In this document: one piece after another, positions 1-64,000 of the stretch
How positions within the stretch are numbered: the first letter of the stretch is position 1
Layout: each line of letters starts with the position of its first letter
DNA from: Runella sp.
Lineage (GTDB): Bacteria; Bacteroidota; Bacteroidia; Cytophagales; Spirosomataceae
Length of the DNA stretch: 64,000 bases
Assembly (NCBI RefSeq): GCF_027484545.1
Contig: NZ_JAIXST010000034.1
Coordinates: 1,211 to 65,210, forward strand
Direction: 5' to 3'
Program-made: the position numbers and the translations under genes
The notes under the pieces: generated by a model
Database searches by the model: none
What the model was told of the DNA's origin: nothing
The model's input: only the letters and a program-made list of their open reading frames with translations

Positions 1-1011
1 CTTGATTATATTCTGATTCGTGAAGGAAGTGCGGCCAAAAACTTTGAAGCATTAATTCTGCTTATGGCCGATTATCCGACGCGACTTATGTTTTGCTCCG
101 ACGACAAACACCCGGATAATCTCGTTGCAGGTCACATCAATCAGTTGGTAAAACGTGCTTTGGCCAAAGGACATAAGCTCTTTGATGTTTTGAGAGTAGC
201 CTGTCTCAATCCTGCCTTGCATTATCGCCTTCCCGTGGGGCTGTTGCGGGAAGGCGATCCGGCCGATTTTATTGTGGTGGATAATTTGGAAGATTTTAAC
301 GTACTGGAAACCTACATCAACGGGCAAAAGGTAGCCGAGCGCGGTGTCTCGTTTCTTCCTGATTTGCGGAGTCCGATGGTGAATCAGTTTGATTGTCAGC
401 CCTGTCAGTCGGCTGACTTGGCAGTAGAAGCACCTGCTGAGCACGTAAGGTTGAAAGTAATAGAGGCGTTGGATGGGCAGTTGATTACCAATGCTTTGGA
501 ATTTCCTGCTCGGATTGTAAATGGAACCATTGTGCCCGATGTTGAAAATGATATTTTGAAAATAGTGGTTGTCAATCGCTATCATCCAGCACCCGTGGCA
601 GTGGGATTTATCAAAAATTTTGGTCTGAAAGAAGGGGCTATTGCGTCGTCGGTAGCGCATGATTCGCACAATATCATCGCTGTGGGGTGCGATGATGAAA
701 GCTTGGCCCGAGCTATCAATTTGGTCATTGAGGCAAAAGGCGGAGTCAGTGCAATACAGGACGACAAAACCGCGTTTTTATTAGCGCTGCCTATAGCGGG
801 ACTGATGTCTGATGAGGATGGATACGAGGTTGCACGACAATATACAGCGATTGATGATTTTGTTAAAAAAATATTAAAATCTTCGCTGACTTCTCCCTTT
901 ATGACACTCTCTTTTATGGCATTACTGGTAATTCCTTCTCTGAAAATGAGTGACTTAGGGATTTTTGATGGGCAAAGTTTCAATTTTGCCAAATATTATT
1001 TTGAAAATTAA
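1..1011 (+). CDS. ade: Adenine deaminase, C-terminal part (5' end outside window)
   Basis: Frame is open from base 1 (LDYILIREGSAAKNFEAL) into ORF 64..1011; motifs FCSDDKHP, NPALHYRL, ASSVAHDSHNIIAVG, LPIAGLMS, PFMTLSFMALLVIP. Confidence 0.93.
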   Translation, partial: LDYILIREGSAAKNFEALILLMADYPTRLMFCSDDKHPDNLVAGHINQLVKRALAKGHKLFDVLRVACLNPALHYRLPVGLLREGDPADFIVVDNLEDFNVLETYINGQKVAERGVSFLPDLRSPMVNQFDCQPCQSADLAVEAPAEHVRLKVIEALDGQLITNALEFPARIVNGTIVPDVENDILKIVVVNRYHPAPVAVGFIKNFGLKEGAIASSVAHDSHNIIAVGCDDESLARAINLVIEAKGGVSAIQDDKTAFLLALPIAGLMSDEDGYEVARQYTAIDDFVKKILKSSLTSPFMTLSFMALLVIPSLKMSDLGIFDGQSFNFAKYYFEN

Positions 1012-1057
1012 TTGTAAAAAAAACACTTTTTATTTTGCAACTTATTATAAAGAAAAT

Positions 1058-1065
1058 TACATTTG
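1058..1065 (+). promoter_or_regulatory. Bacteroidetes housekeeping promoter -7 element (TACATTTG) for the ECF sigma gene
   Basis: Matches the TAnnTTTG consensus just upstream of the ORF. Confidence 0.5.
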
Positions 1066-1073
1066 AGTCGTGA

Positions 1074-1685
1074 TTGTTTCTCAACCCCAAACCCCTCCCC
1101 CCAATGCCCCGGTTTCATCTAACTACCCAAGAAGAGGTAACGCTCTGGAATCAGTTCCGTCAGGACGACGAAGCCTCATTCGCAAAACTTTACCAATGCT
1201 ACGTTCAACTTTTGTACAACTATTGTACACAATTTAGCGCCGACAAAGCATTGATTAAGGATTGTATCCACGATTTATTTGTGGAGCTTTGGCAGCATCG
1301 CCGTACACTGGGCGATACGACTTCGGTGCGTTATTATTTGATGGCTTCTATCAAGCGCAAGCTGGTACGTCATCTCAATGCCCAACAAAAAAATACGAGT
1401 AGTGAAGAAATTCCACTCGAGTATCACCACTTGTACACTGCTTCGGCAGAGTCGTACGTGATTGCACAGGAAGAATATTTACAAACCAATCGTAACTTGA
1501 ACGAAGCGATGGAGCGTTTACCACGCCGTCAGCGTGAGGCGATTTTCCTGAAATTTTATGTTAACATGACCAATGAAGAGATTTCTAACTTCATGAAAAT
1601 CAACATTCAATCGGTTTACAACCTTGTATTTGGTGCTTTGAACAGTATGAAAAAGCAGTTGACTGTAGAGCACGTGATTGTGTAG
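1074..1685 (+). CDS. ECF-type sigma-70 RNA polymerase sigma factor (start may be ATG 1104)
   Basis: Region 2 DCIHDLFVELW and region 4 LPRRQREAIFLKF...EEISNFMKINIQSVYNLV. Confidence 0.9.
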   Translation: MFLNPKPLPPMPRFHLTTQEEVTLWNQFRQDDEASFAKLYQCYVQLLYNYCTQFSADKALIKDCIHDLFVELWQHRRTLGDTTSVRYYLMASIKRKLVRHLNAQQKNTSSEEIPLEYHHLYTASAESYVIAQEEYLQTNRNLNEAMERLPRRQREAIFLKFYVNMTNEEISNFMKINIQSVYNLVFGALNSMKKQLTVEHVIV

Positions 1686-1704
1686 GAATTAAAAATAGTA
1701 GAGA

Positions 1705-1748
1705 ACAACAAAACGCCCGCAGAAATTCATCTGCGGGCGTTTTGTTGT
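1705..1748. terminator. Intrinsic terminator hairpin after the sigma gene
   Basis: Perfect 19-bp inverted repeat ACAACAAAACGCCCGCAGA / TCTGCGGGCGTTTTGTTGT with 6-nt loop. Confidence 0.85.
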
Positions 1749-1787
1749 CTATAGCGGGCCTGAGAACGTTTGATATTGTAAAAATGT

Positions 1788-1795
1788 TAAATTTG
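1788..1795 (+). promoter_or_regulatory. -7 promoter element (TAAATTTG) for the toxin-antitoxin pair
   Basis: TAnnTTTG about 40 nt upstream of ATG 1834. Confidence 0.5.
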
Positions 1796-1833
1796 TAAAA
1801 GAGAAGTATAATCACGCATAAACAACTACTGCA

Positions 1834-2037
1834 ATGACGGCAATTATTGATAAAGCTTTAGTAAAACAAGCACTTAAAGAATTGATTCAAGAAGACCCTG
1901 TAACTTTCAAAGCCTTGTTGAAAGAAGTTTTGAATGAGTCTTTTCTTACTGCAAATCAAGAAGAAGATGTAGAAATAGAGCAGCTTATTTATAAAAATTT
2001 TGACCGTTATTCAGCCACTTTTAAGGCATTGGCCTGA
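1834..2037 (+). CDS. Putative antitoxin for the downstream Doc toxin (67 aa)
   Basis: Small acidic ORF coupled to the toxin by a TGATG overlap; C-terminal amphipathic RYSATFKALA resembles the tails of Doc antitoxins. Confidence 0.65.
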   Translation: MTAIIDKALVKQALKELIQEDPVTFKALLKEVLNESFLTANQEEDVEIEQLIYKNFDRYSATFKALA

Positions 2038-2438
2038 TGCGTTATTTGACAAAAAAGCAGGTTGTTCGGTTTAATAGAGCAACTATTCAAGAGCATGGCG
2101 GCAATTTTACGCCTCCCGATAACTTCCTTCACGAAGAAAATTTAGATTATTTAATCGAAGCGGTACAAGCCGAAATGTTTGGCGCACCTTTGTACCCTTC
2201 TATTGCCGATAAAGCCGCGCTTTATTGTTACAATATCATCTGCAATCACATCTTCATTGATGGCAACAAACGCACAGGTCTTGCAGCTGCTTTAGTCTTT
2301 CTCAACCTAAACGGCTTCGATTTATCTATCAACATAAATGATCATGTCTTAACCGATTTCATTATCAAAATAGCCTCCGGTGAATCCAACTTGGAAGAAT
2401 GTCGCGAATGGTTTGCAGAAAATAGTGTGGAGTTATAA
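2037..2438 (+). CDS. Fic/Doc family (death-on-curing) type II toxin
   Basis: Doc motif HIFIDGNKRTG; also LYPSIADKAA. Confidence 0.92.
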   Translation: MRYLTKKQVVRFNRATIQEHGGNFTPPDNFLHEENLDYLIEAVQAEMFGAPLYPSIADKAALYCYNIICNHIFIDGNKRTGLAAALVFLNLNGFDLSININDHVLTDFIIKIASGESNLEECREWFAENSVEL

Positions 2439-2466
2439 ATCCCCAATAAAAACGGACTCTTAGCGC

Positions 2467-3006
2467 TCAAGACTTAAACTTCTGCCATACATACCGACAA
2501 ACATTGACACTTTTTCCTCCCGGCATTATTTCTGAGAAATCAGCCTGCTTTACCCCGCCCACTTTCTCATAAAAAAATCGGGCAGCATGATTGTCTTCGA
2601 GGACTTTCAGGTAGAGCTTGGGTTGATTGAAATGTTGAAGACTCCAATTAGACACTTCTTTCATTAAATCCCTACCAATCCCTTTTCCTTTGAAAGAAGG
2701 TAATACGTGGAGATTGTCAATAAATGTCCCGAAATTGTCGGTGGAACTTCCGTAGGCACATACAAACCCAACGACTGAATTGTCTATTTCTTTGAGTAGG
2801 ATGATTTGATGAGCAGGAGGTTCATTTATTTTCTGTGTCCACACCTGAATTCGGTCCGCCAAGACGTGATTGTCTAAATAATCGTCGGTAAGCATACCTC
2901 GATAACTGTTTTGCCAGCTCAGGGCGTGCAGGTTAGCGATTGTTTCAATATCGTTGTGAGTGGCTATTCGGAAGTTGTGCATGGTTTTAAGATAAGTAGA
3001 ATTCAA
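2467..3006 (-). CDS. GNAT family N-acetyltransferase
   Basis: LHVLPSFKGKGIGRDLM acetyl-CoA motif A; NHAARFFYEKVG. Confidence 0.88.
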   Translation of the reverse strand: MNSTYLKTMHNFRIATHNDIETIANLHALSWQNSYRGMLTDDYLDNHVLADRIQVWTQKINEPPAHQIILLKEIDNSVVGFVCAYGSSTDNFGTFIDNLHVLPSFKGKGIGRDLMKEVSNWSLQHFNQPKLYLKVLEDNHAARFFYEKVGGVKQADFSEIMPGGKSVNVCRYVWQKFKS

Positions 3007-3056
3007 AAATAATAGAAGTTTGGGAGTCTTTGAAGATAGATTTCTACGAGCGTTTG

Positions 3057-3064
3057 TATTTTTG
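3057..3064 (+). promoter_or_regulatory. -7 promoter element (TATTTTTG) for rarA
   Basis: TAnnTTTG 26 nt upstream of ATG 3090. Confidence 0.5.
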
Positions 3065-3089
3065 TGCCCACTATTAACAAGCCAACCCT

Positions 3090-4352
3090 ATGTCTGCTCC
3101 CCTGCCTGAACGAATGCGTCCGCGAAATCTGGATGATTTTATCGGCCAAAAGAAATTAGTAGGTCCTAATGGGGCGCTGCGACGTGCCATTACTAACAAC
3201 CTCGTTCCGTCTTTGATTTTGTGGGGGCCGTCTGGCGTTGGCAAAACGACGTTGGCGTTGCTGATTGCAGAAACGACCAAGCGTGTATTTTATCCCTTGA
3301 GTGCCATTAATTCGGGCGTAAAAGAATTGCGTGAGGTATTGTCGCGGCCTTCGGGGCTTTTTTCGCCCATTGTGTTTATTGATGAAATTCATCGCTATAA
3401 CAAAAGTCAGCAGGATGCTTTATTGGGAGCGGTTGAAAAGGGACAAATTACGCTCATTGGTGCCACTACTGAAAATCCTTCCTTTGAGATAAATTCCGCT
3501 TTGTTGTCGCGCTGTCAGGTATATATTTTGGAAGGTCTGGGGAAAGATGAACTCATTCAAATGCTGCATCAAGCGGTTGAAAAAGACGAAATTCTGAAAA
3601 CAAAAACCATTCAGTTTGAATCGTATGATGCGCTGTTGCGATTGTCAGGAGGAGATGGGCGTAAACTCTTGAATTTGTTGGAATTGGTTGCCAATGCTCA
3701 TTTTCAGGAATCACCGATTGTGATTACGGACGAGATGGTGACGGAAGTAGCGCAACAAAATTTAGCCCGTTATGATAAATCGGGGGAGCAGCACTACGAC
3801 ATTGCCTCGGCTTTTATTAAATCCATGCGGGGAAGTGATCCCAATGCGGCGCTTTATTGGATGGCACGTATGATAAAAGCGGGCGAAGACCCCGAGTTCA
3901 TCGCGCGTCGGATGTTGATTTTGGCATCGGAAGACATTGGAAATGCGAATCCAACGGCGGTGATTATGGCCAATGCGTGTCTGCAGGCCGTGAAGGCGAT
4001 TGGGTATCCCGAATGTAGAATCGTGTTGGGGCAAGTGGTGGTTTATTTGGCGACTTCTCCCAAAAGTAACGCGAGTTATTTGGCGATTGATGAAGCCTTG
4101 GCTTTGGCCGAAAAAACGGCGCATTTACCTGTCCCTCTGCATTTACGAAATGCTCCCACCAAATTGATGAAGGAGATCGGTTATGGTAAAAACTACCAAT
4201 ACGCTCATGATTTTGAAGGAAATTTTACTCCGCTTGACTTTTTGCCCGACGAATTGAAAGGAACGAAACTCTATCAACCAGGGCAAAATGCCCGCGAAAA
4301 CGAAATCCGTAAACAATTGCAAAAATGGTGGGGCGAATGGTACGGCTATTAA
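3090..4352 (+). CDS. rarA: Replication-associated recombination protein A (AAA+ ATPase)
   Basis: PLPERMRP, Walker A GPSGVGKTT, FIDEIHRYNKSQQDALL, GATTENPSF, SAFIKSMRGSDP, VPLHLRNAPT. Confidence 0.96.
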   Translation: MSAPLPERMRPRNLDDFIGQKKLVGPNGALRRAITNNLVPSLILWGPSGVGKTTLALLIAETTKRVFYPLSAINSGVKELREVLSRPSGLFSPIVFIDEIHRYNKSQQDALLGAVEKGQITLIGATTENPSFEINSALLSRCQVYILEGLGKDELIQMLHQAVEKDEILKTKTIQFESYDALLRLSGGDGRKLLNLLELVANAHFQESPIVITDEMVTEVAQQNLARYDKSGEQHYDIASAFIKSMRGSDPNAALYWMARMIKAGEDPEFIARRMLILASEDIGNANPTAVIMANACLQAVKAIGYPECRIVLGQVVVYLATSPKSNASYLAIDEALALAEKTAHLPVPLHLRNAPTKLMKEIGYGKNYQYAHDFEGNFTPLDFLPDELKGTKLYQPGQNARENEIRKQLQKWWGEWYGY

Positions 4353-5290
4353 AACGATTCTTAGTTCTGGCCCCTTGGGGTGTTTTAGTAGCTTCCTTGA
4401 TTGGTTTTGCGGGAAAATACAGCCGTTGGTTTGACCATTTTTCCAATTTTCGGGTACAGTACTTGCTGCTGAGTATGGCGCTTTTGGTTTACTTTTTAGT
4501 GAAAAAACAGCGTGCAGGAATGGCAATCAGTTTCGTAAGCCTATTGCTGAATGCCTGGTTGGTCGTGAATTGGTTTGACACTTCTCGAAGGAACAGCGAT
4601 TTAAAAGCCGACTTTCGAATTTTTCACGCCAATGTGCTTTTCAAAAACTTAGATTATTTGCCTGTAACAAAACAGATTCAGGAAGAAAAGCCCGATTTTA
4701 TTTCCATCAATGAAGCAACACCGGCGTTTATCAATCATTTCCGAAAGGCACTTGCGGAAGAATATCCGTATACTTTTTACGTAGTTGCTAAAAACAATAC
4801 CAAAGTGTTGGTAGGAAGCCGGACGCCTTTTGTTGTGGATTCTGTGGCGAGTTTTGGCGTGAAAGGAGTACTGAAACTGACGACTTTGGTAAAGGGGAAA
4901 CCGCTGATCATTATTGCCTGTCATGCGTATAATCCGTTGGTTTTAGCCGATTTTGAGATGCGGAATGAGCAATTGAAACAGATGGCTCGTTTGGTAAAAA
5001 AACAAATCAACCCAACGCTCGTTGTGGGGGACCTTAACATTACACCTTGGTCGGCTTTCTATGAGGATTTTATTGTAGAGTCGGGCTTGATAAACTGTCG
5101 ACAGGGTTTTGGATTAAATCCTACTTGGCCCTCTTGGTTTTTTCCCATGTGGATTCCCATTGACCATTGCCTGATTAACAATCAATTGGAAACAGCCGAT
5201 TTTCGAGTCGGGAAGTACAACAAATCCGATCACTTACCTGTTATCATTGATTTACGTTTTATTGATTCTTCGACTTCATCCGGGCGATAG
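4337..5290 (+). CDS. Membrane-anchored endonuclease/exonuclease/phosphatase family protein
   Basis: N-terminal hydrophobic helices, then HANVL, INEA, VGDLNITPWS, PIDHCL, SDHLPV; ORF caller start 4325, second ATG 4337. Confidence 0.85.
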   Translation: MVRLLKRFLVLAPWGVLVASLIGFAGKYSRWFDHFSNFRVQYLLLSMALLVYFLVKKQRAGMAISFVSLLLNAWLVVNWFDTSRRNSDLKADFRIFHANVLFKNLDYLPVTKQIQEEKPDFISINEATPAFINHFRKALAEEYPYTFYVVAKNNTKVLVGSRTPFVVDSVASFGVKGVLKLTTLVKGKPLIIIACHAYNPLVLADFEMRNEQLKQMARLVKKQINPTLVVGDLNITPWSAFYEDFIVESGLINCRQGFGLNPTWPSWFFPMWIPIDHCLINNQLETADFRVGKYNKSDHLPVIIDLRFIDSSTSSGR

Positions 5291-6023
5291 CCGTTTGTGT
5301 GTGTGTTGACAAAACCAAGCTTCCACTTAGGGCGGCCCGTTCCAAAAGAAGCGTATCCCATTGTTCGGTACCTTCCCAAAACACCTTTTTTAATTTGTGC
5401 AATGCATCGGGATTGTATTGAATAAGTTGTTGGGCAAAGGCTTCTATGGCCGCATCCATAGCTTCTGTATTTTCATAGACCTCAGAAAACAGGCCTTTCT
5501 CTTTGGCCCAAGCGGCTTCGTAGAAAGTAGGGGCGTTGAGGGTCATTTGGGAAAAAGAGGCGATTCCAATTTTTCGCTCAATGGCAGGGCCTACCACAAA
5601 AGGCCCAATCCCAATCAGCAATTCACTGAGGCGAACAGCGGCATGTTGGGTGGCAAAACAGTAATCAGTGGCCGCGGCCAAACCAACCCCTCCGCCCACG
5701 GCTTTGCCCTGTACCCGTCCAATAATAAGAACCGGAGAACAGCGGCAGGCATTGATGACTTTGGCAAAGCCCGAAAAAAAAGTCAGGCCTTCGGCTTCGG
5801 TTTGAATAGAAGCTAATTCGTCAAAACTCGCTCCTGCACAGAAAGTACGGTCACCGCCGCTTTTGAGAATGATGATTTTTGCGTTGGGATTTTGCCCCGT
5901 TTGCTCAATGGTATCTGCCAGCAATTGCAAAAGATGCCCCGGCAGGGAGTTTTGAGCCGGATGAAAAAAAGTAACGGTTGCAATACCCTCGGGAGAAAGG
6001 TCGGTGGTGACGTAAGGGCTCAT
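5259..6023 (-). CDS. Enoyl-CoA hydratase/isomerase family protein
   Basis: FCAGASF, GKAVGGGVGLAAATD, LSELLIG; start MSPYVTT at 6023 (the upstream extension in the ORF track overlaps the next gene). Confidence 0.9.
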   Translation of the reverse strand: MSPYVTTDLSPEGIATVTFFHPAQNSLPGHLLQLLADTIEQTGQNPNAKIIILKSGGDRTFCAGASFDELASIQTEAEGLTFFSGFAKVINACRCSPVLIIGRVQGKAVGGGVGLAAATDYCFATQHAAVRLSELLIGIGPFVVGPAIERKIGIASFSQMTLNAPTFYEAAWAKEKGLFSEVYENTEAMDAAIEAFAQQLIQYNPDALHKLKKVFWEGTEQWDTLLLERAALSGSLVLSTHTQTAIARMKSKNQ

Positions 6024-6030
6024 CAGGGAA

Positions 6031-7575
6031 TTATCTTTTTCGTCTTGCTCTTTTTTCGTAGGGCATGTACCAGCACTTGTTGGGGTCTTGGGGCTTGCGG
6101 TGAAAAAAGGGCGCATACAGGCCAAAGTAAAAATCCAAGCCTTGCGGTTTGCCAATGTCGATGATACCGCCCAAGTGGTCGGTGCCGATAATGACCGGTC
6201 CCAAACGCGCCGCCAAACCCACCGCAAAAACGCGGTAATTGTCTATCATAGACACCGGTATGGCCACTTCAATCCAGCGCGTTTCGTAACGCGGTGTAAC
6301 GGCTAAAACAGACTGAGGTTTGATGTCCAAATTGTTATTCCCTCTCAAACTTTGTACTAAAAGGGCATTAACGTACCAGTTTTTTTTGTGATGATAATCA
6401 AAACTGATGTTTGCCGCAGTAGGCAATCCAACGGTAAAGGCACGGGCATTTTGATCGGGATTTACCGGTAAAGATTGATTGAGTGCTGTAAGTGCCTTGC
6501 TGCTTGTATTGGCTTTGTCAAAAAAGCGGTAAGAAAACTGTTGAGCGTTTTTGTTGACATCAATCTCTCTGACGTAATTCAGATTTTTGTAATGAATAGC
6601 CCCTACATCGGTCAATGCCGCCGAAATTCGAAACTTATACTTGCTTTTGTTGGGATCGGGTTCTTTCCCTCCGCGTGGCGCATTCCGTTGAAGTTTTCCA
6701 AAATCAGGGCGATATTCATAAACGGCTCCTATGTCGAACCCCCAGCCTGCACCCGCGGATTGTTTCCCAAACAAAAAACCGGGTGAAGGGCTGATATTAG
6801 TAAAGGCTTCGTCAGTAGTATAGCCGTATTTGGCTTGTAATAGGGTCGCTGAGATGAATTCACGCTCCCGATTAAGATTGTCAACCAATACGCGATAAGT
6901 AGCGTTTTCCATGTCGGCATGAACATTGTACACTCCAACGGCACGCTTGACAGTCGCTCCTATTTTGAGAAAATCTTCGTCATTATCCATGACTACTGCC
7001 CCGAAAGTAGCCCCCAACTCTATATAACCATTGGTAGAGAGTTTGGCTGTTTGATTGGTATACCGTTTGTTTTGTAATTCTAATAAATCAGTACCGTATC
7101 GTATCACCCGTGCCGTTTCTTCAGATACGTTGGTCATGTTCAATAAATAGCGCGCTCTACTCGTAAGACCAATGGCAAAGCGATTTTTTTTAAATGAATA
7201 CAAAACAGAAGGCCCGCGCAGGTCACCACCCATGTGAAAATGTTTGGGTTGACCGTTGAGGCGTTCGGCATAGTAGCTATCTCTCCATATAATAAGCCCT
7301 CGCTCACTGCGGTATTTTTGAGGAACGGTATTGGTAACAAGGCTTAAAAATGAATAGGGGGCGTCGTAGCGGAGATAGTTGTTGATGACGAAAAAATCGT
7401 TGCCAACCAGATTGATGTACAATTTATGACGGGAGTCGGCGGCGTGAGCGGGATTAAGAAAAAGGGCGTTGGTTCCTGCGTAATTACTGGAAGATAAACC
7501 CAACCAATGTTGAGCCTGACTTGGAATACAACTGATTATCCCAATAATAATACTAATCAAAAAGCGATGTAACAT
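6031..7575 (-). CDS. DUF5723-like outer-membrane beta-barrel protein
   Basis: Signal peptide; SNYAGTNALFLNPA, GGDLRGPS, GWGFDIGAVYEYRP, SAALTDVG, GPVIIGTD pattern typical of this Bacteroidetes family. Confidence 0.72.
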   Translation of the reverse strand: MLHRFLISIIIGIISCIPSQAQHWLGLSSSNYAGTNALFLNPAHAADSRHKLYINLVGNDFFVINNYLRYDAPYSFLSLVTNTVPQKYRSERGLIIWRDSYYAERLNGQPKHFHMGGDLRGPSVLYSFKKNRFAIGLTSRARYLLNMTNVSEETARVIRYGTDLLELQNKRYTNQTAKLSTNGYIELGATFGAVVMDNDEDFLKIGATVKRAVGVYNVHADMENATYRVLVDNLNREREFISATLLQAKYGYTTDEAFTNISPSPGFLFGKQSAGAGWGFDIGAVYEYRPDFGKLQRNAPRGGKEPDPNKSKYKFRISAALTDVGAIHYKNLNYVREIDVNKNAQQFSYRFFDKANTSSKALTALNQSLPVNPDQNARAFTVGLPTAANISFDYHHKKNWYVNALLVQSLRGNNNLDIKPQSVLAVTPRYETRWIEVAIPVSMIDNYRVFAVGLAARLGPVIIGTDHLGGIIDIGKPQGLDFYFGLYAPFFHRKPQDPNKCWYMPYEKRARRKR

Positions 7576-7818
7576 CCCCAAAATGTGGTGTTAAGTGTTT
7601 AGAAAGAAGGCGCTGTGAACATTGGTAAGACAGTATATAATTACTTCCCCAAAATAACGCTAAAAGAAGTTATAAAGTACGATATAATTGTATAAATTCA
7701 GAAATGTATTAAGTAATTATCACCGATTTTGATAAATCTCCACAGATAATTTGGCTAAATTCGTGATTTGTCCATATCTTGTTCGGCAAAACAAAAAACT
7801 CACCAACGATTCGCCATT

Positions 7819-9249
7819 ATGCAATTTACTTTCAAAGACTACGATACCGAAAAATTCTTCGACGAGATGTTTACGCCCGATGGTAAAATCCGGCCCGGGT
7901 ATGAAGCTTTTAAACAGAGAGTCGAGCAGTTGAATCAAACTGAACTCATGAATCGCCAGCATACCGCTGAACGTGCCCTGATGTCGATGGGAATCACTTT
8001 TAACGTATATTCTGAAGGTGAAGGAACCGAGCGCATTATGCCGCTTGATATTATTCCCAGAGTAGTATCGGGAGAAGATTGGAATAGGACAGAACAAGGC
8101 CTTATTCAGCGAATTACGGCTCTGAATATGTTTATTGATGATATTTACAATGATCAAAAAATCCTGAAAGACGGCGTTGTACCGCGCGATTTGATTGAAA
8201 CTTCCAAGTGTTATTTGGAAGCTTGCCGTGGTCTTAAACCTCCTAAAGGGATTTGGTGCCATATTACGGGAACCGATTTGATTCGTGGCGATGATGGTGA
8301 ATTTATGGTTTTGGAAGACAACCTTCGTTGTCCGTCGGGAGTATCGTATATGCTCGAAAATCGGGAACTTTCTAAGCAGATTTTCCCCGAAGTATTGGCC
8401 CGTACCGGTGTTCGCCCGGTGTCTGATTATCCGGCGCGCTTGTTTGAAATGCTCAAATTCATTGCTGACCGTCCTGATCCCAATATCGTCGTTCTGACGC
8501 CGGGAATTTACAATTCAGCTTATTTTGAACACTCTTACTTAGCCCAGCAGATGGGAGTGGAGTTGGTAGATGCCCGGGATTTGGTAGTTTCGGGTGGCTA
8601 TGTCAAAATGCGGACTACTCGCGGTTTTGAAATTGTTGATGTGATTTATCGCCGTTTGGATGATACATTTCTTGATCCTCAAGTGTTTAACCCTCATTCG
8701 TTAATCGGTATTCCGGGTATTTTTGAGGTCTTCAAAAAAGGCCGTGTAGCCCTTGCCAATGCGCCGGGTACAGGAGTCGCCGACGACAAGGTAATTTATG
8801 CGTATGTGCCTCGAATCATCAAGTATTATTTAGACCAGGAGGCTATCATTCCTAACGTTCGTACCTACATCTGCCGCGAGCCTGACGATTTGAAATACGT
8901 ATTGGAAAATATTGAGAATTTGGTGGTGAAAGAAGCCAACGAAGCGGGTGGCTACGGAATGTTGATTGGGCCGAAAGCTACCAAAGAAGAACACGAGATT
9001 TTCCGTATAAAAGTGAAAGAAAATCCGCGTAATTACATTGCTCAACCGGTGATCTCATTGTCGAGAGTACCGTGTATTGTGGATGATCACGCTGAAGGCC
9101 GCCACGTGGATTTGCGTCCCTACATTCTTTATGGAGATGGTATCAACGTGATTCCGGGCGGATTAACGCGGGTGGCGTTGCGCAAAGGCTCATTGGTTGT
9201 CAACTCCTCACAAGGGGGAGGTGGAAAAGATACATGGGTAACGTACTAA
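7819..9249 (+). CDS. Circularly permuted type 2 ATP-grasp protein (peptide ligase family)
   Basis: FDEM, VLEDNLRCPSGVSYML, VVLTPGIYNSAYFEHSYLAQQMG, IYRRLDD, NAPGTGVADDK, RHVDLRPY, LVVNSSQGGGGKDTWV. Confidence 0.93.
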   Translation: MQFTFKDYDTEKFFDEMFTPDGKIRPGYEAFKQRVEQLNQTELMNRQHTAERALMSMGITFNVYSEGEGTERIMPLDIIPRVVSGEDWNRTEQGLIQRITALNMFIDDIYNDQKILKDGVVPRDLIETSKCYLEACRGLKPPKGIWCHITGTDLIRGDDGEFMVLEDNLRCPSGVSYMLENRELSKQIFPEVLARTGVRPVSDYPARLFEMLKFIADRPDPNIVVLTPGIYNSAYFEHSYLAQQMGVELVDARDLVVSGGYVKMRTTRGFEIVDVIYRRLDDTFLDPQVFNPHSLIGIPGIFEVFKKGRVALANAPGTGVADDKVIYAYVPRIIKYYLDQEAIIPNVRTYICREPDDLKYVLENIENLVVKEANEAGGYGMLIGPKATKEEHEIFRIKVKENPRNYIAQPVISLSRVPCIVDDHAEGRHVDLRPYILYGDGINVIPGGLTRVALRKGSLVVNSSQGGGGKDTWVTY

Positions 9250-9286
9250 ACAGTTGCCTGCAATAACATAGATTTCTGATCGTTAC

Positions 9287-9327
9287 AAACGTCCTGCCTG
9301 TATTTTTATAATTCAGGCAGGACGTTT
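9287..9327. terminator. Intrinsic terminator after the ATP-grasp gene
   Basis: 14-bp inverted repeat AAACGTCCTGCCTG / CAGGCAGGACGTTT. Confidence 0.75.
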
Positions 9328-9359
9328 ATTTTTATGGATAGTTAAAAACAGATTTTACA

Positions 9360-10070
9360 ATGAAACAACTATTGATTTTGAGCTTAAGTATACTGATCAC
9401 GCTCAGCGCTGTTGCCCAACAGGGAACTTTGGAATATAAAATGATCCTATCAAGAGGACAGGAAAAAGGCATGGTATCGGCCAGTAAAATGATGTTTTCG
9501 GGCACTAAAATACGAGTGGAAACCAATATGGCTATTGCCGGGACAACGATTAAACAGGCGATGTTGATGCTTCCTGAAAAGCCAAACGTAATCACCATGT
9601 TGGACGAAAGTTCTAAAACGTATCGGGAAGTAAGTACGGGGCAGAAAACGATGGATAAAGTGACTCTCAAAGTGGTTGGTAAAGAAAAAATTCAAAATTT
9701 TAATTGCACCCACGTCATTGTTACGACTCAAAATCGCCCAATGGATATGTGGACGACCAAAGACATCAGTGGATACGAAAATATGCTGGCTTACTGGAAA
9801 TCAAGCATTAGTGGTGGTAATGACCAAATGTATACTGAACTGAAAAAAGCAGGGGCCGAGGGTTTTGTGGTTAAGATGCAGATTCCCGGCAGCATGACCA
9901 TGGAGTTGGTAAAATACGATGCTAAACCCGTTTCTGCATCGGTATTTACTATTCCGGCAGGATACAAAAAAGGGACCTCTATGGATCCCGAAAAAATGAA
10001 AAACATGACCCCCGCCGAAAGACGGAAGGCCATGGAAGAAATGATGAAACAATACGGAGGGAAGCAGTAG
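9360..10070 (+). CDS. Secreted DUF4412-like protein
   Basis: Signal peptide; GKEKIQNFNCTHV...DMWTTKDI and VFTIPAGYKK pattern. Confidence 0.7.
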   Translation: MKQLLILSLSILITLSAVAQQGTLEYKMILSRGQEKGMVSASKMMFSGTKIRVETNMAIAGTTIKQAMLMLPEKPNVITMLDESSKTYREVSTGQKTMDKVTLKVVGKEKIQNFNCTHVIVTTQNRPMDMWTTKDISGYENMLAYWKSSISGGNDQMYTELKKAGAEGFVVKMQIPGSMTMELVKYDAKPVSASVFTIPAGYKKGTSMDPEKMKNMTPAERRKAMEEMMKQYGGKQ

Positions 10071-10087
10071 CGGGGCCGCCCGTGCGG
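10071..10087 (+). repeat. Dispersed GC-rich motif CGGGGCCGCCCGTGCGG, copy 1
   Basis: Identical 17-mer on the minus strand at 30427-30443; 15-bp core again at 56444-56458. Confidence 0.85.
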
Positions 10088-10151
10088 CAGTTTACAGTTA
10101 AAAAAAGTTTACAGGTTATATGCAGTAGGCAGTTAAAAATAGGGTAAATTT

Positions 10152-11526
<1,375 letters not shown>

Positions 11527-11552
11527 TTTTCGTAATTCTTGATTTTGAACGC

Positions 11553-14500
11553 TTATTTTTTCTCCTCTTCTCCTTCAGCCATCATTCCCTCAATGTCCTC
11601 GCAATGCCACATGCGTTGGCGGCGGAATGCAGGCCGTACTGTGGTCACGCCTCCTGTTTTGGCCGAAATCATTTTCTGAATCAAACGAGCGCGTTCTTTT
11701 TCTACTTCCGTACGGCGTTTTTCATCACCGTCGGTCGAATAACAAATGGTTCCTTCCACAATGGTGTAATCGGGGCGGGCATAAATAGAAAGAGGGTGAT
11801 TGTTCCACAAAACCAAATCAGCGTCTTTCCCCACTTTGATACTTCCCGTACGTTTGTCCAAATGAAGGATTTTAGCGGGATTAATGGTCACCATTTTAAG
11901 CGCTTCCGTTTCGGCAATACCGCCGTATTCCACTGCTTTGGCCGCTTCCTGATTCAGACGGCGTGCCATTTCGGCGTCGTCAGAGTTGATACTGGTCAAT
12001 ACACCTACTTTGGCTAAAATGGCGGCATTGTACGGAATGGCGTCTTTTACTTCCATTTTGTAAGCCCACCAGTCAGCAAAAGAGGAACCGGCAGAGCCGT
12101 GTTTTTTCATTTTGTCAGCTACTTTGTACCCTTCCAGAATGTGCGTAAACGTATTCACTTTAAAGCCCAATGAATCAGCCACTTTCAGCAACATATTGAT
12201 TTCGGACTGTATGTAAGAATGGCAGGTGATATGGCGTTTGCCGTTAAGGATTTCGGCAATTGCATCCAATTCAATATCGCGGCGCGGTGCGGGCATTCCA
12301 ATTTTGTTTTTCATGGAATTGTAAGAATCCCAAGCACGTTCGTATTCGCGAGCACGGGTAAAATGATCGAAAAATACCTGCTCGACACCCATTCGAGTTT
12401 GAGGAAATCGTCCGGTAGGATTGGGACTGCTGGACTGCTTCACGTTTTCTCCCAAAGCAAACTTGATGTATTGCGCTTCTGGAACCAACATTTCGGAAAC
12501 ATTACTGCCCCATTTCAATTTGACAACGGCTGATTGCCCTCCGATGGAGTTGGCCGAACCGTGCAATAATTGAGACATCGTAACGCCTCCTGCCAATTGC
12601 CGATAAATGTTAATATCATCCGGGTTAACGACGTCGCTCATGCGTACTTCTGCCGAACTGGATTGTCCGCCTTCGTTGATGGAAACCAGTGCAATGTGCG
12701 AGTGTTCGTCAATGATTCCTGCCGTGAGGTGTTTGCCGGCTCCGTCTATGACGCGGGCATTGGGAGCGGAAATATTTTTGGCAATGCGGGTAATCTTCCC
12801 GTTTTCGACCAACACGTCCGTTCCTTGCAAGACACCGGCCTCTTCGCTGGTCCAAACGGTCGTGTTTTTGACGAGAAGTGTTTCTGTTTTAGGTTTTTCC
12901 GGGTTTCCAAAACCAACAAAAGGAAATAAAGGTCTCCCTACGTTGGGTGCCGGTTTTTGTGCTGTATCTCGACGAGCCTCGGCTACTTTAAGCGGTTCGG
13001 TCAAGGTTGCTGTCCATTTAATGGTTTCACCTTTAGCATTTTCTCCTGTGCCTTTAAAACCGGTTCCTTCTTTGTAGCCGGTTAAACGAGTTGTGGCGGT
13101 TGGGACTTTTTTGTCAGGTTGAAAATTAAGAGAGATAACGTCGTTGAGGTAGGTTACTTTGGGAGTAATCTTTACGGTATCGCTCAGGACAATTTGGTAG
13201 TCAGGCTTTTCAGGTTTTCCCGAAATAATGAGTTTTCCCTTTTCCGAATTCAAATTAAGTTGGTAGGTAGCGCGCAAATCCGCTTGCTCCAAGGAGTTGA
13301 TGATGTATTTTTTGCCCCGAATCCAGTTCTCAATGATGATGTTATCGGCATTGAATAAATTGCCCGACGTGATGATAAAATTGGCCCAAGAACCTGTTTT
13401 TAGGTTTCCTACTTTGTCACCAGATTGCAGAAGTTGAGCTGGCACTGTTGTAAGGGCTTCCAATGCTTTGGTTTCTGATAAACCGTACTCAATTGCTTTG
13501 CGAAGATTAGGCCAAAAATCCGTTTTGGCTCTGAGCAAGGCTGAAGTAATGGCAAAATTGACGCCTGCTTTTTCGAGCGCTGCGGCGTTGGCAGGGGCCA
13601 TTTCCCAGTGTTTCATCTCGGCCAAACTTACGTTATCGGCATCCCAGGCATCTTCTACGTCGAAGGCTGCGGGGAAATTGACGGGTACAATAATCGAACC
13701 TCCGGCAGCTTTTATTTCGTCAATCCGTTGGTATTCATCACCCGTTCCGCGAAAAATATACTGTGTTTTGAATTCATTGCCCAGTTTGTCGGCACGAAGC
13801 AGACTCCACTTGTCGGTGGTTTCAAAAACCGCAGGAAGAGCACTTTGCGCATTGAAGGCTTCAAGCGAAATATTATGCTCCACGTTTTTGCCCGTGGTTT
13901 TGTACCATTCCGCATCGTAGTAAGTTTGACGCAATAACGCCATCGCACCCATTGGTGAATTGGGGTATTGTTGCGTAGAAGAACCTTTGCTAAACGATAA
14001 ATGAGAAGATACCGGGCTGCGAACGATAACACTGTTGTCTCCTTCGGAAGCAAGACTAACCAATGCTCCACTGCCTCGAATAAAGCCGTCGTGGTAGTGG
14101 GTCAATACCGTTCCGAAGCCTAATTTTCGTAATTCGTCGGCTTTTAAGCTGTTGACTGTAAATAGTTTACCCGCGTCGGTTTCGGCATTGATGGCTTGAT
14201 TCCAGCCATAAGCGCCTTTTTTGTTGGATTCAATTTGCGGAGGTGTTCCGCGTCCGCCTCCTTGGGTGCGTTTTACTTCGGGCATCCCGTAGTCGGATTC
14301 CATGTCAATCAAAGCGGGATAAATACGGCGACCTTTTAAGTCGGTTACCACCGTGCCAGCGGGAATTTGTACGTCTTTTCCTGCTACGACCACAATGCCG
14401 TTTTTGATAAGCAGCGTGGCACTTTCAAGCACCGTTCGGGCATCTACGTAAATAGTGGCGTTGGTAAAAGCGTACATTTCGGGGCGTTCATCATACACCC

Positions 14501-14582
14501 CGTTGCGGGGAAAAGTAGGCGATTGGGCCCAAACAGATGAAAAGACGGATAGCGTGATGAGAAGTGTAATGATTTTTTTCAT
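11553..14582 (-). CDS. Secreted two-domain amidohydrolase-family protein
   Basis: Two amidohydrolase folds; the second has IIDEHSH, FTHILEG, INSDDA, TINPAKIL, GKDADLVLW. Confidence 0.88.
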   Translation of the reverse strand: MKKIITLLITLSVFSSVWAQSPTFPRNGVYDERPEMYAFTNATIYVDARTVLESATLLIKNGIVVVAGKDVQIPAGTVVTDLKGRRIYPALIDMESDYGMPEVKRTQGGGRGTPPQIESNKKGAYGWNQAINAETDAGKLFTVNSLKADELRKLGFGTVLTHYHDGFIRGSGALVSLASEGDNSVIVRSPVSSHLSFSKGSSTQQYPNSPMGAMALLRQTYYDAEWYKTTGKNVEHNISLEAFNAQSALPAVFETTDKWSLLRADKLGNEFKTQYIFRGTGDEYQRIDEIKAAGGSIIVPVNFPAAFDVEDAWDADNVSLAEMKHWEMAPANAAALEKAGVNFAITSALLRAKTDFWPNLRKAIEYGLSETKALEALTTVPAQLLQSGDKVGNLKTGSWANFIITSGNLFNADNIIIENWIRGKKYIINSLEQADLRATYQLNLNSEKGKLIISGKPEKPDYQIVLSDTVKITPKVTYLNDVISLNFQPDKKVPTATTRLTGYKEGTGFKGTGENAKGETIKWTATLTEPLKVAEARRDTAQKPAPNVGRPLFPFVGFGNPEKPKTETLLVKNTTVWTSEEAGVLQGTDVLVENGKITRIAKNISAPNARVIDGAGKHLTAGIIDEHSHIALVSINEGGQSSSAEVRMSDVVNPDDINIYRQLAGGVTMSQLLHGSANSIGGQSAVVKLKWGSNVSEMLVPEAQYIKFALGENVKQSSSPNPTGRFPQTRMGVEQVFFDHFTRAREYERAWDSYNSMKNKIGMPAPRRDIELDAIAEILNGKRHITCHSYIQSEINMLLKVADSLGFKVNTFTHILEGYKVADKMKKHGSAGSSFADWWAYKMEVKDAIPYNAAILAKVGVLTSINSDDAEMARRLNQEAAKAVEYGGIAETEALKMVTINPAKILHLDKRTGSIKVGKDADLVLWNNHPLSIYARPDYTIVEGTICYSTDGDEKRRTEVEKERARLIQKMISAKTGGVTTVRPAFRRQRMWHCEDIEGMMAEGEEEKK

Positions 14583-14678
14583 GCAAAAAAACAGGTTAGT
14601 TTAGGATTCTATCCCAAATCTAACCTGTAAATTTTTGCAAAAAAAGGGAACAACGAAAAAGTCCAATAATCCCTAAAT

Positions 14679-16169
14679 TTATTTACTAATCACCTTAATT
14701 AAAGTGCCTTGAGTCACGGGATCAGTAGGTTGCATTTGATTTAAAATGCCCAATTCGTCGATTCGGCTGTCGGGCATTCCGAGATTCTTCATCGTATCTT
14801 TGAAAGAAGCCGTGCGGGTGACGGTTTTGATACGAATACGGTCAGGCTTGCGGTTAAGTTTGTCGGGGTCATTCAAAGATTTGAAACCTTCGGCTACGCC
14901 GCGAAACGTTCCAAAAGAATCGTTGAAAGCAGGGGTATACGCCATGCCGTGAATGGCCAGAATTATTCCGTTGTATTGGAGCAACCAAGTGCCTACCTGC
15001 ACTACTGTTTTGGGGTCTTGTGCCGGGGTTTGCGTAGTAGTGGCCTGTGTACCTTGCTGTTGTTCTGGTTGTATTTGAGATACCATTGCTAAAGCAGGGA
15101 TGCCGTTGATGGTCGTGTTTTTGTTTTCCAAGACCTTAAAATTGTAGTTCTTCACCACACTTTGGGCGGCCTCTTCCAGCGTTTTTCCTTCGGCTACTGT
15201 AAGCATCATCATTGATTTCCCATCTTTGGCAGCCATTTGAAATTGAATGGGAGAGTTTTCATACTGCCAATCGCGGGGAATGGGAAATTGAAATTTGAGT
15301 TCGGGATGGTAAAAATTCCAGTTTTCGACAAAACCCTGTTTGGGGTCATCTCCATAAATGATGCCATCAATCATGCGCAGATAGCTGTCTCTTTCTACCA
15401 AGTAGTTGCCCGGATTGGCTTTCTGATATTCCTGCGCCATTTGGTTTACATTGGTTTGGCGATTGCCCGGATCGGGGTGCGTTGACATGAATGTAGGAAT
15501 GGATTGGCCGCTTTTTTCAGACAACCGCTTTAATGTGCCGAAAAACTGTGCCATTTCACGGGCATCGTACCCAATTTTGCCAGAATACCCTACGCCGATT
15601 TTATCCGATTCTGACTCGTGGGCTCGACTGTAACTCAATAAAACCATTTGTAATCCTTGCATGGCTTGGTCGCCCATTTGACGAACCTTGTCAGAAAGTA
15701 CCATCCCTGCCATCAGGCCGACAGTACCAAGTACTTGAGTGGTTTGCTGACGGGCAGAATGGCGAGCCGTAATGTGCCCGATTTCGTGACCCAGAACACC
15801 CGTAAATTCGGCGGAGTTGTTGAAATGAGCCATTATGCCTCGTGTAAAATAAACGTAGCCACCGGGAATGGCAAAGGCATTGACCACGGGTGAATCCACG
15901 ATATAAAACTGATAAGGCAAATCGGGACGGTGAGAGATGGCGGCCATGGCCTTGCCCTTTTCGTTGATAAAATTCTGTAATTTCGTGTCATCATACAGAC
16001 CCATTGTAGCTACGACGGAAGGATGAGACTGCGCCCCTAAAGCAATTTCCTGTTCTTGGGACATAAAAATAAGCTCTTTTTTACCGGTCACCGGATTTCT
16101 TGAGCAACTTTGCAGCGTCAATGAAGTGACAGCGAGACAATACAACCAAATAGAGGAGGTTTTTTTCAT
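14679..16169 (-). CDS. M48 family metalloprotease, lipoprotein
   Basis: Lipobox LQSC; NAFAIPGG, zinc motif HEIGH, YSRAHESESD, STHPDP; start MKKTSS at 16169. Confidence 0.92.
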   Translation of the reverse strand: MKKTSSIWLYCLAVTSLTLQSCSRNPVTGKKELIFMSQEQEIALGAQSHPSVVATMGLYDDTKLQNFINEKGKAMAAISHRPDLPYQFYIVDSPVVNAFAIPGGYVYFTRGIMAHFNNSAEFTGVLGHEIGHITARHSARQQTTQVLGTVGLMAGMVLSDKVRQMGDQAMQGLQMVLLSYSRAHESESDKIGVGYSGKIGYDAREMAQFFGTLKRLSEKSGQSIPTFMSTHPDPGNRQTNVNQMAQEYQKANPGNYLVERDSYLRMIDGIIYGDDPKQGFVENWNFYHPELKFQFPIPRDWQYENSPIQFQMAAKDGKSMMMLTVAEGKTLEEAAQSVVKNYNFKVLENKNTTINGIPALAMVSQIQPEQQQGTQATTTQTPAQDPKTVVQVGTWLLQYNGIILAIHGMAYTPAFNDSFGTFRGVAEGFKSLNDPDKLNRKPDRIRIKTVTRTASFKDTMKNLGMPDSRIDELGILNQMQPTDPVTQGTLIKVISK

Positions 16170-16273
16170 AGATAGGCTTCGATTATGGACTGATTTGGTA
16201 AAACCGCAGGATGATTTCCTGACACAAATTTTAGAAAAAGTAACCACTTTGCACTGGATATAAATACTAATTG

Positions 16274-16300
16274 TGAATGGTGAATGGTGATTTAGTGAAT
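16274..16300. repeat. Short degenerate heptamer array TGAATGG
   Basis: TGAATGG TGAATGG TGATTTA GTGAAT in the divergent spacer. Confidence 0.6.
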
Positions 16301-16354
16301 AATTAATTGATTATAAGTGTATTACACAAATATTTGTAAAAACTGAATTGATAT

Positions 16355-17209
16355 ATGAAAGTTAACGGAAATCTATTCATTATAACAATAGCCATTTTTA
16401 TATGGGGCCGGTCAAGTCAGCAAATTTACGCGCAAAAAAAGTCAAAGTATTTAGGTTGGGGATTGGTTTGGGCCGATGAATTTAATACTCCGGGTACTCC
16501 CAACCCTGCCAATTGGAAGTTTGAAAAAGGCTTTGTAAGAAACCACGAACATCAGTGGTATCAGCCCGAAAATGCCTATTGCAAGAAAGGGAAACTTATC
16601 ATCGAAGGTCGCCGTGAAAATCGCCCTAATCCTAATTATGATGCCAATAGTCAAGATTGGAAAAAGAGCCGCCCAACCATCGAATATACCTCTTCCAGCC
16701 TCAAAACAGCAGGTTTGCACAGTTGGAAGTACGGGCGTTTTGAAATGCGGGCCCGAATTGATACGCGTGCCGGCGTGTGGCCAGCGTGGTGGATGTTAGG
16801 AGTAGAAGGCGAGTGGCCTCGCAACGGTGAAATAGATATTATGGAATTTTATCGGGGAATGCTGTTGGCCAACTTTGCCTGGGGAAGCGAAACGCGTTTC
16901 AAAGCCGTGTGGCGCGATCTTAAAAAGCCCATTGAAACGTTTGAAGACCGTCGTTGGAGCAAGAAATTTCACGTTTGGCGCATGGATTGGGACGAGAAAG
17001 CCATCCGACTTTACGTAGACGGAGAATTGCTCAATTTTGTGGATCTTTCCGATACAATCAATCGCGACGGAACGGGCAAAAACCCCTTTATACAACCTCA
17101 TTATATGTTGCTTAATCTCGCTATTGGCGGTGATAACGGCGGCGACCCTTCACTCACAAAATTTCCTTCCAAGTATGAAATTGACTATGTACGGGTGTAT
17201 CAGCGATGA
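16355..17209 (+). CDS. Glycoside hydrolase family 16 (beta-glucanase-like), secreted
   Basis: LVWADEF, YGRFEMRA, WPAWWMLG, catalytic GEIDIMEF, LLNLAIGG, IDYVRVYQ. Confidence 0.93.
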   Translation: MKVNGNLFIITIAIFIWGRSSQQIYAQKKSKYLGWGLVWADEFNTPGTPNPANWKFEKGFVRNHEHQWYQPENAYCKKGKLIIEGRRENRPNPNYDANSQDWKKSRPTIEYTSSSLKTAGLHSWKYGRFEMRARIDTRAGVWPAWWMLGVEGEWPRNGEIDIMEFYRGMLLANFAWGSETRFKAVWRDLKKPIETFEDRRWSKKFHVWRMDWDEKAIRLYVDGELLNFVDLSDTINRDGTGKNPFIQPHYMLLNLAIGGDNGGDPSLTKFPSKYEIDYVRVYQR

Positions 17210-17268
17210 GGGTTGGAATAAAATGCTAAAAAGCTTATTTTTGGTAGAAAATTTTAAATGAATGAGCT

Positions 17269-17682
17269 ATGAACGACAACATAATTTATATGGGAGTAAA
17301 CGCGCCGCGTATCCACCAAGCCATTATTGCAAAATTGATAACAGGTTTAACTAATTTGTATTTACAAGATAAAACTTCCTTATTCGCCTATCCTGAGACG
17401 ATGATTGATGAAGGCCAAACCAGCCCTACGCCTGATATAATGCTGGTAAATTCTGAAACGGAACTTACCGAGGCTATCATTGAAATAACACATACCCAAG
17501 GTGTGAAGAAAGATACCCAAAAGCTGAAAGAATTGATGCAAACGTACGACGTAAAAGAAGGGTTTGTCTATGATTATAAGCTTAATCTTTGGCACCGATA
17601 TATACTTGAAAACCTTGATTACGCCGAAAACTCGTCTTATTGTCAAGCTGTTGATTGTGAATTGAGTAAGTTTTTGTTTTAA
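17269..17682 (+). CDS. Uma2-like PD-(D/E)xK endonuclease-fold protein
   Basis: HQAII, PTPDIML, IIEI, GFVYDY pattern. Confidence 0.7.
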   Translation: MNDNIIYMGVNAPRIHQAIIAKLITGLTNLYLQDKTSLFAYPETMIDEGQTSPTPDIMLVNSETELTEAIIEITHTQGVKKDTQKLKELMQTYDVKEGFVYDYKLNLWHRYILENLDYAENSSYCQAVDCELSKFLF

Positions 17683-17690
17683 GGGATGTT

Positions 17691-18608
17691 ATGAGTAATA
17701 AATTAGATAGTCGAAGCCTTTGGAGCGCGTTTAGTAATGAAGGCCACTTTTTACTCATTTTTACAGGATTAATCTTAATTTTTTCGGGTCTATTTATAAT
17801 CACTCAGGTTGCTACAGGCCATTTTTTACCACATGACAGTTATTATTTAGGTTTAAATGCGCAGGAATTATCAAGATTCTACAAAGGTCGTATAACCTAT
17901 TTTATGTTTCATGACAGAGTTGCTTTTGGAGGTTCAATCATATCTGTAGGAATACTGTATATGTGGTTGGCAGAATTTCCTCTAAGGAACAAAGAAGCGT
18001 GGGCGTGGTGGGTTTTTCTTTTCTCTGGTTGCATTGGTTTTGGTAGTTTTTTAACCTACTTAGGTTTTGGTTACTTTGATACTTGGCACGGAATAGGAAC
18101 GGCTTTATTAATTCCCTTTTATGTAACTGGTTTGGTAAAATCATACCAAAACCTAAGGGGAAAAAGTTACAAAGATTTATTTGTCACTACTAATAAAACT
18201 GCTTTAACAACCCGTGCATGCATTGGAAAGATTCTTTTACAATTGGTAAGCACGGGATTGTTTTTGGGCGGGATAGTAATTATGACAGTGGGGATGACAA
18301 CCGTTTTTGTACCGCAAGATTTAGAATTTATGGAAATTCCGGTTTGTGGATTGCTTGACCAAATAAGCCCTCAATTGATTCCATTAATTGCCCATGATAG
18401 GGCTTGCTTTGGAGGAGGCTTGGCTACGATAGGGTTAATGTTGTTCTTTATTATCAGGAGAAGTCATTTTACCAGAAATCTATGGGAAGTATTATTTTTG
18501 AGTCTTTTTATTGGTTTCAGTTGTGCTATCGGAATCCATTTTATCATTGAATATACCGATTTGATTCATTTGGCACCTGCCTATTTGGGATTTTACTGCC
18601 GGCTATAG
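17691..18608 (+). CDS. Multi-pass membrane protein of unknown function; probable frameshift near the 3' end
   Basis: Internally duplicated halves (HDRVAFGG / HDRACFGG; WHGIG / HLAPA); adding one T at 18591-18594 extends the frame by a hydrophobic helix to TAG 18667. Confidence 0.7.
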   Translation: MSNKLDSRSLWSAFSNEGHFLLIFTGLILIFSGLFIITQVATGHFLPHDSYYLGLNAQELSRFYKGRITYFMFHDRVAFGGSIISVGILYMWLAEFPLRNKEAWAWWVFLFSGCIGFGSFLTYLGFGYFDTWHGIGTALLIPFYVTGLVKSYQNLRGKSYKDLFVTTNKTALTTRACIGKILLQLVSTGLFLGGIVIMTVGMTTVFVPQDLEFMEIPVCGLLDQISPQLIPLIAHDRACFGGGLATIGLMLFFIIRRSHFTRNLWEVLFLSLFIGFSCAIGIHFIIEYTDLIHLAPAYLGFYCRL

Positions 18609-18815
18609 GTTTAATACTAACTTTTGGTAAATGGGCTACATCAAATACAACAGAAAGATTGTTATAGCCAAATGCAAATAGCTATTATGCCCTTAGAGGT
18701 GTTTTCACCGCCAAATACCCTGATGTTTTCTTGCCAAAATTAACCAAAAAATGCAGCCAGTTTATCAAAACTGACTGCATCATATTTTTAATTCGCCTTC
18801 ATTGAAGAAGATATT

Positions 18816-20492
18816 CTAACCCACAAAGCGCCGTGTTACATTCTTGGCTTTTTCTTTCGTTTCTACGATGAGCGGATGTGTGGGTTGGGAAACCATTTCC
18901 AGCACATCTTCAATGGTATCTTTGAAAAGCAAACTGATAGGCAGTGGGTATTTTTCTTCTTCGTTTATTGTCAGTACGGCAATGGGTTTCACTTTACCGG
19001 AAGCGGAAAGTTGCGCGAATGTTTTACGAGCGTTTAAATAAGCTTCCTGAGTCGCTTCAAATTCAACCGTTTGCTCGACCAGTTCACCTAATTGTTTTTC
19101 AATGCTTTGGTCCAAATCAGCCAAAAGTACTCGTAAATGCACCGTGTCTTTTCCCGTACGAATCCGCTCACGCAGGGATTGCCGAATCAAATACGTGATG
19201 GCGTGAGTGACGTCCAATCCAATCTCGGCCATTTGTTTAAAAATCAGTGACGTAGGCGACATTCCCGGCAAGGTGTTGGGATCGTGCAAAAGAACGCATC
19301 CGTCGGGAGTCAAAAAACCGTCAATTCGTGCTACGGCGTTCATGCCCAATTTCTCAAATACCAGAGCAATGTTATACTGAATCTTTTGGTTGTTGTCGAG
19401 TGTCGTTCTGACGGGGATAAATTTACGCGTAACGTTCAGTTTGTATTTTGTCTTGAAGTCAAATGTTTGTTCTTCTTCCAGTTTAGCGATTTCGGTAGGA
19501 GGGAGAGCAATCACCGTTCCGTCATCGTCCTGAATCACTCCGCACGAAAATTCCTGACCTCTCACAAATTCTTCCAGCAAAACTTGGTCTTCGGCGTTGA
19601 TAGACAGCAAAGCCCCCTTACCCCCAATGGGGGGATAATTATCCAATTTTTCCAATAAGTCAATGGGATGATAAATGATTTCGCCCGTTTCCTGAATAGC
19701 TACGGGATAACCGATACTCTCGTCCAAATTGGCAATCCGTTGTGCGAACGTATGTTTTTCAACATCTGACCAACTTTTCCAATCGTCTGCTTTTACTTCC
19801 AGCGAGAAAAAGCACTGGTTCATGGCTTTGACAAACGCATCCAAGCTGTCTTCTTTCACAATTGCCACTCCAATGGAAGAACCCTGATGCGGCGCTTTTA
19901 CCACAATCGGAAGTCCTAATTCGGCTTTCGCCGTTTCAAAAACTTGGTGAACATCGGCTCCGTTCCACTGTTCCCAACGAACTACCTGCATTTTTTTCTG
20001 TTGACCATTGGCGCGGGCAATCTGCTCATTTTGCAGAATTTTGTCAATGCTCACAGCTGAGCCCAACAGACCGGGACCCATGTAAGGCATTTTATGCCAT
20101 TCCAATAAGCCTTGAATCGCGCCGTCTTCGCAATTGGGTCCGTGGAGGATGATAAAAGCAAAATCAAAATACTTTTTGAAATCCTGCGGTTGAATAGGGG
20201 TACCGATACCGTGCATCAACTCATCTAACTCCGCCTGCGAAAGTTGCTGTTGCAGAGATTCTATATACACGTCAAAGCTGCCTTCCCGAAAGGCCGGTCC
20301 TGGGTAAAAATCTCGGATGCCCGCGTGATAGAGTTTAGATTCATCGGTGAGAATAAAATTGCCGAGGCTGTCTACAAATATTAACACGGGCGTAAACAAC
20401 GCCTTATCTATGTTTTCGTAGGCTGTTTTACCGCCTGCATAAGAAATTTCGCGCTCACGCGCAGGGCCGCCAAAAAAGATTCCGATACGCAC
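18816..20492 (-). CDS. ddl: D-alanine--D-alanine ligase, long form with insertion and C-terminal extension
   Basis: GIFFGGPAREREIS, LHGPNCEDGAIQG, VKAPHQGSSIG, LEEFVRGQEFS, FDFKTKY, ARIDGF, NTLPGM; GTG start. Confidence 0.88.
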   Translation of the reverse strand: MRIGIFFGGPAREREISYAGGKTAYENIDKALFTPVLIFVDSLGNFILTDESKLYHAGIRDFYPGPAFREGSFDVYIESLQQQLSQAELDELMHGIGTPIQPQDFKKYFDFAFIILHGPNCEDGAIQGLLEWHKMPYMGPGLLGSAVSIDKILQNEQIARANGQQKKMQVVRWEQWNGADVHQVFETAKAELGLPIVVKAPHQGSSIGVAIVKEDSLDAFVKAMNQCFFSLEVKADDWKSWSDVEKHTFAQRIANLDESIGYPVAIQETGEIIYHPIDLLEKLDNYPPIGGKGALLSINAEDQVLLEEFVRGQEFSCGVIQDDDGTVIALPPTEIAKLEEEQTFDFKTKYKLNVTRKFIPVRTTLDNNQKIQYNIALVFEKLGMNAVARIDGFLTPDGCVLLHDPNTLPGMSPTSLIFKQMAEIGLDVTHAITYLIRQSLRERIRTGKDTVHLRVLLADLDQSIEKQLGELVEQTVEFEATQEAYLNARKTFAQLSASGKVKPIAVLTINEEEKYPLPISLLFKDTIEDVLEMVSQPTHPLIVETKEKAKNVTRRFVG

Positions 20493-20495
20493 GAT

Positions 20496-20532
20496 GTGAA
20501 TGAGTCAAGGGTGAATGAGTGATTTGTGAATG
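20496..20532. repeat. 15-bp-period GTGAATG repeat in the bla-ddl spacer
   Basis: GTGAATGAGT at 20496 and 20511, GTGAATG at 20526. Confidence 0.6.
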
Positions 20533-20564
20533 TTACAAAGGTACTCTGTTGAAGTTTTTATCAA

Positions 20565-21464
20565 TTATTTTGTAGAAAAATAATCCCAAACAGCTTTAGA
20601 AACTTCCGCAATGACTCGGTCGCTGTCTTTATCTGCCATTTTAGTATTAGCGAAGAAAACGGCAATGGCATAGTGCTTGCCGTTAGGAAGGGTTACAATT
20701 CCAATGTCATTGGTAGCAGCGGTAAGTCCTTTCTCGTCGGTTCCCGAAAGACCTGATTTGTGGGCTACTACGGTGCCTTTAGGCAACAATCCTTTGAGTT
20801 TCTGACTGCCGGTAGTCGCTTCTGCCAAGGTTTTCCACATAAAATCATGACCGGATGCGGAAAGAATCTTCTTTTGGTAAAACTTTTCCAACAACTTCAC
20901 GGTCGACCACGGCGTACTCCAATTAGTGAATTGAGCTTTCGGGTCTTGGTGCATTTCCTGCTCTGTGGTAGAAATAGCCACGTCTTTGATACCCAAGTTT
21001 TTGATATACGTATCCACCGTTTTAGGACTGCCTACCAAATTGAAAAGAATGTCGCAACCATTGTTATCACTTTGAGCTACGGTAAATTGAAGCAATTCAC
21101 TTAGCGGAACTTCTACCTCTCCATTGGGATATTTTTCACGCAATGGACTCCACGTATTCGGCAATAAATCCTTTTTTCTGACCAAGATTTTTTGGTCCAA
21201 TTTGAATTTTTCTTTGTCTACTTGATCTAACACCGCCAAACCTAAGTGAAATTTATACACACTTTGCATGGCAAAATGGCCTTTCCCGTTCATGGTTAAT
21301 GTGTCTTCCCCGGCTAAATCCAGAACCGCAATCCCCAATTTCCCATCGACAGAGGAAGCGATTTGTTGAATTTTTTGTCGGAGTTTTTCAATTTGTCCAA
21401 ACGAATTGGTGACGCATAAAGTCAGGAAAATAAATAGTGTGGTTTTTAAAATGGGCTTTTGCAT
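20565..21464 (-). CDS. bla: Class A beta-lactamase, subclass A2
   Basis: SxxK (MQSVYKFH), SDN (AQSDNNGCD), omega-loop E (TEQEMH), HKSG, ATNDIGIVTLPNG; signal peptide. Confidence 0.92.
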   Translation of the reverse strand: MQKPILKTTLFIFLTLCVTNSFGQIEKLRQKIQQIASSVDGKLGIAVLDLAGEDTLTMNGKGHFAMQSVYKFHLGLAVLDQVDKEKFKLDQKILVRKKDLLPNTWSPLREKYPNGEVEVPLSELLQFTVAQSDNNGCDILFNLVGSPKTVDTYIKNLGIKDVAISTTEQEMHQDPKAQFTNWSTPWSTVKLLEKFYQKKILSASGHDFMWKTLAEATTGSQKLKGLLPKGTVVAHKSGLSGTDEKGLTAATNDIGIVTLPNGKHYAIAVFFANTKMADKDSDRVIAEVSKAVWDYFSTK

Positions 21465-21542
21465 GAAGGTGGATGGGTTATCGTTTGATAAAATTGATTT
21501 TAAACAGTTTATTCATTTTTATCATATGGTTAAATTATATAC

Positions 21543-22163
21543 TCATCTCGGTCTGGGCAGTGTCGCTTTCATTCGATACCGAAGCGCAATTTTTTTGCCT
21601 GATACTTTTTCCAAAACGGGTTTAAGAATTTGCTCGGCGTTCCGTTTGGTTTGGTCCAGAATACCCATTTCCAGCGCTGATTTTTGAATTTGTTTTTCAG
21701 CTTGCTGATAGGCTTCCTGTACCAATTGAGCCTCTTCCATAAATGCATATTCAGTATTGTACACCTTCGACTTGGAATGGTCAATTTTATAGCTGCATAG
21801 TTCAGGTTCAGGCAAATGCACTACGACGGTGTCTGATTCCGTGGTAATGTCAGAAACGGTGATTTTGGTTAAATCAATGCAACCAACCGCTTCGCCCTGA
21901 ACAATTAAAACTGCCTTTGGATTAGGCATCCATTGGACAATTTGTTCGTGTTCAACAATGTCTTTAAAATTGTAGCGAACAAGTTCCAGTTTTCCCAATG
22001 CCTGTATTTCTTCCAATACCATGGCGTGGGTAGTTTGGACTTCCTTATCACCACTGAAAGAAAACCATCTCCCTGTTCTGTACGTCTCCCAAATAGAGAT
22101 GATACCAAAAATCAAAACCACAAAAATCAATAATCGGAGAAGTAAACGCAGGCCGGAGGTCAT
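21543..22163 (-). CDS. DUF4230 domain membrane-anchored protein
   Basis: N-terminal TM helix; LGKLEL, GEAVGCIDL, VVHLPEPEL, AEQILKP. Confidence 0.8.
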   Translation of the reverse strand: MTSGLRLLLRLLIFVVLIFGIISIWETYRTGRWFSFSGDKEVQTTHAMVLEEIQALGKLELVRYNFKDIVEHEQIVQWMPNPKAVLIVQGEAVGCIDLTKITVSDITTESDTVVVHLPEPELCSYKIDHSKSKVYNTEYAFMEEAQLVQEAYQQAEKQIQKSALEMGILDQTKRNAEQILKPVLEKVSGKKIALRYRMKATLPRPR

Positions 22164-22299
22164 ACAGTGGAAGATTTGAAGGGTAAAAATACAAAAGTTG
22201 AGGGAATGTGTATTCAAAACCTGCTATCTGCGATTTTATATAGATTTTCAAGCGGGTTATTGCTGTTGTGTATCAGTGATTTACCTGAAAATAAGGTAG

Positions 22300-24066
<1,767 letters not shown>

Positions 24067-24072
24067 TATCAG

Positions 24073-24148
24073 GAGGTAGGAAATAGGAGATAAGATGTAA
24101 AAATTGATTTGTTATCATTGTTTTTCCTTACCTCTTATTTCCTGCCTC
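24073..24148. repeat. Inverted 22-bp arms built of degenerate heptamers (possible hairpin/terminator)
   Basis: GAGGTAGGAAATAGGAGATAAG (24073-24094) vs CTTACCTCTTATTTCCTGCCTC (24127-24148); 19/22 Watson-Crick pairs plus two G-U. Confidence 0.7.
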
Positions 24149-24193
24149 TTACTTCGATAGGCATTCCATCCAATACTATAATTTGTCTTACAA

Positions 24194-25123
24194 CTGCAAA
24201 CTGTAACCCCCAAACTAATTGTTATTCTTGGCCCTACAGCCTGTGGGAAAACTCATTTGGCTACTCATTTGGCCTATAAGATGAATGGCGAAATCATCAG
24301 CGCTGATTCGCGGCAGGTGTATCGGGGAATGAGCATTGGAACTGGCAAGGATTTAGGTGAATATGTCGTTAATAATCAACCGATTCCGTATCATTTGATA
24401 GACAATGTAGAGGCAGGAGATTCCTACAATGTTCATCGTTTTCAACAAGATTTTCAACGGGCGTATTCGAATATTCAGGAGCGAAGCCGAACTCCGATTT
24501 TGTGCGGTGGTACGGGGCTTTACATCGAAGCCGTTTTGAAAGAACATCAGTATACGGCCATTCCCGTTGATGAAAATTTGAGAGAAACCTTGTCTCACTG
24601 CTCGAATGAAGAGTTATTGCAAAAGCTCCATTCCACTCCTTCTGCTTATACTCCGTTAGCTGATACCTCTACCCGAAAACGCCTCATTCGTGCCATTGAA
24701 ATTACCCTATTTTTACAAAGTTATCCGTTGTCCGTTATCCGTTATCCGTCCATTAATTATCAAATTTTCGGTCTTGATTTGCCCGTAGAAGAACGACGTG
24801 CCCGAATCACACGACGGTTGCATGAGCGTTTACAAAATGGCATGATTGAAGAAGTGCAGGGATTGCTGGCTCAAGGAATTTCTGCCGAAAAGTTGATTTA
24901 CTATGGTTTAGAATATAAATTTATCACAGAATACCTCGTAGGTACGTTAGAGTATGGTACGATGGTCGAACGCCTCACTATCGCCATCCACCAATTTGCC
25001 AAACGTCAGATGACGTTTTTTCGCAAAATGGAACGTGATGGAATGAACATTCATTGGCTGGATGCGTTATTACCTATGGAAAAACTCATTGAAATCATTC
25101 TAAACCTGGATATGTCATGCTAA
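24194..25123 (+). CDS. miaA: tRNA dimethylallyltransferase (start codon uncertain, CTG 24194 proposed)
   Basis: P-loop LIVILGPTACGKT lies in frame upstream of the ORF-track start 24257; IISADSRQVYRGMSIGTGKD, CGGTGLYI, FAKRQMTFFR. Confidence 0.88.
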   Translation: MQTVTPKLIVILGPTACGKTHLATHLAYKMNGEIISADSRQVYRGMSIGTGKDLGEYVVNNQPIPYHLIDNVEAGDSYNVHRFQQDFQRAYSNIQERSRTPILCGGTGLYIEAVLKEHQYTAIPVDENLRETLSHCSNEELLQKLHSTPSAYTPLADTSTRKRLIRAIEITLFLQSYPLSVIRYPSINYQIFGLDLPVEERRARITRRLHERLQNGMIEEVQGLLAQGISAEKLIYYGLEYKFITEYLVGTLEYGTMVERLTIAIHQFAKRQMTFFRKMERDGMNIHWLDALLPMEKLIEIILNLDMSC

Positions 25124-26406
25124 AAGACCTTTTGTTTGGTTTGCAGTATCGGTTTCCTAACTTCTCAAAGAAGCTTTTTCAAAACGGTTTATTACTGCCT
25201 GTCCTTCTTTTATGGTTTTGCCACAGTTGTAACCTGAAAGATGAAACGGAACCTACAAAACCAACCTTACCCGCTTTGATGGCGCAAAAACTGGAAGATT
25301 CATTGCGTGGTAAAGACGTAGGCTACGCTTTTACAATCTATGAGGGAACAGAGCTAATAGCACAAGGGAGCGGGGGCTTTCAGTCGCGGAAAGTAGACGC
25401 TGAAGGGCAAAAAAATTTTACAACTGACACTAAAATGCACATTGCCAGCATGACCAAAACGCTGACGGCTATGGCATTTTTAAAAGTAGCACAGCAAAAA
25501 GGACTAAATACAACCGACCGAATTGCCAAGTTTCTGCCGCCTGCCTGGCCGCGCGGTGCGGGAATTGACCAAGTCACGTTCGGGGATTTGCTGACCAACC
25601 GAAGTGGGATTGTAGGACTGGGAAACAACTGCCAGAATGGTTCTTTTACCGAAAATATCTATTCAGGATTGCGTCAACTTATTGCAAAAGGAGTAACAAC
25701 AAGAGGTAATTATTGTTATCAAAATACCAACTTCGGTTTATTCAGGGTCTTGATTCCAAGCATTTTAGGGTATCAGTTTACGGGGAACGAAACGACCGAT
25801 GCCGCTGAGACAGAAAAACGCTACTTAGCTTTTTTGCAACAAGAGATTTTTGAGAAAGCAGGCGTATCCAACGCTACAATTACTTCCCCCGCCGGTAATA
25901 CAACGTATACCTATAATTATCCTTTGAGTGCTTCCCAAATAGGTTGGAATCCGGGCAATTTTAGCCAAACATTGGGTGGTTACGGAATGTATTTAACAAC
26001 GGTAGAAGCAGGAAAAATTTATGCTGCAGCACTTTCATCGGCTGTTAATTCGGTTTTACCTAATGCATTATCGGATTCGTTATTGGTTAAGAATTTAGGG
26101 TGTTACAAAGCAACTTCCGGAATAGGGACCTATTACTATCACGATGGATGGTGGTATTCGGGTTTAGTTTCTACCGGGCAGGGATTGCGTACTATTTGGA
26201 TGAAATTTCCTAATAATATTACCTGTGTATTGTTTGTCAATGCCCTGCAATGGAAAAACAGCTCGCTGATTTTCCCATTCAATTCAGGCAACATTGTGGG
26301 CTTTATGTATAATGCGTATGCACAAGCCCTTCAGGCACGTGGAATGCGCGTGGGTATTGAGACCGAAGTGCCACCACTTCAAATAGAGCATCCCGAACCG
26401 CATTAA
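25117..26406 (+). CDS. Serine hydrolase (class C beta-lactamase/PBP-like), probably exported
   Basis: SxxK in IASMTKT, LLTNRSG, YxN in YCYQNTNF, HDG. Confidence 0.85.
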   Translation: MLKDLLFGLQYRFPNFSKKLFQNGLLLPVLLLWFCHSCNLKDETEPTKPTLPALMAQKLEDSLRGKDVGYAFTIYEGTELIAQGSGGFQSRKVDAEGQKNFTTDTKMHIASMTKTLTAMAFLKVAQQKGLNTTDRIAKFLPPAWPRGAGIDQVTFGDLLTNRSGIVGLGNNCQNGSFTENIYSGLRQLIAKGVTTRGNYCYQNTNFGLFRVLIPSILGYQFTGNETTDAAETEKRYLAFLQQEIFEKAGVSNATITSPAGNTTYTYNYPLSASQIGWNPGNFSQTLGGYGMYLTTVEAGKIYAAALSSAVNSVLPNALSDSLLVKNLGCYKATSGIGTYYYHDGWWYSGLVSTGQGLRTIWMKFPNNITCVLFVNALQWKNSSLIFPFNSGNIVGFMYNAYAQALQARGMRVGIETEVPPLQIEHPEPH

Positions 26407-26539
26407 TAATCGACAATGAAAAATAATAAGATAATTTAGAATGAGCTTAAATTGGGAACTTTTGCCATAGGCAGGGTGGTTTATAGTGTAAATATAAAAA
26501 TTCACTAATCGTACCGGCGACCCGGTCAATATTAAAGAA

Positions 26540-26875
26540 ATGGGAAAGGCCCTTGAAATTACGGACGCAAATTTTGGCGACTTAGTCGCAAATTCTGATA
26601 AACCTGTATTGGTTGACTTTTGGGCAGAGTGGTGCGGTCCTTGCCGTATGGTAGGTCCCGTTGTAGAAAGAATAGCAGAGGCGTATGAAGGCCAGGCTGT
26701 AGTTGGTAAAGTAGACGTAGATACAAATCCTGAAACAGCAATGAAATTTGGTATCCGCAGCATTCCTACTTTGTTATTCTTCAAAAATGGTCAATTGGTT
26801 GACCGTGTAGTTGGAGCGGCTTCTCAGGTAGTTTTGGAAGATAAGCTGAAAGCTCAAATGGAGGTAACTGCTTAA
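26540..26875 (+). CDS. trxA: Thioredoxin
   Basis: LVDFWAEWCGPC, GIRSIPTLLFFKNG. Confidence 0.97.
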   Translation: MGKALEITDANFGDLVANSDKPVLVDFWAEWCGPCRMVGPVVERIAEAYEGQAVVGKVDVDTNPETAMKFGIRSIPTLLFFKNGQLVDRVVGAASQVVLEDKLKAQMEVTA

Positions 26876-26900
26876 TACGATTTTAAACCTGATTGCAATA

Positions 26901-26930
26901 AAAAAGTCCCGAGATACCTCGGGACTTTTT
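26901..26930. terminator. Bidirectional intrinsic terminator between trxA and rplY
   Basis: AAAAAGTCCCGAG-ATAC-CTCGGGACTTTTT. Confidence 0.9.
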
Positions 26931-26957
26931 GTCTATTAGCTCTTTTAAAGAAAAAGA

Positions 26958-27521
26958 CTATTTCAATGTACCGCGCAATGCCCGTGGGATTTCGACCCCG
27001 CCGATTGGCAATGAAGGATTGTTCAATATTTTGAAGCCTTCTACTTTTAAGTCTCCTACTTTTACAGATTTACCTAAATCTAAATTAGTTACAGGTACAT
27101 CCACGTAATCAGGGATGTCTTTAGCAAAACCCTGTACTTTGATTTTACGAAGTTTCTGTACCAATTTACCCCCTTTGGTAACGCCTACGGCAGTTCCTAT
27201 AAAACGGACAGGTACTTCTACTTTGATTTCTTTTGCTTCGTCAATCAAAAGAAAATCTGCGTGTAAAATAATGTCACTAACCGGGTGATACTGAACGTCC
27301 TGCAAAATTCCGTAATGAATATCACCTTCAATGTTCAACGTCACTTTATAGACGTCCGGTGTAAATAAAATATCACGGAACAGGTACATGGGTGCGGAAA
27401 AGTGTACTTGTTCTGCACCTCCGTACAATACACATGGAACCATAGCTGCTTCGCGCAACGCACGAGCATCCTGCTTGCCGAGATTCGCTCTTTTAAACCC
27501 TACAATCTCTGTACTTTTCAT
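26958..27521 (-). CDS. rplY: 50S ribosomal protein L25/Ctc
   Basis: GKQDARALR, VPCVLYG, DVQYHPVSD, HADF, GVTKGG; downstream of prs. Confidence 0.95.
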   Translation of the reverse strand: MKSTEIVGFKRANLGKQDARALREAAMVPCVLYGGAEQVHFSAPMYLFRDILFTPDVYKVTLNIEGDIHYGILQDVQYHPVSDIILHADFLLIDEAKEIKVEVPVRFIGTAVGVTKGGKLVQKLRKIKVQGFAKDIPDYVDVPVTNLDLGKSVKVGDLKVEGFKILNNPSLPIGGVEIPRALRGTLK

Positions 27522-27610
27522 AATTTTTTTGTCCCCAACCCCAAAGGGAATTTTTTGTGAATCATACCTTGGGATTAAAAAGGTATGTGTTTGATAACGT
27601 AAACGTGTGT

Positions 27611-28555
27611 TTACGCCGGATTTATAAATAATGAACTAATAGATTCGTGGTCGCGGATACGTCCGATAGCCTTGGCAAATAGCTCTGACACCGACAGTAC
27701 CTTGATTTTTTCATTTTCTTTATGCAAGGGAATGGTATCCGTTACAATCAATTCTTCCAATACAGATCCGCGAATGCGTGAGTGGGCATCGCCCGACATC
27801 ACAGGGTGCGTACAAATGGCCCGTACTGATTTTGCTCCTTTACTCATTACCAATTCTGCTGCTTTGCAGATAGTACCTCCTGTGTCAATCAAGTCGTCAA
27901 TAAACACAACATTGGCATCTTTCACATCTCCAATGACCTGCATAGAGGCTACTTCGTTGGCACGCTTGCGGTATTTATCGCAAAGAATGATATCGGCGTT
28001 GAAAAACTTGGCAAAGTTACGGGCGCGGGCTGCACCGCCTACGTCCGGAGAAGCCACCACCAAGTTATCTAATCCCAAGCTTTTGATGTAAGGAACAAAC
28101 ACACTTGTCCCTTCCAGATGTACCACGGGAATATCAAAAAAGCCTTGAATGGCACCTGAGTGCAAATCAAGGGTCATGATTTGCTCGGCCCCTGCGGCAG
28201 TGAGCAAATTAGCCACCAATTTGGCGGCAATGGGTACACGTGGTTTATCCTTACGATCTTGACGAGCGTATCCAAAATAAGGAATAACTGCCGTGATTTC
28301 GTGAGCAGAAGCACGCTTTGCTGCATCAATCATCAGCAACAATTCCATGAAATTGTCGGAAGAGGCAAAAGTAGACTGCACCAAATAGACATCACATCCC
28401 CGCAATGATTCCTCGAAACTTGGCGATAATTCGCCATCGCTGAATTTGCGAAGATTGTAACCGCCCAAGTCTCTGCCATAATGGCGAGCCATTTTTTCGG
28501 CCAAGTATTTGGAACCGGAACCGGAGAATATTTTAATCGGATTGAAAGAAGCCAT
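27611..28555 (-). CDS. prs: Ribose-phosphate pyrophosphokinase
   Basis: FSDGE, PYFGYARQDRK, DLHSGAIQGFF, SPDVGGAARA, DDLIDTGGT. Confidence 0.97.
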   Translation of the reverse strand: MASFNPIKIFSGSGSKYLAEKMARHYGRDLGGYNLRKFSDGELSPSFEESLRGCDVYLVQSTFASSDNFMELLLMIDAAKRASAHEITAVIPYFGYARQDRKDKPRVPIAAKLVANLLTAAGAEQIMTLDLHSGAIQGFFDIPVVHLEGTSVFVPYIKSLGLDNLVVASPDVGGAARARNFAKFFNADIILCDKYRKRANEVASMQVIGDVKDANVVFIDDLIDTGGTICKAAELVMSKGAKSVRAICTHPVMSGDAHSRIRGSVLEELIVTDTIPLHKENEKIKVLSVSELFAKAIGRIRDHESISSLFINPA

Positions 28556-28690
28556 TCCTAAGAAAATTTCCGCAAAATTAGGGATAATCTTTGACAAAAG
28601 CGACTCGAAGTCGAAAATTGGTCGCGGGCTTCATTGGTCAGTTGCAATCATTTCGGCCCTTCTTTGATCAAAAGGCTCTGTAAAATAAAT

Positions 28691-29278
28691 TTATCGCGTT
28701 CTCAACGTCAATATTTTCTGCATTCCCCACACCGACAAATACGCTGCTCCACACCCAATCAGTGCACCTGCCAATACATCGAACGGATAATGGACACCTA
28801 CGTAAATGCGGCTGTAAGAAACCACGGCAGCCCATGGAAAAAAAAACCATAGGTATTTTTTATGCCTGTTGGAAAATCGCCCTGCTGCTCTGCAAACCAG
28901 CCATACGGCCATGGCCAATCCAAAACTGTTGGCAGCGTGCGATGATGCGAAACCATACATGCCTCCGCAACTTTCTACGACCAGATGCACTTTGTTTTGT
29001 AAATAAGTGACATGACAGGGGCGAAGCCGTTGTATATTTGGTTTCAACAATGTTGACGCTGTTTGGTCAGCTACTACAATCGTTAAAAAAAGGCTCGCTA
29101 TCATTCCTGCGGCTCGCTGTTTGTACTGCCAAATCAACCAAATAATCAGTAGGGCATATAAGGGAATCCACGTATTGCGCTGCGTGACCCAATACATAAA
29201 GGTATCTGCCCAAGGAGTATGAAGCCCGTTGAGTGCTAAGAAAATCTGAGTATCGGCTTCCTGGATTTGATGAAGCAT
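28691..29278 (-). CDS. PAP2 family phosphatase, membrane
   Basis: KPNIQRLRPC, FASSHAAN, SRIYVGVHYPFDV. Confidence 0.9.
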   Translation of the reverse strand: MLHQIQEADTQIFLALNGLHTPWADTFMYWVTQRNTWIPLYALLIIWLIWQYKQRAAGMIASLFLTIVVADQTASTLLKPNIQRLRPCHVTYLQNKVHLVVESCGGMYGFASSHAANSFGLAMAVWLVCRAAGRFSNRHKKYLWFFFPWAAVVSYSRIYVGVHYPFDVLAGALIGCGAAYLSVWGMQKILTLRTR

Positions 29279-29287
29279 TTTTTGACG

Positions 29288-29405
29288 TTTACGGTTTGTG
29301 AGTTTGAAATTTACGGTTATTAAAGCTAAGTCAGACGATAGTTGACCGTTTTAAAATAACTCAAAACAGTCAACCTTAAACAGTAAACTCAAAACCTCAT
29401 AAACC
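29288..29405. repeat. Degenerate inverted heptamer-like arrays in the trpS-PAP2 spacer
   Basis: TTTACGG-type units at left, AACAGTA/AACCTCA units at right; inner hairpin GTTGACCGTTT / AAACAGTCAAC. Confidence 0.5.
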
Positions 29406-29406
29406 A

Positions 29407-30384
29407 TTAAGAAAGACCCAATTTTTCCCGTACTTCCGTAATTTTTTTTGCGGCTATTGTATGGGCTTTTTCTTCACCTTCCTGCAATTTTTGTTCTAAG
29501 GCAACGGGATTTTCCAGGTAATAGTAGTTAAACAGTTCCCGTTCTTTGGAAAAGCGTGTTTTCAAAGCTTCAAACAGTGCCTGCTTGGCGTGCCCATAGC
29601 CATAGCCGCCTTTTAGGTAATTCTGACGCATGGTTTCAACGTCAGTTTCGTCGGCGATAAGTGAGAAAAGCTTGAAAGTAATGTCAGTATCAGGATTTTT
29701 GGGTGCTTCGAGCGGGGTAGAATCCGAAATAACCTTCTTGGTGATTTTCTGTAATTCTTTTTCGGGTAAAAAAATGTCAATGTAATTTCCGTACGACTTG
29801 CTCATTTTTTGCCCGTCAATGCCCGGAATCACCATCAGTCGCTCGTCAATTCGCCCTTCGGGGAGGACAAACGTTTCGCCAAAGGTGCGGTTGAATGCTT
29901 CGGCCATGTCGCGTGTCATTTCCAAGTGCTGTTTTTGGTCTTTTCCCACGGGCACGTAGTTGGCATCGTATAATAAAATATCGGATGCCATTAAAACGGG
30001 ATATATAAAAAGTCCTGCATTCACGTCGGACAAGCGATCGGCTTTGTCTTTGAATGAGTGCGCATTGGCTAACATGGGAAACGGAGTCAGGCACGACAGA
30101 TACCAAGTCAGCTCGGTATGATAAGCCGCTACCCGCGACTGACGATAAAATACCACTTTTTCGGTATCCAATCCGCAGGCCAACCACGCTGCGGCTACGG
30201 CACGGGTGTTGTCTTTCAGGACATTACCGTCTTTAACGCTGGTTAGCGAGTGTAAATCGGCGATGAACAAAAACGATTCATTTCTGGCTTGTTCAGAAAG
30301 TTGGATAGCGGGCAGGATGGCACCCAAAATATTGCCAAGATGCGGTTTGCCGCTGCTTTGAATACCGGTTAATATGCGAGACAT
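29407..30384 (-). CDS. trpS: Tryptophan--tRNA ligase
   Basis: TGIQSSGKPHLGN (HIGH-type), VPVGKDQKQHLE, KMSKS. Confidence 0.97.
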   Translation of the reverse strand: MSRILTGIQSSGKPHLGNILGAILPAIQLSEQARNESFLFIADLHSLTSVKDGNVLKDNTRAVAAAWLACGLDTEKVVFYRQSRVAAYHTELTWYLSCLTPFPMLANAHSFKDKADRLSDVNAGLFIYPVLMASDILLYDANYVPVGKDQKQHLEMTRDMAEAFNRTFGETFVLPEGRIDERLMVIPGIDGQKMSKSYGNYIDIFLPEKELQKITKKVISDSTPLEAPKNPDTDITFKLFSLIADETDVETMRQNYLKGGYGYGHAKQALFEALKTRFSKERELFNYYYLENPVALEQKLQEGEEKAHTIAAKKITEVREKLGLS

Positions 30385-30426
30385 TTTTCTCAGTTAAAAG
30401 CGTATTTATAATCAAACAGTTATTCA

Positions 30427-30443
30427 CCGCACGGGCGGCCCCG
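30427..30443 (-). repeat. Dispersed GC-rich motif CGGGGCCGCCCGTGCGG, copy 2
   Basis: Reverse complement is identical to 10071-10087. Confidence 0.85.
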
Positions 30444-30450
30444 TCATTTA

Positions 30451-30486
30451 CCATTCACTCATTCACCATTCACTCAATCACCATTA
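30451..30486. repeat. 15-bp-period CCATTCACTCATTCA repeat (reverse complement of the TGAATG family)
   Basis: CCATTCACTCATTCA CCATTCACTCAATCA CCATTA. Confidence 0.7.
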
Positions 30487-30535
30487 GTACTTAACGCGAC
30501 AAAATTGCTATTTTTAAGCCAAAATACGAAACCTT

Positions 30536-31216
30536 ATGCTGACGCAGTCCACCTTTATTTTTTTAAAAGACTTAGCCGAAAACAATAACCGTGAATGGTT
30601 TGCCGAAAATCGTAAACGTTACGAAGCCTCCAAAAAAGAGATTGAGATATTGGTAGGTGCTTTGCTCAAAGGCGTGAATGAATTTGAACCGTTGCCCAAC
30701 ACGGAAGTAAAAGACTGTATTTTTCGCATCAATCGCGACATTCGCTTCTCCAAAGATAAATCGCCTTACAAGCAATGGTTTAGTGCAGCTATCGGTCCGG
30801 GTGGTCGGCATTCCGGCAGAATAGATTTTTACCTGCATATTCAGGCGGGAGAATCGTTTTTGGGAGCAGGGATGTGGAATCCGACTCCTAAGCAATTGGC
30901 CAAGTTTCGGCAGGAAATAGATTTTAATCCTGAAGCCTTAAAAAGTATCATCCAGGCTCCTGAATTCAGAAGTTATTTCCCCGAAATATGGGGAGAAAGC
31001 CTTCAACGGATGCCCAAAGGGTATCCTGAAAATCATCCTGATATAGAATTATTGAAGCGTAAACAGTTGTTTTTCATGCACAAATATTCCGATGCAGAAG
31101 TTACTTCGCCCGGTTTTGCAGCCGAAGTAGTGAAAGGGTGCCGTTTGATTAAGCCTTATTGTGAATTTCTGAATTACCTGTTTTTTGAGGAAGCTGAGGA
31201 GACGTTTGAGTTGTAA
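30536..31216 (+). CDS. DUF2461 family protein
   Basis: FLKDLAENNNREWFAENR, FRINRDIRFSKDKSPYK, PKGYPENHPDIELLKRK. Confidence 0.9.
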   Translation: MLTQSTFIFLKDLAENNNREWFAENRKRYEASKKEIEILVGALLKGVNEFEPLPNTEVKDCIFRINRDIRFSKDKSPYKQWFSAAIGPGGRHSGRIDFYLHIQAGESFLGAGMWNPTPKQLAKFRQEIDFNPEALKSIIQAPEFRSYFPEIWGESLQRMPKGYPENHPDIELLKRKQLFFMHKYSDAEVTSPGFAAEVVKGCRLIKPYCEFLNYLFFEEAEETFEL

Positions 31217-31293
31217 TTTTGCGTTGCTAACGCACACTCTGTTATCCGAAATTTTCCGTATTTTTATTTCAAATTTTAACAACTCTTTTGACA

Positions 31294-31722
31294 ATGGGCT
31301 TAGTTTATGCAGAAATAGAATTAATAAATGCAGGCGATTTAGAACTTGCAAGACGGTACTATATTGGAGAAGATGAAATCAAACGAATGTGGGTAACGGG
31401 CTTAGTGGATACGGGTAGTTATATGCTGTGCATCAACGAATCTATTCAGGCACAAATGCAGTTTCCGGTGATGGAAAAGTGTATTGGGCAAATGTCCAAT
31501 GGCGACCGTATCGAATGTGACGTTGTAAGCCAAGTAGAGGTGCGTTTCAAAAACCGAAGAACCATCTGCAATGCCATGATATTGCCGGGTGATAGTGAAG
31601 TGCTGATTGGAGCAATACCTTTGGAAGATATGGATGTGCTAATTCATCCATTAAGACAAGAACTTATCGTCAATCCCGATCACCCCTACTTTGCCCAAAT
31701 GAAATTAAAAGGAGTTCGATAA
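31294..31722 (+). CDS. Clan AA (retropepsin-like) aspartic protease
   Basis: MGLVYAEIELIN, GLVDTGS, LIGAIPLEDMD, LIVNPDHP. Confidence 0.85.
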   Translation: MGLVYAEIELINAGDLELARRYYIGEDEIKRMWVTGLVDTGSYMLCINESIQAQMQFPVMEKCIGQMSNGDRIECDVVSQVEVRFKNRRTICNAMILPGDSEVLIGAIPLEDMDVLIHPLRQELIVNPDHPYFAQMKLKGVR

Positions 31723-31760
31723 GAATGAAAATCGTTTTGAAACCTTAACACGATATAACG

Positions 31761-32168
31761 ATGAACCCCGAAAAAATGAGTTGGGAATATCTATCTAAGT
31801 ATAGTCAGTTTTTGAATTATATCAGTACTGAGCCCGAACTTCCTGTTGCCTTAACCCAAATATGGGATGAGTACTATAATTTTACTGTTAAATTGCTCGA
31901 ATTCGGCCACAGTAAAGGAATCGCAAAGGAAGATTGCGAGCTTTACTTAAAATTACCCAAACCTCAAATGTATGATATTGTGCGAATGGATTTGGATATT
32001 TTGCAGACTCAGACCTCCTTACTGCTCTTTTTAATCAGCCATTACAGAGTCCATTATCTTCAGGAAAGAAAGGAGTACCTTTTCGGCCTTAAAATTGCTG
32101 ACATGACCGAGGACGAATACAGGGATCTTGTAAAAATTATTAACATGAGCGAAAAATACAGGAAGTAG
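31761..32168 (+). CDS. Hypothetical protein (135 aa)
   Basis: Clean ORF following the protease; no recognised motif. Confidence 0.6.
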   Translation: MNPEKMSWEYLSKYSQFLNYISTEPELPVALTQIWDEYYNFTVKLLEFGHSKGIAKEDCELYLKLPKPQMYDIVRMDLDILQTQTSLLLFLISHYRVHYLQERKEYLFGLKIADMTEDEYRDLVKIINMSEKYRK

Positions 32169-32182
32169 CCCCTAAACGATTC

Positions 32183-32329
32183 TTATTTCTGGAATTTCCA
32201 CAGAAGCACCAGTACAACCAAGACAACAATCCAAACCCACCAAGGGGTTTTCTGAAACATTTCACCCATTAAATTGGGAACTCCCTGATTGGAGCGACGA
32301 GAAGGCGGGGAATAACGTGAACGTGCCAT
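32183..32329 (-). CDS. Putative small membrane protein (48 aa), below the ORF-track cutoff
   Basis: Hand translation MARSRYSPPSRRSNQGVPNLMGEMFQKTPWWVWIVVLVVLVLLWKFQK. Confidence 0.65.
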   Translation of the reverse strand: MARSRYSPPSRRSNQGVPNLMGEMFQKTPWWVWIVVLVVLVLLWKFQK

Positions 32330-32399
32330 ATCGGTGTTTTTTAGATAAAAGTAGGAAGATTAACAAAAGTAATCGTGAGTTTTTATCTGTCCGCTTTCG

Positions 32400-33677
32400 T
32401 TAATAACGTTTCAAAATTTTCTCCGTCAAATCTTTCGCCAGTTTTTCTAAATCCGTTCCTAATTTTTCTTTGTTGACGGTCAATACCTGCCTTTTCATTT
32501 TTTCGGGTAAATGATCAGCTCCCCAATACGCCCCCAAAATGCCGCCTGCAATCGCGGAAGTAGTATCATTGTCGCGACCAAGATTCACGAGAAAAGCCAT
32601 GGTTTTTTCAAAATCAAAATCGCAGAACAACAGTGCCGTTATTACCTGTAAATAAATTTCTCCTGCGTGGAAGGGCATATCTTGGGTTTGAGCATCCAGA
32701 AGTTCAAACGCTTTGTACATGCGCGCCATGAAAAGCGTGTCGGCGTTAAGATTTTTGGGTAAGGGGAAGTTTGAAAGAGGGATGTCTTTCTTTTGAAGTT
32801 TATTGGCTTCCGAAACAATCAATCTTGCTTGTTGCAGAATTCGGTAGGCCGAACGCCCCACTAATCTGCTTTTGAAAAAATGCTGCGGGTCAATGGTTCT
32901 TGCTACGTTGATAATAGTCGTTTTTGAAGGATTTTTACGCATTGCTTCCGACGTCATTGCGGCTGCTAAACCGCTGATATCTCGGGCGTAGCCGATGTCA
33001 AAAAGGCTGATTTTGTACATTTGTCGGTAGGCTTCCGTAGGGTTTTCAGGATAAAAAGCCCCCACGGCAGGTGCGTATAGCAGTCCTGCACATACCATTT
33101 CACCCCCATAAAACCGACTCAAAGAATCGGTATAGGCCGCGTAATTTTTTTCAGCAAAAGGCTTAGCTACCCGTGCCCATTCCTGCAACCAAGCCATGCG
33201 CATGAGATTCATTTCATAAGGTTCGGGATCAAAACCTTCCGTTTTTTTGAGTCGTTTCAGGTCGTTTTCGTATTGTTTGACCAAATGTGCCGCAAATTGA
33301 CCTGCGTCTAAATCGCCTGAATTGGCCTGAGTGAGTAAAAATTCTATTGTCAATTTTTTCCAGCGAGTGTCGTCGGTGGTGCCTCCTGCGGGGAGATTAT
33401 ATGCCCACGTTCCTTCAGCTGATGGTGCACGAACCATTGAATCCAATCTATCCACAAATCCGTATTCGAGTTGAATAGTGGGGCGCAGCCACATTTCGGT
33501 AGGAGCTCCCATGGCATCACCGATGGCTGAACCCAACAACATTCCGAAGACTTTGTCGTAGAGTTCGTCGCGGGTAAGGGAAGATTTCGAAATGGGCGAT
33601 TCAACGGCATTATTTGGCTTTTGTGGCTGGCAACTCCAGAGGAGGGCGGTAGAAAATAAAAGTAGAAAAATTCGCAT
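32400..33677 (-). CDS. ADP-ribosylglycohydrolase family lipoprotein
   Basis: Lipobox LWSC; GSAIGDAMGAP, GTTDDT, GRDNDTTSAIAGGILGA. Confidence 0.88.
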   Translation of the reverse strand: MRIFLLLFSTALLWSCQPQKPNNAVESPISKSSLTRDELYDKVFGMLLGSAIGDAMGAPTEMWLRPTIQLEYGFVDRLDSMVRAPSAEGTWAYNLPAGGTTDDTRWKKLTIEFLLTQANSGDLDAGQFAAHLVKQYENDLKRLKKTEGFDPEPYEMNLMRMAWLQEWARVAKPFAEKNYAAYTDSLSRFYGGEMVCAGLLYAPAVGAFYPENPTEAYRQMYKISLFDIGYARDISGLAAAMTSEAMRKNPSKTTIINVARTIDPQHFFKSRLVGRSAYRILQQARLIVSEANKLQKKDIPLSNFPLPKNLNADTLFMARMYKAFELLDAQTQDMPFHAGEIYLQVITALLFCDFDFEKTMAFLVNLGRDNDTTSAIAGGILGAYWGADHLPEKMKRQVLTVNKEKLGTDLEKLAKDLTEKILKRY

Positions 33678-33766
33678 AGAAAAATCCTGTTTTGCTAACT
33701 GGTAAATATACAAATTTCAATGCTGTGGGAGGAATATAGTACAAATTTGTGCTTGTTTTGGAGGAT

Positions 33767-36466
33767 TTATTGCCCGGAAGCCTGTTCACTTTCAGCTACT
33801 TTCTTTTTCCTAACGCCAAAGTTATCAATGTCTTTCTCCTTGGAAAGCAGGAACTCAAGAAACGATTTGTTTTGAAAACGACAGGTTTGCATTATACTAA
33901 CTAAACGGAGGTAATATAGTGTTGTACTCTCAAATAAAGTACCTGATATTTTTCTCTGAGTACAAATATGTCTTAATGCTCTTTCTGCTGAATTGTTATG
34001 CCAATTAACGTTGTCATGATCTAAAAAAGTGAATAAGTGATTTCGATGTCGGATGAACCTTTTTTGATAGAGACTACAAAGTTCTGATTTATAGGTTTTA
34101 TCATCAATGTGACTTTTATAAAATCTATCTATATATTTTTTGTATTTCGATAGAAAATGTTTTTTTAACCCGTGTTTATGTACAGTTTGGATAATGGGTA
34201 CAATTAAATTCCGAACCTCTGAAACGAAACATTCGTATTCTTTGTCAAAAGGATTATCCCATAAATCATTGTTCAAATCACGAATGAAATGAACCCAACA
34301 TTTTTGCTGAGGGCAGTCAATATTGTCATAACCAGCGTAAAAATCAGTAACCAAAACACCCTTGTAGTTTTTAAGAAATTCATCAGCTAAGTTCGATTCT
34401 CTATTTTTTGAGAGCCTTAAAATAACATATTTATCATTAGTGAAAACCCAAACATATTGATTCTCCCCACGAATATTAATTGAGGTTTCATCAGCATGGA
34501 CAAAGGGGCTGTCTAATAGTTTTTTGACTATATTATCTTCTGTTTCTTGGTAAAAACACCCTAAATTTTTTATGAAGTTAGAATAATTTCCTTCACAACT
34601 CATTTTTTTGCCAAAAATTGACTCCAGACATTCTCCGATTTTTGAATACGGCAATTGTAGTGAGACCCTTTGATAAATTAGCCATGCTTTGAAATTATGG
34701 CCATAAATTTTTGAACGTTCCAAATAAAAAGAGTGGAAATGCATTTTGTGGCACAATTCGCAATAACCTCTAAACCCTTCATATTTCACAACACTTTTTC
34801 TAACTCCATTTTCAGTGAATACAATATCTACAATTATTCTAATTGAAGTTGTTTGGGTAGTAGAAAGTTTGGTTTCTGGGTGTTGAGGGCAAAATTCTGG
34901 GTGATTAATAAATACTTTTTTGGTAATTTTAGGGGGAGAGAAAGTCACACCTATTCTTTTTTGTTTTACTCGTTCAACGACTTCTTTATCAAATGAAATT
35001 TTGGATTTATTAGCGTTATTATGAGCTAATTCAAGTATATTTTTAAACTGATTATGAACACCTTGACTAATTTCAGAAGCTATTTTCTTAGGATTTTGAA
35101 CAAATTCTACGTCATTTGAAACAGTTGCCGTTGTTTGGATTCGGGTCAATTCATCGGTCAATATTTTTAGGGCTAAACAGTCTTCTTGGTTGTAGTTCAG
35201 TAAATCGTCTTTTCGTTTTGTTTGGCCTCTTTCCCACTCGTTACGCCAACTAATCGTTTGCAAACCGGAAGCCTTTTCATCTGTCCACTTCACCCCCAAT
35301 GATTTGCCTAAATCCTTCAAACCGTTTGAGTAAGTTGGGAAGTAAATCTTCCCGTAAATGAACGAGTTGATGTTGACAAATCGCTTTTTGATGCTCTCAA
35401 TGTTGGTTTGATGCTTTTTGGCTAACTTTTCAAATGCGGATGGCTCAAACGTGCCGTAATGATAAATAGGGCTTTCGGGATAAGAGTCAATCAAATGCAC
35501 TACTTTTTGCCAATTTTCGCTTTCATCTTTTGGACTATCAACCCAAAAAGAATAATGCTTGGACTTTTCGTTCTCTACAACCAAAACACCAAAAAGGTAA
35601 TAAAAGCTGTCGTCGGGTAAGCCCTCCATGTCTAAAAATAACTCAACCGGTTTTCTATCAATACTTGGCAGCCGTTGGATATACGTTTTTTCAGTACGAA
35701 TGGCAAGTGCTTGTAATTCGGGTTTGTAAGAGATAGGTGGATTTTTTACTCGTTTATTTCTACGGCGTGGTTTGTAAATAAAGGAAAGCTGTTTCACGGT
35801 AAAAATGCCCTTTTTCTCCAGCTTACTGATTTGCTTGATGGTAATTCGGTCGAGCAAACTCAAATTATCCTCTTTTTGGGCTTGGGTTTTGCAGAAGGTT
35901 TCAAACGAACATTGACTACAATGCTTATTCAAAAGTAATTTTGGGGGATTGGCTTCAAAGTCCTGGATTTCGGCTACTACGGCTTTGATTTGCTTTTTTA
36001 GTTTACTTAGTTCAACACGATGTTTTCCACCACTTTTATCAATAATTACTCCCTTTTCAGGGAATTTATTTTGAATTTTTTCGAGCAAATAGCCTAAAAA
36101 TGCTAATTCTAAGCGGTTTTCTTTGGAGATTAGGTTCGTACCCAGAAATAGAGCAGGCTCATAATAGAATTTTCCCAAAGCTGATTTTCCTTCATTTTTC
36201 ACCAGAATCGGACTTTCAAATTCAAACCCCTCAATATGCTGTCTGCAATGGCGAATTACCTCAAAGCCTTTCTTTAAAATACCGTTATTATAACCTTGAA
36301 TGTCGGGAGATTTTTGTAGATACTCCTCGAATGCCTGATTTTGAAACGACTGAAGCAGAGTCTCATAATTAGTGAGCTGGTAAGTCTCGGAAGAATTGAG
36401 CATTAAAAATGCTTTTCGAGGACAGCGGAGATAAGCAGCTATGTGCTCAGAAGTGATTGATTTCAT
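33767..36466 (-). mobile_element. Fusion protein: TM0106/Cas4-like domain + HhH + DEDD-type (RNase_H_2-like) exonuclease + IS66-family DDE transposase
   Basis: YLRCPRK and HCSQCSFETFC; LFLDMEG, HYGTFE, LLNYNQEDC; IS66 motifs HADETS, YVWVF, LVTDFYAGYD, QKCWVHFIRDL, NNSAERALR, RKIS. Confidence 0.85.
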
Positions 36467-36560
36467 GGACGTTAAGAGGGTTTAGAGTTTATATCATCTT
36501 AACGTTAATAGGCTTAAATCAATTGTATTTTCATGATGTTCACTAACTGTTATGCAAAAA

Positions 36561-36607
36561 AAGCGTCGGTCGGTTTGGAACGGGATTGTCCAAACCGACC
36601 GACGCTT
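36561..36607 (-). terminator. Hairpin terminator, near-duplicate of the sdhB terminator
   Basis: 19-bp perfect arms AAGCGTCGGTCGGTTTGGA / TCCAAACCGACCGACGCTT, followed by a T tract on the minus strand. Confidence 0.85.
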
Positions 36608-36720
36608 AACATCGTACCGTTTTTAGAAACCACATTATCTGAAGTATGATGCTTGACAACTGGCCTGTAAAATAAGATACAGGTCAGGTTTCGATGTGTA
36701 AATGTAAGGGAAAACCTAAC

Positions 36721-38030
36721 TTACTTCCACGCTTTGTTCCTTCCTACAAACCACACGAGCTGAATAAAATTGAACTCCATTTGATCAAACATTACTTTCT
36801 TGCCTTCGGCTTTAAGGTGCAAGTTGGGGGTGTAACGTAAGTTGGTACGCAGCAGCCAAGTTTCAGCACGACTGATACGGATATCCCAGCCAAAAATAAC
36901 TCCAAGTGCTAATTTTTTGGCCTCAAAGGTTTTAACATTGCTGCCATCGGTGTCTGTAAACCGTAGATCCTCGTACGCAAGCGTAGGGCCAACGTAGGGT
37001 ACAAAGCCATGATAATCACCCAAAAACTTGTAAGTTTCGAGGGTATAAGAACGGCGTTGGTAGTTTAACTTTACATCATAGCCACTTGAACCATAGCGAA
37101 GTCTGCGGTATGAAAGTCCCACATTCAGGTCCAACTTATGAAAATACCGTCCTGCCGCCAGATCAGGAATGAGAGTTCCGGGATTTGATTGCTTCAAAAA
37201 TGGGTATTTGTCTTTGACATATTCCGATTTGCTTATTTCAAAAGTGCCTGACGGGCCAATTCCAGAATACCAACAATCCAGACGGTTTTTGGCTCCCAAT
37301 TTCTTTACGCCTACTTTCATGTAGCGTTCTCCACCTTTAGAGGCAAGCCCGCCGTTGGTATTTATCCAATACTCAAGCCTACGTTAAACGCCCACGGAGA
37401 TAGTGCTAGGGCACCGTATTGAGTGCGGGAAATGGGGTACTGATACTCCATATTTTTTTTGTAATTGACGCCTGCCTGAAACAATAGTTTTTTGGTGGCG
37501 TATACCACCCCTGCTTGATAAGGAAAAATTGTTTTAGCCACAGAGGGCACTGTTTTGTAAGTCTTGTTAGGGTCATTGGACACTTGAGCAAACCCAAGTC
37601 CTTTGAGCGACATTCCAACGTAAGGGCGAAGTTTACCTTCTTGAATAGCCCAAGGAAACACCCGAAAACCCGTCTCTACTCCTTCGCTATACGATACATT
37701 TCTGAGTTCTTTGGGTATCACTTTTCCAAATTTTGCGACAGGAATGGCCACGTAAAAATCAGCGTGTCCCCAGAAGTGTGTACCACCCAATAAAATCCGA
37801 GGCGAAGTTGTCCCTGAAAAATTAACCGATTGTAAACCGCCTTGTGTGGCGTATTGAGTAGTGCCACCCGAAGTAGTAAAAGCATCTACTCCAAAGTAAG
37901 ATTTAGCAAAAGAAGTTCTGATTTTAAGCCGCTCTACCGTTGTATCTTTTTCAGCGGTTTGAGCAAAAGCAGTCAGGTACGAGAGGAATAGGTAAAATAA
38001 AGTGGCTGTACTTTTGAATAAGGCTTTCAT
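36721..38030 (-). pseudogene. Outer-membrane beta-barrel-like exported protein split by one frameshift (ORFs 37362..38030 and 36721..37320)
   Basis: Signal peptide on the first ORF; the second frame is open upstream of its ATG as EYWINTNGGLASKGGERY; adding one base near 37370 fuses them into about 436 aa; both halves carry RPYVG / VPYVG. Confidence 0.65.
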
Positions 38031-38080
38031 AAAAATAGGCGTTTATGTTTTGATTGACACAAACGTAACAACCTAAAAAT

Positions 38081-38160
38081 TCACCCACAAAAAACAGGGG
38101 TGATGACCCCACTTTTGGGAAGAATATCCCGTTTTAGGGCTAATTACCCCTTTTTGGGAC
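38081..38160. promoter_or_regulatory. Four ~21-bp-spaced direct repeats, candidate LytTR operator
   Basis: TCACCC 38081, TGACCC 38104, TATCCC 38125, TTACCC 38144, each followed after a short spacer by GGG. Confidence 0.5.
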
Positions 38161-38171
38161 AAATGACAAGC

Positions 38172-39032
38172 CTATTTTTTGAAATATTCTTTCACTAAAT
38201 CGGTATAGCGACGGGCGACGGGTAGGGTGCAATCCCAATTTTGAAGCTGTAATTTGTAACCTTGAGCGTTGCCTGATATGGCAGTCACTTGACGCAAATT
38301 GATGATATAGGAACGATGGCAACGAGCAATAGGTGGATACTTGATTTGCTCCTCAATCCGACTTAGACTACTGCACAGCAATACTTTTTGAACTTTGTTT
38401 TCCTTCCAAAATACCACCTCCGAATAATTGTCTGCCGATTCGATAAACAACAGTTCTTCCGTTTTCACAATGAGAGTATCTTTTTCATTTTCGGCCAAGA
38501 GCCTGATTTCATTCTGTGGTGTAGGATTCGTTTCGATAGATGCCTCAGCACTTTTTACCAACAGGGAATCTGTAGCGTATTTTCTCAGCAAACGATTGTA
38601 ATTCACCAGCGTAATGACCGTGGCAGGAATAGTTCCAATGGAGGCTGTTATGCCCAGCCAAAACAACATACCTCTTAAATTAAAAATCCTGCCAAAAAAC
38701 CATTGGCTGTAAAATATATTCCCAAAGGTGATTAGGAGAATCACCAATACATTCCAAACAATCTCGCGGCCTACTGTCCAGTTTGCTTCTGAATACCAGT
38801 TTTTAAACCAATGAGGAACGATATAACTAACCAATGTTAGCCCCACAAACGTAATTACCCCGTAGCCCCCCTAAAACAAATGCCTTTCGGGGGTCTTGCC
38901 ATTCGGAAGTACCAAATGGTTGAAAAAAAATCAAAAAAAACTCACAAATAGCCCTGCTCCGGTCGCAGCCAATAGCCAATGACGCGTTGTGAAATGGTTG
39001 TGTGGGTAGGGTTGTGAAAAGTAGGATAACAT
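38172..39032 (-). pseudogene. Membrane-bound LytTR family regulator with two compensating homopolymer frameshifts
   Basis: LytTR domain (FIESADNY, RCHRSYIINL, LPVARRY) in ORF 38172..38846; ATG 39032 is in the same frame but hits TGA at 38931; T9 instead of T8 and G5 instead of G6 restore ...SFFLIFFQPFG...LGGYGVITFVGL. Confidence 0.8.
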
Positions 39033-39043
39033 AGTAAAAACCT

Positions 39044-39092
39044 AAAAAAAGCGTCAGTCGGTTTTGAACGGGTTGCCCAAACCGACCGACGC
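39044..39092 (-). terminator. Intrinsic terminator of the sdh operon
   Basis: GC hairpin followed by T7 on the minus strand, 20 nt after the sdhB stop. Confidence 0.85.
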
Positions 39093-39111
39093 CTAATGTA
39101 GCATGTTTGTA

Positions 39112-39876
39112 TTATACTTTATCGGAAGAAACCTTCGCTCCCAAATACTCGCGGTTGAGGCGGGCGATATGTTCCAAAGAAATTTCTTTCGGACATTCAG
39201 CCGAGCAGGCACCTGTGTTGGTACAAGCTCCAAAACCTTCTTCGTCCATTTGAGCTACCATACGTTCTGCCCGCATCGTACGTTCAGGCTGACCTTGAGG
39301 TAACAGGGAAAGTTGAGATACTTTGGCCGATACGAAAAGCATGGCTGAGGCATTTTTGCAGGCTGCTACGCAGGCACCGCAACCGATGCAGGCAGCGGCT
39401 GAAAAGGCTTCGTCAGCAGCGTCTTTCGCGATTGGAAGGCTGTTGGCATCCTGTGCGTTCCCTGTATTGACCGAAATATAGCCCCCTGCTGCCTGAATAC
39501 GGTCAAAAGCGGAACGGTCAACGACCAAATCCTTGATGATCGGAAAGGCTTTGGCGCGCCAAGGTTCTACCACGATGGTATCCCCGTCGCTGAAACTGCG
39601 CATGTGGAGTTGGCAGGTTGTTACAGCATCTTTTGGTCCGTGTGGGCGGCCGTTGATGTACATGCTGCACATACCGCAAATACCTTCACGGCAGTCGTGG
39701 TCAAAAGCGATAGGCTGTTGTCCTTCGTTGATGAGTTGTTCGTTCAAAACGTCGAACATCTCCAAAAATGACATATCGGGTGAGATACCGGTGAGTTGGT
39801 AGGTCTCAATTTTTCCCGCTGTTTTTTTATTTTTCTGACGCCATACTTTGAGGGTCAGGTTCATATTTCCTTCCAT
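39112..39876 (-). CDS. sdhB: Succinate dehydrogenase/fumarate reductase iron-sulfur subunit
   Basis: [41 protein letters not shown]. Confidence 0.97.
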
Positions 39877-39880
39877 TTGT

Positions 39881-39893
39881 GTTATCCGTTATC
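39881..39893. repeat. GTTATC heptamer pair at the 3' end of the four-helix gene
   Basis: GTTATC at 39881 and 39888; contains the gene's stop codon. Confidence 0.7.
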
Positions 39894-40265
39894 TGTACTT
39901 TTACGCTTTTTAAGATAATTGATATAACCATTAATGAGAGCCAGACATTTTTCTGCCTGTGTATCAATTGATTGTTGTTCATCAATAGTAATATAATTTT
40001 CTTCAAGTGCAATCATAAAATGGTCTTGAACTTCTGTAAGAGAACCCCTACTAATTCTACAAAACTGAATGTTTTCCTGATAATTATACCTTCCAAAACC
40101 TTCAGCAATATTATTAGTAACAGAACGCAAAGAGCGAATAAGCTGATCCGTTAATCTATATTTTTCATCTGCGGGAAATCCATTCAAAAGCGGTTTTGCC
40201 ATTTTTCGAAGCTCGACGCCTTCTTTCCAACATTTTAAATCTCGAAAAGAGCGAATTTCATCCAT
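39882..40265 (-). CDS. Four helix bundle protein (23S rRNA IVS protein / TIGR02436-type family)
   Basis: [45 protein letters not shown]. Confidence 0.92.
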
Positions 40266-40270
40266 TTTCG

Positions 40271-40297
40271 GATAACTGATAACAATTAACGGTTAAC
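40271..40297. repeat. GATAAC-type heptamer array upstream of the four-helix gene
   Basis: GATAAC 40271, GATAAC 40278, ATTAAC 40285, GTTAAC 40292; exact 7-bp period. Confidence 0.8.
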
Positions 40298-40301
40298 TTG
40301 T

Positions 40302-42290
40302 CTATTTGTAACTCCGCTGTGCTATCTTGATGTTATCGTAAATCAAATCCTCTTTGTGAAGCTCCCATTGGCTTTCGCCTTTGTGTTCCCACGCCGATAC
40401 AAACATGTAGTTTTCGTCGTTGCGCATCGCTTCGCCTTCTTCGGTTTGGTATTCTTCCCGGAAGTGACCACCGCAGGATTCGTTGCGACTGAGAGCATCC
40501 GTACACATCAGCTCACCCAATTCGATGAAATCAGCTACGCGGCCTGCTTTGTCAAGTTCAGGGTTGAACTCGTCGGCGTCGCCCAGCACTTTCACATCTG
40601 CCCAAAACTCTTTTTTAAGGGCTTGAATTTCTTTGATAGCTTCTTTTAAGCCTTCAGCGTTACGTGCCATACCACATTTGTCCCACATGATTTTGCCAAG
40701 ACGTTTGTGGAAAACTTCGGGAGAAGTTTTCCCTTTGATGGTAAGGAGTTTAGCGATACGCTCTTTCACTTTGTTCTCCGCTTCAACGAAAGCAGCCTGT
40801 TCGGTTGAAATATGCGTAGTCCGGATTTCGTTGGCTAAATAGGCCCCAATAGTATAAGGAATTACAAAATACCCGTCGGCCAATCCCTGCATCAATGCAC
40901 TGGCCCCAAGGCGGTTGGCGCCGTGGTCAGAGAAGTTTGCTTCACCCAATGCGTACAGTCCCGGAACATTTGTCATTAAATTGTAGTCTACCCAAAGACC
41001 ACCCATGGTATAGTGTACCGCAGGATAAATACGCATAGGTACTTCGTAAGGATCTTCACCAGTAATCTGCTGGTACATATCAAACAGGTTACCGTATTTT
41101 TCTTTTACAACTGCTTTCCCAAGTTCAACGATTTTCTCGGGAGTAGCATCGTGTAAATTGAGCTTATTTACTTCTCCTTTGCCATATCGGTCAATCGCTG
41201 CGGCGTAATCAAGGTAAACAGCCATCTTGGAAGTTCCTACGCCATAGCCTGCATCGCAACGTTCTTTGGCAGCGCGCGAAGCGATGTCACGCGGAACGAG
41301 GTTTCCAAAGGCAGGATAACGGCGCTCCAGATAATAATCACGTTCCTCTTCCGGAATTTGATTGGCAGGACGCGTATCGTTTTGTTTTTTAGGAACCCAA
41401 ATCCGACCGTCGTTACGGAGAGACTCCGACATCAACGTCAGTTTTGACTGATGGTCACCCGAAACAGGGATACAGGTCGGGTGAATTTGTGTAAAGCAGG
41501 GATTTCCAAAGAACGCCCCTTTTTTATGTGCTTTCCAAGCCGCAGTTACGTTAGAACCCATGGCGTTGGTAGAAAGATAAAATACGTTTCCGTACCCTCC
41601 CGAGCAAAGCAAAACAGCGTGTGCCGAATGGCGTTCAAGTTCACCGGTGATTAAGTTACGGGCAATAATGCCACGGCATTTACCATCAATAACCACTACA
41701 TCCAACATTTCGTGGCGGGTGTACATTCTTACAGTTCCCAAACCTACCTGACGTTGAAGACCTGAATAGGCTCCCAGCAAAAGTTGCTGGCCGGTTTGAC
41801 CTGCGGCATAAAAGGTACGTTGTACCTGAGTTCCCCCAAACGAACGGTTGGAGAGCAATCCGCCGTATTCACGGGCGAAGGGTACACCTTGAGCAACACA
41901 TTGGTCAATGATACCGCTTGAAACTTCAGCTAAGCGGTAGACATTGCCTTCACGAGCGCGGTAGTCGCCTCCTTTAATGGTATCATAAAACAAACGGAAT
42001 GTAGAATCGCCGTCGTTTTGGTAATTTTTAGCAGCGTTGATTCCACCCTGTGCTGCGATAGAGTGCGCACGACGGGCTGAATCCTGAAAACAAAAAGCTT
42101 TGACAGAATAGCCTAATTCGGCGAGCGTAGCTGCTGCCGAAGCACCCGCTAAACCTGTTCCGATGACGATAATGTCTAATTTTCGCTTATTGGCGGGGTT
42201 GACGAGCGGGACGGTGGAGCGATACTTGGTCCACTTGGTTTCCAACGGCCCGTCGGGGATTTTGGCGTCCAATTTGGGTGATGTTGCCAT
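40302..42290 (-). CDS. sdhA: Succinate dehydrogenase/fumarate reductase flavoprotein subunit
   Basis: [57 protein letters not shown]. Confidence 0.97.
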
Positions 42291-42313
42291 ATTTACTGTT
42301 GTCCGTTTTTTTT

Positions 42314-42424
42314 GTTATCCGTAAAACGTTATCTGTTATTTGTGAAATCTGTTATCCATGCAATTGTCATTTGCTACCGGGTTAGTTAGAACTTCTGATA
42401 ACAGATAACAATTAACTGATAACT
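42314..42424. repeat. Inverted GTTATC / GATAAC heptamer arrays in the sdhC-sdhA spacer
   Basis: GTTATC-type units at 42314, 42321, 42328, 42335, 42351; GATAAC-type units at 42397, 42404, 42411, 42418. Confidence 0.8.
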
Positions 42425-42426
42425 AC

Positions 42427-43212
42427 CTACATACTCTTAATAAAGAAGTACAAAGGCATGAGAGCAAAGCCAATCGGAATCACAATTCCAAAAATACCTA
42501 TTCCCAGAAAATTGAAAATAGGGTTGTATTTGGGGTGATTCAGACCCAGTGTTTGAAAAGCGCTTCTGAAACCGTGTACTAAGTGAAACGACACGGCAAA
42601 CATGGAAAGGACGTAGAAAAATACCAAAAGTGGATTTTTAAAGCCTTCCATCACGCTGCGGTACAGGTCTTTGGCAATGACTACGCGCGTGTTGCTTTCT
42701 TCGCGGATGTATTCTTCCAATTTGCTTTTAATTTGCCCTTCATACGGTGTAGCTACGGTTTCGCCCGTGACGAGATTCTGCTCGTATTGGGTATAAGGCA
42801 CGTATCCAAACTTATACTCAAACCAGAAATTAGACATGTGAACCACGATAAACACCAAAAGAATTGTTCCTAAAACGGCCATATTGCGTGAAAACCACGA
42901 GCTATTGGCACTGCCACCGTTGATGACGTATCGCTGATCTCCCCGTGCCTGACGATTTTGGTAAGCCAGGTACAAACCTTCGATGGCGTGAAGAAGAATG
43001 AAAGCGTACAATCCGTACGAAATAGTTTTTACGAGCGGGTTGGTCGTCATAAAAACGGCGTAAACGTTAAAAGCCAGTCCGTTATCCTGTTTGAACAACT
43101 GTAAATTTCCGCTCATGTGAACAAGTAGGAAAGAACATAAAAATAGGCCGGTGAGGGCCATGACCAACTTTTTTCCAATCGAGCTTGATAGTGTTTGCGT
43201 AACCCAAGACAT
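42427..43212 (-). CDS. sdhC: Succinate dehydrogenase cytochrome b subunit
   Basis: SSIGKKLVMALTGLFL, LVHMSGNL, FHLVHGFRSAFQTLG. Confidence 0.95.
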   Translation of the reverse strand: MSWVTQTLSSSIGKKLVMALTGLFLCSFLLVHMSGNLQLFKQDNGLAFNVYAVFMTTNPLVKTISYGLYAFILLHAIEGLYLAYQNRQARGDQRYVINGGSANSSWFSRNMAVLGTILLVFIVVHMSNFWFEYKFGYVPYTQYEQNLVTGETVATPYEGQIKSKLEEYIREESNTRVVIAKDLYRSVMEGFKNPLLVFFYVLSMFAVSFHLVHGFRSAFQTLGLNHPKYNPIFNFLGIGIFGIVIPIGFALMPLYFFIKSM

Positions 43213-43260
43213 ATCTCAATTTGTTAGATTAAAACGATGATTATTACTGTTTTCAGCGGT

Positions 43261-43268
43261 CAAAAGTA
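43261..43268 (-). promoter_or_regulatory. -7 promoter element (TACTTTTG) for sdhCAB
   Basis: TAnnTTTG on the minus strand about 50 nt upstream of the sdhC ATG. Confidence 0.6.
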
Positions 43269-43529
43269 GGCGTCAATCAATTTAGAAACAATCTAAAATG
43301 AAACTTTTTTTGCTAATCAGTTATAGTTGTATTAGGCTTAATTTTGTAACTGGCTGTGATGTTTTTTTGTTTTGGTATAAAGCGGAAAAAACAAATGCAA
43401 AAAGTGCCCTTGCTTTTAAAAAACAATAAAAATTACACCATTTACCAAAATAATTCGTTTTTTAATTAATACTTGCAGTATGCTTACAGCAAGCTGGTTT
43501 TTACCCCGTTATTTATTCCTATTCAACCG

Positions 43530-46385
43530 ATGAGGCATTTGACACTACGTATTCTCTTGTTCCTTTTGTGCATTTGTAGTGCATACTATTCTCATGCTAC
43601 CCACGTTCGCGCGGGTGAGATCACGGCAAAACGTATTTCTGACCGTGATTTGACGTATAAATTAACGCTCAATACCTACCACGATGAGATTGGGGGAAGG
43701 ATGGCAAGCGATGGTCAAAACGATGTGACGTTCTGTATCCGACCTTTTAGTGGTGGTACGGGTTCCACTTTGTTAGCCAAGCGGGTAAAAAGAACCCCGA
43801 TTAATACAGCTACTTCACTCAATATTTTTGAAGAGAATTTTACTTTCTCCTCGCCTGGTGTTTATGTGATTTCGGTTGGAATCGAAAACCGAAACGACGG
43901 GGTTGTGAACATGGCTAACTCAGTAAATACGCCGTTTTATGTGGAAACTGTATTGGTTATTAATGCTTCGCTTGGATTAAATCGTACGCCGGTTATGCTG
44001 AATCCACCTCTCGACTCAGCAAGGGTAGGGCAGAAATTTTGCCATAACCCTGCCGCATTTGATGCGGATGGTGATAGCTTGGCATATCGACTTTCCATTC
44101 CAAAGCAGGGAACACCAGGAACTTGTATTAACAGAAATGTGAACGGATATCGTGATCCAGCATTGGGAATTAATCCTGATGCCAAAAATGAACTTCAAAA
44201 TGGGCCTGCCACATTTACGATTAATGCGATTACGGGTGATTTGTGTTGGGATGCCCCTGCCGTAGCAGGTATTTACAACGTTGCTTTTATCATTGAAGAG
44301 TGGCGCGATGGAGTAAAAATTGGAGAAGTCGTGCGTGATATGCAAATTGTAGTGGCCGATGCCATAAATCGAAGGCCGCTCATTGACCCAATTGCAAACG
44401 TATGCGTGGAAGCAGGGCAAACCGTAACCCAATTAGTACGCGCTCAGGACCCTGACAATAATCGACTTTTGTTATCTGCTTATGGGGGTGTATTCAACTT
44501 AGACCCCGAAGGGAAACCAATTGCTCCTCCTCTTATTTCTCTTGATTTTGCTACGTTTACTCCTGCTGTTACGCAGCCTCTTACCTCCCCTGCTGTAGGA
44601 ACTTTTAAATGGCTCACCAATTGTGCCCACGTGCGGGAAGCTCCTTATGATGTGGTTTTTAAAGTGGAAGATATACCTAATCGAAGTATTCAATTGGCTT
44701 CATTGGAGTCTTTTTCCATTCGCGTGGTGTCTCCTAAACCTGTAGGATTAGCGGCGAAGGCTTCTACGGGTGCTATTCCCGGTTTTACGCTTACCTGGAC
44801 GGCTTATCGTTGCCAATTGCCCGGAGCGCAGGTGGTGATTTATCGCAAAGAAGGTTGTACGGGAGGGACGTTCAGCGGTTGTACCAATCCCGGTGATCCG
44901 GTGGCATTAGGGTACACCGAAGTTGGTCGCGTGCCTGTAGCCACTACCACCTCCACAGACGACAACAATGGATTAGGTTTGAAAAAAGGAGGGGTTCAGT
45001 ATAGTTACCGTATCCGCGTTATTTTTGCTTTGCCACAGGGAGGTACCAGTCCGCTTTCAGATGAGACCTGTCTGGATTTACCTGCTCAAATCCCTGTATT
45101 GACCAATGTAACGGTAGATACCACCAGTACCAATAAAGGTGTCATCACTGTGCGATGGACGCGCCCTCCGTTTAAACCCGGAGATGTTCCCGGCCCTTAC
45201 CAATATCGCCTTTCGCGGGCAACGGGCCTGAACGGTACGGATTTTACCGTGATTGCTACAATTAATACCAATTTGGGTAATCAGCCCGATACAGTTTTTG
45301 TAGACAGAAATTTGAATACGGTACAGAATGCGTATCGGTATCGATTGGAGTTTTTCTATACGTTCAACGGAACATTGGCAACGTTGGGAACGACCGAAGC
45401 TGCGAGTAGCGTTCGACTTTCCATTGTTCCTGCCTCTTTAGGATTACGTTTGAATTGGCAGGCCGTAGTGCCATGGCGTAATGAAAACCAGCGGCATCGC
45501 GTGTATCGCGAAGTACGAAATCGTCCCGGTACGTTTAATTTGATTGCTGAAGTACCGGTGCAGGCTGCCAATACTTTCACCTACGTGGATGATGGCACAG
45601 ACCGATTCCTGGCCGATGGCAACGCAACGGTGAAACTGACAACTGATTCTTCGTATTGCTATCGCGTTGAAACTGTAGGAACGTACGACAATCCTCGGAT
45701 TCAGGTAGGGCAGTTGTTTAATTTATCACAAATTGTATGTGCCGTTCCTGCCGACAGTACGAAGCCGTGTCCTCCTGTCTTGAAAATAGACGCTTTAGAT
45801 TGCGCGAATTTGACTTCCGCAGACTGTCCGGAAAAGGTAAGCAACAGCATTAATTGGACCTATCCTGCTAAAAATGCCAATAATCAGGATTGTGCACCAG
45901 TGGTTACTTACAACGTTTATTACACCCGATATCCCGACGAGGCTTTCAGTAAAATAGGACAAACGACAGCCCCTTTAGTCAACTTCTTGCATACGGGTTT
46001 GGATTCGTATGCAGGTTGCTACTACGTGACGGCTATTTCGCGTTTCGGTACCGAAAGTGCCAGAAGTAATGTTGTATGTAACGACAATTGTGCAGCGTAC
46101 AAATTGCCGAATGTATTTACACCCAATGGTGACGGGAAAAATGACCTATTCAAGCCGCTGACCTGTTCCGTTTTTGTAGAATCAGTTACGTTTGTAGTTT
46201 ACAATCGCTGGGGAAATAAAATATTTGAAACCAATAGTCCATCCCTGAATTGGGATGGAAAAACAAGTGATGGTCAGGAACTTCCTTCGGGTACTTATTT
46301 TTATCAGGCAACGGTGAAATTCAAGACCCTGCAAAAAGGCTCTGAGTCGTCAACGTTAAAGGGTTGGGTGCAATTGATTCGTTAG
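43530..46385 (+). CDS. Secreted protein with gliding-motility-associated (T9SS type B) C-terminal domain
   Basis: Signal peptide, ATHVRAGEI, C-terminal LPNVFTPNGDGKND...VYNRWGNKIF...WDG...GTYFY...KGWVQLIR. Confidence 0.9.
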   Translation: MRHLTLRILLFLLCICSAYYSHATHVRAGEITAKRISDRDLTYKLTLNTYHDEIGGRMASDGQNDVTFCIRPFSGGTGSTLLAKRVKRTPINTATSLNIFEENFTFSSPGVYVISVGIENRNDGVVNMANSVNTPFYVETVLVINASLGLNRTPVMLNPPLDSARVGQKFCHNPAAFDADGDSLAYRLSIPKQGTPGTCINRNVNGYRDPALGINPDAKNELQNGPATFTINAITGDLCWDAPAVAGIYNVAFIIEEWRDGVKIGEVVRDMQIVVADAINRRPLIDPIANVCVEAGQTVTQLVRAQDPDNNRLLLSAYGGVFNLDPEGKPIAPPLISLDFATFTPAVTQPLTSPAVGTFKWLTNCAHVREAPYDVVFKVEDIPNRSIQLASLESFSIRVVSPKPVGLAAKASTGAIPGFTLTWTAYRCQLPGAQVVIYRKEGCTGGTFSGCTNPGDPVALGYTEVGRVPVATTTSTDDNNGLGLKKGGVQYSYRIRVIFALPQGGTSPLSDETCLDLPAQIPVLTNVTVDTTSTNKGVITVRWTRPPFKPGDVPGPYQYRLSRATGLNGTDFTVIATINTNLGNQPDTVFVDRNLNTVQNAYRYRLEFFYTFNGTLATLGTTEAASSVRLSIVPASLGLRLNWQAVVPWRNENQRHRVYREVRNRPGTFNLIAEVPVQAANTFTYVDDGTDRFLADGNATVKLTTDSSYCYRVETVGTYDNPRIQVGQLFNLSQIVCAVPADSTKPCPPVLKIDALDCANLTSADCPEKVSNSINWTYPAKNANNQDCAPVVTYNVYYTRYPDEAFSKIGQTTAPLVNFLHTGLDSYAGCYYVTAISRFGTESARSNVVCNDNCAAYKLPNVFTPNGDGKNDLFKPLTCSVFVESVTFVVYNRWGNKIFETNSPSLNWDGKTSDGQELPSGTYFYQATVKFKTLQKGSESSTLKGWVQLIR

Positions 46386-46401
46386 ACAAAAGTGTAAAAT
46401 A

Positions 46402-46794
46402 ATGCCGGACATCATTCTTTTCGACGGAGTTTGCAATTTCTGCAATGCTTCTATCAATTTTGTGATAGACCATGATGGCGAGCAGCGATTTCGATTTGCT
46501 TCTTTACAGTCCGACATAGGGCAGCGTATTTTAACGGAAAATCGCCGATCTGTGTCGGATTTTGATACAGTATTGTTGCTCCGGGAAGGGGAACTGTTTG
46601 AAAAATCAACGGCTGCTTTAGAAATAGCCCGTTACCTGCGTGGTTGGGCTTGGCTCTATTCTTTTCGCTTCATCCCCCGTTTTATTCGAGATGCAGTTTA
46701 CAATGTTATAGCCCAAAATCGGTATCGTATTTTTGGTAAGTCGGAAAGCTGTCGTATTCCTACGCCTGAAGAGCGCTCACTGTTTATCGTTTGA
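46402..46794 (+). CDS. Thiol-disulfide oxidoreductase DCC family protein
   Basis: ILFDGVCNFC, RFASLQS, STAALEI, AQNRYRIFGK. Confidence 0.9.
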   Translation: MPDIILFDGVCNFCNASINFVIDHDGEQRFRFASLQSDIGQRILTENRRSVSDFDTVLLLREGELFEKSTAALEIARYLRGWAWLYSFRFIPRFIRDAVYNVIAQNRYRIFGKSESCRIPTPEERSLFIV

Positions 46795-46893
46795 AAGTTT
46801 GACTGTCCGCAGTATGGTTGTATGTTTGCAATCAATTGCCTCACTCAACCATCAAAAACTAAACACCCTCCGGGGCGAGGGCTCTATTATTCA

Positions 46894-47775
46894 ATGAAAG
46901 CATACCTTTTTCCAGGCCAAGGCTCGCAGTTTAGCGGCATGGGCAAAGACTTATACGAAAACAACGCTCAAGCGCGTGCGCTGTTTGATAAAGCCAACGA
47001 TATTTTGGGGTTTGAGATTACGAAGGTGATGTTTGAAGGTACTGATGAAGAACTCAAACAGACGAACGTAACCCAACCCGCTATTTTTCTGCATTCCGTT
47101 ATTTTGGCTTCTACCATCGAAAACTTTGCTCCTGATATGGTAGCAGGTCATTCATTGGGTGAATTTTCGGCTTTGGTAGCTGCCGGGGCCTTGTCATTTG
47201 AAGATGCACTTCGATTGGTAGCCAAACGGGCGGATGCCATGCAACGCGCCTGCGAACTCAATCCTTCTACCATGGCGGCCGTACTTGCTTTGGATGATGA
47301 CAAAATCGAAGCGATTTGTGCTTCGGTAGAAAGCGAAGTGGTCGTTGCTGCCAATTTCAACTGTCCGGGGCAGGTAGTGATTTCCGGTTCACACGAAGGC
47401 GTTCGTTTAGCAGGTGAAAAATTAAAGGATGCAGGCGCTAAACGAGTGTTACCGCTTCCGGTAGGAGGAGCATTTCACTCACCGCTGATGGAGCCTGCTC
47501 GCGAAGAATTGGCTGCTGCTATTGAAAGTACGGTTTTTTCCACTCCTCGTTGTGCTATTTATCAAAATGTAAACGCGCAGCCAGCTACGGATATTGAAAC
47601 AATCAAGGCCAATCTCATTGTCCAATTGACAGCACCGGTTCGTTGGACACAATCCGTTCGCAACATGGTAGCTGATGGAGCCACAGAATTTATTGAGTGC
47701 GGCCCAGGCAAAGTTTTGCAGGGATTGGTAAAGAAAATTGCACTCGAAGCAGTCACTTCTGGGGTACAAGCTTAG
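46894..47775 (+). CDS. fabD: Malonyl CoA-ACP transacylase
   Basis: FPGQGSQ, TQPAI, GHSLGE, ANFNCPGQ, GAFHSPLM, IECGPGKVLQGL. Confidence 0.97.
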   Translation: MKAYLFPGQGSQFSGMGKDLYENNAQARALFDKANDILGFEITKVMFEGTDEELKQTNVTQPAIFLHSVILASTIENFAPDMVAGHSLGEFSALVAAGALSFEDALRLVAKRADAMQRACELNPSTMAAVLALDDDKIEAICASVESEVVVAANFNCPGQVVISGSHEGVRLAGEKLKDAGAKRVLPLPVGGAFHSPLMEPAREELAAAIESTVFSTPRCAIYQNVNAQPATDIETIKANLIVQLTAPVRWTQSVRNMVADGATEFIECGPGKVLQGLVKKIALEAVTSGVQA

Positions 47776-47912
47776 GATGGATATGGGTTTATTTGAAAAA
47801 AATAGTTTTTTCTTTCAAATAAACCCACTGATTGTCAGTCGCAAACCGGCAAACTTTTGTTCTAAGTTGTAAACTTTTTAAAAGATAGCTTGACATATAA
47901 ACCGGAAAGCAG

Positions 47913-47920
47913 TACTTTTG
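47913..47920 (+). promoter_or_regulatory. -7 promoter element (TACTTTTG) for tRNA-Gln
   Basis: TAnnTTTG with TTG about 20 nt upstream, 18 nt before the tRNA. Confidence 0.65.
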
Positions 47921-47937
47921 TACCACCAAAATAAAAA

Positions 47938-48008
47938 TGGCGGATGGTGTAATGGTAACACAGAAGTTTTTGGTACTTTTATTCAGGGTTCGAGTCCTTG
48001 TCCGCCAA
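47938..48008 (+). tRNA. tRNA-Gln (anticodon TTG)
   Basis: Acceptor TGGCGGA/TCCGCCA, D arm GTGT/ACAC, anticodon stem GAAGT/ACTTT with loop TTTTGGT, T arm CAGGG-TTCGAGT-CCTTG. Confidence 0.95.
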
Positions 48009-48041
48009 CAAGTTAGTATACGTAAAGTAACACATGAGTAT

Positions 48042-48086
48042 CGCAAAAGCCTCTAATTCAGACGATTTAGAGGCTTTTGCGTTTTT
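48042..48086 (+). terminator. Terminator after tRNA-Gln
   Basis: 15-bp arms CGCAAAAGCCTCTAA / TTAGAGGCTTTTGCG, then a T run. Confidence 0.85.
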
Positions 48087-48211
48087 CTTCACTACTTGTG
48101 TGTGCCTGCATAGTAACTAAAATCCGTCACCTATTTCATCCCTGTACAATTCGTCCTTTGTATTTTGTAAAATAAGGCAGGTAAACTGAACCTTTAATCA
48201 ACTCAACAAAA

Positions 48212-48340
48212 ATGAAGAACTATAATTATGCAAAAGGCAACCGCCAAAGGTATGTTCAGAACTCTCGTATCAATAGCAAATTTCTTGAATGGTTTGGCTA
48301 TCTTATTTTGATCGGTATTCTTGGCATTATTCTACTAGGT
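48212..48340 (+). CDS. Putative small membrane protein (42 aa), below the ORF-track cutoff
   Basis: Hand translation MKNYNYAKGNRQRYVQNSRINSKFLEWFGYLILIGILGIILY; A-rich leader. Confidence 0.55.
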
Positions 48341-48434
48341 ATTTACCAAATCTTTATTCATTTCTTTGGCTAATACCCAACCGACATCTACCTGAATTTA
48401 GGCTTATATTGGTTTCTTTGCTATTGGAAACCAT

Positions 48435-48462
48435 AAAAAAACCTCACAGATGCGAGGTTTTT
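48435..48462 (-). terminator. Terminator after the GntP permease
   Basis: AAAAACCTC / GAGGTTTTT hairpin with a T tract on the minus strand. Confidence 0.65.
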
Positions 48463-48490
48463 CATACAATATCAAAAAGTGGAATTAGGT

Positions 48491-49807
48491 CTATACGAAT
48501 TGATCCAAAATCAAGACACCTGCCAAACCTACAATAGAAACTATGGTTTCCATGACCGTCCAAGTTTGCAGTGTTTCTTTGATGGATAGATTAAAGTACT
48601 CTTTGAAAAGCCAGAACCCACCATCGTTGAGATGTGAGCAAATTAAGCTTCCGGAACCAATAGCCAATACCATCAACTCAGGTTTTACTCCTTGGCTTTG
48701 CACCAGTGGAGCTATAATCCCTACCGCAGTAAGACCTGCAACTGTAGCCGAACCTACGCAAATTCGTATTACCCCTGCAATAGCCCAACCTAAAATCAAG
48801 GGGGAAATATCAACCCCTGCCAATAACTCACCGATGTATTTACTTACGCCGCCATCGGTAAGAATTTGTTTAAAGCCGCCTGCTCCTGCCACAATCAGTA
48901 AAATAATAGAAACACTTTTGAAGGCTTCTTCCAACGATTTCATAACACTTTTGGTAGTTCTACCGCGCTGAATCCCTAAGAAATAAATAGCGACCAATAC
49001 CGACACCAGCATGGAAATGGAAGGGTCTCCCAGAAAAGCAAAGAATGTGTATAGAGGAGAAGGTTCCGTAAATTGACTCTTTAGCCATGGCATGAGGGTC
49101 AACAATATCAAGGGTAATAGGGCTACAAACAAACTGATGCCAAGGCTTGGCATTTCTGCCTCTGTAAACTGCTTTGTGTTAAAAAGGGATGTATCTGGTT
49201 TAGGATCGTACTTTTTAAGGGTTTTAGCAAATACGGGTCCTGCTAAAATAATAGCTGGAATTGCTACGATAATGCCATAAAACAGCGTTTGCCCTACGTT
49301 GGCATTAAACTGCGCGGCAATCGCCGTAGGAGAGGGGTGAGGAGGCAAATAACCGTGTGCGACCGATAGAGCTGATAACATTGGAACCGCTACGTACAAC
49401 ATAGGTAAGCGGGTAGAAGCAGCAATGGTGAAAATGAGCGGAATCACAATCACAAAACCGGCATTGTAAAATAAAGGAAGACCAATAATAAATCCTGCCA
49501 AGGCCAGTCCCCATGGGAGATATTTTAGCCCGAAAATATTCATCAATGTGGTGGTAATGCGTTGAGCTGCCCCGCTTTCGGCGACTAATTTGCCCAGCAT
49601 CGAACCAAAACCGATGATAATTACCAACGAGCCAAGGGTACCGCCGATGCCTTTTTCGAGCGATTGGCTAATCGCAGTTACCTTCATTCCACACGCCAAA
49701 CCCAGCCCAATGCTGACGATCACAAACGAAATAAACGTATCTAAATGAAAGTAGGCTACTAACAGAATGAGTACGAAAATACCTAATAAGACGTACAGAA
49801 GGAGCAT
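48491..49807 (-). CDS. GntP family gluconate:H+ symporter-like permease
   Basis: AHGYLPPHPSPTA, IILLIVAGAGGFKQIL, GSATVAGLTA, SHLNDGGFWLFKEYF. Confidence 0.93.
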   Translation of the reverse strand: MLLLYVLLGIFVLILLVAYFHLDTFISFVIVSIGLGLACGMKVTAISQSLEKGIGGTLGSLVIIIGFGSMLGKLVAESGAAQRITTTLMNIFGLKYLPWGLALAGFIIGLPLFYNAGFVIVIPLIFTIAASTRLPMLYVAVPMLSALSVAHGYLPPHPSPTAIAAQFNANVGQTLFYGIIVAIPAIILAGPVFAKTLKKYDPKPDTSLFNTKQFTEAEMPSLGISLFVALLPLILLTLMPWLKSQFTEPSPLYTFFAFLGDPSISMLVSVLVAIYFLGIQRGRTTKSVMKSLEEAFKSVSIILLIVAGAGGFKQILTDGGVSKYIGELLAGVDISPLILGWAIAGVIRICVGSATVAGLTAVGIIAPLVQSQGVKPELMVLAIGSGSLICSHLNDGGFWLFKEYFNLSIKETLQTWTVMETIVSIVGLAGVLILDQFV

Positions 49808-49902
49808 TGAGATAGGGTTTAGAGGTTTAACTTTCCATCCTTATTTACATTACAAATAGAATTTGCAATGATAAGAACTAAATTAGGAAATTTTGTACAA
49901 AA

Positions 49903-50697
49903 TCAGGAAATGAAAAATTTTGATACGCGTTGTCGTAATTCTAAAAAGTAAGCCGCAGACTTTACTAACCTACTCCCATACCAACTAAATAACTCTCCGT
50001 CAACCAATAAAATCTTGGAGAATGGGCAAATTTCCTGAAGTTCAGCAATATGCTTTTGCGTAAAGGGATAAGGTTCAGAAGAAAGAAAAATAAAATCAGG
50101 GTTAGCGGAATGCAGTTGGGTAGGATTAATTTCAGGATAACGAGATAAATGATTAAAAACGTTGGTAAACCCTGCTTTTTGGAGTATGTTGTCTATAAAA
50201 GTGTCTTTCGCCGCTGCCATAAAAGGCTTGCGCCAAATTAAATAAGCTGCTGTAGGTTGGGGAGGACCTAAGGTCGTCAGTTGAGAAAATGAATTGGAGA
50301 TGTTGGTTGCGATGGTATCAGCCTCCGGGGCTCTGTTTAGTAATTGTCCAACTTTCCGAATCATATCCAACGCATCCTCGAGGGTAAAAATATCGGACAT
50401 CCAAACGGGAAAATCATTCTGAAGCGCTTTGATTCCTTGTTCATAATTTTCCTCTTTATTACCGATGATAAGGTCGGGTTTGAGAGATTTAATAAGGTTT
50501 AAGTCAAAGTTTTTCGTACCGCCAATTTGGGTTACAAGTTTTACTTTATCGGCGGGGTGAATACAAAATTTAGTGATTCCTACAATTTCTCGTTGTAAAC
50601 CCAAATCAAAAAGTAATTCGGTTTGGGAAGGTACGAGCGAAATAATACGCCGGGGAGGCTGAGCCAATGTGATGATATTGCCGAGCTGATCCTCCAA
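49903..50697 (-). CDS. Helical-backbone metal receptor (BtuF-like substrate-binding protein)
   Basis: RIISLVPSQTELL, GITKFCIHP, IGGTKN, NKEEN, LSSEPYPF, VDGELFSWYG. Confidence 0.88.
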   Translation of the reverse strand: MEDQLGNIITLAQPPRRIISLVPSQTELLFDLGLQREIVGITKFCIHPADKVKLVTQIGGTKNFDLNLIKSLKPDLIIGNKEENYEQGIKALQNDFPVWMSDIFTLEDALDMIRKVGQLLNRAPEADTIATNISNSFSQLTTLGPPQPTAAYLIWRKPFMAAAKDTFIDNILQKAGFTNVFNHLSRYPEINPTQLHSANPDFIFLSSEPYPFTQKHIAELQEICPFSKILLVDGELFSWYGSRLVKSAAYFLELRQRVSKFFIS

Positions 50698-50726
50698 TTT
50701 CGGGATTTTTGAAGAGATGATTGTAT

Positions 50727-52232
50727 TTATTTGAAAACGTAGGTGCTGTATTTGCCCGTTCCCATCACTTTGCGAAGACCTAACCTAAATCCCAAATTTT
50801 GGGTATAGAGTTGGCCATTATCATTGGCAATTGCCGCCGTCCATTCAAAGCCGTTTAAGGCAGGGATTCGCCCTCTCAATTGGAATAAACCTGAAAACTG
50901 TTTCGCAATGATTGAATAAGCATAAACATAAGTACCATAATTAGCACTGTACGAAAGTTTGGATAAAAAATGAATATTGGCACCAAGGTATCCTTCAAAA
51001 CCTGCGTGAAAAACTAGAACACGGTTATTGTTCGCGATGTCGTTTGTGTTTTGAATCTCGGGTCTATTGGTATCATCTTGATTGGTTATAAAAGGAGTTC
51101 CAATAATCCGTCTTCGATACGACCAACCATCATAGTATTGTTGATGATTGAAATACTCATCTTTTCCACGCCTTTTGTTATCGCCAATGATAAAAACAGT
51201 TCCGCCTTGATTTCGGGTATTTAATAGTTCAAAAACTACTTTTTTTATGCTCAGCTTCCCTTTTTCTCGATTTGGAAATAAATTAGTGAGAACAATTCCG
51301 TTAAGACCATCCGCTATACTTGTCAGGTAAAATAAGGAGCCATCTTCATAAATATTTTGGCGATATAATAAGAGGTTGTATTTCTTTAGGTCTAATTCCA
51401 ATCCTAAATCAACAGTTCCCAAGTGATTGCCAATGCGGTTGGTGGAATCAAAATTATTGGTTCCCCGCCTTTTCAGACCAATATTGGCACCAAACGCAAT
51501 AACTGTTTCCAAATAAGCACCAAATGAACTCGGGAAGGTGCGGTTGGTAACGGTGGCGATATCTTGAGTGGTTTTTCCTCCCCATTGTACTTGGTGATTA
51601 AACCCTCCATACAGTTTAATAATTGAGCTTTTACGCCCTAAGCGTACATAAAGGGATTTTTGGTGTAGGTAATAGCCATAGGCAAATTCGCTTGTTCCAA
51701 ACCACCCGTGTGCATAGTTGCCCTTAAATCCAAACCAAGGGTTTTTCTTACCAACGGGCACATAATCTGATAGTTCGATTTGAATCTTGGGAATGGGAAG
51801 CGCATTGCCGGACCATATATAGGAGCCGCTCGTCAGTGTACTGTCTGCAAGCCCGAACAATTCTTTTTTACGACCCACATAAAATAGAAGTTGGCCACGA
51901 CGAACGCCTGCGTAGAGTTGCGGAAGGTAAACGTTGTTTTTTCTGTCATCCAATACATTGCCAACTATCTGGGCACTACTCACGAATTTCCATTTCATCG
52001 ACAAAGCAGTTTCATAATCTATCGTTCCACTTAATGAAATGGCCGTTTTTTGAGGTATCACGTCGTATTGGTTGGCTCGGAACCAAAAAGGCATTTGAGA
52101 GTTTGTTCCGTAAAAATTGGCTGTAACATCGCCTCTGAATGACCGTTTGGAGGTACTGTCCTGTGCGTAGATCTCTAACATAAAAATGTTAGTCACAGCA
52201 AAGTAATACAGGAGGGCTTGAAGCTTTTTCAA
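50727..52232 (-). CDS. Capsule assembly Wzi family outer-membrane protein
   Basis: PFWFRANQY, SGSYIWSGNALPIPK, HQKSLY, FNHQVQWGG, GNHLG, YRQNIYEDGS, YFNHQQYYDGW. Confidence 0.85.
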   Translation of the reverse strand: MKKLQALLYYFAVTNIFMLEIYAQDSTSKRSFRGDVTANFYGTNSQMPFWFRANQYDVIPQKTAISLSGTIDYETALSMKWKFVSSAQIVGNVLDDRKNNVYLPQLYAGVRRGQLLFYVGRKKELFGLADSTLTSGSYIWSGNALPIPKIQIELSDYVPVGKKNPWFGFKGNYAHGWFGTSEFAYGYYLHQKSLYVRLGRKSSIIKLYGGFNHQVQWGGKTTQDIATVTNRTFPSSFGAYLETVIAFGANIGLKRRGTNNFDSTNRIGNHLGTVDLGLELDLKKYNLLLYRQNIYEDGSLFYLTSIADGLNGIVLTNLFPNREKGKLSIKKVVFELLNTRNQGGTVFIIGDNKRRGKDEYFNHQQYYDGWSYRRRIIGTPFITNQDDTNRPEIQNTNDIANNNRVLVFHAGFEGYLGANIHFLSKLSYSANYGTYVYAYSIIAKQFSGLFQLRGRIPALNGFEWTAAIANDNGQLYTQNLGFRLGLRKVMGTGKYSTYVFK

Positions 52233-52296
52233 TGAGTAAAGATGATTACAAAAATAGACATTAATGCCTGCGAGAAATACAGGGGAAGCAAAATTA

Positions 52297-53757
52297 TTAA
52301 AAAAATCCTCTTTTCCGAAGCCCTATTTGTATTCCCATTGATGGATCATAAAGTGTTCCTACATCAAAAGCCAATGAAGTAGACCAATCTATTCCGCCCA
52401 ACCATCGAAGTTCTTTGTGAAACTGTATAAGGCTTGAAAGTTGATTTTGCCTGCGTGGATAAGGATAATCATACAATCCATCATTGACACTAAAGGAGGT
52501 TTTGAGAAGCCACTGCCAATCATCCAACCAACCATTGGCAGCCAAATGAATCATTTGAACACGATTATTATTAGTAATCATATTTTTAATAGGCTGTAAT
52601 GTTTTTTTTACGTCGGCTTGTGCAGGGATAAACGGAGTACCAATGATTTGTCCTTTGTATGACCAGCCCTGGCTATATACATAATGATTAAAGTAATTGT
52701 CCCGTCCAAAAATTTGCTGTTGAAAGTCAAATACTGCCCCACCCTGATTGGTCGTGTTTAACCACTCTACTACGACTTTTTTGAGCGTAATGGTATGCGT
52801 AAAATCCTGTGATAGACGGTTTGTAAATACAACACCTTGTAGTCCATCCTGAATATTGAGAAATTTATATAGTGAACCATCATCAAAAATATTTTGACGG
52901 TAGAAAAACAGGGATTTGCCTGCTTCCAACTGCCAATTTAGACCTAAGTCAATGGTTCCCAAATGATTTCCAACTCTGCTGTCTTCCCAAGGTTTGCCAA
53001 ATACGACGGCCCACCAAGCTTCTTTTGGAGGCAGACCATTCGGCCAAATTTGATCTTCGCCTCCCCATTGTGCCTGATGGTTGAATCCCGCAGTAACGTT
53101 TATTTTCCAATTAGGCTTCCCAATTTTTAGGTAAAATGTTTTCTGGTGCAAATATCCCTCCACAGCCTTCACACCGCGACCACCGTAGGCCACCGCTAAT
53201 GTATCTAACCAACCATGGGCAAAAGTGCCTTTAAATGAAATAAGACCTTTGGTAAAAGGAAAAGAAATATAGTTTGGAATCGAAAATTGAACTTTGGTGA
53301 TTGGGAGGGAATTACCTGACCACGCATAAGAACCCGATGACAATAAAGTATCACCCAAAAGCCCTGTAATCTCACGCCGTCGTCCTAAATACAACTCAAA
53401 AGGTCCGTACCTTACTGCTGCATGGGCCTCTACAAGGTGTGGTTTGGCTGCTGAAGTACTGATAACTACGGGGAGGTCTAAGCCATAAATCAGTCGCAAT
53501 TGACTCCAATTAGTATTAATAGTATCGCTTTTTAAATTACTGAAAGCAACTCTTGGAATGAAAGAGGGAGTAGTTTTAGGGATAATTCCATATTGGTTGG
53601 CATATAACCAAAAAGGGATTCGAGAGGAAGAAGTGGAGCCGTATCCCGAAATTGAAATGTCATAATCTCCCCTTGGAAGGGAAACAAATTGCGCTCTTAA
53701 AGCAAGACGGACAACTATCAACAATAAAAAAAGGGATAAACTGCGCTTGATTCTCAT
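52297..53757 (-). CDS. Capsule assembly Wzi family outer-membrane protein (paralog)
   Basis: PFWLYANQYG, SGSYAWSGNSLP, HQKTFY, FNHQAQWGG, GNHLG, YRQNIFDDGS, YFNHYVY. Confidence 0.85.
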   Translation of the reverse strand: MRIKRSLSLFLLLIVVRLALRAQFVSLPRGDYDISISGYGSTSSSRIPFWLYANQYGIIPKTTPSFIPRVAFSNLKSDTINTNWSQLRLIYGLDLPVVISTSAAKPHLVEAHAAVRYGPFELYLGRRREITGLLGDTLLSSGSYAWSGNSLPITKVQFSIPNYISFPFTKGLISFKGTFAHGWLDTLAVAYGGRGVKAVEGYLHQKTFYLKIGKPNWKINVTAGFNHQAQWGGEDQIWPNGLPPKEAWWAVVFGKPWEDSRVGNHLGTIDLGLNWQLEAGKSLFFYRQNIFDDGSLYKFLNIQDGLQGVVFTNRLSQDFTHTITLKKVVVEWLNTTNQGGAVFDFQQQIFGRDNYFNHYVYSQGWSYKGQIIGTPFIPAQADVKKTLQPIKNMITNNNRVQMIHLAANGWLDDWQWLLKTSFSVNDGLYDYPYPRRQNQLSSLIQFHKELRWLGGIDWSTSLAFDVGTLYDPSMGIQIGLRKRGFF

Positions 53758-53778
53758 GTAGGTAGTACAGCAATTATA

Positions 53779-54831
53779 TCATCTTCCAAGTCCTGCCAGT
53801 ACTACTCGAATGGTACTCAAGATAATTTTGAAATCAAACCAAAAAGATTGATGCTTAATATAATACATGTCATACATGTGTTTCCACATACCATCTTCAA
53901 TAGAGGCTCCGTAAGGATATTTAACCTGAGCCCAGCCCGTTAGCCCGGGTTTAATCACGTGCCTGAATTCATAGTAGGGAATGGCAGTTTTAAGCATTTC
54001 AATAAACACAGCTCTTTCGGGACGCGGACCTATCAAAGACATTTCGCCTCGAATGATATTGAATAATTGAGGTATTTCATCAATCCGTGTTTTACGAATA
54101 AAATTACCGACTTTAGTGGCACGAGGGTCATTTTTCTGTGCCCACTGAGCGCCATTTGCCTCTGCATTGGCGGTCATCGACCGAAATTTAATTACTTCAA
54201 ACTCAATATTATATAATCCCAGTCTTTTTTGACGATAAAACAGCGAGCCTTTTGATTCAAGCTTAATGGCAATAGCAGTAATAAGCATAACCGGAGAAAG
54301 TAATACCAACAGTTGAGTGGCATAAATAATATCAAAAAAACGCTTGGTGGCAATTTTTGTGCGGTTGCGAAGTACTGAAAAAGCCTCTTTATTAAGGAAA
54401 TAGTCCCCATTTAAAAGACTGACTTCTGTATAGCGATTTTTTGACTCTAAAAAATCAACCAATGGCATTACGTTTACTCCATACTCAATATTCTTTACTA
54501 AGAACTCCCTTTCACTATCATCTATATAAGCAGCATTGTAATAAGTAATGGTCTCTTGTCGTTTAAAAAGCTGCTCACATTTATTAAAATGAGGTACATA
54601 AGGGTATTTTTTTAGTACTTCAGTAATGAGTGTAATACTGGATTCTGGACAGAAAATATAAATGGGAGTTAATGGAAAATCAGGAGTTGAGAAAGGTACT
54701 TGTGTTTTGTCAAGGAGAGGGGAAGTAGGATATTTGATAGAATCTTCTACTAAAGTATATTCGACAATAGCAGAAATATTTCCTGATGTAAGGTCATTCA
54801 TACTGTACTTTTTTAAGAAAAAGTCTTTCAT
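53779..54831 (-). CDS. Priming sugar transferase (polyprenyl glycosylphosphotransferase family)
   Basis: KRFFDI, KFRSM, TRIDEIPQLFNI, GEMSLIGPRPER, KPGLTGWAQV; start 54831 or 54801 because a -7 element (TATCTTTG) covers 54871-54878. Confidence 0.9.
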   Translation of the reverse strand: MKDFFLKKYSMNDLTSGNISAIVEYTLVEDSIKYPTSPLLDKTQVPFSTPDFPLTPIYIFCPESSITLITEVLKKYPYVPHFNKCEQLFKRQETITYYNAAYIDDSEREFLVKNIEYGVNVMPLVDFLESKNRYTEVSLLNGDYFLNKEAFSVLRNRTKIATKRFFDIIYATQLLVLLSPVMLITAIAIKLESKGSLFYRQKRLGLYNIEFEVIKFRSMTANAEANGAQWAQKNDPRATKVGNFIRKTRIDEIPQLFNIIRGEMSLIGPRPERAVFIEMLKTAIPYYEFRHVIKPGLTGWAQVKYPYGASIEDGMWKHMYDMYYIKHQSFWFDFKIILSTIRVVLAGLGR

Positions 54832-55032
54832 ATTTGAAAAAACAAGACTGTTTTGCAAAAAGATGAAATTCAAAGATAAATGTCATTTTTGTAAAATCCA
54901 AAGAATTGAAGTACCTTTAAATAACTTTATGATCTTTAGCAATTCCCTAAAATTCATTCTGGCGAATAAAATTTTTTAAAATTTGTTAGAGTGAGTCAGC
55001 ACCATTACTTTTGTAAAAAACGGATATTTTGA

Positions 55033-55605
55033 ATGAATACCACTACTCTTGTTAAGTCTGCCCAAATAGCCGGTGTTCAATTGCACCAAGTGAGATTGCA
55101 GTCACTGAATGAGCACAAAGATTATAGAGGGTCATTTACGGAAATTTTTCAGGATAATTGGGGCACAGTACTTAAGCCTGTTCAGTGGAGCTTAGTTAGG
55201 TCTGAAGCGAATGTTTTTCGCGGAATGCACTTTCATCAACGCCACGATGAGTATTTCTGTTTGATTGAAGGACACTGTGTATTGGGATTACGTGACTTAC
55301 GCCCCGGATCTCCTACTCAACATCAATCGGCTTTGTTTGAACTTTTTGGAGAAGATCCTGCCGCCTTGATTTTTCCGTTAGGAATGATACACGGATGGTA
55401 CTTTCATACACCATCAATTCATATACAATCAGTTTCAGAAGCATATATAGATTACGGTCCAGATGATAATTGGCGTTGTCGTTGGGATGATCCGGAACTG
55501 GAACTGCCTTGGGGAATTGAAAATCCTATCCTGACAGATTTGGCCGCTACTGCCCCTTCTTTGCGTAGTCTAATCGCCGCTTTAGAGAGTAAAGGGCATA
55601 TGTAA
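55033..55605 (+). CDS. dTDP-4-dehydrorhamnose 3,5-epimerase family (RmlC-like cupin)
   Basis: DYRGSFTE, FRGMHFH, DLRPGSPT, GMIHGW, WDDPEL; own -7 element TACTTTTG at 55006-55013. Confidence 0.82.
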   Translation: MNTTTLVKSAQIAGVQLHQVRLQSLNEHKDYRGSFTEIFQDNWGTVLKPVQWSLVRSEANVFRGMHFHQRHDEYFCLIEGHCVLGLRDLRPGSPTQHQSALFELFGEDPAALIFPLGMIHGWYFHTPSIHIQSVSEAYIDYGPDDNWRCRWDDPELELPWGIENPILTDLAATAPSLRSLIAALESKGHM

Positions 55606-56407
55606 GCTTTACGCGCAAAAAAGGAATAAGTTCTGCCCATGTTTTTCCTTTAATTCTGATCCAATCATTTTGGAGAGCAGCCCGTTCGTCCAATAATGCC
55701 TGTAAAGCCTCCCGAGTAGCGGCTTTTAGAAATTCATTGTCTGTCAATTTAGCTTCCCAGCTTGTTAATTCATCTACCCGTTCATGAGTTGGAATTCCGG
55801 GGTAGGTTGCTCCCCGCTTAAAATACAGCAGCGTTGCTTCTCCGCTAAAATACGGTTGATAGGAAGGATGAGCCATGAATTGTGCCCACATATAGTCGTC
55901 CGTAAAAATGTCGGGAGGAGTAGTCCGCCATCCAAATGGTAAATTTTTGTAGAATTCATACGTATGGGCTACGGCCGAAAATACAAAATGCTGGCTGGCG
56001 TGAGAATACCCATAGCGAATATCGCCCGTTTGCAGAGGCTTGAAATAATTGGACGATACAAAATTTCCCTTTTCAAATAAGCGCAAAAGATTTTCAAGGT
56101 GATTGGGCAACCACAAATCGCGATCTAAAAGATAAGCGACAAATTGCCCTTTCGCTTCGTTAGTCAATACTTGGTGCCGATTAGGCTCTCCCCGCCTGAT
56201 ATGTTTTGGGAAATCAAAAAATTTTATTCTTTTGTCTTTTTCCAGAAGCTGATGGATAACTCCTCTCGTATATTCATTTACTCCATCACCAATGATAAGT
56301 AATTCAAAATCGGCAATTGTTTGTTTGAGTACACTCCCTACCGAATAAGGCAACAATAAACCTCGATCGTTCGTAGTAGGCAATAAAATTGTAAATCGAG
56401 GATTCAT
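55547..56407 (-). CDS. Glycosyltransferase family 2
   Basis: SVGSVLKQT, ELLIIGDG, AYLLDRDLWLPNHL. Confidence 0.8.
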   Translation of the reverse strand: MNPRFTILLPTTNDRGLLLPYSVGSVLKQTIADFELLIIGDGVNEYTRGVIHQLLEKDKRIKFFDFPKHIRRGEPNRHQVLTNEAKGQFVAYLLDRDLWLPNHLENLLRLFEKGNFVSSNYFKPLQTGDIRYGYSHASQHFVFSAVAHTYEFYKNLPFGWRTTPPDIFTDDYMWAQFMAHPSYQPYFSGEATLLYFKRGATYPGIPTHERVDELTSWEAKLTDNEFLKAATREALQALLDERAALQNDWIRIKGKTWAELIPFLRVKLTYALYSLKRRLDYAKKGQ

Positions 56408-56423
56408 CCGTAACTTTTATTTT

Positions 56424-56473
56424 ACCTCTCTCCAACATGGAGAGGGCCGCCCGTGCGGAGGGGCAGGGGTGAG
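56424..56473. repeat. REP-like C/G-rich hairpin element containing copy 3 of GGGCCGCCCGTGCGG (56444-56458)
   Basis: CCTCTCTCC-AACAT-GGAGAGGG hairpin, the motif, then AGGGGCAGGGGTGAGG. Confidence 0.7.
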
Positions 56474-56513
56474 GTTTTTATTTCCTTCCTTTCCAAAATG
56501 CAGATGGGGCAGG

Positions 56514-57416
56514 TTATTTTGCCATTTCATGAAGTTGTGACAATAGGTCAATCGTATAAAGTCCTTCCTGAAAGCTTGAAATAGGAGTGGGCCCTCCATT
56601 TAAGAAATCTACAAAGGCCATCATTTCCCGTTTCAAAGGAGGGGTTGAATCAAAATAAAGCCTTTCTTGTCGAATAGGAGAGGGATAAGAGTGGTCATCG
56701 CCATAGAAAATATCAATATAATCTACTTTTTCGTCTGCCAGGACGGCAATTCCCTTTGTGCCGTGTAATCTTACCTCTCTTCGTTTGGTAACAGAGCGGT
56801 TGGAAACTTCAATTTGAATAAAGGGATTGTCGCCCAATAAAGCTGTCATTCCGCGAGCGATTCCATTGTGCCATTCGATAGACACAGCTTTTGGCGTAGG
56901 GATGGCTCCCAAAATTTCAATAGCAATAGTAAGATCATGAGGCGCTAAGTTCCAAACGCTGTCGGTGTCGGTTCGCGGACTTGTCCAGTTACAGCGACTT
57001 GTATAAAGTGCAGTAATAGAGCCTATTTTCTGAGTTCGTGCAATTTCTCCTAAAAGTTGGATTCCTGCATGGTAGCGCCAAATATGCATCATAAATAGAT
57101 GATCATGAGCAATTTGCTGTAATGCTTTCGCATCCTCAAGGGAAGTAGTTAGAGGTTTCTCAACAAAAATGGGTAAATTCCAAGGAATGATTTGCTCTAA
57201 AACCGGACGATGGGTTGCCGAAGGGGAAGCAAGGATAATACCGTCTGTCGATTTAAGCTCATCTAATGAATTTGCTGAAAATTGAGGATATGTATCTGCT
57301 AATTCAGTTTTTATGATAGGATGAGGGTCAAACACCTTCGCATCTATATTCAATGAGATGAGCTCTCGTAAAATGGTTTTTCCCCATATCCCACAACCGA
57401 TAAGCCCAATAGTCAT
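56514..57416 (-). CDS. Gfo/Idh/MocA family oxidoreductase
   Basis: IGLIGCGIWG, ASPSATH, FVEKP, WNLAPHD; TAATG-coupled to the upstream gene. Confidence 0.9.
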   Translation of the reverse strand: MTIGLIGCGIWGKTILRELISLNIDAKVFDPHPIIKTELADTYPQFSANSLDELKSTDGIILASPSATHRPVLEQIIPWNLPIFVEKPLTTSLEDAKALQQIAHDHLFMMHIWRYHAGIQLLGEIARTQKIGSITALYTSRCNWTSPRTDTDSVWNLAPHDLTIAIEILGAIPTPKAVSIEWHNGIARGMTALLGDNPFIQIEVSNRSVTKRREVRLHGTKGIAVLADEKVDYIDIFYGDDHSYPSPIRQERLYFDSTPPLKREMMAFVDFLNGGPTPISSFQEGLYTIDLLSQLHEMAK

Positions 57417-58786
57417 TATTTTCCCTGTTTTTTTATCATGATGACCATCGTCTTCATAATCAACCACATATCAAAGAAAAAGGAGATTTTATTCAAATAA
57501 AGTAAATCATATTTGAGTCGTTTTTTTATCTCCTCGGGAGAGCCTGCATACCCAAATTTTACTTGACCCACGGAGGTAATACCGGGCCTGAAAGCTAAGA
57601 TTAACTTAAAATCATCCGTGGATTCCTCCATAAGCGTTTTAACATCATAATCTGCCAGAGGACGAGGTCCTACTACCGACATATCTCCTTTCAATACATT
57701 ATAAAATTGAGGAAGTTCATCAAGCCGGGTTTTTCGCAAAAATCGGCCCCAAGGAGTAATTCTTTTGTCCAAGATACCTTCTGAATGACCTAAGCTTGCT
57801 CCAACGTACATACTTCTAAACTTATAAATCTTAAACTTTTTGCCCCATTGTCCTGTTCGATCTTGCGAGAAAATAATAGGCCCTTGGGAGGTAAGCTTGG
57901 TAATTAAGCCCAATAAAATAAAAACAGGCGAGCCAAATAAAAGAACACCAGAAGAAAAGACCATATCAAATAATCTTTTTAAAATATGTTCACGTGTATG
58001 GTCTAAAAATTCAGTTGAAAGTGAAATGACAGGGGTTAAACCATGAAATTCCAGCGAAGGTGCCTGACTGAAAAAGAAGGTAAAATCGACAACCAATTTA
58101 ACCTGATAAAGGGATTGGTTTGACTGCTCTATTATATCTTTGAGAATAGGATGGTCAACTCTGGGAATGCAGCAATAAACACAGTCAATATGATTGTTTT
58201 GTAAAACCTGACGTAAAACTTGATAATCTCCCCGTAGAATAGATTTATTTTCTTTGGTCATTGTATCAAAAAAACCAAAGAATTGATAACCAAATTCAGG
58301 ATGTTGCTCGTAAAACCGTTTAATTTTCTGAGAGGTATCATTGTAGCCAACAATCACATAGTTAAGTGTATTATTACCATTGGCACGATGAATTTTCAGT
58401 AAAACCACCGCCATTGTTCGCCAACCGCTGCCGATTATCCAAAAAGCTAAAGAAGAATAAAATAATTGTAATCGTGAAAGACGCAAATCCTGAAATAGAA
58501 ACCATAGAAAAATGCCAAAAGCAGCCAAAAGTAAGACGGCCATTAGATGACGATAAATCAGTTCGTAAACGTGAAATTTAATGCGTGAGTGTTTATAAGG
58601 GCGCAGCAATAACACCACCAAAAGCCATGTGAGACTGAGCAAGCCTAAAAAAGATACTTCATTTATGCTAAAAGAGGCACCCCAACCTTTTACCAGTTGA
58701 TGACTTATCCAAAACGACAAACTTAGAGAAATGACGTCACTAAGAAGCTGAAAAGGTACCAAGAGAAAAGGGTAACGATGTTTCAT
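57416..58786 (-). CDS. Undecaprenyl-phosphate glucose phosphotransferase-like priming transferase (WcaJ/GumD type)
   Basis: N-terminal TM helices, CoA-binding-like middle, LKRLFD, YKFRSM, TRLDELPQFYNVLKGDMSVVGPRP; own -7 element at 58873-58880. Confidence 0.88.
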   Translation of the reverse strand: MKHRYPFLLVPFQLLSDVISLSLSFWISHQLVKGWGASFSINEVSFLGLLSLTWLLVVLLLRPYKHSRIKFHVYELIYRHLMAVLLLAAFGIFLWFLFQDLRLSRLQLFYSSLAFWIIGSGWRTMAVVLLKIHRANGNNTLNYVIVGYNDTSQKIKRFYEQHPEFGYQFFGFFDTMTKENKSILRGDYQVLRQVLQNNHIDCVYCCIPRVDHPILKDIIEQSNQSLYQVKLVVDFTFFFSQAPSLEFHGLTPVISLSTEFLDHTREHILKRLFDMVFSSGVLLFGSPVFILLGLITKLTSQGPIIFSQDRTGQWGKKFKIYKFRSMYVGASLGHSEGILDKRITPWGRFLRKTRLDELPQFYNVLKGDMSVVGPRPLADYDVKTLMEESTDDFKLILAFRPGITSVGQVKFGYAGSPEEIKKRLKYDLLYLNKISFFFDMWLIMKTMVIMIKKQGK

Positions 58787-58896
58787 TCGCGTTGTGCTGG
58801 GATAAATGCAATTAGCCATCAACTATACCTATTTAGGTTAAAATAGGTTTTTCCTTGGACGACTACCTTGCACAAAAGTAACATATTCCACTTGAT

Positions 58897-59661
58897 TTAG
58901 AAAATCATAAGCGTTTCTCTTTTTACTGGGCTGTAAGATTTGTATTGAAGCATTATTTTGAGTAATCTAATACTTTTAATATACCTTCTTATATATAGAT
59001 TGGGATTAGATATACACCGGGCCAGCCAACCCATATAAATTTGATCCACCCAAGCGGGAATCGGAACTTGTTTTCCTGTTTTGAAGGCGATTGCGGCTCC
59101 TGTGCAGATAATCGCCGGCTTGTAGGATAAATGTGTTTTTAAATAAAGCCCCAATTTTTCCTGTACTCCCCCTCCTATGTTGATTAAAATCCAATGAGGT
59201 TTCAATACTTCCAACTTGGACAGTAATAAGCTGTCTTCGACTAATGAACCATAAAATGGAGCTGAAAAAAGATGTTCATTTTTCAAATAAATACCTTTTT
59301 TCTCTAAAAGCAGACGATTGCACTCTCCCTCTTCATCAGTAGGGTTCACTAAAAAAATATTTTTTTGTTTGACAACTTCAGCATTTCGTAAAAAACAATT
59401 AATAAACTTTAGTCCGGAGATTTTGTTGATTGAACCGTTCATCAGCCAGTTCCAAATCAACACCATAAAACCACTGTCAGGAATAACAATATCTGAGGCG
59501 CAAAGTGCCTCGTAATAAGCTTCATCCTCTAAAATATCAGCTAAATTAGGCCCCGCAGGAACAGTAAGCAAGCCACCATGGTGATGGAGGGAGGTAAACA
59601 CGTTATCTACCTTGCCATTAAAGAAAGAAATGCCAAGTATGCTGACTGTATCTAAGTTCAT
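58897..59661 (-). CDS. WecB/TagA/CpsF family glycosyltransferase
   Basis: DIVIPDSG, INIGGGVQEKL, GAAIAF, WLARCISNP. Confidence 0.88.
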   Translation of the reverse strand: MNLDTVSILGISFFNGKVDNVFTSLHHHGGLLTVPAGPNLADILEDEAYYEALCASDIVIPDSGFMVLIWNWLMNGSINKISGLKFINCFLRNAEVVKQKNIFLVNPTDEEGECNRLLLEKKGIYLKNEHLFSAPFYGSLVEDSLLLSKLEVLKPHWILINIGGGVQEKLGLYLKTHLSYKPAIICTGAAIAFKTGKQVPIPAWVDQIYMGWLARCISNPNLYIRRYIKSIRLLKIMLQYKSYSPVKRETLMIF

Positions 59662-60407
59662 TAATTTGAGTTAATTCTTTTATAAAGCATATCTAATTGT
59701 GGAATAGCCAAATTAGTGTCAGGTAAAGCGCCAATGGGCGCCACTAATTTAAAACCTTTTTCTTTTAGATAAGCATGCATCTCATCAAAAAGTGGCTCAT
59801 TGTCGTACATAGCTATAAAAGACGTCTCCAACAAAAGAAAATCAACTTGATTCAAAAAAAGAGTTGCTCCTTCTAACACACTTTTCTCAAAGCCCTGAAC
59901 ATCCAATTTAAGTAAGATAGGGGTTTGTAAAGGTTTTTCAAATTTGAAATCGTCCAGCCTTTGGCAATCTACTTCGATTTCTTTGTACGTTTTGGTCTTA
60001 GGCGTATTTGTTTTTTGATAATCACTTACTTTCAATGCAGAACTTGCGTGAGAATGGGCATTTTCAAAAAAAGAAATATTTCCGTTTTCAAGGCCTAAAG
60101 CCAAGTTGAAAACGGAAATACAAGGTAGGTCTTTTGTATTTTTTTGTAAAAGCTGAAAACATTTAGGAACTGGTTCAAAACTAAATATCTGTGAGTCTGG
60201 ATAGAACTGACGGATTGCGGTTGCAAATTGCCCAATGTTTGCACCTACATCAATAACAGTTTGAATAGTAGGGGCTATCTTAGAAAGTGCATGAGTAATC
60301 CCAAAAGAAGCAAGCGAGGCACTATTCCGACTTATATATTTTATACCTCCATTAGGATGAACTATAATAGTTAGAGTTGAAAGCAGTTGCTGTAGTCTTT
60401 TAAACAT
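59661..60407 (-). CDS. FkbM family methyltransferase
   Basis: IDVGANIGQF, FSFEP, LLKLDVQGFEKSVLEGA. Confidence 0.9.
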   Translation of the reverse strand: MFKRLQQLLSTLTIIVHPNGGIKYISRNSASLASFGITHALSKIAPTIQTVIDVGANIGQFATAIRQFYPDSQIFSFEPVPKCFQLLQKNTKDLPCISVFNLALGLENGNISFFENAHSHASSALKVSDYQKTNTPKTKTYKEIEVDCQRLDDFKFEKPLQTPILLKLDVQGFEKSVLEGATLFLNQVDFLLLETSFIAMYDNEPLFDEMHAYLKEKGFKLVAPIGALPDTNLAIPQLDMLYKRINSN

Positions 60408-60408
60408 T

Positions 60409-61332
60409 TTAATTGATTTTGTATCCTGAATAATCTTCAATTGCCTGCATGATATTGATTCCTTTTTTCAGAGCAAGGTGTTTAATTTCAATTATTTTTG
60501 CATCTACTAAAAAACGATACCAAAAACCCTGCAAAAAATGATATATCAACCCTTCTTTTCCGTCCAAAAACCCGAATAATATAAAGTACCTGTAGAGAAA
60601 ATATAATAAACTACGAAATAATAATAGTCTTTTTGAATAAATTACATTTTTAAAAAAACGAGTACGATGAGTGGAGTTTTTTAAAATTTGCTTTTTATCT
60701 AAAAACTCATCTTTAACACTTAAGTTAAATTCTTCATTTAGTTGAGCAATAGCCTCTCTTATAGCATAATTATTATGCTTGCTAATCATCCAAGTTAATG
60801 TGTTAAGGTTATCATGAATAAAATCGTGTTTGAAACTTATACTTTCTCCTTCGGTTATTTTGATATGTTCATCCATTAGACGTTGTTCCATAATACCTTT
60901 AGTGAATTTCCAAAGACGCAATAATCTAAGAGGGTATCTGCCTCCAAATTTAATCCATTTGTCAAGGTAATATTGCCTAAGATTAAAGTAAATTCCACTA
61001 ATATTATCTGGTAATAATGGCAATTTAATTGTTATTTCATTAATTAAATCATCAGTAAAATATTCATCCGCGTCTAATTTTAAAACCCACTCAGTATTGA
61101 TATTACAATTATTTAAAGCCCACTGAAATTGATTTGCTTGATTGATGAATTTGTTTTGATAGAAATCAATTTTAAACTGGTTAGCAATAAGAAATGTATT
61201 GTCATTTGAAAATGAATCAACGATACAAATTCTGTTGGCAATTTTTAATGCACTTTTAATACAGCGTTCGATATGAATTTCTTCATTGTAAGTAAGGATA
61301 ATAACACTTATATCAGCCTTTATCTGGTTCAT
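60409..61332 (-). CDS. Glycosyltransferase family 2
   Basis: ISVIILTYNEEIHIERC, IVDSFSNDNT, WVLKLDADE, FLQGFWYRFLVD. Confidence 0.92.
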   Translation of the reverse strand: MNQIKADISVIILTYNEEIHIERCIKSALKIANRICIVDSFSNDNTFLIANQFKIDFYQNKFINQANQFQWALNNCNINTEWVLKLDADEYFTDDLINEITIKLPLLPDNISGIYFNLRQYYLDKWIKFGGRYPLRLLRLWKFTKGIMEQRLMDEHIKITEGESISFKHDFIHDNLNTLTWMISKHNNYAIREAIAQLNEEFNLSVKDEFLDKKQILKNSTHRTRFFKNVIYSKRLLLFRSLLYFLYRYFILFGFLDGKEGLIYHFLQGFWYRFLVDAKIIEIKHLALKKGINIMQAIEDYSGYKIN

Positions 61333-61333
61333 T

Positions 61334-62135
61334 TTACACATTAATTACATTAAGATTACGAATTATTTCTTGGTATTTTTCCTTCGGGATACAAATATAG
61401 TCTTCTGTAGTGTGAGTTATGCCTTGATACATTCTTGCATCAACAAACTCGTAGTTAAATTTCTTCAAAATTGCTTGAATATCCAGAGCAATGTGTTGGA
61501 AAACTTCAATAAAAATTAATGGGCGTATTTCTTCCATCATTTTGTAATACTGATATTTCAGCACCTTCAACGTCAATTTTGACAAAATTAGGGTGTGGGA
61601 AAATAGTGAGTAAAAAATCTAAATTAAAAGTAGGAACAGTAATTGAAGTTCTAATCCCTCCTGACTGTGAAGAGCCTGATGAAAACGAGAGAAAATTCAT
61701 ACTGCGGGATGCCTCTGCAATATTAAATTCCGCAAATCCTACATTTTCTGAAATGGCAACAGGCAATAGCTTTATTTTATAATCTAAGTTGGAATCTATA
61801 GACTTTTTTAATACACTCTGCATAAAAGTATCAGCCTCTACAATTAAGCAATAACCGTTTTTTCCCGCTTTGTATATAGCGGGAAAAGCAAAAATACCTA
61901 CACTACCACCTATGTCCCATATTACATTACCTTCATTTATTAAATCTTTTACGACTTTGTATATTTCATGATTATGCCGATGTGACATATTTAATTTCCA
62001 ATATCTTAGGCTTGCATCAGGCGATACAAAAATAGGTAAGCTTCCGAATTGCTTAGGAAGTTTACGCTTTAATATTAGATTTCTACTCAATAATTCCCCT
62101 ATTTTTCTTATCATTCCAAATATGCGTTTATCCAT
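61334..62135 (-). pseudogene. FkbM family methyltransferase, frameshifted
   Basis: N-part WDIGGSVG...KIDVEGAEISVLQ; the C-part MEEIRPLIFIEV continues in another frame near 61540. Confidence 0.8.
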
Positions 62136-62226
62136 TTGTCAGTATTTAAAAATATATTGAACTCATTTTGTATTAAATTAAAAGCATTACGCTTGTACAA
62201 TATTGTGCTACGTTTTTAAAATTCAT

Positions 62227-62430
62227 TTAATCCGTCCATTTGCGTACAATAATTTTTATATGTTTATCCATCCATCGATGTTCCATTTCTCCTTTACCTG
62301 CCCTCCAAATTCTTAGTAATTTGAGTGGATAACGGCCTTCAAACCTTATCCACTTACCTAAATAGCATTGTTCTATATGAATTTCTTCATTAAAAGTAAG
62401 TATTATTGCACTTATATCCTTCATTGACAT
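62227..62430 (-). pseudogene. GT2 relic with large internal deletion (paralog of 60409..61332)
   Basis: DISAIILTFNEEIHIEQC joined directly to YLGKWIRFEGRYPLKLLRIW; about 97 aa including the DxD motif are missing, and it is truncated afterwards. Confidence 0.85.
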
Positions 62431-63560
62431 TGTGAGTTTATGGAATTATATGAATCAATCCAGATATTTATATTGTTAAAAATATCCAGTTCTTTGTGTA
62501 CTAATTTAAGAGCATTTTGTGAATACTCAAAGTGCCTCTCAAGAGGCATAGCAACTATTTTTTCGATTATATCTGTTAATATTTCAGGAGAATTGTTTAC
62601 CCAATATCCTGCCTCATAATGGTTCAAAGATTCCCAAGGAGTATTAATTGATGCAACAACAGGTGTGCCTTGTGATAGTGCTTCTACTGCTGATATTCCA
62701 AAATTTTCCGAATATGATGGCATAAAAAGAAAATACGCTTTAGCTAATAACAGTTGCTTTTCTAAGCCATCAATGTGCCCTAAAAATTGAACTTTATTAT
62801 CTAAATTAAGTTCTTTATGCATATTTAAAATGTACCTTCCATATTCATTATCATAGTTTCCTGCTATTTTTAAGGTAAATTTTGAAGTTAAAAAAGATTT
62901 AGAATTAGATAAAGCTCTTAGTAAATTATCAATACCTTTTTTCTGGTGAAAACGCCCTATATATAAGAAATAGAATTTCTTCAATGATTCGTGTTTTTGT
63001 GGGATAACTATAAAATTTGTAATTTGAAAAATATTTGTATTTTTTCCAATATATTTACGAACAAAATACGTTTCTTCGCTACTTGTGGTATGGAAAGCGA
63101 CTTTTTTTAAGAATGGCTTTAGAAAAAATATCGTTAACTTTTTAAAAAAACCATTTTTTTTAAATTCAATATCATCTAATGAGCCACGGCTCGACCAAAC
63201 TATTTTCTTTTTAAAGAGGATAGAAATGAAAAAACAGACAATTGAAGGTGGATAAAAAAAAGATGATAAATGTACAATGTCACTATTGTTAACTTTTTTT
63301 ATAAAAGATATAATTATGGGTATGCCTAAATTAATATTATTGGTCTTTAAATATATAACTTTTCCATAATCAGTGTCAAGCCAGTTATTTTCTACAATCC
63401 TATCGGGTTTAATTCCGTACGAGCTTGTAATTGTAGTCAGATCAATTTTTTCAGTTGCGTATAGACCCTTCAAAAGCCAATAAAGAGATAAACTCACCCC
63501 TCCAGATTCATTTGGATATAATGTTCCTACTGGGAAAAGTATTTTTAATTTCGGATTCAT
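62421..63560 (-). CDS. Glycosyltransferase family 4 (GT-B)
   Basis: GGVSLS, FLYIGRFHQKKGID, PSYSENFGISAVEALSQGTPVV. Confidence 0.92.
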   Translation of the reverse strand: MNPKLKILFPVGTLYPNESGGVSLSLYWLLKGLYATEKIDLTTITSSYGIKPDRIVENNWLDTDYGKVIYLKTNNINLGIPIIISFIKKVNNSDIVHLSSFFYPPSIVCFFISILFKKKIVWSSRGSLDDIEFKKNGFFKKLTIFFLKPFLKKVAFHTTSSEETYFVRKYIGKNTNIFQITNFIVIPQKHESLKKFYFLYIGRFHQKKGIDNLLRALSNSKSFLTSKFTLKIAGNYDNEYGRYILNMHKELNLDNKVQFLGHIDGLEKQLLLAKAYFLFMPSYSENFGISAVEALSQGTPVVASINTPWESLNHYEAGYWVNNSPEILTDIIEKIVAMPLERHFEYSQNALKLVHKELDIFNNINIWIDSYNSINSQCQ

Positions 63561-64000
63561 AAATTGTTTTTGATCAGATAGGCTTCAATGGTTACTAGTG
63601 CCCATATATGAAGCCACAGAATTCCATTTTTGCTTTTCTCAAAGTCAGTTAGTAACCCAAATAGTACTTTTTTGTCAAATATGTCTCTTTTAGAAAGAGA
63701 GTTAATGTGTTCTTTACAAAAGTCACTTAAATCGGTTTTTAACCAATTGCTCCAAGGAAAGGTAAATCCCTTTTTAGGACGGTTAATAATTTCTAAGGGA
63801 ATGACATCACATAAGGCTTTTACTAATAAACTTTTAGAGATTTTAGGATTGTATTTGAATTTATCTGGTACTGATAATAAAAATTCAATCAAATGATAAT
63901 CAAAAAACGGTTCCCGTATTTCAAGAGCAGAAGCCATACTCATCTGATCTGTATCTTTTAATAGAACATCTAAGGTATAGTTAGTCAATTCTGCAATACT
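63557..64000 (-). CDS. asnB: Asparagine synthase (glutamine-hydrolysing) family amidotransferase, C-terminal part
   Basis: LLKDTDQMSMASALEIREPFFD, RPKKGFTFP; the frame stays open to the window edge. Confidence 0.85.
   Translation of the reverse strand, partial: SIAELTNYTLDVLLKDTDQMSMASALEIREPFFDYHLIEFLLSVPDKFKYNPKISKSLLVKALCDVIPLEIINRPKKGFTFPWSNWLKTDLSDFCKEHINSLSKRDIFDKKVLFGLLTDFEKSKNGILWLHIWALVTIEAYLIKNNL

Follow-up and report, generated by a model that had tools for sequence, protein, structure and literature searches.

Gene and Domain Organization

The locus comprises a single gene on the minus strand of a 64-kb window (the whole stretch of DNA that was analysed), situated among ADP_ribosyl_GH, DUF2461, LytTR, and unannotated outer-membrane-like genes. 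The gene, its domains, and the unit in which it was probably inserted are the following:

33767..36466, minus strand: whole ORF of 899 aa without internal stops, joining a TM0106-type module to an IS66-type DDE transposase
35867..36466, minus strand: Cas4-like Fe-S domain, aa 1-200 (Pfam, PADLOC, Foldseek, homolog alignment)
35657..35866, minus strand: HhH-like helices and a basic loop, aa 201-270 (AlphaFold2 model, alignment)
35132..35656, minus strand: DEDDy 3'-5' exonuclease domain PF13482, aa 271-445 (Pfam, alignment, Foldseek)
34940..35014, minus strand: disordered linker joining both modules, aa 485-509 (pLDDT < 50)
34712..34930, minus strand: Zn-ribbon/beta-hairpin region, aa 513-585 (alignment, AlphaFold2 model)
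33812..34711, minus strand: IS66-type DDE catalytic core, aa 586-885 (Pfam, NCBIfam, alignment, Foldseek)
36467..36556, minus strand: 5' leader of ca. 90 nt, part of the inserted unit (junction fit to genome G019, ends of similarity among relatives)
33746..33766, minus strand: 3' tail of ca. 21 nt, part of the inserted unit (same evidence as for the leader)
33746..36556, unstranded: inferred inserted unit of ca. 2.81 kb (from the empty junction that fits best in the same-genus genome G019)

An earlier note on this DNA read the gene as a three-part fusion, and Pfam, NCBIfam, and AlphaFold2 bear this out, placing a TM0106 module and an IS66 transposase in one 899-aa ORF. Of the NCBIfam models, TIGR03491 (TM0106 RecB-like nuclease) matches aa 4-438 with 266.9 bits (cut-off 97.45) over its full length (model positions 1-460 of 462), and transpos_IS66 (NF033517) matches aa 513-874 with 181.5 bits (cut-off 180). 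Pfam finds RNase_H_2 at aa 276-440 (1.8e-26), DDE_Tnp_IS66 (PF03050) at aa 587-843 (1.3e-34), and Cas_Cas4 at aa 115-193, the last barely above its cut-off (23.8 bits); the Cas4 model of PADLOC spans residues 2-194. The AlphaFold2 model (pLDDT 87.7) consists of two modules, aa 1-484 and 510-886, with the disordered linker between them. A structure detectable by sequence was found neither for the IS66 family nor for the TM0106 family, and the folds were compared with Foldseek, in which the N-terminal domain matches Cas4 (4r5q) and Dna2, the exonuclease domain those of family-B polymerases (PolB), and the DDE core those of ISCth4, Hermes, and retroviral integrases. In a general domain survey PF13482/COG2251 was placed in a 3'-5' exonuclease clade, COG2251 being composed of PF13482 plus DUF83 according to Majorek et al. 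2014 (PMC3985635).

Active-Site Residues and Selection

The conservation of residues was scored over 111 homologs of 45-75% identity; all those listed in the earlier note occur in the protein. The cysteines of the Cas4-like domain, noticed earlier for their 1+3 pattern, are conserved: C183, C186, and C192 are each present in 111/111 homologs and C15 in 105, the remaining six rows having a gap at this position. The PD-(D/E)xK centre of the same domain, previously described as degenerate, lacks the canonical Asp and Lys family-wide (position 90 is K/R in the alignment), its motif-III region reads Y102-E103-P104-T/A105, and E103, Q132, and E116-x-K/R118 are conserved. The HhH-like segment (aa 201-270) is the most conserved stretch, with a mean top-residue frequency of 0.74, and is followed, as the earlier note had it, by the DEDD exonuclease, whose DEDDy motifs, D279, E281, H336-Y337-G338, and Y425-N426-x-x-D429, are invariant or nearly so (D279, E281, Y337, Y425, N426, and D429 in all homologs, H336 in 110/111).

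In the transposase module, the Zn-finger-like set C526/H529/C569/C572 proposed at first holds with one modification, position 529 alternating between H (83 homologs) and C (24); C526 is kept in 110/111 and C569 and C572 in every homolog. The DDE triad D659, D708, and E828 is intact in 111/111, as are the further invariant residues of the core, C718, C723, H726, N824, N825, and R832. Erosion of the catalytic residues, for which the earlier note had allowed, is not seen in these homologs. The dN/dS ratio lies at 0.1-0.18 for each domain, and purifying selection acts on all three modules, catalytic or metal-binding.

Insertion Site and Boundaries

The gene is AT-richer than its flanks, as was remarked from the outset (G+C content of 0.31-0.39 against 0.42-0.47), and was recently acquired by the genome of the window. 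It stands alone between host sequences, the insertion comprising the ORF with ca. 90 nt upstream and ca. 20 nt downstream and sitting at a synteny junction relative to G019. The sequence CAAA is the only one common to both inferred junctions, at which there is no 8-bp target-site duplication, the empty-site proxy being only 78% identical, which limits the resolution; a clean empty site at nucleotide resolution was not found. The absence of tnpA and tnpB, and of convincing terminal inverted repeats, had been pointed out before. Neither accessory gene is present among the neighbours of the gene in the window, and no inverted repeat near the ends rises above shuffled controls in the window or in 50/51 other loci, nor does any further out, to 2.5-8 kb, in 17 loci.

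Copies that are 82-85% identical in DNA occupy unrelated contexts, and their similarity stops ca. 0-95 nt upstream and 15-30 nt downstream of the ORF. The copies L135 and L015, with ORFs 76% identical, share no similarity beyond the ORF, and L019 lacks an upstream block present in its 85% relatives. The boundaries in relatives lie close to the ORF without being conserved. Near-identical copies at different sites were not found: the identical protein P0058, occurring in seemingly different contexts, represents one locus with differing gene calls, and a second copy in G459 (contig C212), taken for a new site, has the same insertion context at 88% identity. Old insertions with an intact ORF have been kept vertically in the pairs L093/L085 (75% identity) and L015/L117 (88%). 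Around some copies (L015, L093, and that with the X repeat) the ends of host genes form direct repeats, which are long and diverged.

Several candidate end features were rejected. A left end motif, ACTACYRCAAA (13/70 against 6.4 expected), and a right one, GCACAAW (39/69 against 27.7 expected), are not general in the family. A structured guide RNA of the IS110 type in the 5' leader is not indicated (mean z of -0.17 against -0.31 in ORF controls, p = 0.39), and eight to ten loci gave no Rfam or tRNA matches. Short contigs do not mark the edges of the element: host sequence is present in them too, and the loci compared include no close relatives of theirs. The direct-repeat subgroup L028/L029/L032/L039 was uninformative as to boundaries, its differences being due to indels and to an IS5-like element next to it.

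No conserved partner gene or neighbouring locus emerges from ca. 100 loci. In one subclade the gene constantly adjoins a separate IS66 tnpC with a TnpB_IS66 gene, and the neighbourhoods of several loci are rich in restriction-modification, toxin-antitoxin, and recombinase genes.

Distribution of the Family

The earlier note had reckoned with rare one-off chimeras; the search at E<=1e-30 yields 891 clusters (50% identity), and the majority of the top matches are full-length fusions from many phyla. The fusion spans at least five bacterial phyla and persists in full length down to 30% identity, and the closest relatives of each half, taken separately, are pieces of the same fusion family. By these comparisons the fusion forms a large clade of its own. 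The Acidobacteriota copy L015 is 63% and a Flavobacterium copy 54% identical to the protein of the window. Family members are present on two finished plasmids and in a 5.9-Mb contig, decayed copies and pseudogenes are frequent, and no member was found in viral contigs.

The occurrence in any one group is sporadic: the gene is present in 1/61 genomes of relatives (absent from the 60 others) and 1/401 of its own phylum (absent from the 400 others), and the family in 4/401 of Chloroflexota and 8/401 of Acidobacteriota, two of the latter being full length. The genome of the window (G000) and ca. 10 other genomes scanned carry a single copy each, and when 400 genomes from each of three phyla were scanned and the positives rescanned, no genome showed more than one copy. 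For the complete genome of Ca. Solibacter usitatus Ellin6076 four copies of the architecture 'pfam03050 + COG2251' are listed (PMC3469429, Table 1).

Labels in databases are inconsistent, either 'IS66 family transposase' or 'TM0106 family RecB-like putative nuclease', and because of this the family has been hidden from both fields. No paper treating the fusion or the family was found in the literature, the only prior listings being the uncommented 2012 table entry (PMC3469429) and the general domain survey (PMC3985635).

Interpretation and Alternative Explanations

The explanation that we favour, with about even confidence, is that the gene by itself makes up a single-gene mobile unit, non-canonical and low in copy number, which spreads horizontally, derives from the IS66 superfamily, and is equipped with its own end-processing module. 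The C-terminal DDE core with the Zn ribbon would perform DNA cleavage and strand transfer, and the TM0106 module would supply what canonical IS66 elements obtain from their inverted-repeat ends and accessory proteins: the Cas4-like four-cysteine domain, without the canonical nuclease triad, and the HhH segment might hold the DNA end, and the intact DEDDy exonuclease might shorten 3' tails until a 3'-OH fit for transfer is left. Processing of the end, instead of its recognition by sequence, is proposed as the reason for the lack of terminal inverted repeats, the fuzzy boundaries near the ORF, and the lack of a regular 8-bp duplication. Transposition within a genome would be rare, given one copy per genome, and spread would take place mostly between genomes, with decay thereafter. 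Several observations count against this explanation: no recent transposition event came to light among the copies compared, each genome scanned has one copy only, some old insertions have been retained vertically with an intact ORF, the ends are not conserved, although a transposase recognising its own ends is expected to conserve them, and in one subclade the gene adjoins tnpC and TnpB_IS66, as cargo would.

The main alternative, distinctly less probable and still a serious one, is exaptation: a transposase would have given rise to a recruited enzyme that is incapable of moving itself and is spread passively through islands, plasmids, IS66 composites, and illegitimate recombination. It may serve as an accessory DNA-processing or integrating enzyme, e.g., a helper of other mobile elements, or act in repair or in a defence not yet described. 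One copy in every genome scanned, ends neither repeated nor conserved, long vertical retention of an intact ORF, uniform purifying selection, the constant IS66 neighbours in one subclade, and the abundance of restriction-modification, toxin-antitoxin, and recombinase genes near several copies would all be accounted for. Nevertheless, the insertion in the window is the gene alone between host sequences, and in close relatives the similarity is confined to the ORF and short leaders, although cargo as a rule brings its neighbours along; moreover, the family has no conserved partner gene, no match to a known defence family except for the Cas4 domain itself (the only PADLOC hit), no representative in viral contigs, and frequent pseudogenes. 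The solo 2.8-kb insertion and the different contexts of close relatives tilt the evidence towards a mobile unit as opposed to a domesticated integrase, while the single copy, the fuzzy, non-conserved ends, and the long vertical retention in some lineages keep domestication alive as an explanation.

A rather improbable possibility is a process-and-integrate enzyme acting independently of sequence, in which the Fe-S/HhH part would bind a free or nicked end, the 3'-5' exonuclease would trim it, and the DDE core would join it to a target, so that the gene inserts itself without terminal repeats and with variable flanking DNA carried along. The direct repeats at L015, L093, and the X repeat would then represent DNA carried along from previous hosts.

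An ordinary insertion sequence of the IS66 family (single-ORF, ISBst12-type), with short or degenerate inverted repeats and an 8-bp duplication that were overlooked, is very unlikely, and this reading is largely refuted. DDE_Tnp_IS66 and NF033517 do score above their cut-offs, the ISBst12 group is likewise devoid of tnpA and tnpB, and ca. 2.8 kb fits the size range of insertion sequences. On the other hand, NF033517 barely passes, canonical TnpC aligns to the transposase half only over the NN..ER region, the junctions have no more than CAAA in common, and no end-to-end inverted repeat exceeds shuffles in 50/51 loci or occurs at greater distances in the 17 loci searched. A catalogued IS66 subgroup with standard terminal repeats, which the earlier note had considered, is at variance with the same results.

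Equally doubtful is a module of the CRISPR-adaptation or another immune type, which would trim foreign DNA and capture it into a dedicated locus. The Cas4-like domain, DEDD exonuclease, and integrase-type fold do make up the combination of activities known from Cas4-Cas1 and DnaQ-Cas2 fusions, but the 64-kb window has no CRISPR-like array, as the earlier note had stated, the two cas1 genes of the genome lie on other contigs (C216 and C16), no neighbouring locus is conserved in ca. 100 loci, no repeat array or recurrent target locus was noticed in passing beside family members, and the catalytic residues of Cas4 are absent. An erroneous merger of two genes in assembly or gene calling, which nothing but the unusual architecture suggests, has a negligible probability and is refuted by the recurrence of the same uninterrupted ORF in hundreds of independent assemblies, including complete genomes, the 5.9-Mb contig, and the two finished plasmids, as well as by the conserved linker region and the single continuous alignment spanning both halves.

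Significance

The family is very large and essentially unstudied, and it moves between genomes without the terminal repeats of ordinary insertion sequences. To our knowledge, the transposition chemistry of IS66, a large family of insertion sequences, is still poorly understood, and here a branch of its transposases has permanently acquired a predicted exonuclease and Fe-S DNA-binding domain, and its transposon ends are no longer recognisable. Should the enzyme indeed generate the ends that it transfers, this would explain a DDE element without inverted repeats and provide a compact integrase made of one polypeptide and making few demands on sequence. A recruited enzyme would be among the most widespread bacterial cases of transposase domestication, and a process-and-integrate enzyme would be a DDE counterpart of spacer integration by Cas1-Cas2/Cas4 and a new route to gene mobility.

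Comparison with Known Systems

Insertion sequences of the IS66 family have terminal inverted repeats of ca. 15-30 bp and generate an 8-bp target-site duplication, with tnpA and tnpB accompanying tnpC in the canonical group and absent from the ISBst12 group (ISfinder classification). The C-terminal 390 residues of the protein correspond to the IS66-type DDE core and have the motifs of that family, namely the CxxC pair that binds Zn, C..C..H, and NN..E...R, and the single ORF is shared with the ISBst12 group. The sequence is nevertheless very distant from canonical TnpC, the N-terminal part of which is replaced by the 480-aa TM0106 module, and the gene differs from IS66 in having no terminal inverted repeats, 8-bp duplication, or tnpA/tnpB, and in occurring as one copy per genome. 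The TM0106 family (TIGR03491/COG2251) is matched over the full length, including the Cas4-like four-cysteine domain and the PF13482 exonuclease; this family is defined as stand-alone proteins of ca. 460 aa, sometimes with AAA domains, whereas here it is fused to a transposase.

With respect to the possible mode of action, the protein resembles two other systems. In Tn7, a restriction-enzyme-fold domain (TnsA) is likewise coupled to a DDE transposase (TnsB), which unites the processing of ends with their transfer. The two Tn7 proteins are separate, TnsA is catalytically active and cuts the 5' ends, and the transposon has elaborate inverted ends and gives 5-bp duplications, while the fusion has no PD-(D/E)xK triad, and its active additional nuclease is predicted to be a 3'-5' exonuclease. 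The CRISPR adaptation fusions differ in the fold of the integrase (Cas1 in Cas4-Cas1, a DDE RNase H fold here), and the gene has no linkage to an array, Cas2, or CRISPR and no Cas4-like active site. Still, in Cas4-Cas1 and DnaQ(DEDDh)-Cas2 a nuclease that trims ends is joined to an integrase, as may be the case in the fusion described here, and the integrase takes ends that are defined by processing instead of a recognised sequence.

Domain architecture and residue conservation

The gene studied here encodes one long polypeptide joining a TM0106-type module to an IS66-type DDE transposase.

33767-36466, minus strand, fusion ORF, 899 aa, uninterrupted

Residues 4-438 cover practically the whole TM0106 family model TIGR03491 (NCBIfam, positions 1-460 of the 462 in the model; 267 bits, cut-off 97). 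Pfam finds RNase_H_2/PF13482 at residues 276-440 (1.8e-26) and Cas_Cas4 at residues 115-193, the latter barely above the cut-off (23.8 bits). The second half comprises DDE_Tnp_IS66 at residues 587-843 (Pfam, 1.3e-34) and, at residues 513-874, a match to the NCBIfam IS66 transposase equivalog (181.5 bits, cut-off 180). TIGR03491, RNase_H_2 and DDE_Tnp_IS66, all three matched, agree with the Cas4-like, DEDD exonuclease and IS66 transposase fusion that an earlier note had proposed from the sequence. A confident AlphaFold2 model (pLDDT 87.7), built on an alignment of fusion homologs, predicts two modules, residues 1-484 and 510-886, with a disordered linker between them. In Foldseek comparisons with the PDB, the first 200 residues of the model resemble Dna2 and the Cas4 protein Pcal_0546 (TM 0.52 on target), its middle part the exonuclease domains of family-B polymerases, and its C-terminal half the ISCth4 and Hermes transposases and retroviral integrase cores; these matches agree with the Pfam and NCBIfam domain calls. 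No solved structure for either half was detectable by sequence search.

Conservation was measured across 111 aligned full-length homologs (45-75% identity), and every residue named in the earlier note lies at its assigned position and is conserved. Invariant or nearly so are C15, C183, C186, and C192; D279, E281, H336, Y337, Y425, N426, and D429; C526, H/C529, C569, and C572; and D659, D708, and E828. Position 529 is H in 83 homologs and C in 24, which fits what a zinc ligand would be expected to show. The PD-(D/E)xK site is degenerate, as had been remarked: the places of the motif-II Asp and motif-III Lys hold K/R90 and Y102-E103-P104-T/A105 family-wide. The Cas4-like domain retains E/D33, E103, E116-x-K/R118, and Q132; judged by sequence conservation, its nuclease site is probably inactive. 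The dN/dS ratio, a check the note had suggested for the transposase triad, is 0.1-0.18 between copies in different contexts in each domain, the Cas4-like one included.

Family size and distribution

The fusion is no isolated case but a widespread family. Among the 8000 candidates of a word-indexed search there were 1785 matches; 111 of the 120 best were fusions of 860-940 aa and the remainder truncated or extended versions. HMMER, run exhaustively against 1.84 billion cluster representatives, yielded 891 clusters at E<=1e-30; the best 150 matches are nearly all 880-960 aa long and align in one stretch over residues ~4-889, with identity down to 30%. Named sources of the family include Flavobacterium, Flavobacteriales, Saprospiraceae, Pyrinomonadales, Poribacteria, Anaerolineae, Ktedonobacteraceae, Calothrix, and Acaryochloris. 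When each half was searched separately, with a length filter keeping out 900-aa proteins, only fragments and split versions of the fusion family were recovered and no closer unfused lineage for either half, which indicates that the fusion is old and constitutes a separate branch. The protein collection has many half-length ORFs of this family. The transposase half is distant in sequence from a canonical TnpC, its BLASTP alignment with that of locus L043 being restricted to the NN..ER region.

The share of species with the gene is ~1% for Chloroflexota, 0.5-2% for Acidobacteriota, and 0.25% for the phylum of the window. Among 72,556 plasmids two gave full-length matches; viral contigs gave none. 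On both plasmids (L118, Calothrix plasmid AP025022.1; L119, Acaryochloris plasmid NZ_AP026079.1) a tyrosine recombinase is encoded 0.6-3.6 kb downstream of the fusion gene, and on one of them a VapC toxin-antitoxin pair lies immediately upstream of it. Each fully scanned genome (G000, that of the window, G458, G459, G618, G887, G1036, and G1052) has one copy, detected in G1052 as two adjacent pieces; in G459 the same insertion is also present in a second, diverged version. The copy of a Saprospiraceae MAG (G460; L016, C5:36482-39036) is a pseudogene with several stops and frameshifts. Loci L093 and L085 have both flanks in common at 75% identity and an intact ORF, so some insertions are old. 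No recent transposition event was found among the loci and genomes examined.

The insertion in the Runella genome

The gene is single-copy in the 7.1-Mb genome and absent from 60 relatives, 19 of them of the same genus, and from 400 further genomes of the phylum. Its G+C content is 0.31-0.39 against 0.42-0.47 outside, in line with the earlier remark that it is richer in A+T than its flanks. The absence of tnpA and tnpB also stands: the neighbours are ordinary host genes, coding for an ADP-ribosylglycohydrolase, DUF2461, two unannotated outer-membrane-like proteins, and a LytTR regulator. A hairpin occurs twice nearby.

36557-36613, GC-rich hairpin of ~50 nt, AAAAAAGCGTCGGTCGG...CCGACCGACGCTT, first copy
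39044-39096, the same hairpin, second copy

It is found elsewhere in the genome and throughout the genus and is therefore a host sequence, a repeat resembling a REP element or a terminator. Between its two copies here lie the pair of outer-membrane-like genes and the LytTR regulator.

The fusion gene lies exactly at the junction of two synteny blocks. In three compared genomes (G018, G008, and G015) the DUF2461 gene is ~650 bp from the outer-membrane-like block, and in the same-genus genome G019 the ADP-ribosylglycohydrolase gene is followed directly by the host hairpin and an sdhB-like gene. Within the genus the segment at 30500-39900, which lies upstream of the sdhB-like gene, is a hot spot of rearrangement; elsewhere in the window, 10152-10225 is a perfect 7-nt tandem repeat (TACTGCC x 10.6). 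No nucleotide-exact empty site was found, and the unoccupied junction of G019 served as a proxy. Fitted to both flanks, it delimits an insertion of 2.81 kb (~33746-36556) comprising the ORF, ~90 nt upstream, and ~21 nt downstream, with CAAA at both junctions. The context is A-rich and the proxy just 78% identical, so that the shared CAAA favours a 3-4-bp duplication only weakly; it speaks against one of 8 bp.

Ends of the unit

About 100 family loci were collected for comparison of ends and mobility. The 350 nt before and after the gene were compared for inverted repeats in the 51 loci with both flanks, and in 50 of them the best one did not exceed shuffled controls. A wider search, to 2.5-8 kb in 17 loci among which were the window, one complete genome, and two finished plasmids, found none, and the lack of terminal inverted repeats noticed earlier is thus confirmed. 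Loci L016, L017, L019, and L023 show 82-85% DNA identity in unrelated contexts (e.g., adjoining a type IIG methylase or beside HipA). Their similarity stops downstream 15-30 nt past the stop codon, at a common ATTGCACAAYGGAAAA, and upstream between ~0 and 95 nt, where L016, L017, and L023, without L019, have in common a weak GTTGGTG.CTAC.GCA.AA block. Between L135 and L015 there is 76% identity throughout the ORF and no similarity beyond it. Candidate end motifs are not enriched across the family. The unit is gene-sized, with boundaries near the ORF that are not sharply conserved, and nothing like a transposase-binding end is maintained in the family.

Long direct repeats, diverged and 32-115 nt in length, surround the gene in 6 of 51 loci (z = 14-50 against shuffles).

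Loci with long direct repeats
L015, 2653-2767 and 5709-5823
L093
L040, L043, L051, L065, L081

Upstream of the fusion gene, L015 has an orphan repeat of the first ~37 codons of the carboxyltransferase gene that lies downstream; the two are identical over a core of 41 nt, and the arms on either side of it have diverged. In L093 an orphan downstream is ~65% identical to the 3' end of the DegT-type gene that lies upstream; this orphan is missing from the orthologous locus L085. One subclade has a 45-90-nt sequence, 'X', just before the ATG and again ~145 nt past the stop; L035, in a different context, keeps only the downstream copy. Upstream, the neighbours in this subclade are a TnpB_IS66 gene and, on the opposite strand, the single-ORF tnpC of a separate IS66. 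In the upstream 2.5 kb of L043, L051, and L065, TnpB_IS66 (plus strand) and IS66 TnpC (minus strand) are convergent with overlapping stop codons, unlike the co-oriented tnpA-tnpB-tnpC order of canonical IS66. Such repeats could be long variable target duplications, traces of insertion by way of DNA brought along from an earlier host, or the ends of adjacent IS66 elements; the window copy has none.

Nature of the unit

A mobile unit is better supported than a resident host gene, given the foreign composition, the patchy distribution, the solo 2.8-kb insertion, the differing contexts of close relatives, the frequent decay, and a cross-phylum similarity blind to taxonomy (an Acidobacteriota copy, 63% identical, is closer to the window protein than a Flavobacterium copy, 54%). 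The best-supported mechanism, to which we give about an even chance and which goes beyond the anatomy, is that the DDE core would perform strand transfer and the fused TM0106 module would ready the DNA end: the Fe-S Cas4-like domain and the HhH segment would grip it and the intact DEDDy exonuclease would trim it. Such preparation would make defined terminal sequences unnecessary.

The main competitor, a recruited enzyme, not self-moving and passively carried, is a serious though less probable reading that draws on the single copy number, the unconserved ends, vertical retention, and the separate IS66 element adjoining the gene in one subclade. A canonical IS66 whose ends escaped detection is very unlikely. 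So is a CRISPR-like capture module, against which stand the lack of any array in the window, the location of both cas1 genes of the genome (C216:11999-12880 and C16:7052-7966) off the window's contig, and PADLOC matches to the Cas4 domain only. An assembly or annotation artefact can practically be dismissed. A guide-RNA mechanism of the IS110 kind was also considered and rejected: the leaders are no more structured than controls and, in the eight to ten loci scanned, match no Rfam family.

Full-text searches (TM0106, TIGR03491 or COG2251 with IS66; IS66 with Cas4; IS66 with RecB and exonuclease) returned no study of the fusion. Majorek et al. 2014 placed PF13482/COG2251 among predicted 3'-5' exonucleases and noted the DUF83 domain (PMC3985635). 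The combined annotation appears without comment in a table of Challacombe and Kuske 2012 (PMC3469429), where four genes of Ca. Solibacter usitatus Ellin6076 are listed with 'pfam03050 + COG2251', the only multi-copy report found. A new mechanism is not directly demonstrated by these data; the family is of note as very large, unstudied, and mechanistically puzzling. By its defining features the unit is no IS66-type insertion sequence: it has the catalytic domain, but tests for inverted repeats, the 8-bp duplication, and accessory genes found none of these. What is new is an IS66-superfamily transposase that has no transposon ends and carries a permanently fused end-processing module.

Follow-up and report, generated by a model that had tools for sequence, protein, structure and literature searches.

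The gene located between sdhA and sdhB in this Runella sp. genome and the inverted heptamer arrays on both of its sides constituted one optional, exchangeable unit, which is not a part of succinate dehydrogenase. The lineage of this cassette is old at the sdhA-sdhB junction, where on many occasions the unit decayed, disappeared or gave way to other cassettes. Our preferred reading, at about even confidence, is that the unit represents an armed cassette of the intervening sequence (IVS) type without a promoter of its own, in which a PF05635 gene lies within inverted GTTAWY arrays and is carried in the sense direction on the sdhCAB transcript. The window, namely the whole stretch of DNA that was analyzed, comprised 64,000 nucleotides, and positions without a contig label are those of the window.

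Gene content of the sdh operon

All four genes of the locus were encoded on the minus strand, with sdhC first, followed by sdhA, a 127-aa four-helix-bundle (FHB) gene and sdhB (Table 1). A four-helix-bundle gene had been proposed at this position in the preliminary description, and the assignment was borne out by two profile searches. The protein matched PF05635 (23S_rRNA_IVP) over positions 1–106 of 106 with 99.8 bits (cut-off, 33.8; E 1.3e-28), which was the single Pfam match at E ≤ 0.001, and TIGR02436 ('four helix bundle protein') with 92.3 bits (cut-off, 24; E 2e-26). The closest solved structure was that of Xcc0516 (PDB 2gsc; five chains; E 2.4e-15), and by relation to this structure the FHB protein is probably pentameric. 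The S-x3-N-x2-E motif region was present and was aligned to RRAAVSIPSNIAEG of Xcc0516. In PMC3936711, the PF05635 motif is given as GxxRxxxSxxxNxxE, and the first G of this motif was absent from the FHB protein.

In the case of sdhB, the open reading frame started with the ATG at 39876 (MEGNMN...), and its homologues started at the position that corresponds to the ATG at 39864 (MNLTLK...). As the N-terminal extension varied with the state of the junction (MEGN, MSAGN and MSHGN), it may be untranslated junction sequence. Judging from the homologues and the junction alignments, the true start of sdhB may be the ATG at 39864.

Table 1. Positions of the operon features in the window and of the GxxExxY genes on other contigs
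Feature	Position	Strand	Basis
sdhC, cytochrome b558 subunit, first gene of the operon	42427-43212	-	TIGR02046, E 2.7e-45
Gene-less hairpin, 5' arm: GTTATCA GTTAATT GTTATCT GTTATCA	42396-42423	-	sequence
Gene-less hairpin, 3' arm: GATAAC, AATAAC, GATAAC, GATAAC, GGACAAC units	42298-42356	-	sequence
sdhA, flavoprotein subunit	40302-42290	-	PF00890, E 1e-52; PF02910, E 1e-38
sdhA stop codon, TAG	40304-40302	-	sequence
Cassette, 5' arm: GTTAACC GTTAATT GTTATCA GTTATCC	40270-40297	-	sequence
FHB gene, 127 aa	39882-40265	-	PF05635, TIGR02436
Cassette, 3' arm: GATAACG GATAAC, includes FHB stop	39881-39893	-	sequence
FHB stop codon, TAA, within second GATAAC	39884-39882	-	sequence
sdhB, iron-sulfur subunit	39112-39876	-	PF13085, E 3e-25
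GxxExxY gene	C333:147-569		
GxxExxY gene	C69:9213-9545		
GxxExxY gene	C7:18234-18581		
GxxExxY gene	C67:1811-2212		
GxxExxY gene	C135:3296-3598		
GxxExxY gene	C181:538-912		
GxxExxY gene	C327:44204-44515		

Heptamer arms and the predicted stem

On the mRNA, the junction reads TAG-acaa-GTTAACc GTTAATt GTTATCa GTTATCc-gaaa-ATG ... aca GATAACg GATAAC-a caa ATG(sdhB). The 5' arm begins 4 nt past the sdhA stop and ends 4 nt ahead of the FHB ATG, and the sdhB ATG is found 5 nt downstream of the FHB 3' end. The repeats that had been described, GTTAAC-GTTAAT-GTTATC-GTTATC ahead of the gene and GATAAC-GATAAC at its end with the stop codon inside, were exact to the base. The flanks had also been said to be able to pair around the gene, and this agreed with the complementarity between the inner pair of 5' units and the pair of 3' units (12 of 13 bases). 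Moreover, the arms closed the structure in the predicted minimum free energy (MFE) RNA fold of the 451-nt junction (z -2.55 against shuffles), and the duplex of the arms alone was calculated as -14.5 kcal/mol. For each ORF, the arm score was that of the best inverted match, without gaps, of its upstream flank to its downstream flank. Among control ORFs from the same genome, the score found here, 11.5, was attained by 0.4% of 2500 in 70/60-nt windows and by 1.5% of 2000 in 130-nt windows.

The MFE stem was also predicted to be formed by the arms of relatives (L010, L011, L019, L036 and L022). Across the congeners, the number of units ranged from 3 to 4 upstream and from 2 to 7 downstream. The shortest 3' arm was that of the copy in the window, with 2 units against 4–7 in the congeners, and with only these two units the stem was short, being predicted as 13 bp with one mismatch, compared with 19–33 predicted pairs in the relatives. 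The arms of the congeners were far more conserved than synonymous sites. Despite a dS of 0.5–0.9, the 28-nt 5' arm showed no difference in the congener L010 and only 2 differing bases of 28 in L018. For the FHB gene, pairwise comparison of four congeners and a representative of another genus gave a dN/dS of 0.09–0.11 at a dS of 0.5–1.1, a ratio that indicates strong purifying selection on the protein. The FHB orthologue at L018 (genome G016) had a single in-frame TGA at codon 37, with an otherwise conserved gene and intact arms, and this represents either a recent inactivation or a sequencing error.

No Rfam match was obtained at E ≤ 1 within 39000-43600. Neither the sigma-70-type promoters nor the intrinsic terminators of the operon exceeded those of shuffled sequences, in a scan outside which the Bacteroidota promoter types lay, and the lack of a standout promoter or terminator fits a promoter-less gene that is expressed off the host transcript. 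A gene for RNase III was encoded in the genome.

The preliminary description had further suggested insertion at the level of mRNA, and nothing was found that points there. Among 53 distinct arm pairs, G:U-type mismatches (40) were not in excess over A:C-type mismatches (46), and the majority of mismatches were A.A or T.T. Position 7 of the unit was paired in 66%, and the GTTA core in 94–100%, in an alignment that is biased toward matches. The arm mismatches gave no sign of support for selection on sense-RNA pairing.

Arms around the paralogues and homologues

The genome contained eight PF05635 genes, and the flanks of all FHB genes were checked as had been proposed. Inverted arms were present at six of the eight, all six being within the top 2.8% of the controls or better, so the other four-helix genes cannot be said to lack such flanks. 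The repeat unit differed at each of the six arm-bearing paralogues, and the arm units listed for these paralogues comprise GTGATTT / AAATCAC, GTGACGAATG, TCGATTGTCAAT, GAGTGTCGAG and GTATTGAGTA.

The homologue set consisted of the 80 nearest loci, at 48–91% identity, with one genome per species scanned, and the closest homologues were those of Runella and other Spirosomataceae. Arms scoring at least 12 were found in 56 of the 71 scorable loci, nearly all of them with GTTAWY cores at a period of 7–8 nt, and the 5' arm was G+T-rich in 53 of the 56. GTTAWY-type arms were retained around the gene in homologues of only 48–70% identity from other families and orders. This was also the case in genome G063, which has no strict three-unit array genome-wide, yet carries a homologue with GTTAWY-type arms. 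Other FHB clades had distinct arm units of their own. Thus, the idea of a stem-bracketed unit held beyond this locus, as the arms accompany the gene family both within the genome and across species.

The sdhA-sdhB junction was the location of 32 of the 80 nearest homologues, in Cytophagales and Flavobacteriaceae. These copies were carried by Spirosomataceae, Roseivirgaceae, Fulvivirgaceae, Chryseotaleaceae, Cyclobacteriaceae and many Flavobacteriaceae. Mapping of this context on the FHB tree required 4 changes, compared with a mean of 24 when the labels were shuffled. The context was strongly clustered, yet it fell into more than one clade, and one clade united the sdh copies of Spirosomataceae, Roseivirgaceae and Fulvivirgaceae with copies from Chitinophagaceae. 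The closest Chitinophagaceae homologues were flanked by polysaccharide genes, and further homologues occurred in many unrelated operons. Of 300 genomes sampled evenly from the class, 33 encoded an FHB of this type (E ≤ 1e-25), but it adjoined sdhB in just 3. Accordingly, the cassette lineage is old, rare and patchy.

At the loci outside sdh, the FHB gene was in the sense orientation with both neighbors in 35 cases and antisense in 2, with gaps of tens of bases, and this bias occurred despite the symmetry of the arms. Occupation of operon junctions, as had been suggested, was supported by this orientation bias and by the sdhA-sdhB junction, which has been repeatedly filled, emptied and refilled.

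Turnover at the sdhA-sdhB junction

The junction was surveyed in 30 genomes of the family, together with a tree of the sdhA 3' end and sdhB for 29 taxa. The cassette of the window (type 1) was present at the junction in 5 of the 30 genomes. Other genomes contained decayed remains, in the form of a truncated gene between GTTATTG/CAATAAC arms, the 3' arm alone or the last unit alone. Three genomes carried an unrelated FHB cassette (type 2) with ATTTGAAAAT/ATTTTCAAAT arms and TTTGAAAAT units, the FHB of which was approximately 20% identical to the one described here. The junction of seven congeners (L012-L015, L020, L023 and L024) was occupied by another hairpin without a gene, the stem of which was approximately 24 bp. 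Its arm (TTGTCACCCTGAAAGGGTCTAAAA...) matched stretches of 17–25 nt on many contigs of the present genome and thus represents another dispersed repeat family. Further states were other gene-less inverted arms and an unrelated insert of 1.4 kb, and in 6 of the 30 genomes the junction was empty, with a gap of 4–32 nt.

The local tree implied a minimum of 14 state changes, and a single clade with end branches of 0.03–0.05 included the hairpin as well as cassettes of types 1 and 2. Replacement of the cassette was seen in a pair of Aequorivita, where SdhA and SdhB differed by 3.3% and the FHBs by 47%. The nucleotide identity of this pair was 82–90% in the flanks and 48–76% in the cassette interior, the drop being confined to the cassette. 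This pattern indicates that the unit was exchanged in one piece, for which recombination within the conserved sdh flanks is the simplest explanation. The Runella counterpart of the ratio of FHB to SdhAB divergence was 1.7, and the FHB and sdhAB distances were correlated (r 0.67). Purely vertical inheritance at the sdh junction was ruled out by the replacement in Aequorivita and Salegentibacter. Consequently, the proposed comparison of presence and absence at the sdhA-sdhB junctions gave a divided result, in that the gene proved to be old at the site and was not fixed there, while its purely vertical descent did not stand.

Neither a target-site duplication nor a consistent scar was found when filled and empty junctions were compared among the 30 relatives. 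The bases beside the arms differed between the orthologues, and no direct repeat was shared. No transposase or recombinase was found in the cassette or in the seven neighboring ORFs that were scanned. As the eight FHB cassettes have different arms and proteins, nothing indicates that transposition took place recently within this genome. At L025 (genome G030), a tandem duplication of the last ~35 nt of sdhA and the first arm units preceded the type-2 cassette, and it may have arisen when recombination or slippage occurred at the arm.

Gene-less twin hairpin in the operon

A second element with the same GTTATC/GATAAC heptamers as the cassette was located at the other junction of the operon, between sdhC and sdhA (Table 1). 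It had four 5' units, five or more 3' units, an inverted partner score of 18 and a loop of approximately 40 nt. An orthologue was present in the congener L039, and a degenerate form was present in L040. The element was absent from the Flavobacteriaceae that bear the sdh cassette.

One alternative is a domesticated RNA-processing module, in which the host would retain the hairpins at the sdhC-sdhA and sdhA-sdhB junctions to cut or stabilize stretches of the mRNA and thereby set the ratios of the subunits, with the FHB protein as a cofactor. The purifying selection on the protein, the persistence of the cassette lineage at one junction across two orders and the same-heptamer hairpin shared with L039 are what such a module would have in its favor. 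Nevertheless, we regard it as improbable. Congeners and other family members have element-free junctions of 4–32 nt, and others have an unrelated cassette or a different hairpin at the same position. Moreover, this FHB type is beside sdhB in few genomes of the class, its Chitinophagaceae homologues lie between polysaccharide genes and others lie in many unrelated operons, and the cassette-bearing Flavobacteriaceae do without the sdhC-sdhA element. Accordingly, the role in sdhA:sdhB stoichiometry that had been offered in the preliminary description is unlikely to be required, given the congeners with empty junctions and the 3 of 300 class genomes in which the gene adjoins sdhB.

Dispersed arrays and other cargo

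The strict pattern (GTTAWYN)2GTTAWY was found in 89 windows of the genome, compared with 0 for the reversed control. These corresponded to approximately 54 dispersed loci of three or more GTTAWYN units each, such as C114:26504-26573, C212:16302-16378, C340:13217-13270 and C166:68869-68928, and most of them had no gene. With respect to the neighboring ORFs, 34 loci were co-directional, 7 convergent and 4 divergent. Eighteen of the array loci formed short-loop hairpins, in which the GT-rich arm came first in 18 and the opposite order was seen in 0. The congeners had from 0 to 159 windows of the pattern each. A TRF scan of the whole genome gave 513 short arrays of period 7 and 332 of period 8 in several unit families. 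The abundant units included AAACTGT (37 times), AATGAGTG (29), AATGACG (19), AAAGTGT (18) and AATTAGTG (18), and some of the unit families matched the arms of other FHB paralogues, no linked gene being found for others.

In the 300 class genomes, array-rich genomes made up 4 of the 33 with this FHB type and 12 of the 267 without it (OR 2.9, p 0.085), and within the genus the association had p 0.059. The congener G002 had approximately 60 arrays and no FHB gene of this type. A 'master gene' relation, in which array-rich genomes carry this FHB type, was thus not established, with neither p value supporting it and G002 as a counter-example.

On this background, the arrays could be a generic intergenic repeat of the genus, inside which an ordinary small gene lies by chance, with no functional link between the two. 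The gene-less state of most array loci, the abundance of arrays in congeners that lack this FHB type and the non-significant association are compatible with such a coincidence. It is, however, the least probable of the alternatives and very unlikely in our judgment. Distant homologues from other families and orders have retained GTTAWY-type arms, including the one in G063, which has no strict three-unit array, and other FHB clades have different arms of their own. In addition, no small cargo other than the FHB gene was found between GTTAWY arms in this genome, where the remaining cases were just ordinary genes between two separate arrays.

Arrays with loops of 350–650 nt enclosed genes of two kinds, namely FHB genes and GxxExxY / PDDEXK_3 nuclease-like genes (PF13366, TIGR04256). 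Seven of the latter were present in the genome (Table 1), with arm scores of at least 16.5 at three of them and arm units that include TGATTTGTA and CACATAGA. The GxxExxY genes are a second type of cargo in the arm-gene-arm design. The copy on C7 was located approximately 1 kb from an FHB gene.

A second cargo unrelated to the first is also what would be observed if the unit were a mobile hairpin at the DNA level. The arrays would then be cruciform or single-strand hairpin sites at which an enzyme acting in trans inserts and excises the unit, the FHB protein would be a site-specific accessory or just cargo, and pairing in the RNA would be incidental. The lack of an excess of G:U over A:C mismatches, the strict chirality of the dispersed hairpins, the rapid turnover of junction states and the changes of context on the FHB tree are in line with this mechanism. 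Against it, filled and empty junctions revealed neither a target-site duplication nor a consistent insertion scar, and no transposase or recombinase was encoded in the cassette or the seven ORFs around it. The eight FHB cassettes all differ in arms and proteins, and recombination in the sdh flanks explains the replacement between close relatives. The DNA-level hairpin is judged to be unlikely, although it is more credible than a domesticated module or a chance enclosure.

Proposed mechanism and significance

According to the preferred reading of a promoter-less cassette on the sdhCAB transcript, the arms would pair in the transcript and close a stem around the ORF. By analogy with the rRNA relatives, RNase III would cut this stem, by which the FHB message would be released and sdhCA would be separated from sdhB. 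With the arms open, the A/U-rich 5' array would act as a leader, and the ORF would be translated. The FHB protein, as a pentamer, would probably bind the heptamer repeats, and turnover between related genomes would proceed via recombination in the conserved sdh flanks. A role at the level of RNA is favored by the sense orientation of the FHB cassettes relative to their neighbors, the lack of a standout promoter or terminator, the pairing of the arms in the MFE folds, the RNase III gene of the genome and the cleavage of the equivalent stem in Coxiella by RNase III. What counts against such a role is the similar frequency of A:C-type and G:U-type mismatches, the predominance of A.A and T.T among the mismatches, the pairing of position 7 in only 66% and the 13-bp stem of this copy, which with its one mismatch is short for RNase III.

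A broader proposal is that the PF05635 protein and the phased heptamer arrays form a self-contained system, in which the pentameric protein reads its own units, as RNA or single-stranded DNA, directs the gene with its arms into hairpin loops at transcribed junctions and maintains it at these sites. The clade-specific units, the conserved arrays and the strict chirality fit the idea of a protein that reads its own arrays, but the association of array-rich genomes with this FHB type was not significant, and G002 has arrays and no such gene. We put the broader proposal forward only tentatively, as a doubtful possibility. If it were true, the 23S rRNA IVS, the operon cassettes and the gene-less hairpins would be three faces of one mobile class without a transposase, and the sdhA-sdhB junction would be a recurrent homing site in Bacteroidota.

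To our knowledge, the purpose of PF05635, a very large orphan family, and that of the rRNA IVS have never been settled. To this subject, the analysis adds a deep and recurrent association with the sdhA-sdhB junction, alternative alleles amid near-identical flanks and a gene-less twin in the same operon, while two negative tests, those of wobble pairs and of co-occurrence of gene and array, constrain the mechanism. The arm-gene-arm design is found here in a non-essential spot of a housekeeping operon, with a gene that is intact and selected. As filled, decayed, swapped and empty alleles exist naturally among close relatives, the role of the arms in RNA or DNA, the reading of the heptamers and the movement of the unit are testable in cultivable Bacteroidota. 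For annotation, such genes within operons should be taken as inserts and not as subunits.

Comparison with known systems

PF05635 genes occur in cas loci and other operons according to Zhang, Doak & Ye (2013, PMC3936711). Like the gene described here, these lie outside rRNA and amid unrelated genes, and the passages on them that were consulted make no mention of inverted repeat arms or insertion polymorphism. A structural relation exists to Avd of the diversity-generating retroelements, which is grouped by Pfam with PF05635 relatives (PF05635 is mentioned in PMC10053308). Both are small four-helix-bundle proteins, of which Avd forms pentamers, as the FHB protein probably does, and interacts with nucleic acid and with a partner enzyme. 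Unlike Avd, the present gene is flanked by heptamer arrays, and none of the seven ORFs scanned, which included sdhC, sdhA, sdhB, a LytTR regulator and two ORFs without Pfam hits, matched a reverse transcriptase family.

An insertion sequence or MITE was rejected, with no target-site duplication being found at the junctions compared, no transposase in the cassette or the seven ORFs scanned, and no two FHB cassettes of this genome sharing arms. REP and REPIN elements are dispersed short palindromic intergenic repeats that are associated with a RAYT (TnpA_REP) gene, encoding an HUH/Y1 transposase. The arrays resemble them in being dispersed palindromic intergenic repeats (~54 loci, 18 hairpins), which lie mostly between co-directional or convergent genes, and in the presence of one gene copy between inverted copies of the same repeat. 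However, the flanked gene encodes a four-helix-bundle protein without HUH/Y1 transposase motifs, the repeats are phased heptamer arrays, and the co-occurrence of gene and repeat across genomes is weak (OR 2.9, p 0.085).

In a full-text search of the literature, the design of heptamers plus a stem was reported only for the Coxiella rRNA IVS, and no report at operon junctions was found. In Coxiella burnetii, the IVS in helix 45 of the 23S rRNA carries an S23p ORF that is preceded by three GACAGAT heptamers (PMC4990558), and its 28-bp stem is cut by RNase III (PMC4990558, Warrier et al. 2016). The likeness to ORF-bearing 23S rRNA IVS that had been pointed out is real, and it extends to these tandem heptamers and the stem. 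In the IVS of Coxiella and Leptospira, the cargo belongs to PF05635, the same family as here. In both systems, tandem heptamers are placed right before the start codon, their number varies between strains, and terminal inverted repeats form a stem around the ORF, the pairing here being predicted. The sizes also agree at approximately 430 nt, with 428 nt for the Coxiella IVS and a gap of 428 nt here. The two differ in the host site, which is the sdhA-sdhB junction instead of rRNA helix 9, 25 or 45, and in the stem, which is shorter in this copy and known from predicted folding, whereas excision by RNase III has been demonstrated for the Coxiella IVS. Finally, the ORF in Coxiella is undergoing decay and is apparently not translated, whereas the FHB gene at the sdhA-sdhB junction is intact and under purifying selection.

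Follow-up and report, generated by a model that had tools for sequence, protein, structure and literature searches.

The spacer between sdhC and sdhA contains two inverted heptamer arrays that probably represent a gene-less member of the hairpin family of the neighbouring sdhA–sdhB cassette, kept as an intercistronic stem-loop, and no attachment site; we put the probability of this reading at roughly 0.6. The cassette itself lies at the next junction of the same operon, where arrays of the same unit bracket a small PF05635 gene, here called IVP-A, and we refer to its gene-less counterpart at sdhC–sdhA as the twin. Coordinates are those of the window, i.e. the whole stretch of 64,000 nt that was analysed. 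G000 designates the genome of the window and G017 that of a sister species, its closest relative.

Direct reading of the spacer (42291–42426, 136 nt, in a minus-strand operon) located GTTATC on the plus strand at 42314, 42328 and 42351 and GATAAC at 42397, 42404 and 42418. The inner hexamers are 40 nt apart (42357–42396); if the 5′ unit next to the loop is taken at its full seven bases, 39 nt are left for the loop. In transcript sense, the TAG stop codon of sdhC (42427–42429) adjoins the hairpin element and is followed by GTA, four GTTAnnN heptamers, the loop, five to six NnnTAAC-type heptamers, the leader and the ATG of sdhA, as listed in Table 1. In two relatives, the G of the sdhC stop codon is itself base 1 of the first heptamer. 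The 13-mer GATAACAATTAAC is present at both junctions (42404–42416 and 40278–40290). The initial annotation, made from the letters alone, had described inverted GTTATC...GATAAC arrays with this common 13-mer and a gap of about 40 bp, and all of it, coordinates included, was correct on direct reading, as were the names given to the flanking genes.

Table 1. Features of the sdhC–sdhA–sdhB region, with positions in the window and sequences in transcript sense.
Feature	Position	Strand	Sequence or basis
sdhC, cytochrome b558 subunit, 261 aa	42427..43212	(-)	TIGR02046, b558 family, 154.6 bits
Twin 5′ arm	42396..42423	(-)	GTTATCA GTTAATT GTTATCT GTTATCA
Twin loop, 39 nt	42357..42395	(-)	differs among orthologues; unlike PF05635 gene
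Twin 3′ arm	42313..42356	(-)	GATAACA GATTTCA CAAATAACA GATAACG TTTTACG GATAACA
sdhA leader, A-rich, unpaired	42291..42312	(-)	AAAAAAACGGACAACAGTAAAT; alignment of orthologues
sdhA flavoprotein, 662 aa	40302..42290	(-)	FAD_binding_2 and Succ_DH_flav_C
Cassette 5′ arm	40270..40297	(-)	GTTAACC GTTAATT GTTATCA GTTATCC, then GAAA, ATG
IVP-A, four-helix bundle, 127 aa	39882..40265	(-)	PF05635/TIGR02436, 23S rRNA intervening sequence protein
Cassette 3′ arm	39880..39893	(-)	GATAACG GATAACA, then CAA, ATG (sdhB)
sdhB iron-sulfur subunit, 254 aa	39112..39876	(-)	expected Pfam domains

Genome-wide, the hexamer occurs at a frequency of 0.46 per kb on both strands. The 111-nt element contains six exact hexamers where about 0.05 are expected, which is far beyond chance (Poisson P ~1e-11, by hand arithmetic). 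Over the whole window there are 46 matches against 28.9 expected, the surplus being made up by three clusters. A combined ORF and family search found no ORF of at least 30 aa with a family match in the spacer.

The likeness between the two junctions extends to irregularities of the arms. The 5′ arms of the twin (from five genomes), of the sdhA–sdhB cassette (from four genomes) and of the left end of a multicopy element of G017, described below, were aligned without gaps; each has four units, and the second unit is deviant in all of them (GTTAATT; in the G017 element, GAAATTA). In the 3′ arms, TTAACGGACAACAGT is common to the twin and the cassette of G018. Since deviant units are common to both junctions, they argue for homology and not for parallel slippage, and the term twin, chosen in the initial annotation, thus holds for both arms. 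The last codons and the stop codon of IVP-A fall inside the cassette 3′ arm. Only six strict GTTATC hairpins occur in the 7.1 Mb of the genome, one of them 2 kb from the sole GTTATC-armed gene, and it is unlikely that twin and cassette lie so near each other by chance (P ~0.008, by hand arithmetic). The twin is also the only array hairpin of G000 that occupies a second junction beside a cassette with the same unit; for the other seven PF05635 genes of this genome we found no second-junction twin of their own unit, merely pieces of their own arms.

The direction of descent follows from the distribution of the two forms. Metagenomic relatives of the small gene (46–84% identity) lie exactly at sdhA–sdhB in 25 of 80 cases, in operons whose sdhA is only 66–92% identical to that of G000. 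Among reference Bacteroidota operons, such a relative occupies sdhA–sdhB in 4 of 80, and L004 has a gene of the IVP-A clade at this junction. This clade is flanked by GTTA-rich sequence upstream and TAAC-rich sequence downstream at 46 of 75 loci, compared with a single reversed case, and the GTTA...TAAC link persists down to 46% IVP-A protein identity. At sdhC–sdhA, the gap amounts to −10 to 26 nt in 14 of the 15 readable metagenomic loci; the fifteenth, L135, has a gap of 112 nt with a hairpin of another unit. The median spacer at this junction is 30 nt in 78 Bacteroidota reference loci. The sdhA–sdhB cassette is thus the more ancient of the two and by far the more common, and the twin derives from it, having originated inside the genus from a genus-specific arm form. 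Two further features of the metagenomic loci were noted. At 36 of 79, the small gene has its TAA stop codon supplied by the first TAAC unit of the 3′ arm, and loci L134–L213 reveal a second recurrent home of the small gene, directly upstream of a gene starting MKIAVVGTG.

Five species of the genus share the twin as an orthologous element. Over these, its 5′ arm is 92% identical and its 3′ arm at least 83%; sdhC in the same five genomes is 81% identical over all sites and 58% at third codon positions. With a 5′ arm conserved to 92% against 58% at third positions, the element is being maintained and does not behave as a decaying scar. Within the sdhA leader, the ACGGACAACAGTAAAT part is kept in all five orthologues, save changes in G017, and the 3′ arm of G000 is longer than that of the four other orthologues by about 16 nt (around TACGGATAACAAAAAAAA). 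The loops of G000 and G017 could not be aligned, and all five orthologous loops, aligned locally with the IVP-A gene, scored no higher than shuffled controls. Nor does the G000 loop show any likeness to the loop of the G017 element; the sdhC–sdhA loop of G017 is alone in sharing ATCAATACACT with the latter (P ~0.01). The arms could be kept up by selection on the stem, by one arm serving to correct the other or by lateral spread. Their upkeep does not obviously depend on IVP-A, as G009 has a perfect arm although its assembly yielded no gene of the IVP-A clade.

We surveyed both junctions in 18 operons of the genus (G000 and 17 others). At sdhC–sdhA, a GTTATC-type twin of 115–136 nt is present in G000, G017, G015, G007 and G009, a hairpin of TTGAAAAT units in G002, G003, G012 and G019, one of GTTATTG units in G010 and other short stem-loops in G001, G004, G005, G006, G008 and G018; the spacers of G014 and G016 (53 nt and 24 nt) are without a hairpin. 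At sdhA–sdhB, IVP-A is intact in G000, G017 and G018 and broken by a TGA nonsense codon in G007, and the 199-nt spacer of G010 retains 17 codons (MSNKIHSFEDLECWKAR...) between GTTATTG arms. G002 has a different PF05635 gene, IVP-B, with TTGAAAAT arms. Seven genomes have a plain, unrelated hairpin of about 90 nt and G006 a 79-nt variant of it. This plain hairpin (GTCACCCTGAAAGGGTCT...AGACGCTTACAGCGTGAC; loci L082, L087–L089, L092, L093 and L095) is the common and conserved allele at sdhA–sdhB in genomes devoid of a cassette. IVP-B of G002 (L086) and a PF05635 gene of a Chitinophagaceae MAG (L047) are 63% identical and both located at sdhA–sdhB; the two genes, from different orders, retain the identical 8-nt arm unit, TTGAAAAT. 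The units of the two junctions agree in three independent cases (G000/G017/G007, G002 and G010), an agreement that is at most suggestive because G018 and L135 break the rule.

Comparison of close relatives indicates how such spacers change. The sdh genes of G007, G002 and G003 are nearly identical (branch lengths 0.006–0.06), and the coding flanks of G007 match those of G002 and G003 to 96–100% up to the stop and start codons, whereas the spacers are unlike at both junctions: G007 combines the GTTATC twin with IVP-A, G002 has TTGAAAAT units at both places, and G003 has TTGAAAAT units followed by the plain hairpin. Near-identical flanks around unlike spacers show that whole spacers are swapped as alleles. 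Likewise, between the IVP-B cassette of G002 and the plain hairpin of G003, the entire stop-to-start spacer of sdhA–sdhB differs while the adjoining codons are ~97% identical.

A gene-less element with arms of the same type has recently multiplied in the sister species. This G017 element is 120 nt long, is represented by at least 40 scored copies at 81–100% identity (46 end-sequence matches) and is restricted to G017 among the genus genomes (loci L114–L133). TAAGTA and four GTTATC-type units precede a loop of 33 nt, which is followed by four units of the GATAAC type and a 25-nt tail ending in TACTTA; its ends are constant, its flanks unrelated, and the empty sites contain TA. For six insertions, the orthologous site of G000 is bare AT-rich DNA. 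Judged by these copies and their empty counterparts, it is established that elements of this arm type can multiply without a gene, with about 46 copies in G017 at sites that are empty in G000. All 46 right-end matches in G017 resemble the short copy, and a non-exhaustive search of them revealed no long, transposase-bearing partner. The sdh twin starts with TAGGTA and has no matching right end, so that it half-shares the ends of the G017 element. The other GTTATC hairpins of G000 have loops unrelated to that of the twin, and recent copying within G000 is thus not demonstrated.

The alternative that fares best is that a full PF05635 cassette once stood at sdhC–sdhA and that an internal deletion took the gene and spared the arms. 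Decay of just this kind is seen at the neighbouring junction, in the nonsense codon of G007 and in the 17-codon stump between the GTTATTG arms of G010, and a distant uncultured Bacteroidetes genome (L009) does have a PF05635 gene between arms of its own, of GTAGAAA units, at sdhC–sdhA. We nevertheless regard a deletion on the spot as doubtful. The loops of all five orthologues score no better than shuffled sequences against the gene, the arms are retained far above silent sites, unlike those of a scar, and direct insertion of gene-less copies is known from the G017 element. Moreover, neither gene nor stump was found at sdhC–sdhA in any of the 18 genus operons. The suggestion that some relative would carry a small gene at this junction has therefore come true in one distant genome and in none of the genus. 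The initial annotation would have been refuted had no relative carried a gene here and had the arrays not been conserved; the arrays are in fact conserved in five species, and L009 has such a gene. As to the post-deletion site that it envisaged, gene decay inside a bracket is real next door, but a loop unlike the gene, a genus with no gene at the place and gene-less copies that spread alone leave this origin possible and unproven.

To place the twin among the repeats of the genome, array hairpins were searched throughout G000. About 190 loci have hairpins of inverted 7–9-nt arrays, compared with about 50 expected from a decoy, and about a dozen are of the GTTATC type. The flanking genes are co-directional at 85, convergent at 29 and divergent at 19 loci, and the G-richer arm comes first in 112 hairpins versus 39. 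All eight PF05635 genes of G000 have inverted short-repeat arrays of their own, each with a different unit. Such arrays also frame genes outside PF05635: a 137-aa ORF that we take, from its translation, to be GxxExxY/PD-(D/E)XK-like lies between CACATAGA arrays, a 158-aa hydrophobic and presumably membrane-located ORF between AATGAGTG arrays, and a 215-aa ORF, dioxygenase-like as we read its translation, has a full GAATGAC hairpin on either side (loci framed in this way are G000:C69:9142-9701, G000:C136:64684-65630 and G000:C226:12051-12807). Within the window, positions 10122–10225 (G000:C321:11329-11435), also detected in the genome-wide search, hold a (TACTGCC)n array and its inverted counterpart, the same architecture with another unit, and positions 24720–24752 (GTTATCC GTTGTCC GTTATCC GTTATCC) lie inside a miaA-like ORF (24257..25123, plus strand), where they are read as ...LQ-SYPLSVIRYPS-INY... 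with the frame unbroken. Five Y1_Tnp genes (IS200/RAYT-like; G000:C168, C245, C58, C257 and C193) are flanked by GC-rich REP-like palindromes, a second and separate repeat system in G000.

Raw tandem counts are misleading in other genomes, since a gene family of G002 and G007 has arrays of this kind within its reading frame. In this paralogous family (L098–L108), GATAAC GGACAAC CGATAAC TGATAAC stands in frame beside (GGCAAG)n tracts, the array copies are strongly strand-biased along the chromosome, and the tail of the protein contains a ...PNPV... motif by which we assume it to resemble a T9SS C-terminal sorting domain.

It is conceivable, if rather unlikely, that the IVP-A clade of proteins makes up, together with GTTA-core arms, a single autonomous/non-autonomous system akin to REPIN–RAYT or transposon–MITE pairs, yet without a recognisable nuclease, in which the protein reads its own 7-nt unit. 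The twin and the ~46 G017 copies would then be its non-autonomous members and be kept or mobilised in trans. The GTTA...TAAC arms found across the clade (46 loci of 75, one reversed) and the use of a different unit by every PF05635 paralogue of G000 fit such a system. However, among 20 genomes of the genus, hairpin abundance showed no simple relation to the presence of IVP-A. Pattern matches to the GTTATC hairpin number 82 in G017 and 2 in G018, both of which have an intact IVP-A; G002, G013 and G015 have 6–11 matches and no IVP-A orthologue, and the perfect arm of G009 occurs without any gene of the clade in the assembly.

Folding of the spacer RNA, proposed in the initial annotation as a check, gave a stable structure (−28.0 kcal/mol, z = −3.1), which none of 200 shuffled sequences equalled. 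The opposite strand folds equally well (−30.4 versus −28.0 kcal/mol for the sense strand), and over 84 such hairpins there was no bias between sense and antisense stability (44 versus 40, P = 0.82). Thus, the sense RNA is not singled out as selected, and a role at the level of DNA fits equally. In a covariation test with the five orthologues, all 25 predicted pairs were invariant or altered on one side only; covariation support is missing because the paired arm positions are invariant. The junction gave no Rfam match, rRNA included, and no predicted promoter. There is no terminator-like site at 42291–42426, where a stem followed by an A run is found on the sense strand, and not a GC-rich stem with a U run.

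These data bear on a further alternative, a host-selected regulatory RNA stem-loop whose likeness to the cassette is secondary, arising through gene conversion or reuse of local repeats. A spacer capable of forming a stem-loop directly follows the sdhC stop codon in 15 of the 17 other genus operons, with at least five unrelated sequences (GTTATC, TTGAAAAT, GTTATTG, GGTTGTTGG and a 74-nt type), in Persicitalea the same junction holds a hairpin of the GAATGTC type, and arms and leader are conserved where the loop is free to vary. We still consider a dedicated regulatory RNA improbable. G014, G016 and most other Bacteroidota, with 2–50 nt at the junction, manage without a hairpin, similar hairpins occur at well over a hundred unrelated junctions, and neither a sense-strand bias in stability nor a known RNA family is in evidence.

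Very little speaks for a landing pad, that is, for a hairpin loop serving as the target of a cassette whose arms match, which would integrate, for instance, through arm-to-arm recombination. The arms do match those of the neighbouring cassette, and rRNA intervening sequences occupy the loops of helices (PMC4990558). On the other hand, the unfilled sdhA–sdhB alleles are the unrelated plain 90-nt hairpin (G003, G012, G019, G015 and others), the sites of the G017 element are bare AT-rich DNA in G000, filled and empty alleles differ across the whole stop-to-start spacer, and the filled version of sdhC–sdhA is absent from the 18 genus operons. Every available comparison shows empty alleles free of arrays; the arrays thus arrive with the insert. 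The pre-insertion site of the initial annotation finds no support in these comparisons, which are G002 versus G003 and the six G017-element sites versus G000. An operator array, with the GTTATC/GATAAC hexamers as putative binding sites for an sdh regulator, has the direct and inverted hexamers of operator architecture in its favour but is hardly credible, as the site lies inside the operon and not at a promoter, arrays of the same kind are found at roughly a dozen unrelated loci of G000, and close relatives have other units in the same place.

We therefore return to the gene-less relative of the cassette as the preferred reading. The twin has the two inverted heptamer arms of the cassette, closed over a short loop. 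It may have reached sdhC–sdhA as an arms-only copy, which we slightly favour, or as a complete cassette whose gene was lost afterwards. Once transcribed as part of sdhCAB, it would fold into a stem-loop of about 24 pairs that starts at the sdhC stop codon and leaves the conserved A-rich leader of sdhA free. The cell would tolerate this intercistronic structure and perhaps make use of it, probably as a site for a double-strand RNase (RNase III) or as an exonuclease barrier, in likeness to the stems of rRNA intervening sequences. By this analogy, and by that with REP stem-loops, the twin is probably a point between the cistrons at which the transcript is processed or stabilised. The conservation of the arms could also come from lateral spread or self-correction instead of selection.

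The locus combines features of several known systems. MITEs are non-autonomous transposon derivatives. The G017 element resembles them in its short inverted ends (TAAGTA/TACTTA), a TA-like target and filled versus empty orthologous sites; a non-exhaustive search found no transposase-bearing parent for it, and the sdh twin, unlike a MITE, is single-copy in sequence. In REP/BIME and REPIN–RAYT systems, extragenic hairpins are often intercistronic, gene-less copies outnumber the repeat-flanked gene, and REP stem-loops protect the upstream mRNA. The sdh locus likewise has intercistronic hairpins and gene-less copies beside a gene with the same flanking repeats, but here the flanked gene encodes a 127-aa four-helix bundle and not a Y1 transposase. 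A link to RAYT was considered and rejected, for the Y1_Tnp genes of G000 and G017 have GC-rich palindromes and no GTTATC arrays.

Inverted intergenic heptamer repeats have been described in Xanthomonas (GGGAATC) and in Nostoc/Calothrix (STRR) (Rehm et al., 2015; PMC4692102). About four units per array are preferred, and the arrays lie mostly between co-directional ORFs and are transcribed, 70 of 186 in X. campestris having a convergent array close by on the opposite strand; the units are G-tracts, read as G-quadruplex formers, and neither a gene family nor mobility is named (PMC4692102). The twin agrees with these pairs in having about four 7-nt units per array, two convergent arrays and co-directional neighbours (sdhC/sdhA). 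It differs in its unit, GTTATCN, which has single G residues only and no G-tract.

A second point of comparison is the 23S rRNA intervening sequence (IVS) of Coxiella burnetii (helix 45) and Leptospira, which bears an ORF of the PF05635/S23p family (Warrier et al., 2016; PMC4990558). In Coxiella, its terminal inverted repeats with tandem heptamers (GACAGAT) form a long stem that is cut by RNase III, and the number of heptamer units varies by strain (PMC4990558). Twin and IVS have in common a long heptamer-bearing stem made of terminal inverted repeats and a link to the same protein family. Unlike the IVS, the twin lies in a protein-coding operon and not in a 23S rRNA helix, and it has no ORF; the PF05635 ORF, which is optional in the IVS, is absent from the 39-nt loop and present in the cassette next door.

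We found no paper that links operon PF05635 genes to such arrays or to gene-less derivatives. This locus adds to the published work by showing that the gene-less twin descends from the cassette, by presenting stages of decay within one operon, by the scoring of arm conservation against silent sites and by a dated burst in which a gene-less relative spread to sites that are empty in the sister genome. Abundant as they are, PF05635 proteins lack an explanation, and many bacterial genomes have an excess of heptamer repeats for a cause that is not known. Here, two junctions of one transcript present the cassette intact, with a nonsense codon and reduced to a 17-codon stump, its gene-less twin and unrelated plain alleles. 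In cultivable Spirosomataceae, one could test whether the arms alone suffice for function or mobility, whether this requires the four-helix-bundle protein and whether the operon mRNA is processed like rRNA. For annotation, spacers of this kind are to be treated as repeat elements and not as degraded genes or attachment sites.
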